Source: Candidatus Omnitrophota bacterium (GTDB lineage: Bacteria; Omnitrophota; Gorgyraeia; JACQQV01). Taken from it: a stretch of DNA of 28,876 nt. The stretch spans positions 1 through 28,876 of the forward strand of contig JBDRBD010000042.1 of assembly GCA_043823025.1 (NCBI GenBank), given 5' to 3'. The notes under the pieces are model-generated. The model was not told where the DNA came from and made no database searches. It worked only from the letters and a program-made list of their open reading frames with translations. The translations under genes and the position numbers were made by a program. Below are positions 1 through 28,876 of this stretch, in pieces (the stretch's first letter is position 1; every line of letters starts with the position of its first letter).

Positions 1-1
1 T

Positions 2-892
2 ATGCTTGCCGCGCCGTTCCAGATTGAATCCGCGAAAGACGGCAAGGGCAAGCGGCATTTCGGTCGCCACATGGGCCATCTCCCGGAGGAGGCCGAGGTT
101 GATCTTCGGAAGTTTGTGGACTTCGTTGATGAACTGGGATGCAAGATCCGGGTTCCCCACGGAGAACTTGGCATCCATGAGGATGATAAGATGGATTAAT
201 TCCGCTTCCTTGAAAGCCATTTCGCGGAGCCGCTTCTTCCATTCGTCCAATGTCCAGCGCCAATCCGCATTCGATGCCATCACGTCGCCGTGACACGGCG
301 CGAATCCGATCTTCTCAAGCGTCTTGACGAGCTGTCTGGAAAAGGTCTGGAAGTAGTCTTTGTCCCGCGGGGATTCGTAGACAAGAAGATTGTCCTGGTC
401 GGTCATCAGGGTTTGTTCCTCCCGGCCCGAACTCCCCATCCGGATCCAGGCATAAAGACCCCGCGGCGCCATTTTTTCCCTGCGGAGCTGTTCCTCGACG
501 AGCCGCGCGGCCTGTTCCGTGAGGAGGTCGTAGTGCTGCGTGCAGAGCTCGTGGAGCTCCGTGACCGCATACGTTTTTTGGAAGAGCTTGCCGGTGATCT
601 GAGTCAGCTTTTGACGGATCAACGCCAGTTCCTGGATGGTCGTTGCCAGACGGATCCGCTCAAACTCGACCCCATAGGCGCGCCGCAGGTGACGGATCTC
701 TTTAAGTTCCCGCTCGGTAAATTCCCCGAGCCGCTCCAGGAAGGTATAGCGGACATAGCCGGGGAGTTCCTCGAACATTTCATCGTAAATCTCGATGAAA
801 TACTGGAGCAGGGTGCCAATCCAGAGCTCGCGGCCCCTTTCCCCCGGGAAAAACTTAATCAGCCGGTTGATTTCACGGAATTTATTTTCCAT
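2..892 (-). CDS. DUF294 putative nucleotidyltransferase (GlnD/GlnE-like NTase fold); partial, 3' end runs off the window
   Basis: My translation from ATG at 892 is open to the window edge: MENKFREINRLIKFFPGERG...WIRMGSSGREEQTLMTDQDNLLVY...GFAPCHGDVMASNADWRWTLDEWKKR...LIILMDAKF. GSxGRxEQTxxTDQDN and GxxxCxGxxMASNxxW are DUF294 signatures. Not in the supplied ORF track. Confidence 0.9.
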   Translation of the reverse strand, partial: MENKFREINRLIKFFPGERGRELWIGTLLQYFIEIYDEMFEELPGYVRYTFLERLGEFTERELKEIRHLRRAYGVEFERIRLATTIQELALIRQKLTQITGKLFQKTYAVTELHELCTQHYDLLTEQAARLVEEQLRREKMAPRGLYAWIRMGSSGREEQTLMTDQDNLLVYESPRDKDYFQTFSRQLVKTLEKIGFAPCHGDVMASNADWRWTLDEWKKRLREMAFKEAELIHLIILMDAKFSVGNPDLASQFINEVHKLPKINLGLLREMAHVATEMPLALAVFRGFNLERRGKH

Positions 893-901
893 TAGGGACT
901 C

Positions 902-910
902 ATTGTAACA
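902..910 (-). promoter_or_regulatory. Extended -10 element (TGnTACAAT) for the DUF294 gene
   Basis: The minus strand reads TGT-TACAAT at 910-902, then 9 nt, then ATG at 892. No clear -35 or SD. Confidence 0.55.
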
Positions 911-925
911 CAAGTTGAATTCGGG

Positions 926-1034
926 AACCAGAAACCAGTAACCAGATGTCAGAGCCAAAAAACCTAAAAGCAGAGAATGAGAGAGTGGGCGTGTGGGAGA
1001 ATGGGTAATCATAGATCAGCAACCAGCAACTGGT
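926..1034. repeat. Short degenerate tandem repeats in the divergent intergenic region
   Basis: AACCAG x3 with 7-nt period (926, 933, 940). Four 8-mers GAGAATGA/GAGAGTGG/GCGTGTGG/GAGAATGG (973-1004). CAGCAAC x2 (1017-1030). Confidence 0.6.
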
Positions 1035-1057
1035 GACTTTCTAACCTCTTTCGTTGC

Positions 1058-1086
1058 TTGACTTTATCATAACATTGTGCTATAAT
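1058..1086 (+). promoter_or_regulatory. sigma70-type promoter of the polysaccharide export genes
   Basis: TTGACT (1058-1063), 17-nt spacer, TATAAT (1081-1086), with an extended -10 TG at 1078-1079. Confidence 0.85.
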
Positions 1087-1100
1087 TCAAAACATATCAG

Positions 1101-2315
1101 ATGACGAACTTTGCAACACCCTTACAGATGAGGGGAAGGGGGACTTTTTTTACCCTCGGGCTTTCCTTGTTTCTCCTTCTCGTAGAGACGCCTAATGCCG
1201 TTGGGGCTCTCGTGGACTTAGAGGCTCCTGCCTACCGCAATCGCGGCTACCAAGCCCAGCAGAGAGGCCAGTGGACAGTGGCGCTCAAATATTATCAGAA
1301 GGCCGTCGCGCTCGATCCTTATTACGCCACTCCTTACAATGATCTCGGAATCGTCTACGAAAAGCAGGGAGAATTCGGCAAGGCGGAAGGGGCCTATCTC
1401 AAGGCGATTTCCGTCGATCCCCGGTACCTGGATGCCTATGCCAATCTGGCGCTCCTGTATGAACGGACCGGCAAAATCGAGAAAGCCGTTGACTACTGGG
1501 AAAAACGAGTGGCCTACGGACATCCCAATGATCCCTGGACGCGGAAGGCCATGGAGCGGCTGAGCCTTCTTGAAAAAGGCGAAGTATCGGTTTCCTATCC
1601 GGTGTCTCCGGCTCAGAAGATTCCGACGCGGCGCACCACCTTTATTGGGGAAGAACCCTGGGCCGGACTCCCCTATCCGGAAAAGTCCTTCACCGCACCG
1701 GAAGCGCCGAGCGAATATGAAGAGTACGGTGCAGTTCCCGCCGAACTTCAGTATATCATCGGGCCGAGCGATAAACTGCGGATCGCCGTTTGGAGACATA
1801 GCGACTTGGATATGACGGTGACGGTGAGATCCGACGGACGCATTTCCTATCCGCTCGTGGATGACCTTTATGTCAGCGGATTGACGCCGCAGCAACTCGA
1901 CGATGAATTGACAGGCCGGCTTGCGGCGACGCTCCGTAACCCCCAGGTTACGGTGATCATCGAAGAATTCAACAGCAAAGCGGTCTATGTGCTTGGCGAA
2001 GTCAAAAAACCGGGCCGTTATCTTCTGATGCGACCACAGACCGCAACCGAAATCCTCGCGCAGGCGGGGCAATGGCAGGATAGTGCGGTTTTGACGAGCG
2101 TCATGGTGGTCCGACGCAGCTGGACCAAGTCGCCCAAGGTCTACCGGTTAAACCTGATGAAAGTGGTGAAACGAGGAGACGCTTCCGGAGACATGGTACT
2201 GCAGGATGGGGACGTGGTTTTTGTCCCAAGAAATTTTGTGAAAAAACTGGATAATTTTCTTTCGTTCTTCTCAAAGCACGTTTTCGTTCGATTCAGCTCT
2301 GTCCAAGTCGATTAA
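1101..2315 (+). CDS. wza: TPR-repeat + polysaccharide export (OPX/Wza-like, Poly_export + SLBB) fusion protein
   Basis: Signal-peptide-like N-terminus. TPR repeats (ALKYYQKAVALDPYYATPYNDLGIVY; AYLKAISVDPRYLDAYANLALLY). Poly_export motif YIIGPSDKLRIAVW...DGRISYPLVD...GLTPQQL. SLBB VYVLGEVKKPGRY. C-terminal LQDGDVVFVP. Alternative in-frame ATG at 1128. Confidence 0.88.
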   Translation: MTNFATPLQMRGRGTFFTLGLSLFLLLVETPNAVGALVDLEAPAYRNRGYQAQQRGQWTVALKYYQKAVALDPYYATPYNDLGIVYEKQGEFGKAEGAYLKAISVDPRYLDAYANLALLYERTGKIEKAVDYWEKRVAYGHPNDPWTRKAMERLSLLEKGEVSVSYPVSPAQKIPTRRTTFIGEEPWAGLPYPEKSFTAPEAPSEYEEYGAVPAELQYIIGPSDKLRIAVWRHSDLDMTVTVRSDGRISYPLVDDLYVSGLTPQQLDDELTGRLAATLRNPQVTVIIEEFNSKAVYVLGEVKKPGRYLLMRPQTATEILAQAGQWQDSAVLTSVMVVRRSWTKSPKVYRLNLMKVVKRGDASGDMVLQDGDVVFVPRNFVKKLDNFLSFFSKHVFVRFSSVQVD

Positions 2316-2332
2316 GAAGGCCTTTTAACACA

Positions 2333-3808
2333 ATGGAAGTCAAAACCAGTTTCCGGGATTTGCTTCAGGTTCTTTTTTATCGGAAGAATCTCATCTTCAC
2401 CCTTTTTGTGACGGTTGTGTTGGGGACGGGGATTGCGACGATGCTGACAACGCCCATCTATGAATCCTCCTCCACGCTTCTCATCGAGAAAGAGCCGAAT
2501 CTCCCCGGCACCGTTCAGAATGCGCAGCAGATTACCCTTCCCCCCCTTCTCTCAACGGCCCAGGAAGCGGCAGAGATGGCCAGGACCCAAAGCGAAATCA
2601 TCAAGAGCCGCGTGGTGCTTCGGAAGGCCCTCGAACACCTGAAGCTGGCCGAGGGGCCAGAGCGGGAGGTGGTGCTGAGAGTGGCTGAATTGCAAAAACG
2701 GATTACTGTGACGCCGGTGCAGGATACGACGGACCTCATCCAAATCCGCGTGCAGCATCCCATTCCCCAGACCGCGGCAGACATGTCCAATGCGGCGGCC
2801 AAAGCTTATGTGGAATGGTATATCGAACGGAAAAAGGGCAAGGCGAGCGAAGCGGTCGCTTATCTTAATAAACAGCTGGCCGAGCTTGGAAAGGAACTGG
2901 ACGCCGTTGAGTCACAACTTCTGGCCTTGAAGGAGGAAGGGGGGCTTGTGTCGGTTGAGGAGCAGATCCGGACCGCGCTCGCCAGACTTTCGGAATTCGA
3001 GGCCGAACGTCGGAAAGCGCTTGCACAGGAAGAGGAAAACAAGACAAAACTCACCAAGATTCGAGCCCAGCTCACCAACCCCGACGAGACGCTTCTGGCC
3101 GCCAGCCGCACCGCTTCCGACCCGTATGTCGAGACCCTGCGCCGGAAAATACTCGACCTTGAATTTCAACTCTCGACCCTGAAGGGGAGTTATACGGATG
3201 AAAGCGGGCCGGTACTGCAGTTGAAGCAGGAACTCGAGGCCGGGAAGGACCTCCTGAACAAAGCGCAGTTGCAGGAAACAGCCCCTGAGTTTTCCGGCAA
3301 CAATCCAATTTATCAGAGTTTGGTCAGCGAGCTTGTTTCCCTCGAAGTGGAACAGGAGGCCGTTCGGGTCCGTAAGGAATACATCGAGAGATATCTTGAA
3401 GAATACCGCTCCCAAGTGGCGGATTTGGCGGAGAAAGAGAAAGAATATAATTACCTAATGCGCCAGATCCAGGCTAAGGAGAATCTTTATATGCTCTTGC
3501 AAAACCGGAGGGAAGAGGCGGCTACTGCGGAGTCGCTGAAGGAGGAAGGGATTACGACGGTGATGCTTCTGGACCCGGCCGAACCTTCCCAACATCCCAT
3601 TTATCCCAATCCCGTCACGAATCTTTTATTGGGATGTGCGGTCGGGCTTATCACGGGGATCGGCACCGCATCGCTTGTAGAGTATTTTGATCATTCGCTG
3701 AAGGGCGTTGATGATGTTGAGCGGCACCTGGGACTCTCGGTGTTGGGGACTATTCCCCGCGGCCCCTCGGGCAAATTCGGAAGGAAAAAGAAACAACAGG
3801 GGATTTAA
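2333..3808 (+). CDS. Polysaccharide co-polymerase / chain-length determinant (GumC/Wzc N-terminal-like, kinase encoded separately)
   Basis: N-terminal TM followed by PIYESSSTLLI, EIIKSRVV, a long coiled-coil periplasmic region, LLDPAEPSQHPIYP, a second TM and VERHLGLSVLGTIP. Confidence 0.92.
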   Translation: MEVKTSFRDLLQVLFYRKNLIFTLFVTVVLGTGIATMLTTPIYESSSTLLIEKEPNLPGTVQNAQQITLPPLLSTAQEAAEMARTQSEIIKSRVVLRKALEHLKLAEGPEREVVLRVAELQKRITVTPVQDTTDLIQIRVQHPIPQTAADMSNAAAKAYVEWYIERKKGKASEAVAYLNKQLAELGKELDAVESQLLALKEEGGLVSVEEQIRTALARLSEFEAERRKALAQEEENKTKLTKIRAQLTNPDETLLAASRTASDPYVETLRRKILDLEFQLSTLKGSYTDESGPVLQLKQELEAGKDLLNKAQLQETAPEFSGNNPIYQSLVSELVSLEVEQEAVRVRKEYIERYLEEYRSQVADLAEKEKEYNYLMRQIQAKENLYMLLQNRREEAATAESLKEEGITTVMLLDPAEPSQHPIYPNPVTNLLLGCAVGLITGIGTASLVEYFDHSLKGVDDVERHLGLSVLGTIPRGPSGKFGRKKKQQGI

Positions 3809-3813
3809 GACGT

Positions 3814-4572
3814 ATGGGAAAAATTGACGACGCCTTACAAAAAGCGGGAGGCAACTTGGAAAAGGGGAAGGCTGATCTCCCCCCAGTTCCGAGCGGATTC
3901 GTTACGGATTACGGTTATCCCATTGCGGATTTCGCAAATCCTAATTCTCCCCCGGCAGAATCGTATCGCACCCTGCGGACCAATATCCAGCGCACCTGTC
4001 AATCGCGGTATCTTCATACTCTCCTTGTTGCGGGCGCCTCGCGGGGGGAGGGGCGGACGCAGACGATTGCCAATCTTGCGGTGATTTTTTCCGCCCTGGA
4101 AGGAAATAAAACCCTCTTGGTCGATGCGGACCTCCGCAATCCCAGACTTCACGAAATCTTCGGAGTGGAGGAAGGCCCGGGTCTTGCGGACCTGTTGCAC
4201 GGCGCCGCGACGTTGGATGCGGTCATCCGGCCTACCCGAATCGGGAATTTGAAGGTCATCCCAAGCGGACGCACGGTGAAGGGCTCTGCAGAGCTTTTCC
4301 ACTCGCCCCGATTTGGCGAGATGATTGAGACGTTGAAATTGCAGCACGATATCCTTCTCTTTGATTCGCCTCCGGTCATCCCGTATACGGATGCCGTCAT
4401 CCTTGCCAACCACGTGGAAGGCATCATTCTCGTCGTGAAAGCGCGGGAGACACGCCGCGAGGTCGTCCATCGGGCCAAGATGCTTCTGAACCAATCCCAG
4501 GACAAATTCGTGGGGGTCGTTTTGAATAGTATGGAGTATGTCATCCCGCGGCCCATTTATGAAAAGTTGTAG
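3814..4572 (+). CDS. CpsD/CapB-family BY-kinase (Walker A lysine replaced by arginine)
   Basis: AESYRTLRTNI; Walker A-like GASRGEGRT; Walker A' LLVDADLRNP; Walker B ILLFDSPP; YTDAVIL; GVVLN. Confidence 0.92.
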   Translation: MGKIDDALQKAGGNLEKGKADLPPVPSGFVTDYGYPIADFANPNSPPAESYRTLRTNIQRTCQSRYLHTLLVAGASRGEGRTQTIANLAVIFSALEGNKTLLVDADLRNPRLHEIFGVEEGPGLADLLHGAATLDAVIRPTRIGNLKVIPSGRTVKGSAELFHSPRFGEMIETLKLQHDILLFDSPPVIPYTDAVILANHVEGIILVVKARETRREVVHRAKMLLNQSQDKFVGVVLNSMEYVIPRPIYEKL

Positions 4573-4617
4573 CGACGAGACCAGGTGTCCATTCGTTACT
4601 TAGACAAGACAGCTGTA

Positions 4618-4664
4618 TTAAGGGAGAGAGATTCGGGAAGAATCTCGCTCCCTTAATTTTATTT
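4618..4664 (+). terminator. Probable intrinsic terminator after the export genes
   Basis: Stem TTAAGGGAG-A-GAGATTC / loop GGGAA / GAATCTC-G-CTCCCTTAA (4618-4656), followed by TTTTATTT. Confidence 0.75.
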
Positions 4665-4666
4665 GA

Positions 4667-4710
4667 GCGCGTGACTTACGGAGCCCTCCGGGCAAGGTAA
4701 GTCACTGTGC
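4667..4710 (+). other. Second stem-loop with a purine internal loop
   Basis: GTGACTTAC (4671-4679) pairs with GTAAGTCAC (4697-4705), enclosing a GGA/AAG internal loop and GCCC-TCC-GGGC. No U-tract follows. Confidence 0.6.
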
Positions 4711-4792
4711 GAAAATAATCCGCCGAAGCCCATCCTTTTCTCTTCTTTGAAGATGCTTAGGGCGTAGGAGGATAAACGGTTCGAGTCGACCC

Positions 4793-6226
4793 ATGACAAT
4801 GCACGCCGTCTCTTGGTGGCGAGTAGGCCGAAACATGGCCTCTCTTTCGCTGCGAGAGTTCATCAACAAAGGCGCTTACCTTCTCCTCGGGATTGCGATT
4901 GCACGAGGGATGGGGAGGGAGGCGTTCGGGACTTACGCGTTGAGCCTTCTTCTCCCCCGAAGTTTTTTTACGATTGCCGATCTCGGCTTTGGGACATGGC
5001 TGGTGCGCGAAGTCTCCCAGGCGCGCAGCGAGGCGGGCCGTTATTTCGGAACCATCGGCGTTTATCGGATTCTGAGCGGGATCTGCGCAATTTTGTGTTT
5101 GTGGGTGTTTGTGGCTCTCGCCCGCTACCATCCTTTGCTTCAGCGGTCTATTCTTTTGAGCGGAGGGGCTTTTTTCTTTCTTCACCTGGCAAGCTTCGTT
5201 TTCAATTTTTTCCGGGCGTTTGAGCAGATGGAGTGTGAATTGCAGGTAAGCGCCGTCCGAAGCGTCCTCTTGCTCGGCGGAGGGTTGTGGGCCATTCTGT
5301 CGGCAAAGTCGCTCGTCCTGTTTTTCTATTTCTTTATTGCGGCAAGTGTCCTATCGTTCATGGTTGCGCTTTTCTTGTACCAGCGGCGGATCGGATGGAG
5401 CGGCCTTCGCTGGGCGCCGATGGCGCTCGAAGGGGTTTTGTCCATCTGGCTGATTCAGAGCGTCGTGATGGTGTATCTTTATCTGACGACAGTGCTTCTT
5501 TCATTTTTCAGGGGGATTGCCGAAGTGGGGCTTTATCAGGCGGCCTATAGCTTCGTTGAAATCATCCTGATTTTCTCGACGATCCTCACCACCGCCCTTT
5601 TCCCGGTTTTTTCAAGACTCGCGAAGGGTCCTCGGGAGGAGCTTCTTGTCTTTTATGACGAGGCCTTCCACGGCGTTCTTTTCTTCTCGGTGCCTTTGGG
5701 GGTGTTGGCCCTTTTCGGCGGGGAAACGCTTTTGATGCTTTTCTACGGAGCTTCTTTTCGTCAGGCCCTTCCCGCGCTGTATGTCCTCCTTTCGGGGTTT
5801 CTATTTTTCGTCTTCGGCGGACTCAACAGTCATCTGTTGGTTGCCATGGGGAAGGAAAAAATCGTTTTGGGAGTAGTTGCCGCCTGCACGGTGTTCAATC
5901 TTATCTTGAATTTTCTGGTAATCCCCCGTTTTGGATTTATGGGCGCCAGCCTTGTCACGTTCTTTTCTGAAATGTTGATATTTATCCTGATGCTCCATTG
6001 GATCGCGAAGAGCTTCAAGTCCCCTGATTTTTTGCGGGGCTCGTCGGTCCTTTGGATGGGTGCGGCCTGGATGTTTCTCTTGGCGCCTTTTTTCCGGTAT
6101 CCCTTCTGGGCGCTATCTTCTCTCGGGCTCATTTTTTATGGAGTCCTGGCGTTCCTCCTCCGCCGGCATTTATCGAAGGAACTCCGGGCGGCAAGGGACG
6201 TTTGGAAGGAATTGCGTGAACGGTAA
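4793..6226 (+). CDS. wzx: Wzx-type oligosaccharide/polysaccharide flippase
   Basis: About 477 aa, hydrophobic throughout. MGREAFGTYALS, IADLGFGTWLVREVS, AEVGLYQAAYSF, ALFPVFSRL, LNFLVIPRFGFMGASLVTFFSE. Start is uncertain (4793/4799/4835). Confidence 0.92.
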   Translation: MTMHAVSWWRVGRNMASLSLREFINKGAYLLLGIAIARGMGREAFGTYALSLLLPRSFFTIADLGFGTWLVREVSQARSEAGRYFGTIGVYRILSGICAILCLWVFVALARYHPLLQRSILLSGGAFFFLHLASFVFNFFRAFEQMECELQVSAVRSVLLLGGGLWAILSAKSLVLFFYFFIAASVLSFMVALFLYQRRIGWSGLRWAPMALEGVLSIWLIQSVVMVYLYLTTVLLSFFRGIAEVGLYQAAYSFVEIILIFSTILTTALFPVFSRLAKGPREELLVFYDEAFHGVLFFSVPLGVLALFGGETLLMLFYGASFRQALPALYVLLSGFLFFVFGGLNSHLLVAMGKEKIVLGVVAACTVFNLILNFLVIPRFGFMGASLVTFFSEMLIFILMLHWIAKSFKSPDFLRGSSVLWMGAAWMFLLAPFFRYPFWALSSLGLIFYGVLAFLLRRHLSKELRAARDVWKELRER

Positions 6227-7082
6227 CGTTCCATGTCCACTCTGCAAAGAGGCAGCCCCTTTTTCGCCGCGCTATGTCTTGCACGACAAAACGGTTCACT
6301 GGTGCCGCTTCTGCGGTTGTTTTTATATCAAGTTTTTTCCGGGGAAAAGCGGCCTTGCGCATGCGGGCCGTGATGCGGCGTCGGCGTTTCAAGAGAAGTA
6401 TTTCGCGAGTTTCTATGCGCTTCGGGCAAAAAGTTTTGCGCGGGCCCTGGAAATGCTGAAGGTTCTGAGCCGCCAGGGGAAACTCCTGGACCTTGGGACA
6501 GGACTTGGGTTTTTCCTGGAGCAGGCCCGAAGCGCCGGCTGGCAGGCAGAGGGACTTGAATTTTCAGAGGAACGTGCCGCTTATGCACAGAACCGGCTGG
6601 GGTTTCCCATTCATGTCGGAACCGTGGAGGAGGCCTCCCTTCGGGAGGGCACCTACGATGTGGTCACGTTGTGGGATGTCCTGGAACATCTCCCGAATCC
6701 GAAACAAACGCTTCTTCGAATCCGCGCATTGCTTGTCCCGGGAGGGTGCCTTGTGATTCGAACTCCGGTCTGCGACAGTCTGCTGCCGTGGCTCGTTCGG
6801 ACGCTTTACCGGGTGAGTTTCGGAAAATTCCGCTTCGGATTGGAAAAACTTTTTGAAGAGCACCTGTTTCATTTCAGCGAGAAGGGACTTTCCCGGCTTC
6901 TGAGTTCCTGCGGGTTCCGTCTCCTCCGGAGTTATCGTGAGGATTATATCGATCCCAACGCCCTTCGGCAGAAAGACTGGGTCCGGAACGGCCTGGTGCG
7001 CTTGGGCGTCGGAGTGATTATTGGTTTCTCCCATTGGATCCGCCGACAGGACGAGGTGGTGGTGTATGCCGAATCGGCCTAA
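6216..7082 (+). CDS. Class I SAM-dependent methyltransferase with an N-terminal Zn-ribbon
   Basis: GTG at 6216 with GGAAGGA SD, overlapping the wzx stop. CPLC...CRFCG; SAM motif LLDLGTGLG; DVVTLWDVLEH; C-terminal EEHLFHFS. Confidence 0.88.
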   Translation: MNGNVPCPLCKEAAPFSPRYVLHDKTVHWCRFCGCFYIKFFPGKSGLAHAGRDAASAFQEKYFASFYALRAKSFARALEMLKVLSRQGKLLDLGTGLGFFLEQARSAGWQAEGLEFSEERAAYAQNRLGFPIHVGTVEEASLREGTYDVVTLWDVLEHLPNPKQTLLRIRALLVPGGCLVIRTPVCDSLLPWLVRTLYRVSFGKFRFGLEKLFEEHLFHFSEKGLSRLLSSCGFRLLRSYREDYIDPNALRQKDWVRNGLVRLGVGVIIGFSHWIRRQDEVVVYAESA

Positions 7083-8913
7083 ACAAACGCCCAAAACTTT
7101 CCTTCGACCCTGGTTCGTCTGGATGTTTTTATCGGCCCTTGCGGCTTTGGTGGAATATGATATTGCGGCGATGAGCTCCAGGGCCTTTTCGCAATATTTA
7201 AGAGACCTTCCGCTTTTTTCCCTTTATCTGGATCTTTTGGGTGTCTTTTTGATTTATGCGGCAGTCGGCGCTCTCGGACGATGCATGGCGTGGGGCGTTG
7301 CGCGGCTCAGAGGAAAGGAGGGGGAAAGTTTTCTGGTCAAAAACGGCGTCGCTCTTTTCAGCGCCCTGGCTATTTTCATTTACGGATTTTGGGGTCTTCG
7401 GAAGTTTTTCTATCTGAAGGGGATTTTGAGCTGGCTTGGGCTCGCGGCGGCGTCAGGGGGGGTCTTGATCTTTGCAGGGTTTTTGGGATGTACCTTTCAG
7501 AGGATATTCACGGGCCGGAAGGCCCGGGAATGTGCAGCGCTTCTTATTCTCGTGACGCTGGCGATTCCGCCCATCCTGCGCCTCGTTCCACCCGACATGG
7601 CGTCGGCAAGCGGTGTTCCGAATGTCATTCTCCTTTCAGTCGATACTCTTCGGCCGGACCATTTAGGATCGTTGGGATACAAGAATGCGAAAACTCCCAA
7701 CGTCAATCGGCTTGTCTCCGAGGGATTTCTTTTCCGTCAGGCCTATGCTCAGATTCCTTTGACTGGTCCTTCCTTCACTTCGATTTTGACCGGTCTTTAT
7801 CCAAAGACCCACGGATGCCGACAGAATCTTTCGGTTTTGGATCCTTCCTTTGTCACGTTGGCTGAGGCGTTCAAGAACTTGGGATACCGAACGGCGGCTT
7901 TTGTGAGCGGGTATCCTTTGAAACAAGAACTGTGCGGCCTTTCCAACGGATTTTATCTTTATCAGGACCGTTTTTCCTTCTTTGACGGATTCAAGCTGTT
8001 GCGCTTTTTGGAACGGTTCGGGTTCGTGGAGCTTCAGCTTGAGCGTCGGGCTGAAATGGTCAGCCGTCTTGCGATTCCGTGGATGCGCCGTTATAAAAAA
8101 GACTCCTTGTTTGTCTGGATTCATTACTACGATCCGCACGTCCCTTACCGGCCGCCGCTTCTTTACTCAAAAGAAAACATGAAACTGCGGCAGGAGACCC
8201 GGCATCAACGGTACTGGTGGGGAAAAGGGAAGGAGGCAGTATCGCCCGAGGCTGTTGGCGCCATGACGGCACTCTATGATGCCGAAATCACCTATGTGGA
8301 CCAGGACATCGGACGGATCCTTTCATTTTTGGAACGGGAAGGGCTGAAGAAGGAGACGCTGATCGTTTTTGTTTCGGATCACGGTGAGAGTTTTGACCAC
8401 GATTATTATTTTGACCACGGAGACCGGCTGTATGAATCATGCATCCGGGTCCCCCTCGCGCTCGTTTATCCAGGCGTGGTGCCGAAGGGCGTTGTGACGG
8501 ACGAAATTGTCGAAAGCGTTGACATTTTCCCGACGGTTTTCTCGATTTTGAAACTCCCCACCCGGGATGTGGACGGGAAAGACCTGTTTGTCAAGCTCCT
8601 TTCGAAGACGATCCCGCAGGCCTACTCGGAACTTTCCCGTCGGGGGAGTTGTTCTACCTTTGGGGATCTTTGGTCAGTACGCCAAGGACCCTGGAAATTG
8701 ATTTACTCCCCCGAAGGCCGGCCGCCGGAGTTGTATCATCTTGGGAAAGACCCCGGCGAGAGTGTGAATTTGTCTTCGACAGAGGCGGAGCGCACCAAGC
8801 GAATGACAGAACAACTGATTCAATGGATGAGACCGGAAGGGAAGGAGTCCTTGCCAAGGCCTGTCGGAGGATTGGATCGTGAAAAATTGAGGAGTCTGGG
8901 GTACCTCCAGTGA
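7066..8913 (+). CDS. Membrane-anchored sulfatase-like (alkaline phosphatase superfamily) enzyme with a Thr nucleophile
   Basis: ATG at 7066 after GAGGTGG. About 5 N-terminal TM segments, then PNVILLSVDTLRPDHL, IPLTGPSFTSILTG, HYYDPHVPY, VSDHGESF, C-terminal LRSLGY. Confidence 0.88.
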   Translation: MPNRPKQTPKTFLRPWFVWMFLSALAALVEYDIAAMSSRAFSQYLRDLPLFSLYLDLLGVFLIYAAVGALGRCMAWGVARLRGKEGESFLVKNGVALFSALAIFIYGFWGLRKFFYLKGILSWLGLAAASGGVLIFAGFLGCTFQRIFTGRKARECAALLILVTLAIPPILRLVPPDMASASGVPNVILLSVDTLRPDHLGSLGYKNAKTPNVNRLVSEGFLFRQAYAQIPLTGPSFTSILTGLYPKTHGCRQNLSVLDPSFVTLAEAFKNLGYRTAAFVSGYPLKQELCGLSNGFYLYQDRFSFFDGFKLLRFLERFGFVELQLERRAEMVSRLAIPWMRRYKKDSLFVWIHYYDPHVPYRPPLLYSKENMKLRQETRHQRYWWGKGKEAVSPEAVGAMTALYDAEITYVDQDIGRILSFLEREGLKKETLIVFVSDHGESFDHDYYFDHGDRLYESCIRVPLALVYPGVVPKGVVTDEIVESVDIFPTVFSILKLPTRDVDGKDLFVKLLSKTIPQAYSELSRRGSCSTFGDLWSVRQGPWKLIYSPEGRPPELYHLGKDPGESVNLSSTEAERTKRMTEQLIQWMRPEGKESLPRPVGGLDREKLRSLGYLQ

Positions 8914-9956
8914 CGGAAACAGCCGAGAGGCCTTTACGTGTCAGCGTCGTCATTCCTGTCCGGAACGGAGAAGCAACCATCATGGCCTGCTTGAACAGTC
9001 TTGCTTGCCAGGACCAGCGTCCGGACGAAGTCGTGGTCGTCGAGAACGGTTCGGAGGACAATACCGTCTCCCTTGTCAAGGAGTGGATGCTGACGCAGCC
9101 CGGCCTTCATCCCAGTCTTGTGGTGGAGTCCGCCTGCGGCCCCTCCGCCGCCCGCAACCGGGGCGTCGAAGCAGCCAAGGGCGATGTAATTGCCTTTCTG
9201 GACGCGGATTGCATCGCACCGCCCGATTGGCTCAGAAACATTTCAAGCGAGATGAGTCAGGGGGTAGGGGCTGTCGGAGGGCCCTACGAAGGTATTTCCC
9301 TTCCGTCCATTGAGAAATACGCCTCCATGAGCTGGTTTTTGGAAAGCCATCCTTCGACTTATGCGCTTTCAAGTCCTTTTGTTTCGCGTTTCCTCTTGGG
9401 GGGAAACATGGCTCTTTTCCGGAAGGATTTTGCAAACATCGGAGGATTCGATGAAACGCTTCATGTCGGCGAAGACCTGGATCTATCCTTCCGGCTCAAA
9501 AAAGCGGGGACCGTTCTGAAATATCTTCCGGATCTTGCCGTGACGCACAAAACGCATTCTTCTTTTTCCAAAAGGGTCTCCCGCGCCTTATCACACGGGA
9601 TGCTCCAGGCCCGTATCGCAAAAAGGGATTTCCCTCATCTTTTGCTCGTCTCGGCGTTCAAAAAATCATGGTGCATTTCTTTCCCCGCGACGGTAGCGCT
9701 GGAGCTCTCATCGCTCACAAAAATTCTGTGCGGCTTGACGCTCATCGCCTGGATGCGGCCTGCGTGGGGGCTTTTGCTTTTTTTCATATTGGTGGTTTTG
9801 TGGGGGTTCAGAATGACCTTCGGTCTTTTACGCCTCAGGGTTCCGGTGACGTTCGCGGACGTAGTCGCCCTCCCGCTGGGATGGGGCGTTGCCCGTTTGG
9901 CAACGGAAACCGGCCGGCTCATAGGCTCGGTACGCCACAACGTCTTCTGTTGGTGA
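8910..9956 (+). CDS. GT2 glycosyltransferase with C-terminal membrane segments
   Basis: GTGA overlap with the upstream stop. VSVVIPVRN, GPSAARNRG, IAFLDADC, GGFDETLHVGEDLDLSFRL. Confidence 0.92.
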   Translation: MTETAERPLRVSVVIPVRNGEATIMACLNSLACQDQRPDEVVVVENGSEDNTVSLVKEWMLTQPGLHPSLVVESACGPSAARNRGVEAAKGDVIAFLDADCIAPPDWLRNISSEMSQGVGAVGGPYEGISLPSIEKYASMSWFLESHPSTYALSSPFVSRFLLGGNMALFRKDFANIGGFDETLHVGEDLDLSFRLKKAGTVLKYLPDLAVTHKTHSSFSKRVSRALSHGMLQARIAKRDFPHLLLVSAFKKSWCISFPATVALELSSLTKILCGLTLIAWMRPAWGLLLFFILVVLWGFRMTFGLLRLRVPVTFADVVALPLGWGVARLATETGRLIGSVRHNVFCW

Positions 9957-9961
9957 ATGCG

Positions 9962-11830
9962 ATGAGAAAAAAATGGCCCTTTTACCTGATGCCGGCGTTT
10001 GCCGTTTACCTATTGAGCCTTCTTCTGGTTTCTCCTCTCTATGAGTTTCCGATCGGAGACGCCTGGGTCTACGCAAAAGTCGCAAAACACTTTTACGAAA
10101 CGGGCCAATTCCTCATTCTCCCATGGTATGGGCAGAGTCTTTTGGTGCAAATCGGATGGGCGTATCTTTTTCTTCTGCCCTTTGGCTTCTCGTTCTCCGC
10201 GCTCAATCTCTCAAGCGTTGCGATGGGGGTCCTGGCGATCCTTTTTTTCAATTGCCTGATGAAGACCCTTCATTTCCGGCGGGGGGAGCGGCTTTGGGGA
10301 TGCCTCCTCTTTGTCATCAGCCCTCCGTTCATCCATCTGAGTCATTCATTCCACACGGACCTTTCTTTTCTGGCGCTTTATCTGGCGGCGGCCTGGATGA
10401 TTCTGGAAGCACTCCCCCGGCGCTCCGGCGCATGGCTTTTGGCCGGGAATGTCCTCTTGGGGTCAGCACTTTTGGTGCGGCAAGTTGGGATTTTCCTTCC
10501 GCTCGTCCTTCTTTTCGTGCTCCACCGGGAACGTCATCGCTGGAAGCTTTGGCAGAGACTCATTCCCCTGATTCCTTTCCTCATGCTGGGGGCCTTTACG
10601 CTCTGGCAGCGCGCCTACTTTCAGCGAACCCCTCCGGCCAATCTCCTGCTCCTTGCCTATGCGCTTCGAACCGACAAGATTCTTTTGGACTGCCTCCGCA
10701 TCCCGTTCTTTTTGCTGCTGTATTTTGGGTATTATGGGAGCCCCCTTTTGGTATTTTGCGCCACCAGTCTCGTCCGGAAGAGAAAAATCTACCCGTCGTT
10801 GTGGCGTTTGTTCCTTCTGAGCTGGTTTGCGTTGGGAACCGTCATTTTGTTCGTCGGCTTCAGGCGGGGAGTCTGGATGCCCGATTATCTTCCCAGGGGG
10901 TTCCAACTCCTGGGGGCCGAGTTTTATCCTCATTTTCTGGTGACGCTGAGCGGCATGACGGGCGGCGCGCTCCTTTTCGCCGTTTATTATCAGCATCTTT
11001 TCAAGCGGCTCGACAGGGTGCACTTGAAGTGGATTTGGGGGATCTGTTTCGGGACGCTCCTTGTGCTTCTTTTACCGCCGGTCCGGAAAGGACTCTTGTC
11101 TTTGGGGAGTGTGCTCTTGCCGCCTTGCTACGCTTTTTTCTCCGAAAGAATCCATCTTTATCAGGGCCTTTGCGCCTGGCAGGCGCAGCTTCCCCTTTTA
11201 TACCGGAATGCGCTTTTCGGATTCGCAGGGCTTGTGTTTGCGGGAGGGGTATTTTTATTCGGAATTCCTTTTGTGGTGGCCCTTCCGGATCGGCAGCCGC
11301 CGCTCCATCCGATGGGAAAAGCGGAAAAAATCTTTCATGCCGCGAGTTTCTTGTATCTGGTCTTGCTTCTTTTGCTCCCCGTGACGACGGACCGATACTT
11401 TTTTCCCGTGTTTCCGTCGGCGATCCTGCTTGTCTTAAGGGTCAGCCGCGCCATTCCGTATCAGAAAGTCGGCGCATCCCTTTTCGTTCTCTGCGTCTTG
11501 GTTCCGGCGCTCCTCCACACCGACCGTTTGATTCAGCGGGTCGGGGGGCTCTGGGAAGGAGGCGAGTGGTTACTACACCGGGGGATTGCTGCCGAGCAGA
11601 TTGACGGCGGATTTGTCTTTAACGGATGGCATCTGTACGAGAAACGCCTCCGTGAAGGATTCGAAGGGACCGACCGGGGGTGGCGCAAGACAGGCTGGTG
11701 GGTGACGGATGGTCTCTATCGCGTCAGAGAGGCCCCCCCCGAAGGGGGATATGAAGTGGTCCATCAATTTCCTTTTCGTGACCTGTTGACGCCCGAAGAG
11801 GATTTCATTTACGTCAGCCGGAGAAAATAA
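9962..11830 (+). CDS. GT-C (ArnT/PMT-like, GT39/GT83-type) membrane glycosyltransferase
   Basis: First periplasmic loop EFPIGDAWVYAKVAKHF (D-x-W-x-Y type), SHSFHTDLSFL, LVRQ, more than 10 TMs, and a C-terminal loop IDGGFVFNGW. Alternative GTG start at 9953 overlaps the upstream TGA. Confidence 0.75.
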   Translation: MRKKWPFYLMPAFAVYLLSLLLVSPLYEFPIGDAWVYAKVAKHFYETGQFLILPWYGQSLLVQIGWAYLFLLPFGFSFSALNLSSVAMGVLAILFFNCLMKTLHFRRGERLWGCLLFVISPPFIHLSHSFHTDLSFLALYLAAAWMILEALPRRSGAWLLAGNVLLGSALLVRQVGIFLPLVLLFVLHRERHRWKLWQRLIPLIPFLMLGAFTLWQRAYFQRTPPANLLLLAYALRTDKILLDCLRIPFFLLLYFGYYGSPLLVFCATSLVRKRKIYPSLWRLFLLSWFALGTVILFVGFRRGVWMPDYLPRGFQLLGAEFYPHFLVTLSGMTGGALLFAVYYQHLFKRLDRVHLKWIWGICFGTLLVLLLPPVRKGLLSLGSVLLPPCYAFFSERIHLYQGLCAWQAQLPLLYRNALFGFAGLVFAGGVFLFGIPFVVALPDRQPPLHPMGKAEKIFHAASFLYLVLLLLLPVTTDRYFFPVFPSAILLVLRVSRAIPYQKVGASLFVLCVLVPALLHTDRLIQRVGGLWEGGEWLLHRGIAAEQIDGGFVFNGWHLYEKRLREGFEGTDRGWRKTGWWVTDGLYRVREAPPEGGYEVVHQFPFRDLLTPEEDFIYVSRRK

Positions 11831-11833
11831 GAG

Positions 11834-13222
11834 ATGGCGCTTGTTGTCATTGCGCTTTTGGGTCTTTTGATCGGTTTCGGACTGGTGTATCTGCCGGCAA
11901 AGGCCGCCTTCGCCATTCCGCTCGTGATGCTTTTTTTGGTTCTCGGTCTTCTTTTCCCTTTTATCCTGGTCATCTTTCTTCTGGGGTTGACCCCTTTTCG
12001 GATCCTCTGGCTGGCAGGCGGGATTTCGCCTCAGGAACTTTTCTACAGCGTGACCTTTCTCGGTTTTTTGGGCTTTTCGGTTCTTCGGAAATTTCTGCGG
12101 AAAACCGACCCCTCCTATCCGACGTGGAATACGCCGGTAGCCCTCCCCATTTTTTGTATGGGGCTTCTGGGGCTTTGGGGCGCGGCCGTGGCAGTCCTGC
12201 GGGGCCACGCGTTTGCCTATTGGGCCAGCGACCTGAATTTTATCCTCTTTTTCTGGCTTTACTTTGTGGTGGCGGTGAATTTCAAAGGGCCCGGTGAGAT
12301 TTACCGGGTCTTCTGGCCCACCTTGTGGATTACGGCGGGAGTGGTGGTGTGGGGATTCATCCGTCGTCTCCAGGCGGGAGGTCTTTTTGCGGGGATCACG
12401 CCGGGATTCCCCCGCGCGATGGCTTTTAGCAGCAGTTTTTTCATTCTGTGTCTCTGCCTCTTTTTGTTTTCGGAGCCCGGGCGTCTGCGTCGACGAGGAT
12501 TTTTCTGGCTCACCGTTTTTTTCGGGGCGCATCAGTTTTTGTCGTTTGTGCGCGTTGCCTGGGTTTCTCAACTCGGAACGGCCGGGTTTCTTCTCCTTGC
12601 CCTTCCTCTCTCGGAAAAACAGCGATATTTACGGTGGATAGGGGTGTTCCTTGTTCTGACGGCGATTGTCGTTATCGTCGCTTGGATGCTGCCGACGGAC
12701 AATCTATTGGTCAAAGCCCCGATTCATTTGACGAACCGCGTGATGTCCGTTTTCACCGACACGACGGGCTCAGGGGCCACCATGCGGACGCGCTATTCCG
12801 AGTGGGGAGCCGCACTCCGGAAATATGCGGAGCATCCCTTTCTTGGAAACGGACTGGGGACTGAAATCCGGTTTGTCCGGTACGATTTTGCCAAGATGCC
12901 CGTCACTACCGAACGGTACATCCACTCCAGTTACATCTATTATTTGCTGAACACCGGGCCCTTGGGACTTTTGGTATTCATCTGGTTTTGTCTTTCTGCC
13001 TTCCGGTACGGCTTGGAGGTGTACCGGAAACTGCCGGTTTCAGAGCTCAAGGGACTTGCGCTGGGATTTTCGGCCGCGTTTGTGTTTCAGATTTTTTCCT
13101 CGATTGCGGGGAATGAATTGAATAACCCCTCCCGCACCATCTGGACGGGATTTTTCCTCGGCGCGCTGACGGTGATAGATCAATGGGCCAGGCGGCAGGG
13201 ATTTTCGGAGAAACTCAAATGA
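11834..13222 (+). CDS. O-antigen ligase / Wzy-like polymerase family protein
   Basis: Multi-TM protein with a periplasmic loop TRYSEWGAALRKYAEHPFLGNGLG and HSSYIYYLLNTGPLG (Wzy_C H-N/S-x-Y...G motif). Position with wzx/PCP/OPX favours a polymerase role. Confidence 0.82.
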   Translation: MALVVIALLGLLIGFGLVYLPAKAAFAIPLVMLFLVLGLLFPFILVIFLLGLTPFRILWLAGGISPQELFYSVTFLGFLGFSVLRKFLRKTDPSYPTWNTPVALPIFCMGLLGLWGAAVAVLRGHAFAYWASDLNFILFFWLYFVVAVNFKGPGEIYRVFWPTLWITAGVVVWGFIRRLQAGGLFAGITPGFPRAMAFSSSFFILCLCLFLFSEPGRLRRRGFFWLTVFFGAHQFLSFVRVAWVSQLGTAGFLLLALPLSEKQRYLRWIGVFLVLTAIVVIVAWMLPTDNLLVKAPIHLTNRVMSVFTDTTGSGATMRTRYSEWGAALRKYAEHPFLGNGLGTEIRFVRYDFAKMPVTTERYIHSSYIYYLLNTGPLGLLVFIWFCLSAFRYGLEVYRKLPVSELKGLALGFSAAFVFQIFSSIAGNELNNPSRTIWTGFFLGALTVIDQWARRQGFSEKLK

Positions 13223-14133
13223 CGGCCCCGAAACTCCTCATTATCGTGTTGAATTATAATCAGGAAGAAGTGCTGGCCCAGTGTCTTTTGCGCCTCGGGA
13301 AGGTCGCCTACCGGCCTTTTGAAGTCCTTGTCGTGGACAACGGATCGAGGAAGAATCCGGAGCGGCTCCTGAAGTCCCGTTATCCCGGCGTCCACCGGAT
13401 GGTTCTTCCGGACAACGTCGGCTTCGCGGGCGGATGCAATCACGGCATCCGATGGGCCCTTTCCCAGGGCTTCGACGCCGTCGTTCTTTTGAATAACGAC
13501 GCTGTCACCCGGCCCGATTTCTTGGAAAAGATGGTTCAAAGTGCCTATGGGGACCCGAAGATCGGCGTGGTGGGCGGTGTCGTTTACCGCTCGGCGGACC
13601 TTTCGAGGCCTTATCTGGCCGGCATGCGCTTTGACTTTTTCAGAGCAAAGGTCAAGCGCCTTTTGCCCAGCGGTGCATCCGCGTATTCTATTCCCGTTGT
13701 GAGCGGAAGCTGTTTTTTGGTGAAGGCAGAGGTGCTCGAGGAAATCGGCCATTTGGACGAGCGATTTTTCATCTATTTTGAAGAAACCGACTTTTGTTAC
13801 CGGGCGTTGAAACAGGGCATTCGGGTTGTGGTGGATCCTCAGGTCAAAGTACAACATGAACACGGCTCGACCTTTGGTCCGGAAAGCCCCGCGCTCCAGT
13901 ATCTTTATACGCGGAACCGGCTTCTTTTTATTTCAAAACAGTGTCCGTCGTGGATGCGGCCCTGGAGCTTCACCGTGAGGATCCTCAAGGATCTGGTGAG
14001 AATACTCTTTTCTTTGTTAAGAGGAAGGATACCTGTGGCGCGGGCAGTGGGATACGCCCTGGTAGATTATCGGAAGGGCCGGTTCGGGAAAGGGAGGCTT
14101 GACTGTTTTTTCCATGGCCAAAGTGGATCCTGA
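13219..14133 (+). CDS. GT2 glycosyltransferase (WbbL/rhamnosyltransferase-like)
   Basis: ATGA overlap. IIVLNYN, VVDNGS, NVGFAGGCNHG, LLNNDAV, SGSCFLVK, LDERFFIYFEETDFCYRA. Confidence 0.93.
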   Translation: MTAPKLLIIVLNYNQEEVLAQCLLRLGKVAYRPFEVLVVDNGSRKNPERLLKSRYPGVHRMVLPDNVGFAGGCNHGIRWALSQGFDAVVLLNNDAVTRPDFLEKMVQSAYGDPKIGVVGGVVYRSADLSRPYLAGMRFDFFRAKVKRLLPSGASAYSIPVVSGSCFLVKAEVLEEIGHLDERFFIYFEETDFCYRALKQGIRVVVDPQVKVQHEHGSTFGPESPALQYLYTRNRLLFISKQCPSWMRPWSFTVRILKDLVRILFSLLRGRIPVARAVGYALVDYRKGRFGKGRLDCFFHGQSGS

Positions 14134-15052
14134 CGTTGCCATTGTCGTCCCCATTCTGAACGAGGAAGCAACCATCGTTCGTTTATTGGTGTCCTTTGAG
14201 ACATTGACGCTTTATCCGAAAGAAGTGATTCTCGTGGATGGGGGATCCAAAGACCGGACGGTTGAATGCATCAACCGATACCTGGAGGCCAAAAAACTTC
14301 CCTATGAGCTCCAGGTCATGGTTCTCCCGAAGGCGTTGCCGGGTCGCGGCCGCAACGAGGGAATTCGCAAAACTCAGTGCCCCCTGGTGGCCTGTACCGA
14401 TGCCGGAGGACATGTGGACCCTTCCTGGCTGGAGGATCTCACGAGCCCCCTGAAGGAAGACCCGGCGTGCGACATGGTGGTGGGAAACTGCAGACCGGCA
14501 CCCTCTAGTTTTTTTGAGCGGTGCACCTTCTACGTGACCATCGAAAGCTCGTTCCGGAAGCAATTTATCTTTTTTGGGGGCGCTTCCATTGCGTTTCGCA
14601 GAACGCTTTGGGAAAAAGTGGGAGGATATCCGGAAACGCTTTATCCTTGTGAAGACAAAGCGTTTTTGAGGAAGGTGAAGGAAGGCAAGTTTCTCGTGCG
14701 TCTTTCAGAACGCGCCCTCATCTATTGGAGAAGCCGCCCCCATTTCTGGGACTTTCTCAAGCAGTATTTTCTTTACGGCCGCGGGGACGGGGAAGGAGGC
14801 TTTGTACCGCACCGGTATTTTCTCAGGGCGCTTTTCTACGGAATTCTTTTTGTCTTCCTGTCCCAAGGCAGGATAGATTGGATGCTTGTGTTTCTGTTGG
14901 GCTATCTCGGCTTTCTCACCATCAAGGCCTTCCTGGTGTTGAAAGATCTCCGCGTTTTTTTGGTTCTTCCCGTCCTTTTTCTGGTCAAGGATTTTTCGCA
15001 GCTTTTTGGTTATGTCGTCGGGAAATTCCGGAGGCTCCGTGGAACGGATTAA
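14114..15052 (+). CDS. GT2 glycosyltransferase with C-terminal TMs
   Basis: IVVPILNEE, LVDGGSKD, GRGRNEGI, ACTDAG, GGYPETLYPCED, QYFLYGRGD. Confidence 0.92.
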   Translation: MAKVDPDVAIVVPILNEEATIVRLLVSFETLTLYPKEVILVDGGSKDRTVECINRYLEAKKLPYELQVMVLPKALPGRGRNEGIRKTQCPLVACTDAGGHVDPSWLEDLTSPLKEDPACDMVVGNCRPAPSSFFERCTFYVTIESSFRKQFIFFGGASIAFRRTLWEKVGGYPETLYPCEDKAFLRKVKEGKFLVRLSERALIYWRSRPHFWDFLKQYFLYGRGDGEGGFVPHRYFLRALFYGILFVFLSQGRIDWMLVFLLGYLGFLTIKAFLVLKDLRVFLVLPVLFLVKDFSQLFGYVVGKFRRLRGTD

Positions 15053-16217
15053 AATCCTTTACGTCTCCCAGGCAACAGGCGGCGTCAAGCGCCACATTAC
15101 ATTTCTGGTCCAGCGCCTGGACCCGAGCCGCTACGAGATCGCCGGCTGTTTTCCTCCGCAGGATCGGATCAAAGGGGCGGCTTCAAACAAGGAGACTTAT
15201 TTTGATGTATTCCAAAAGCGGGGGCTTCGGGCCATTCCGCTGGATATGTACCGGGAAATCCATCCGATTCAAGACCTCCGGGCTTTTCTGAAGCTTTTCC
15301 GCATTCTGAGGCGGGAAAGGTGGGATATCGTCCATACCCACAGCTCCAAGGCCGGTTTTCTGGGGCGGATTGCCGCACGAGTCGCTGGCGTTCCGGTCGT
15401 GGTTCACACGCCGAACGCGTTTGCGTTTGACCGGCCGCCCCACTCCTTCCTGAACCCCTTTTACGTGTTTCTTGAAAAAATGGCGGGTTATTTCTGTGAT
15501 GCGTTAATCGCCGTTTCCGATTCCGAGGAGCAGCTGGCGGGGCAGGCCGGGGTGGTTTCCGCGAAAAAGATCATCTGCATCCCGAACGGAATCGATTTGG
15601 AAGAGATGAGTTGTGAAGTTGACCCGCAAGCAAAAAAACGGATGTTGGGCCTTCCGGAAAATAAACCCATGATTCTGACCATTGGGCGCTTTGCGCCCCA
15701 AAAGGCACCCGGTCTATTTATTGAAAGCGCCAAGCAGATTCTGGCCCAGAGGAGCGACGTCAGTTTTGTCATGGTAGGGGACGGGCCTCTCTTGCAAAGG
15801 GTGAAAGACCGCATTCAGAAGGAAGGACTCCAGAATCACCTTTTTCTTTTCGGCTGGCGCTCGGATGTCAAAGAGATCCTCGCTGCGTGCGATATCTATG
15901 TCCTTTCGTCGCTGTGGGAGGGTCTTCCGTATACCGTCCTTGAAGCCATGGCGCTGGCCAAGCCGGTGGTCGCGACCGCGGCGCGCGGCACGCGGGATGC
16001 AGTCCGGGACGGTGTGACGGGGTTTTTGGTGGGTCTCCGCGACGAAAAAACAATGGCCGGAAAACTCTTGAAGCTCCTTTCGGAACCGGATCTCGCCCGA
16101 GGTATGGGCCAACAGGGCCGCCTTTTGGTGGAAAAGGAATTCACCATCGGCCCCCATGTCCAGAAAACGGACTTGTTGTATCAGCGTCTCTTGTCCGAAA
16201 AACAAAAGCGCCCATGA
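15039..16217 (+). CDS. GT4 glycosyltransferase
   Basis: GTG at 15039 after GGAGG. IVHTHSSKAGFLGRIAA, IPNGID, GRFAPQKAP, GWRSDV, SSLWEGLPYTVLEAMA. Confidence 0.95.
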   Translation: MERIKILYVSQATGGVKRHITFLVQRLDPSRYEIAGCFPPQDRIKGAASNKETYFDVFQKRGLRAIPLDMYREIHPIQDLRAFLKLFRILRRERWDIVHTHSSKAGFLGRIAARVAGVPVVVHTPNAFAFDRPPHSFLNPFYVFLEKMAGYFCDALIAVSDSEEQLAGQAGVVSAKKIICIPNGIDLEEMSCEVDPQAKKRMLGLPENKPMILTIGRFAPQKAPGLFIESAKQILAQRSDVSFVMVGDGPLLQRVKDRIQKEGLQNHLFLFGWRSDVKEILAACDIYVLSSLWEGLPYTVLEAMALAKPVVATAARGTRDAVRDGVTGFLVGLRDEKTMAGKLLKLLSEPDLARGMGQQGRLLVEKEFTIGPHVQKTDLLYQRLLSEKQKRP

Positions 16218-18181
16218 AGAAAATCGCACTTGTCCTTGCCGTTCTCCTCTGCCTGGCAGGAGATTCCAGTGCCTCGGATCCCCGCCAGGCGCAGCAGGTC
16301 TGGATTTATCTTGGGAAGGTGCCTCGTGAAAAGGGGATTCATCTTCTTTCCCCTCCGGCGGAGCTTTTGGAAAAGAAAGGGAAGCGGTGGTGCCGCCGGA
16401 CAGGCGAAGGCCCTTTGCACAAAATCGCGTTTGACGTGGCGGACTCCTTTTTTGAAGAAGTGCCTCCGAAAGTCGCAATCTCCGTCGAATATTTTGACGG
16501 AGGGAAAGATACTTTTGCCACCGTGGCGCGGACCCTTGAAGGCTACCATCGCGTCGGGCGGATTCTTGAAAAAAAGGACTCCCGGACGTGGAAAACCTAC
16601 ACGGCCTTTCTTTCCTATCCGCAGTTTGGTCCGAGGGAAGACCGCATCACCCAGCCCGACCTTTTCGTCAACAACCGCCGGGACGGCAATGAATATGTAA
16701 GGATGCTGCGGGTGCGCATCCCGTATCTTCATCCTGAGACGGAAAAGCTCGGGAACCTGTTTGGTCCTCAGGAAAACGTTCTCCTTCGCGTCAGGTGTTT
16801 GAAACGGGGCGCGGCGGAGAGTTTTGCCCTTCGCTGGGAGGTCCGGGACTGGCAGGAAGCCGTGGTTCGTTCCGGGGAAAACACTTTTGTCGCCTCGCCC
16901 GGTTTCTCCGTCGCCCAAGAAGTCGCGCTGACGGACCTGCCGTTTGGCGCCTACTGCGCGGTCTTTATCTTGAAGCGGGGAGAGACACCCATTGAAGAAG
17001 CGGTGCTTCATTTCGGCGTTGCGAAGCCTGTGGTGTTAAAAGGAGACCCGCAGGCATCTCCTTTCGGCGTCTGCGCCGAGTTCTTGACCCCCTTCGCCGG
17101 GAAGAAAGCCAGACTCCTGAAGGAATCGGGTCTTGTCTGGGCGCGGCAGGTGATTCGCGGCGAAAAAATCTATGCCGGCGAAAAACCTGATTGGAAGGAA
17201 ACGGATGCGGCGATTCAGGCAGCCCGCCGTGAAGGCATTCATCTTTTGGGAACGCTGCTTGGCGCACCGCATGGCGCCGGAAATCTTAAAACGGATGAAA
17301 GCAGAAATGCTTTTGCACGATATGCCGAGGAAGTCGCCAGACGGTATCCCGCCATTCGGCATTGGGAAATTTGGAATGAGCCGGATACCATCGGTTTCTG
17401 GGGAGATCGCGATTGGAAAAGGTATCTGGCCCTGATGAAGACCGTCTATCCGCGGCTCAAAAAGGTTAACTCCTCCTTGACGATTATGAACGGGGGGCTT
17501 GTCGCCGGGAATTTTTGGTACCTGGGGGAGCTCTATCAGGGCGGGATCAAAGGGTTTTTGGACGCGGTGGCCATTCATCCTTATGCGGCGGAACCGGAAA
17601 CCGGGAAGTCGAATCTTGCAAGAAGAATTCAGAATGCCCTTGGGACCCTTCAGAAACAGGACCCGGCCCGGAAACTATGGATTACCGAACTCGGATGGAC
17701 CACCTCGGTCCCCGAAGGCGCGACCCTGAGGGAACAGGCCTCCATTTTAATCAAAGCGGTGACCGTTGCGCTGTCCTATCCCGAAGTTGAAAAGATTTTT
17801 TGGTTCACGTTTGATGATTTGGGAGAAGACCCGGAGGTCGCCGTACAGAATGCAGGGCTGGTGCGGAAGGACCTGTCGCCCAAGCCCTCTTTGATCGCTT
17901 ATCGGCACCTCGTCCAGCGCCTGAGCGGGAAACGCTGTACCGGGAAAGAAGACCTGGGGAAGGCCATTTCTGCGTATCGCTTTGAAGGCGACAAAGAAAT
18001 CGTCCGGATTCTCTGGGCGCAAAAGCCGAACCAGGAAATTCTATTAGCAGGGAAAGACGCGAAACAATTTTTTGACATGATGGGGAACGCCATTTTACCG
18101 GCGCTCCCGCGCCTTTTGCTGGGTCCGGACCCTGTTTTTATGCTTTCAAGTCCCGACGCGCTTCAAGGCGATCACCAGTGA
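16214..18181 (+). CDS. Secreted clan GH-A glycoside hydrolase (GH39/GH5-like) with N-terminal accessory domains
   Basis: Signal peptide MKKIALVLAVLLCLAGDSSA. Acid/base motif WEIWNEPD (17363-17386), DAVAIHPY, nucleophile motif LWITELGW (ITE at 17681-17689), FWFTF. Confidence 0.85.
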   Translation: MKKIALVLAVLLCLAGDSSASDPRQAQQVWIYLGKVPREKGIHLLSPPAELLEKKGKRWCRRTGEGPLHKIAFDVADSFFEEVPPKVAISVEYFDGGKDTFATVARTLEGYHRVGRILEKKDSRTWKTYTAFLSYPQFGPREDRITQPDLFVNNRRDGNEYVRMLRVRIPYLHPETEKLGNLFGPQENVLLRVRCLKRGAAESFALRWEVRDWQEAVVRSGENTFVASPGFSVAQEVALTDLPFGAYCAVFILKRGETPIEEAVLHFGVAKPVVLKGDPQASPFGVCAEFLTPFAGKKARLLKESGLVWARQVIRGEKIYAGEKPDWKETDAAIQAARREGIHLLGTLLGAPHGAGNLKTDESRNAFARYAEEVARRYPAIRHWEIWNEPDTIGFWGDRDWKRYLALMKTVYPRLKKVNSSLTIMNGGLVAGNFWYLGELYQGGIKGFLDAVAIHPYAAEPETGKSNLARRIQNALGTLQKQDPARKLWITELGWTTSVPEGATLREQASILIKAVTVALSYPEVEKIFWFTFDDLGEDPEVAVQNAGLVRKDLSPKPSLIAYRHLVQRLSGKRCTGKEDLGKAISAYRFEGDKEIVRILWAQKPNQEILLAGKDAKQFFDMMGNAILPALPRLLLGPDPVFMLSSPDALQGDHQ

Positions 18182-18862
18182 AGAGATTCCTGTCCCGGGG
18201 AGGCGAAAGGGGAAGCGTTTGGCGAGGGGAAGCAGGAAAGTTGGCATCCGGTTAGGGAAGATGCTGCCGACGGTGGCGGCATGAAGAACCGTTAGCCCTG
18301 CGGCGCGGGAGAGCGCTTCGAGCCTTTTTTGCGAAAAGCGCCAACTGCCGCGCTCGGACCGGTCCAAAAGACCCAGCAGAAATTGTGCGGGGTGATACCA
18401 GTTTGGTTCGAAGAGGATGACGTAGCGCCGGCTGACCCGCGCAAATTCGCTGACGGCCTGAAGGGGATTTTCCAGATGATGAAGAATTTCCCATCCCATC
18501 AGGCAGTCAAAGGAACCGTCCGCGAAGGGAAGGCGGGAGGCATGCGCCTGGAGAAGGAAAGCCGTTTTTTGGGGACATCCGGACAGCATGGCGAAGGAGC
18601 CGTCCACGCCGACGCAAAACGAACACTTTTCCCGGAGAAAATAGAGTGTGTTGCCGTATCCGCATCCCACATCGAGGACGCTTTGGAGCTCGGACCAGCG
18701 GATAAAACGCTCCACATACGCCAGGCGCTGTTGGACGAAAGCGGCCACAACCGGATGGTCCCACTTGCGTCCGTGGGCATGGCGCTCCCAGTAGCGCTGC
18801 TGGTCGCAATCATGGACGGCTGGAATGGCCCGTTTCCTCCCCGAGGGCAAGACGGCGCACAA
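18146..18862 (-). CDS. Class I SAM-dependent methyltransferase (Methyltransf_11-like); start uncertain
   Basis: SVLDVGCGYG, GVDGSFAML, LPFADGSFD, EILHHL, FEPN. The only upstream in-frame starts are TTG (18862/18850); the coupled ATG at 18813 is out of frame. Confidence 0.82.
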   Translation of the reverse strand: MCAVLPSGRKRAIPAVHDCDQQRYWERHAHGRKWDHPVVAAFVQQRLAYVERFIRWSELQSVLDVGCGYGNTLYFLREKCSFCVGVDGSFAMLSGCPQKTAFLLQAHASRLPFADGSFDCLMGWEILHHLENPLQAVSEFARVSRRYVILFEPNWYHPAQFLLGLLDRSERGSWRFSQKRLEALSRAAGLTVLHAATVGSIFPNRMPTFLLPLAKRFPFRLPGTGISSLVIALKRVGT

Positions 18863-19151
18863 TCTGCGTCATCTGCTGTTCCAGTTTCCGGTTCTGGCTG
18901 TAGAGGTAAAAGAGAATCCGGAGGATGATGAGGAGGGCGGTGTAGAGGATAAAATCCGCTCCTCTTCCGATGCCGAAGAAATGAGCGATCGGATAGGTGA
19001 TGTTGGGAAAAAGTGTGATGACAATAATTCCGACGTGGGAAAGCAGAAGAGACGCGAAGAACCAGAAGGTCATCTGGAATTTCCGGCGCCGGGCGACGGC
19101 GTTCAGAACCGTCAGCGTTGCATAGACAACCACGAGGATCTGGAAAATCAT
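18810..19151 (-). CDS. DUF2304 family membrane protein
   Basis: 113 aa with 3 TMs. FFGIGRGADFILY...FYLYSQNRKLEQQMTQIVRRLAL, directly downstream of a DPM-synthase-like GT2 (the typical DUF2304 context). Confidence 0.9.
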   Translation of the reverse strand: MIFQILVVVYATLTVLNAVARRRKFQMTFWFFASLLLSHVGIIVITLFPNITYPIAHFFGIGRGADFILYTALLIILRILFYLYSQNRKLEQQMTQIVRRLALGEETGHSSRP

Positions 19152-19819
19152 TGGATGAGGCTCCTTTCCAAAAGGGACCAGAGAATCCGGAAAAGATTCC
19201 AGGAGCTCTGGCCTTTTCGAAGACTGTACGGGGTATAACGGATGTGGACCGGAACTTCCCGGTATCGCAGCTTTTCCTTCCGGATGATTTCGAAGATCTC
19301 GGAGGCATGCGCCATCCGGTCCATGGTCAATTGTATTTTCAACGCAGCCTCCCGCGAAAACGCACGCGAGCCGTTATGGGTATCCGTGATGGAGAGACCC
19401 GTGGTGAAACGCGTGAAAAACACGGCGGATGCCAGAAGCATGCGGCGGCAGGCGGGCGGTGGACTTCCTTTTTCCAGGAAACGGGAGCCGAGGACAATAT
19501 CCGCTTCGCCGGCCTGGATGGGCGCGAGCAGTTTTTCGATATCCCGGGGATCATGCTGCCCGTCACCGTCAAAGGTGACGATGATTTCAGCGCCCTTTTG
19601 GAGGGCAAACTGGATACCGGTTTGAAGCGCTGCTCCCTGGCCGCGGTTCACCAGATGCCTGAGGGAAAAAACAGGGAGGTCCTGGATTGTCTCAAGGGAG
19701 TTGTCCGTAGAACCGTCGTCGACGGCAACCACGGTAGGATAGAAACCAAGAAGTTCTGAAATCACCTCCCTGAGGACAGGCCCTTCGTTGAAAATGGGGA
19801 CGACAATGAAAACGGTCAT
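19148..19819 (-). CDS. GT2, polyprenol-phosphate sugar synthase (DPM1-like)
   Basis: VVPIFNE, VDDGSTD, HLVNRGQGAALQTG, VTFDGDGQHDP, IVLGSRF, TDTHNGSRAF, MAHASEI, REVPVHIRY. Confidence 0.93.
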   Translation of the reverse strand: MTVFIVVPIFNEGPVLREVISELLGFYPTVVAVDDGSTDNSLETIQDLPVFSLRHLVNRGQGAALQTGIQFALQKGAEIIVTFDGDGQHDPRDIEKLLAPIQAGEADIVLGSRFLEKGSPPPACRRMLLASAVFFTRFTTGLSITDTHNGSRAFSREAALKIQLTMDRMAHASEIFEIIRKEKLRYREVPVHIRYTPYSLRKGQSSWNLFRILWSLLERSLIQ

Positions 19820-19827
19820 GGTGCTCT

Positions 19828-19836
19828 ATTATAACA
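19828..19836 (-). promoter_or_regulatory. Consensus extended -10 (TGTTATAAT) for the inverted cassette; probably leaderless
   Basis: The minus strand reads TGT-TATAAT (19836-19828), then 8 nt (AGAGCACC), then ATG at 19819. Confidence 0.7.
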
Positions 19837-19864
19837 CAACGGGGCTCAGTCGGCCTTCGCTCGC

Positions 19865-21937
19865 ATGAAGGAAAAAATCTTTCTTTTGGTGTGGCTATTG
19901 GGGTGTCTGGTGTTTTTTGCAACACTCGATTCCCAGACACTTCGGTGGGTCTATCCCGCCGTTTCTTTAAAGCCGGTCCTTCTTTTGTGTTTGGGGACGG
20001 GAATCCTTTTTTTGTTTTTCCCAAAAAAGTTTCTGTTGTTACAGCATCCGCTCTTTGTGTTTCCCATCCCGGTTTTGGCCATGACCTTTGTTTTTTTGAT
20101 GAAGTTTCCCCCGGAGCGCTTTTCTTCCATTATTTTTCAGGATGATTTTACCTCTCTTTACGCCGCATCCCTGCGTACGCTTCGGATGATGCGCGAGGGA
20201 ACGCTTTTCGGATGGGATAGCTCCCTCCTCGGCGGTTACCACACGGTCTCCGACTTGAATTTCAATCTCGGGCTTTTTCTCTGGCCCTTTTATCTTTGCT
20301 TCAGCCCCCCGGTCGGATACCACCTTTTTATTTTCTATCTTTACCTCCTTTTTCCGGTGCTCGTCTATTGGCTGGCGCGGCTTCATCATTTTGAAAAGGC
20401 ACAGGCAGCGATCGCCTTCTGGCTCTCCAGTTTTTTTGCGATCAGCTTCTTCCGGAACGTCCTTCTCTGGGGAAATATCGACAATGTCCTCGGGCTGGAT
20501 CTATTCCTCTTGGTTTTGATTTGTCTGAAAAAAAGCGAGAAAAGCCACAGGGCCTTTTTCGCGCTTGCGCTGACAGGGTCACTCCTGGCGTATGCACACC
20601 TCGCTTATTTTGTCTATGCGTTGATTCCCATCCTCTGGTCCGCGTCCCGGCCGCTTCAACCCAAAAGACTTTTCATCTTTTGCCTCGTGGGCGCTACGGT
20701 TTTTCTCGCTGTTTTCCCGTACGCCATTCATTACCTGAAGCATCCCGATTATTTCAATCTCCAGACAAAACGTTTCACGGATGCCCCCGCCGCTTTGGAA
20801 GGGAGGACCGCGCAGTCGTTGAAGCAGTTGTCGTGGTTTGCCAAGGGGAGCCGGTGGTTTACCGCCGGATACGAAGGAGTCCACGGCGGCAATTACGCCG
20901 CCTGTGCTATCCTTTTTGTCCCGGTGCTTCTGTTCTTGTTTTGGCGCGACCCCAAAAGCCGCCTCCTCGTCGGAACGGTCCTTTTCATCCTTCTTTTGCT
21001 TCCGCTCAAAACAGGAATGGGCATCGCGGCCAAGCGCACTTATTTTCTTCTTCCGATCCTTTTGCCGCTTTCGCTGGCTCAGGGACTACGCGTCTTTTCC
21101 AGAAACGGAACTTTGAGCCTTCTCATCGTCGTTCCGAGTCTTTTGTTGGGGACCGTAGGCCTTCCTTCCACAAGTTCCATTTCCCACGTGCCGACCCTGG
21201 CGTCGTTCTTTCCCGGCATTTACCGCCGGCTGGCCGCATGCGACGGACACACCATTCTTTTAGAGACGCAAGCCCTCTGGATCGAAACAGACAAAGGCCA
21301 ACGACCCGAGGCCTTTTCAGGTCCTCATGCCCACCCTGAACTTCTTTTGGCGCTTGAAACCGGAAAACGATTCCTCTCGCACGGAAAGGACGGCTACCCT
21401 TTTTCGGTTTACCGGGAGAATTGCCTCATGTCTGGGATCTGGGCCGGGAAATTTTTGACCGAGTTTCCCGTGACAACGGTCAATGCGTTTCTTGAAAAAT
21501 GGGGCGTGCGTTATGCAGTCGTCTGGAGTTCCGTCGCAAAACGCTTCTTTTCCGGAAACCCCGCCTATTACGAAAGCGTGTTTCGGGAGGGACCGTGGGA
21601 GATCTTTCGCTTCAAGGAGGCGGATCCCGCTTCTTTGGTGCTTCCTCACGGGGAAGGCAGAGTCGATTTTTCTTCTTATACGCACATCACCCTTTCCCTG
21701 AAGGGGGTCCGCCGAGGCGATGAGGCGGTCCTCCGGATGAACTATTTTCCCGATTTTGATGCCGTAAGCGATGGGAAACCCCTTGCGCTTTATTCCAAAG
21801 AAGGCCAGATTGCCTTCAAAATACCCTGCGATGATTTTTGTACCGTTGTGTTGCGTTACCCCCGCTACACGGTCCTTTACCTTTTGGGCCTTTTGGGGCT
21901 TTTGCTTCTTGCAATCCTTGTTTGGAGGGAGACGTGA
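19865..21937 (+). CDS. Multi-pass membrane protein, probable GT-C superfamily (PTPS-related/YfhO-like)
   Basis: FQDDFTSLY acidic loop, GWDSSLLGGYH, many TMs, a large extracytoplasmic domain (LEKWGVRYAVV, RMNYFPDF) and a C-terminal TM. Confidence 0.6.
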   Translation: MKEKIFLLVWLLGCLVFFATLDSQTLRWVYPAVSLKPVLLLCLGTGILFLFFPKKFLLLQHPLFVFPIPVLAMTFVFLMKFPPERFSSIIFQDDFTSLYAASLRTLRMMREGTLFGWDSSLLGGYHTVSDLNFNLGLFLWPFYLCFSPPVGYHLFIFYLYLLFPVLVYWLARLHHFEKAQAAIAFWLSSFFAISFFRNVLLWGNIDNVLGLDLFLLVLICLKKSEKSHRAFFALALTGSLLAYAHLAYFVYALIPILWSASRPLQPKRLFIFCLVGATVFLAVFPYAIHYLKHPDYFNLQTKRFTDAPAALEGRTAQSLKQLSWFAKGSRWFTAGYEGVHGGNYAACAILFVPVLLFLFWRDPKSRLLVGTVLFILLLLPLKTGMGIAAKRTYFLLPILLPLSLAQGLRVFSRNGTLSLLIVVPSLLLGTVGLPSTSSISHVPTLASFFPGIYRRLAACDGHTILLETQALWIETDKGQRPEAFSGPHAHPELLLALETGKRFLSHGKDGYPFSVYRENCLMSGIWAGKFLTEFPVTTVNAFLEKWGVRYAVVWSSVAKRFFSGNPAYYESVFREGPWEIFRFKEADPASLVLPHGEGRVDFSSYTHITLSLKGVRRGDEAVLRMNYFPDFDAVSDGKPLALYSKEGQIAFKIPCDDFCTVVLRYPRYTVLYLLGLLGLLLLAILVWRET

Positions 21938-23181
21938 AAAAACCGCTTTTCTGGATTTTTGTCCTCGGTTTTTCACTCCGCGCGGCCGTCGTTCTCAGCG
22001 GCGTCGGATTCGACAGGGACCTCGCGTTTTTTGACGCGCGGGATTATGACCAGCATGCGCTTCATTTTCTGAGGGGAGAAGGACTCACCAATGGTCACAC
22101 CTGGGCGAGCCGGCTCCCGCTTTACCCCATTTTTTTGGCGGCTGTTTACAGGATGTTCGGACATTCGTATCTTGCCGTGAGACTGATCCAATCCCTCTTG
22201 GGCGCACTCGCAATCCTTTTGGCCTACGGCATCTTCCGGAAAAGTTTTTCAAGAAAAGTGAGTCTGTGGGCTTCTTTTCTTGGGGCCATTCATCCGCTTC
22301 TGATACGCTATGCCGGCAATATCCTTTCGGAAACGCTCTCTTTATTTCTTCTTTCAGTTTTTTTGTGGGTTTTCCTTTATCAAAAAGGATGGCGGCGCTT
22401 CTGGGGCGGAGGGGCGTTATTCGGTGTCCTGCTTTTATGCCGCGCCTCGATGGTCTTTTTTCTTCCCCTCGTCCTGCTTCATCTGTGCCGCGAGGGAAAA
22501 GGGAAGCCCGTGAGGGCACTCGTGGGGTTCATCCTCTCGGTGATGCTGGTCATGTCGCCGTGGGTGATCCGCAATTATCGATTGCTTCATGAGTTTGTCC
22601 CCTTGACGACCAACGGAGGGACGACATTTTGGGACGCCAACAATCCGGAGAGTCTCCGCGATACCGCAAAAACAGGGATTGCCTCCCAATGGGTAATGCC
22701 GGGAAAAGTGGTAAAACAAGAAGAGAACGGAGAAATACTTCTTTCCGAGGTAGAAGGGGATCGCTATCTTTACAAAAAAGGTCTTTTATTTTGGAGAGAA
22801 CTTTTAAGAGAACGCCCCTTATCGCTGGGTTACCTTTTCCTGCGAAAGTTTCTGGCCGCCTTCAGTCTGCACGGCGGAGAGGGGCTGGCGGCGCTCTTGG
22901 GATCTATTGCATTGTATCTGGTCTTCCTTCCCTGGGGTCTTCTCCGGAGTAGGTACTTGGAAAAGGCCCCGACACTTTTGTATAGCGTCATTCTCCAGTA
23001 CGTGGTCTGTTCCCTTGTTTTCTTTGGGCGGGCAAAATACCGGGTGGTCATTGAGCCCTACCTCATCGCCTTCATCCTGTTGGGGGCCTTAGAATTTATT
23101 GGGGTTCTGGGGAGGATATCTCGCAACAACCCTCGAACCAAAGCCCTTCGACGCGCTTCGCTTGCTCAGGGCGAGTGGTGA
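21934..23181 (+). CDS. GT-C (ArnT/PMT-like, GT39 family) membrane glycosyltransferase
   Basis: GTGA overlap with GGAGGGA SD. FDARDYDQHA, SRLPLYPIFLA, ILSETL, LCRA, SPWVIRNY, TNGGTTFWDANNP, RAKYRVVIEPYL. Confidence 0.85.
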   Translation: MKKPLFWIFVLGFSLRAAVVLSGVGFDRDLAFFDARDYDQHALHFLRGEGLTNGHTWASRLPLYPIFLAAVYRMFGHSYLAVRLIQSLLGALAILLAYGIFRKSFSRKVSLWASFLGAIHPLLIRYAGNILSETLSLFLLSVFLWVFLYQKGWRRFWGGGALFGVLLLCRASMVFFLPLVLLHLCREGKGKPVRALVGFILSVMLVMSPWVIRNYRLLHEFVPLTTNGGTTFWDANNPESLRDTAKTGIASQWVMPGKVVKQEENGEILLSEVEGDRYLYKKGLLFWRELLRERPLSLGYLFLRKFLAAFSLHGGEGLAALLGSIALYLVFLPWGLLRSRYLEKAPTLLYSVILQYVVCSLVFFGRAKYRVVIEPYLIAFILLGALEFIGVLGRISRNNPRTKALRRASLAQGEW

Positions 23182-23209
23182 GCAAAGTCGAACCACAGCC
23201 CCCGCTTCA

Positions 23210-23238
23210 TTGACAAAAGAAAATAAATGCATTATAAT
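23210..23238 (+). promoter_or_regulatory. Perfect-consensus sigma70 promoter
   Basis: TTGACA (23210-23215), 17 nt, TATAAT (23233-23238), with an A-rich spacer. Confidence 0.9.
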
Positions 23239-23266
23239 CTTATTGTTAAAACTCCCTCCAAATAAA

Positions 23267-25399
23267 ATGGTTATGAAATTTTTGTTCTTTTTTCTGAGTT
23301 TCTTTTTGGTCCATGGTCCTTTTTGCGAAGGAAGCCAGACTCGCGTCATCATCTTGGGATTTGACGGGGTTGATACGCGCCTTGCGGAAAAGTACATGGA
23401 CCAAGGCCAACTTCCGAATCTTGCGAAGCTTCGCGAATCAGGGACCTATCTTCCCCTGGGAACAACCCTTCCGCCGCAGTCTCCCGTCTCCTGGTCCAGT
23501 TTTGGGACAGGGCAAAATCCCGGAAAAACGCGTATCTTCGATTTTTTGATGCGGATGCCGGGAAGCTATTATCCTGACTTTGCAATGCTCGGCGAAGGAA
23601 AAATTGCTCTTCTCCCGCGATCCTCTCATCGGGTTCTGGCCTCCGCACTTGTAGGTTTGTTCATTTTCGGGATTGTTTTTTTCCTCTTGAGACGGGGAAA
23701 GAAGCGAAAGGCGATTTCTATGAGTCTCGGTGTTTTTTCCTTGTTGGGAACTCTCCTTTTGTTGATGTGGATTCCGAAGGAAATTCCGAAGCCGGTCTTG
23801 CGCCGCGCCGGCGTGCCGTTCTGGCAGCGGGTCTCCCGGCAGGGAATTCCTTCTGTCATGATTCGCATGCCCGTTACTTTTCCCCCCGAGCACATCCCCC
23901 ACGGGAAGCTCCTCTCGGGCCTCGGCGTTCCCGACGTCCGGAAAACTATAGGGACTTTTTCTTTTTACACCGCTGAAGAAACCGGTTCGGCGGATGCGGC
24001 GGATACGGAGATGGGTGGGAAGATTATCCCTGTTCAAATCCACGATGGAAAAATCCGCACTTTTGTCTGGGGACCAAAGAATTTTACGAAAGAGGGGGCG
24101 CCCGATGTTCTCCCGGAACTTAACATCTCTATCGATCAAAAGACCAAGCAATGCACCCTCCAATTTCAGGGTCAATCCCATACACTGAAAGAAAGGGAAT
24201 GGAGCCCCTGGTTCACATTCCGGTTTGACATGAATCCTTTGGTCCATTTGTACGGGATCGGCCGTTTTTATCTGGTTAGCGTTCAGCCGGTCTTTCAGTT
24301 GTACCTTGGCCCCATCAACTTCCATCCGGCAAAAGTCCCCCCCAATTTTTCTCTTTCTTCCCCAAGAGACTATTCGAAGGACCTGGTAAAAGCCGTCGGT
24401 CTTTATAAAACGGTCGGCTGGATGGAGGAAACTTGGGGGCTCAATGAGAGGCGGCTCGATGAAAAGGCCTTTTTGGAAGACCTGTTTGAGACGGAAAAGA
24501 CCGTTCGGGAAATCATGTTTCATGAACTTGCAAAGCCGGACTGGCGGCTTTTTGTCGGCATCTTTGAAGGGACCGACCGGGTGCAGCACATGTTCTGGCG
24601 GACCATTGACCCCAAGCACCCTGCTTATACGGCCGAAGATGCCGCCGCGTATGGCGATGCCATCCTGAGGGTGTACCGGAGGATGGACCAGACCGTCGGA
24701 GAAGTCCTTGAGAAGTTTACCGATGAGGATACAATTTTATTTGTGATTTCAGACCATGGATTTGTCAGTTTCCGGAGGGCTGTCAATCTCAATACCTGGC
24801 TTGTGAAAAAAGGCTATATGACCTTAAAAGACACAGAAGGGGTCAGAGACCGAAATTTAAAGGACCTTTTCGACCGGGGGGAGTTTTGGCCCAATGTGGA
24901 CTGGTCGAAAACAAAGGCCTATGCCATGGGGCTCGCCGGCCTTTATATCAATCTTCGGGGGAGAGAGCCCGAAGGAATCGTTTTTCCGCATGAGTATGAG
25001 GCATTGCGTCGTCAGATCATCAAAGACCTTTTGGCTCTGGAAGATCCGAAAACCGGCATCCGTCCGCTCGTCAACGTCTATCGGCGGGATGAGGTCTATT
25101 CCGGTCCTTACTTCGAAGAAACGCCCGACCTGATCACCGGATTTCAAGCAGGGTATCGGACTTCCTGGCAGACGGCTTTAGGGGGAATCCCCAGAGAGGT
25201 CTTTGAGGATAATAAAAGGAAATGGAGCGGGGACCACTGTTCTTATGATCCTTCGGTTCTCCCCGGAGTATTTTTCTGTAACCGGAAACTTCCTGAAAAG
25301 CAGCTTCACATTATGGACGTTGCGCCGACGGTCCTGGAGATTTTTGATGTGCCGATTCCATCCGAGATGGATGGAACGTCTTTTTGGACGCAGCAGTAA
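23267..25399 (+). CDS. Alkaline phosphatase superfamily protein (type I phosphodiesterase/nucleotide pyrophosphatase-like) with an inserted TM hairpin
   Basis: Start ATG at 23267 or 23273, signal peptide, VIILGFDG, PPQSPVSWSSFGTG (Ser nucleophile), IFDF, TDRVQHMFW, VISDHGF, WSGDH. The metal ligands appear intact. Confidence 0.88.
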   Translation: MVMKFLFFFLSFFLVHGPFCEGSQTRVIILGFDGVDTRLAEKYMDQGQLPNLAKLRESGTYLPLGTTLPPQSPVSWSSFGTGQNPGKTRIFDFLMRMPGSYYPDFAMLGEGKIALLPRSSHRVLASALVGLFIFGIVFFLLRRGKKRKAISMSLGVFSLLGTLLLLMWIPKEIPKPVLRRAGVPFWQRVSRQGIPSVMIRMPVTFPPEHIPHGKLLSGLGVPDVRKTIGTFSFYTAEETGSADAADTEMGGKIIPVQIHDGKIRTFVWGPKNFTKEGAPDVLPELNISIDQKTKQCTLQFQGQSHTLKEREWSPWFTFRFDMNPLVHLYGIGRFYLVSVQPVFQLYLGPINFHPAKVPPNFSLSSPRDYSKDLVKAVGLYKTVGWMEETWGLNERRLDEKAFLEDLFETEKTVREIMFHELAKPDWRLFVGIFEGTDRVQHMFWRTIDPKHPAYTAEDAAAYGDAILRVYRRMDQTVGEVLEKFTDEDTILFVISDHGFVSFRRAVNLNTWLVKKGYMTLKDTEGVRDRNLKDLFDRGEFWPNVDWSKTKAYAMGLAGLYINLRGREPEGIVFPHEYEALRRQIIKDLLALEDPKTGIRPLVNVYRRDEVYSGPYFEETPDLITGFQAGYRTSWQTALGGIPREVFEDNKRKWSGDHCSYDPSVLPGVFFCNRKLPEKQLHIMDVAPTVLEIFDVPIPSEMDGTSFWTQQ

Positions 25400-25432
25400 A
25401 CCCCGTTAGAGAACGGAGTTCTCCAACGGGGT
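25400..25432. repeat. REP-like imperfect palindrome
   Basis: ACCCCGTT-A-GAGAAC-GGA-GTTCTC-C-AACGGGGT, starting immediately after the TAA. No U-tract on the + strand. Confidence 0.6.
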
Positions 25433-25457
25433 AAAAGCATAAACCGAGGAGGAACGC

Positions 25458-25646
25458 ATGAAGAGACAGGGACTCAGCGAAGCGCTGTTTCTGATGGGAT
25501 TCATCGTTTTTGTGGCAGGCGTCATTTTGAAAATCACCGCGCAGGAGGTGTTTTTGTTTCCCGTCGTGGCGTATTGGCGGTTTTCAATGGGGTGTTTGGC
25601 TCTGTCAATGGCGCTGTCTCTCCTGACAGTCGCTGAAAAAAAGTAA
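25458..25646 (+). CDS. Small (62 aa) two-TM membrane protein of unknown function
   Basis: Strong SD GAGGAGG before the ATG. Two hydrophobic helices (LFLMGFIVFVAGVILKI; YWRFSMGCLALSMALSLL). Fills the intergenic gap in operon orientation. Confidence 0.75.
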   Translation: MKRQGLSEALFLMGFIVFVAGVILKITAQEVFLFPVVAYWRFSMGCLALSMALSLLTVAEKK

Positions 25647-25739
25647 CCCTTCATAAAAAACCATCCATTTCGGGCGGGATTCAAAAGAACGTTAGGTCCC
25701 GAAGGGTGAGAGACCGTTCTAGGTGAGATTGAGGATGCC

Positions 25740-26402
25740 GTGAAAGAAGGATGGGGAATTCTTTTCTCTTTTGTCTATGTGGCCTTGGTTTTGAGCGCGG
25801 CCAAACAGGCGGAGGCCCGGGGGTGGATTTCCTCTTATGCGGTGAGGAAGTGGATCCACCTCCTTGTGGGAAGTTGGATTCTTCCGACTTTTTTTCTTTT
25901 TGAACATTGGTACTCGGCGATCCTCCCTCCATTCTGTTTCATCTGGGTGAATCTTTACTTGGAACGAAAACGGTTCTTCTCCTTTGAGGCCAGAGACCAG
26001 GGATTCGGGGCTGTCTATGTCCCCATTTCCTTTGTCCTCCTTCTCACTCTTTTTTGGGAAGATCCCTTTCGAGCCTATGCTTCTATCGGCGCCTTAAGTA
26101 TGGCGTGGGGAGATGCCGCCGCGGCCTTGATCGGGAAAAAATGGGGCCGGCACACGTACACCCTGGGGCGCACACAGAAATCGCTCGAAGGCGCTCTGGC
26201 CATGTGGGGCGGGGCGGCTGCGGGGTGCATTGTCAGCTTTCTTCTTTTCCGGCCGCTTCCGTTTCGGGAACTGGTGATTCAAAGCGCTATTCTTGCGTCA
26301 GTGGCTGCACTCCTTGAATCGTTTGCCGGCCGGGGGCTCGACAATCTCACCGTTCCTTTGGGAAGTGCTTGGGCCGGCGTCCTTCTTTTCGTGAGAATGT
26401 AA
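25740..26402 (+). CDS. CTP-dependent polyprenol/phytol/farnesol (or diacylglycerol) kinase, SEC59/DGK1/VTE5 family
   Basis: GTG after GAGGA. RKWIHLLVG, WGDAAAALIGKKWGRH, KSLEG, LLESFAGRGLDNLTVPL; multi-TM. Confidence 0.88.
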   Translation: MKEGWGILFSFVYVALVLSAAKQAEARGWISSYAVRKWIHLLVGSWILPTFFLFEHWYSAILPPFCFIWVNLYLERKRFFSFEARDQGFGAVYVPISFVLLLTLFWEDPFRAYASIGALSMAWGDAAAALIGKKWGRHTYTLGRTQKSLEGALAMWGGAAAGCIVSFLLFRPLPFRELVIQSAILASVAALLESFAGRGLDNLTVPLGSAWAGVLLFVRM

Positions 26403-26403
26403 C

Positions 26404-27366
26404 ATGCACTTACTTCTCACCGGCGGGACAGGGTATCTGGGCGGGATTCTGGTCAGAACCCTTTCAACAAAATATACGGTGCGGGTTCTGGTCCGGGATC
26501 GGAATCGTGCCGCGCCCCTCCTCCCAAGATCGGCGCATTTAGTCGAAGGCCATCTCCAGGACCGTGATTCCCTTAAAGAAGCATTGAGAGGGTGCGACGC
26601 CGTTTTCCACCTGGCGGCCTTGGTCAAAAGTTGGGTGCCGGACAAATCCCTTTTTGAAAAAACCAATGTCGAAGGATTCCGGAATTTGGCAGAACTCTCA
26701 TGGGAACAGGGAGTCCAGCGGTTTGTGTATACGTCCAGTTTCCTTGCCCTGGGACCGACGGACACCCCCTCGAAAAAAGAAACCTTTCAAAACCCTTATG
26801 TGGCCTCAAAAAGAAAAGCGCTGGAACTCGCCCGTTCCTATCAAAAGGGAGGTTACCCCCTTGTGACCGCCATCCCGACGGTCCTTTACGGGCCGGGGGC
26901 CTTGACGGAAGGGAATCATGTCGCCCAAATGTTGAAGCATCTTCTTTCGGGAAAGTTCCCTGGCTGGATCGACGGAGGGAAGTGGCGCTGGAATTTTGCT
27001 TTTGTCGCCGACGTGGCGGAAGGGGAGCAGCTTGTTTTTGAAAAGGGGAGGCTCGGCAAAGAATATATTTTGGGAGGTGAGACCGTCTCGTTGAAGGATT
27101 TCATGACCCAGGCCGCCGTCGCCGCCGGCTGTCCTGTCCCGAAAAAAGAGATACCCTCGCCTTTACTTCTGGGCTACGCCGCGTTTCAGGAATGGATGGC
27201 CGGCCTTTTCCGCCTCGAACCCTCCCTGACGCGGGGGATCCTCGAGACGTATCGCCACGATTGGGTCTATCCGGACGATATCGCGAGGGCCGAGCTGGGA
27301 TATACCACGACCCCCCTCCGGGAGGCCCTGACAAAAACGGTTCAATGGTTGAAGGGTTCTTTGTGA
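26404..27366 (+). CDS. Extended SDR (NAD-dependent; farnesol dehydrogenase/HpnA/DFR-like)
   Basis: LTGGTGYLG, VFHLAALV, YTSSFLALG, catalytic YVASK, LYGPG, ARAELGY. Confidence 0.9.
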   Translation: MHLLLTGGTGYLGGILVRTLSTKYTVRVLVRDRNRAAPLLPRSAHLVEGHLQDRDSLKEALRGCDAVFHLAALVKSWVPDKSLFEKTNVEGFRNLAELSWEQGVQRFVYTSSFLALGPTDTPSKKETFQNPYVASKRKALELARSYQKGGYPLVTAIPTVLYGPGALTEGNHVAQMLKHLLSGKFPGWIDGGKWRWNFAFVADVAEGEQLVFEKGRLGKEYILGGETVSLKDFMTQAAVAAGCPVPKKEIPSPLLLGYAAFQEWMAGLFRLEPSLTRGILETYRHDWVYPDDIARAELGYTTTPLREALTKTVQWLKGSL

Positions 27367-28061
27367 TGCCGCACGTTGCCGTCGGATTTTTGGTAAATCT
27401 TTTCTTTGCGGGAGCGGCCTTTTGGGCGAAGAGTGTGACGCTTTCGGGGGCCTTTTCCGGCGTCCTTCTCGGCACATGGATCTACGCCTTTTTGGGGTTA
27501 CGCGGATTTTTGGTGGTGGTCGGTTTTTTCATCCTCGGTTCCTTTTTTACCCGCTGGGGCTATGGGGCAAAGAAAAAAGGGGCCTCCGCGGAAAAGCGGG
27601 GAGGACGGAGAAGTTATCGGGAAGCACTGGCGAACTGTCTGGTAGGCGCTTTCTTTGCATCGCTTGCTTTTTTCACGGGTCAGTTTCTCTTTGAACTTGC
27701 ATTTGTCGCTTCGTTTGCGACGGCCCTTGCGGATACGACGGCGACAGAACTCGGTTCCCTCTACGGAAGGAACGCGTTCTTATTCTTTCCGTTGAGAAAA
27801 GTTCCGCCGGGGACGCAGGGGGCCCTTTCCTTGGAGGGCACACTTGCCGGAATTCTCGCCTCCGCCGGCCTTTCGTTTTTAGCGGTCGGACTCGCGTTGA
27901 TTCAGAAGAGGCATATCCCGTTTGTTGTTGGCGGTGCGACGGTCGGATTTTTGGGGGAGAGTTTTTTGGTGCACTTTCCTGTGCTCGGTCATCAACTCAG
28001 GAATTTCCTGAACACACTCTTTGGGGCGCTGATTGCCATGGCACTGGCGTGGATTCTATGA
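27366..28061 (+). CDS. DUF92 (TMEM19/VTE6-like) membrane protein
   Basis: ATG at 27366 in a TGATG overlap. GGRRSYREALANC, ATALADTTATELG, VPPGTQGALSLEGTLAG, LGESFL, RNFLNT. Confidence 0.9.
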   Translation: MPHVAVGFLVNLFFAGAAFWAKSVTLSGAFSGVLLGTWIYAFLGLRGFLVVVGFFILGSFFTRWGYGAKKKGASAEKRGGRRSYREALANCLVGAFFASLAFFTGQFLFELAFVASFATALADTTATELGSLYGRNAFLFFPLRKVPPGTQGALSLEGTLAGILASAGLSFLAVGLALIQKRHIPFVVGGATVGFLGESFLVHFPVLGHQLRNFLNTLFGALIAMALAWIL

Positions 28062-28876
28062 AAGAGACGAAACGATATCTCATCTGGAAGCTGATACGGC
28101 CTTTCACCCTCTTGGCCCCGGCGGTCGGATTTTTCTCCGGCGCTGTCATCGGCTCAAGAGGATTTCCGCCCGCTTATGCGCTTTTAGGAATCGCCTCTGC
28201 CGTTTTCTTGAATGCTGCCTCCAACGTGGTCAACCAGATTTTTGACCTGGAGATCGACCGCCTCAATAAACCCGACCGCATCCTCCCGTCGGGAAAGCTT
28301 TCCGTTCGCCAGGCAACATGGATCGCGGTTGTTTTTTCCATCCTTGCCTTTGCCGCGGCCTACCTTGTTCCGAATAAGCAGTTTTTCGCCATCGTCCTGT
28401 TGGCGGCCTTCATCACCTTTTTCTATTCGAGCCCGCCGCTGCGCGTCAAACGGTGCCCTTTTCTTGCCAACTTCTGGATTGCCATTCCGCGCGGGACATT
28501 GCTTCTCGTAAGCGGATGGGCATCGGTGCGGGATGTCTGGGACGGGGAAATCTGGGTGATCGGCGCACTCTTCGGACTCTTTGTGTTCGGCGCCACCACT
28601 ACCAAGGATTTCAGCGATGTGGAGGGGGACCGGCGGTACGGCTGCCTGACGCTCCCCGCGCTTCTGGGGTTCCGTGGGGCCGCACTTTTCATGGTGCCAT
28701 TTCTTACCCTTTCGTTTCTTGGACTTCCCCTTGCGAGGGAAGCCGGTTTGCTACAGGGACGCCAAGTGTGGCTTTTCCTTTTAGGGGTTTTTCTTTTCTT
28801 GTGGGGTTGTTATATTACATGGCTCATACTTCGGAAGCCCGAGGCGCTTGCGGTTGACAAGAATCATCCTTCCTGG
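28058..28876 (+). CDS. UbiA-superfamily prenyltransferase (DGGGP synthase/homogentisate prenyltransferase-like); partial, runs off the window
   Basis: ATGA overlap. My translation: MKETKRYLIWKLIRPFTLLAP...NVVNQIFDLEIDRLNKPDRILPSG (motif at 28232-28273)...FYSSPPLRVKR...TTKDFSDVEGDRRYGCLTLP (28604-28630)...NHPSW. Not in the supplied ORF track. Confidence 0.92.
   Translation, partial: MKETKRYLIWKLIRPFTLLAPAVGFFSGAVIGSRGFPPAYALLGIASAVFLNAASNVVNQIFDLEIDRLNKPDRILPSGKLSVRQATWIAVVFSILAFAAAYLVPNKQFFAIVLLAAFITFFYSSPPLRVKRCPFLANFWIAIPRGTLLLVSGWASVRDVWDGEIWVIGALFGLFVFGATTTKDFSDVEGDRRYGCLTLPALLGFRGAALFMVPFLTLSFLGLPLAREAGLLQGRQVWLFLLGVFLFLWGCYITWLILRKPEALAVDKNHPSW

Follow-up and report, generated by a model that had tools for sequence, protein, structure and literature searches.

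The window, i.e., the whole stretch of DNA analysed here (28,876 nucleotides), corresponds to an entire contig (C42) of an uncultured, non-photosynthetic groundwater bacterium belonging to the Omnitrophota. Small parts of the stretch are present in only two groundwater DNA runs. Four co-oriented genes, encoding a putative prenol kinase, a short-chain dehydrogenase (SDR), a DUF92 protein and a UbiA prenyltransferase, occupy positions 25740-28876. The features of the locus are as follows.

23210..23238, + strand: promoter-like site TTGACA-17-TATAAT, 12/12 consensus matches, just 5' of the phosphodiesterase gene
23267..25399, + strand: phosphodiesterase of the alkaline-phosphatase superfamily (PF01663), about 710 residues
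25400..25432, + strand: stable RNA hairpin directly 3' of the phosphodiesterase stop codon (-21.5 kcal/mol, z -5.85)
25458..25646, + strand: 62-residue hydrophobic membrane protein without family match, found at the same position in loci L001 and L003
25740..26402, + strand: gene 1, VTE5/SEC59/DGK1-family (COG0170-type) polyprenol kinase homologue, 220 residues, GTG start
26404..27366, + strand: gene 2, extended SDR, HpnA-like, 320 residues
27366..28061, + strand: gene 3, DUF92/COG1836 (VTE6-type) membrane protein, 231 residues, ATG start
28058..28876, + strand: gene 4, UbiA-superfamily prenyltransferase of an unclassified subfamily, ATG start, running past the window end

Coordinates and junctions were rechecked, and the close spacing described in an earlier note on this DNA was reproduced throughout. 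Genes 1 and 2 are separated by 1 nt (TAAcATG), the ATG of gene 3 overlaps the TGA of gene 2 by one base (GTGATG, a junction of the TGATG type), and genes 3 and 4 overlap by 4 nt (ATGA). A longer open reading frame starting at 27192 is gene 3 in the identical frame. Gene 4, of which the first 273 of about 293 residues lie inside the window, resumes on the reverse strand of a second contig (C53), where the last ~21 codons and the stop codon map to C53:11294-11220; the ends of the two contigs have 12 nt in common. Tight junctions and the same gene order recur in the relatives L001 and L003 (57-63% identity), and the packing is therefore not a chance feature of contig C42. Both relatives keep the full order of phosphodiesterase, small protein, kinase, SDR, DUF92, UbiA and a 246-residue protein. 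The unit is larger than the earlier note had proposed, as it also includes the phosphodiesterase, the 62-residue protein and the 246-residue protein.

The promoter-like site is likely the start of the transcription unit. The hairpin located downstream of the phosphodiesterase gene is not a canonical terminator, because it lacks a U tract. The phosphodiesterase, the start of which was chosen by alignment with the L001 homologue, is predicted to be a membrane-tethered, periplasmic protein; a signal peptide forms its N-terminus, and a membrane hairpin of two helices is inserted further on. Its metal-binding and nucleophile motifs (GFDG, SPVSW..GTG, DHG and GDH) are seemingly intact when judged by eye. 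At the other end of the unit, contig C53 encodes the 246-residue polytopic membrane protein, which has a confident structure model; a Foldseek search of this model against the PDB gave no neighbour, leaving the protein without a solved structural relative. An apparent fusion of UbiA and the 246-residue protein was discarded, as its two halves match in separate reading frames of a GC-rich locus. A 337-residue protein encoded further downstream (C53:7774-6764), for which no family was found, is probably part of a set of ROK/GH94 sugar genes; kinship with radical SAM enzymes was rejected, as it is unrelated to those found beside UbiA genes elsewhere. Photosynthesis, tocopherol and quinone genes are absent from the neighbourhood, as the earlier note had claimed.

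Enzyme families encoded by the four genes

For gene 1, neither Pfam (PF01148) nor NCBIfam gives a match at E <= 0.01. In phmmer searches it matches, with E values from 1e-15 to 1e-33, proteins that bear the names phytol kinase, diacylglycerol/polyprenol kinase or SEC59/DGK1/VTE5, cyanobacterial proteins among them (about 30% identity to the cyanobacterial kinases). The protein atlas similarly places gene 1 with diacylglycerol/polyprenol kinase clusters, by both features and predicted structure (TM 0.89). Residues R36, K37, H40, W123, G124, D125, A128, G132, G136, G151, E193, D201 and P206 are invariant in an alignment that includes cyanobacterial members (A3); the conserved catalytic core is shared with these members of the VTE5/FOLK/SEC59 (COG0170) family. 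The VTE5/SEC59-type identity assigned previously to gene 1 is made probable by these matches and by the shared core.

The assignment of gene 3 as a VTE6-type DUF92 protein is supported (PF01940, 146.1 bits versus a cut-off of 27.5), the protein falling under the TIGR00297 equivalog cut-off (152 versus 205.85 bits). Profile comparison with hhalign (probability 95.6%, E 1.2e-8) shows gene 3 to be a distant paralogue of gene 1, with the catalytic core in common. Gene 3 is described here as a putative prenyl-phosphate kinase. PDB sequence searches with the kinase, the DUF92 protein and the phosphodiesterase gave no match.

Gene 2 encodes a protein of the extended SDR type (PF01370, 120 bits) with intact TGGTGYLG (TGxxGxxG) and YVASK (YxxxK) motifs. 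The likeness to plant farnesol dehydrogenase (FLDH, At4g33360) proposed in the earlier note is a conjecture. Its best NCBIfam match is the HpnA hopanoid-associated sugar epimerase (TIGR03466), with a score of 205.9 bits that is below the cut-off of 367.65, and its best PDB match is 3wj7 (E 2.7e-48).

Gene 4 encodes a UbiA protein (PF01040, 141.7 bits versus a cut-off of 34.2) in which both Asp-rich motifs, NQIFDLEID and DFSDVEGD, are intact; the two are invariant in alignment A1, as is a C-terminal motif peculiar to the subfamily, NHxSWxHMY. None of the NCBIfam cut-offs is reached, as evidenced by the scores obtained with PRK12884 (133/269 bits), ChlG (119/313), HPT (102/226) and DGGGPS (95/296). 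In PDB profile searches, the nearest proteins are archaeal DGGGP synthase (6m31, E 4e-34) and chlorophyll synthase (9sau, E 5.5e-28), both of which take C20 diphosphates. DPPR synthase does not rank within the 25 best NCBIfam families, nor did the PDB search list a chain of this kind at E <= 10; a DPPR-synthase-like function is not supported by these results.

Conservation of the module and probable supply of prenyl diphosphate

At about 50% identity, genes of the UbiA subfamily were found in at least 581 species-representative genomes from many phyla. Neighbourhoods were counted at 55 loci with enough flanking sequence; Acidobacteriota dominate this sample (34/55), and the counts are therefore not independent. 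DUF92 lies immediately upstream of UbiA on the same strand at 39 of the 55 loci, and kinase and DUF92 are both found at 28. In 33 of 36 loci, kinase and DUF92 occupy a single open frame, and called fusion proteins measure 443 and 439 residues, the latter in L097. Outside this context DUF92 is rare, being found in 5/41 genomes of the class and in 1/10 bacterial control genomes. Another family of the class retains the module core as well. In one Acidobacteriota contig, a phosphodiesterase-SDR-kinase::DUF92-UbiA operon stands isolated among unrelated genes, and the module adjoins lptD in 24 Acidobacteriota loci. A phosphoesterase, either a phosphodiesterase or a metallophosphoesterase, is repeatedly found beside UbiA in the sampled loci, and the phosphodiesterase adjoins the UbiA subfamily in other phyla also. 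The SDR accompanies the module in some lineages only (about 9/55 loci), and the 246-residue protein is adjacent to UbiA in 6/55. Loss of co-conservation of the four genes had been named beforehand as a refutation: kinase, DUF92 and UbiA hold together across phyla, but the SDR does not.

Loci devoid of the kinases carry, directly upstream of UbiA, a short-chain prenyl-diphosphate synthase (FPPsyn model of NCBIfam, 266-290 bits). Searches of 5 genomes with this arrangement retrieved no DUF92, a result that is not proof of absence because the genomes are metagenome-assembled and of uncertain completeness. Where UbiA has neither neighbour, DUF92 is encoded elsewhere in the genome (5/5 tested genomes). 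The complementarity of kinases and synthase points to the supply of a prenyl diphosphate and, together with the frequent kinase fusions, indirectly backs a prenyl-phosphate kinase role of DUF92.

The host genome (G000) and its relatives encode IspG, a marker of the MEP pathway, two prenyl-diphosphate (polyprenyl) synthases and UppS. Scavenging out of need, as the earlier note had envisaged, is therefore unlikely, and isoprenoid auxotrophy was rejected as a motive for salvage. De novo synthesis leaves the prenol-to-prenyl-diphosphate route without explanation, which counts against the interpretation given below. The family scores weigh against it as well, gene 1 lacking a Pfam or NCBIfam match at family level and gene 3 staying under the TIGR00297 cut-off.

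Proposed pathway and alternative readings

A conserved module for a membrane lipid probably has the four genes at its core, with two-step phosphorylation of a prenol feeding a dedicated UbiA enzyme; the same explanation includes the periplasmic phosphodiesterase, the 62-residue protein and, on the adjoining contig, the 246-residue protein as further members. Observed directly are the protein families and their intact motifs, the gene order, the joint conservation, the fusions of kinase with DUF92 and the complementarity to a prenyl-diphosphate synthase; the substrates and their chain length, the nucleotide used and the acceptor, together with the parts played by SDR, phosphodiesterase and 246-residue protein, are proposed. 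Gene 1, presumably using CTP, would phosphorylate a free isoprenoid alcohol of about C15-C20, and gene 3 would attach the second phosphate. The UbiA enzyme would then use the prenyl diphosphate to prenylate an acceptor. The product would probably be a cell-envelope lipid, the phosphate-bearing head group of which may be processed by the phosphodiesterase. The SDR would be an accessory enzyme of some lineages, and may modify the acceptor or, as a conjecture, interconvert prenal and prenol.

The genomic setting also fits a different role. The unit is surrounded by a glycan-assembly locus, a setting overlooked in the earlier note, with two PMT_2 GT-C genes upstream and a Bac_transf phosphoglycosyl transferase gene downstream, and PMT_2 neighbours occur at other loci too; this would be consistent with carrier-lipid supply and counts against the module proposed above. 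A SEC59-type kinase, with or without DUF92, would phosphorylate a C55-like polyprenol for the phosphoglycosyl transferase and the GT-C enzymes, UbiA would make a polyprenyl-phosphate-sugar donor like mycobacterial DPPR synthase, and phosphodiesterase and SDR would act as phosphatase and epimerase, respectively. SEC59 is the dolichol kinase family, and the recurrent phosphoesterase beside UbiA agrees with such a function. The association of archaeal DUF92 with uppS (PMC5898192) speaks for it as well, and likewise against the main reading. However, the module is also found apart from glycan genes (e.g., in L097 and in the 24 Acidobacteriota loci beside lptD), the enzyme that replaces the kinases is a short-chain (FPP/GGPP-type) synthase rather than a cis-prenyltransferase, the best UbiA matches are DGGGPS, ChlG and HPT with DPPR synthase outside the range given above, and DUF92 is left without a role. 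Carrier-lipid supply is regarded as improbable. A cycle of tagging and recycling would account for a prenol-to-prenyl-diphosphate route maintained beside de novo synthesis. On the inner side of the membrane, UbiA would prenylate a hydrophilic cargo that bears a phosphate, the 246-residue protein would carry it across, the phosphodiesterase would free the cargo, and the prenol, perhaps via prenal and the SDR, would be recharged by the two kinases. The signal peptide and membrane tether of the phosphodiesterase, as well as the confidently modelled polytopic partner with no known fold, are in keeping with this scheme. It is purely inferential, however; no recycling is expected in lineages that have the synthase instead of the kinases, the 246-residue protein is seldom adjacent, and genes of a cargo pathway are not encoded nearby. 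We consider this cycle quite improbable.

Synthesis of archaeal-type ether lipids, in which UbiA would be a bacterial DGGGP synthase with geranylgeranylglyceryl phosphate as acceptor of a second geranylgeranyl chain, is the least credible proposal, and we give it very little weight. In its favour, no solved structure is closer than that of DGGGP synthase, the top NCBIfam matches include DGGGPS models, and variant loci contain radical SAM enzymes with B12 binding, a type that tailors isoprenoid lipids. Nevertheless, DGGGPS models score 88-95 bits, far under their cut-offs of 296-353, and an invariant C-terminal motif sets the subfamily apart. Moreover, the function is unlikely because no GGGP synthase (PcrB family, PF01884) was found above the cut-off in the five genomes searched (G000, which is 77% complete, G001, G002, G013 and G025).

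The membrane-lipid module may be extended into a bolder, and rather unlikely, proposal. A widespread undescribed pathway of Acidobacteriota, Omnitrophota, Eisenbacteria, Planctomycetota, Nitrospinota and others would make a new class of prenylated envelope lipids, with either the kinase pair or a short-chain synthase feeding the new UbiA subfamily, the kinases recycling prenol released in the periplasm, and the 246-residue protein and the phosphodiesterase as dedicated parts.

Hundreds of bacterial species that do not photosynthesise, abundant soil Acidobacteriota among them, have VTE5/VTE6-type families tied to a single uncharacterised prenyltransferase. If the reading as a membrane-lipid module is right, it would provide a new bacterial lipid, a testable biochemical system for the activation of farnesol or geranylgeraniol, and the first functional hypotheses for the UbiA subfamily, the phosphodiesterase family of roughly 700 residues and the family of 246-residue membrane proteins.

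Comparison with known systems

In the phytol salvage of plants and cyanobacteria, VTE5 (phytol kinase), FOLK and VTE6 (phytyl-phosphate kinase, COG1836/DUF92) feed the UbiA-family enzymes HPT and ChlG. The same two families would act serially in the Omnitrophota unit, delivering a prenyl diphosphate to a UbiA-family transferase. In contrast to phytol salvage, the host is non-photosynthetic and lacks chlorophyll, tocopherol and quinone genes in the vicinity. The genes are united in a single operon, with fusion the rule in most other lineages, the UbiA protein falls in none of the known subfamilies, and a phosphodiesterase, an SDR and the 246-residue membrane protein are added.

No published description of the bacterial module was found in the literature searched, but the link between kinase and DUF92 was already known (PMC5898192, PMC3223725). 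Comparative genomics had tied COG1836 to phytol-phosphate metabolism (PMC3223725), and Sec59-like::DUF92 fusions (arCOG02245, e.g., Mbar_A3310) had been described in archaea by Makarova et al. 2015 (PMC5898192). The archaeal proteins feature the same domain pair, and for them, too, a function as kinases of isoprenoid metabolism has been inferred. Their conserved neighbour is uppS, whereas a UbiA enzyme takes this place here, and the two domains are encoded in the Omnitrophota unit by separate genes with the SDR gene between them.

Gene 4 shares the Asp-rich motifs NxxxDxxxD and DxxDxxGD with DGGGP synthase (6m31) and chlorophyll synthase (9sau), but scores under the cut-offs and has a C-terminal motif of its own; neither a GGGP synthase, in the five genomes searched, nor a chlorophyll pathway was found to accompany it.

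The mycobacterial DPPR route relies on the UbiA-type Rv3806c, a phosphatase and the DprE1/DprE2 epimerase to feed GT-C arabinosyltransferases. Like the present locus, it joins an enzyme of the UbiA family to a phosphoesterase, an SDR and GT-C transferases, all within a single envelope pathway. In contrast to that route, the UbiA protein encoded by gene 4 is not close to DPPR synthase, DprE1 is missing from the loci examined, and the kinase pair, as well as the short-chain synthase that replaces it, points to a prenyl diphosphate as the donor.

Gene organization and surroundings of the module

The window is a complete 28,876-bp contig (C42) of a metagenome-assembled genome (1.39 Mb, 242 contigs, 77% complete), whose nearest relatives carry the label Candidatus Omnitrophota/Omnitrophica. 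Four co-oriented genes, whose coordinates and junctions were re-read and are exactly those of the earlier note, occupy the end of the contig. Features are listed below; C53 (locus L008) is the adjoining contig of the same genome.

19865-21937, 690-aa polytopic protein with no Pfam family and ~12 or more hydrophobic segments, its gene immediately preceding one for a PMT_2 GT-C transferase
23210-23238, promoter-like site ahead of the phosphodiesterase gene, a perfect sigma-70-like TTGACA-17-TATAAT
25400-25432, hairpin right after the phosphodiesterase stop codon (-21.5 kcal/mol, z -5.85, no U tract)
25740-26402, plus strand, gene 1, VTE5/SEC59-type kinase homologue, GTG start codon
26404-27366, plus strand, gene 2, HpnA-like SDR, junction with gene 1 TAAcATG
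27366-28061, plus strand, gene 3, DUF92, junction with gene 2 TGATG
28058 to contig end, plus strand, gene 4, UbiA prenyltransferase, junction with gene 3 ATGA
C53 9767-10507, minus strand, 246-aa polytopic membrane protein, no Pfam family

Gene 4 is truncated by the contig end ~21 codons ahead of its stop, and the missing C-terminus is found at C53:11294-11220. The contig end (28865-28876) and the reverse-strand end of C53 (11283-11294) have 12 nt in common; the two contigs match single contigs of relatives in synteny, and a join through the UbiA gene is possible.

Gene 3 is a DUF92 protein (PF01940, 146 bits). Gene 4 belongs to the UbiA family (PF01040, 142 bits) and contains both Asp-rich motifs. 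Gene 2 encodes an extended SDR in which the TGGTGYLG and YVASK motifs are intact; the nearest NCBIfam model is HpnA (206 bits vs a cut-off of 368), and the nearest PDB entry is 3wj7. Searches of Pfam and NCBIfam with gene 1 gave no match. Gene 1 matches hundreds of proteins named phytol kinase or SEC59/DGK1/VTE5 family by their sources, its predicted structure matches diacylglycerol/polyprenol-kinase clusters (TM 0.89), and invariant catalytic-core residues are common to it and cyanobacterial homologues. Profile-profile comparison identified genes 1 and 3 as distant paralogues (probability 95.6%, E 1.2e-8), in agreement with the reported relationship of DUF92 to the cytidylyltransferase/Sec59 fold (PMC5898192).

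The four genes are immediately preceded by that of a PF01663 phosphodiesterase of ~710 residues, which has a signal peptide and a two-helix membrane hairpin and whose alkaline-phosphatase-superfamily motifs appear intact; a 62-aa membrane protein is encoded between the RNA hairpin and gene 1. Everything upstream of the module in the window is a glycan-assembly locus, encoding a Wza-like exporter, a Wzc-like chain-length regulator, a flippase, three GT2 enzymes, one GT1, a Wzy-like ligase, a sulfatase and two PMT_2 GT-C transferases. The 690-aa protein, kept at the same position in the relative L001 (60% identity), could represent a membrane enzyme of GT-C-like or polymerase type that has escaped recognition. 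The ~1.7 kb between a glycosyl-hydrolase-like gene and the 690-aa gene (18146-19819) contain only mutually overlapping ORFs on both strands. A Pfam scan of three of these (18329-18928, plus; 18499-19308, minus; 19118-19759, plus) gave no match, and a fourth spans 19148-19819 on the minus strand.

On C53, UbiA is followed by a pilin-like gene, the 246-aa protein and a Bac_transf phosphoglycosyl transferase and, further downstream, by a TPR protein, a 337-aa protein, a ROK protein and a GH94 enzyme. The pilin-like ORF (10510-11097, minus strand), which carries the N-terminal methylation motif GFTLIELV, is absent from the relatives L001 and L003. Pseudopilin-like genes (N_methyl/T2SSG) occur right after the same UbiA subfamily in three unrelated loci (L016:8155-8748, L045:6689-7318 and L064:9048-9635). 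The 246-aa family comprises 333 clusters at 50% identity; residues W69 and D225 are invariant. Its AlphaFold model, built from a 65-sequence alignment, is very confident (pLDDT 97.7, pTM 0.93), and Foldseek found no neighbour in the PDB (best E 0.25, TM 0.18). The protein is also found unlinked, for instance on a separate contig of a UbiA-carrying Nitrospinota assembly.

Conservation of the module

In two relatives (57-63% identity), the gene order is PMT_2, phosphodiesterase, small protein, kinase, SDR, DUF92, UbiA, 246-aa protein and phosphoglycosyl transferase; kinase, SDR, DUF92 and UbiA are also kept in one genome of another family of the same class. The UbiA defines a clear subfamily (~50% identity) with invariant NQxxDxxxD, KDxxDxxGD and C-terminal NHxSWxHMY motifs. 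It is present in at least 581 species-representative genomes of Acidobacteriota (many Vicinamibacterales), Eisenbacteria, Omnitrophota, Planctomycetota, Nitrospinota, Fischerbacteria and others.

The best 80 UbiA loci were annotated with purpose-built profiles. Among the 55 with enough flank, DUF92 lies just upstream of UbiA on the same strand in 39, kinase plus DUF92 adjoin it in 28, an LptD-like gene lies upstream in 24 (all Acidobacteriota), and neighbours include the HpnA-like SDR in 9, a phosphodiesterase or metallophosphoesterase in 7 and the 246-aa protein in 6, counts that overstate independence because related Acidobacteriota dominate the sample. Kinase, DUF92 and UbiA are thus co-conserved in other genomes. 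Kinase and DUF92 share one open frame in 33/36 loci, as confirmed by called kinase::DUF92 fusion proteins of 443 and 439 residues; separate kinase and DUF92 genes with the SDR between them, as in the window, are the rarer arrangement. One Acidobacteriota contig carries a clean operon of phosphodiesterase, SDR, kinase::DUF92 and UbiA amid unrelated genes. The earlier note had proposed a four-gene unit: its core is real and conserved, but more genes than these four make up the functional unit.

In 24 of the 34 Acidobacteriota loci (e.g., L041:4932-7190; L013 and L014 are also recorded under this observation), the gene immediately preceding the DUF92/kinase-UbiA pair encodes an outer-membrane protein of the LptD_2 type. 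This adjacency hints at a product bound for the outer membrane, or may be inherited synteny.

Probable prenyl-diphosphate supply and role of the UbiA

In five loci lacking the kinases, the gene just ahead of UbiA encodes a short-chain prenyl-diphosphate synthase, which scores 266-290 bits with NCBIfam FPPsyn (cut-off 275), CrtE-type GGPP synthase being second best. DUF92 was not found in the five genomes with synthase-UbiA loci, an absence that metagenome-assembled genomes of unknown completeness do not prove. Where UbiA has neither neighbour, a DUF92 gene occurs elsewhere in 5/5 genomes tested, mostly in open frames of 441-602 residues; DUF92 is otherwise rare (5/41 genomes of the window's class, 1/10 bacterial controls). 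So the donor for this UbiA appears to be supplied by either the kinase pair or a short-chain synthase, an alternation expected if the product of the kinase pair is a C15-C20 prenyl diphosphate.

In the variant loci L018, L020, L024, L028 and L033 (e.g., L024:2019-9904), whose genomes gave no DUF92, the synthase and UbiA precede a "variant radical SAM" protein (NF045502, 224 bits), with up to three B12-binding radical SAM enzymes (BchE/HpnJ/HpnR-like) and sulfatase/phosphodiesterase genes downstream. This variant looks like a tailored isoprenoid-lipid cluster; the radical SAM genes suggest that the isoprenoid chain of the product is tailored further in radical SAM-bearing lineages.

Searched against the PDB, the UbiA-subfamily profile retrieves DGGGP synthase (E 4e-34), chlorophyll synthase (E 5.5e-28), AfUbiA, ApUbiA and UBIAD1, and nothing beyond these five up to E 10. 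The top NCBIfam ranks for gene 4 (PRK12884, ChlG, homogentisate phytyltransferase, BchG/ChlG and DGGGPS) are all far below cut-offs. No GGGP synthase exceeded its cut-off in five genomes searched, so a straightforward archaeal-lipid role would lack its substrate. The recurrent phosphoesterase partner hints at a phosphate on the acceptor or product.

The kinase-kinase-prenyltransferase core most probably serves as a unit for prenyl-diphosphate supply and transfer. The main rival holds that the module supplies carrier lipid to the neighbouring glycan genes and that its UbiA resembles mycobacterial DPPR synthase; the local glycan context and the archaeal uppS link (PMC5898192) favour it. Four points weigh against this rival: the module is also found outside glycan loci, a short-chain trans-prenyl synthase takes the place of the kinases, the affinities of the UbiA differ, and the scheme leaves DUF92 without a role.

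For the supply-and-transfer unit, the earlier note had envisaged a route from prenal to a prenylated product for scavenging. The conserved core bears out part of this reading; a prenal-to-prenol step by the SDR is conjectural. Scavenging by need is not borne out: IspG, two polyprenyl synthases and UppS are present in this genome and its relatives, so auxotrophy does not compel the use of a prenol route. The prenol may come from outside or from turnover, or else the kinases may close a cycle of prenol release and recharging.

Our literature search found no description of a bacterial kinase-DUF92-UbiA module. COG1836 has been linked to phytol-phosphate metabolism by plant-prokaryote comparative genomics (PMC3223725), and Sec59-like::DUF92 fusions have been noted in archaea (PMC5898192).
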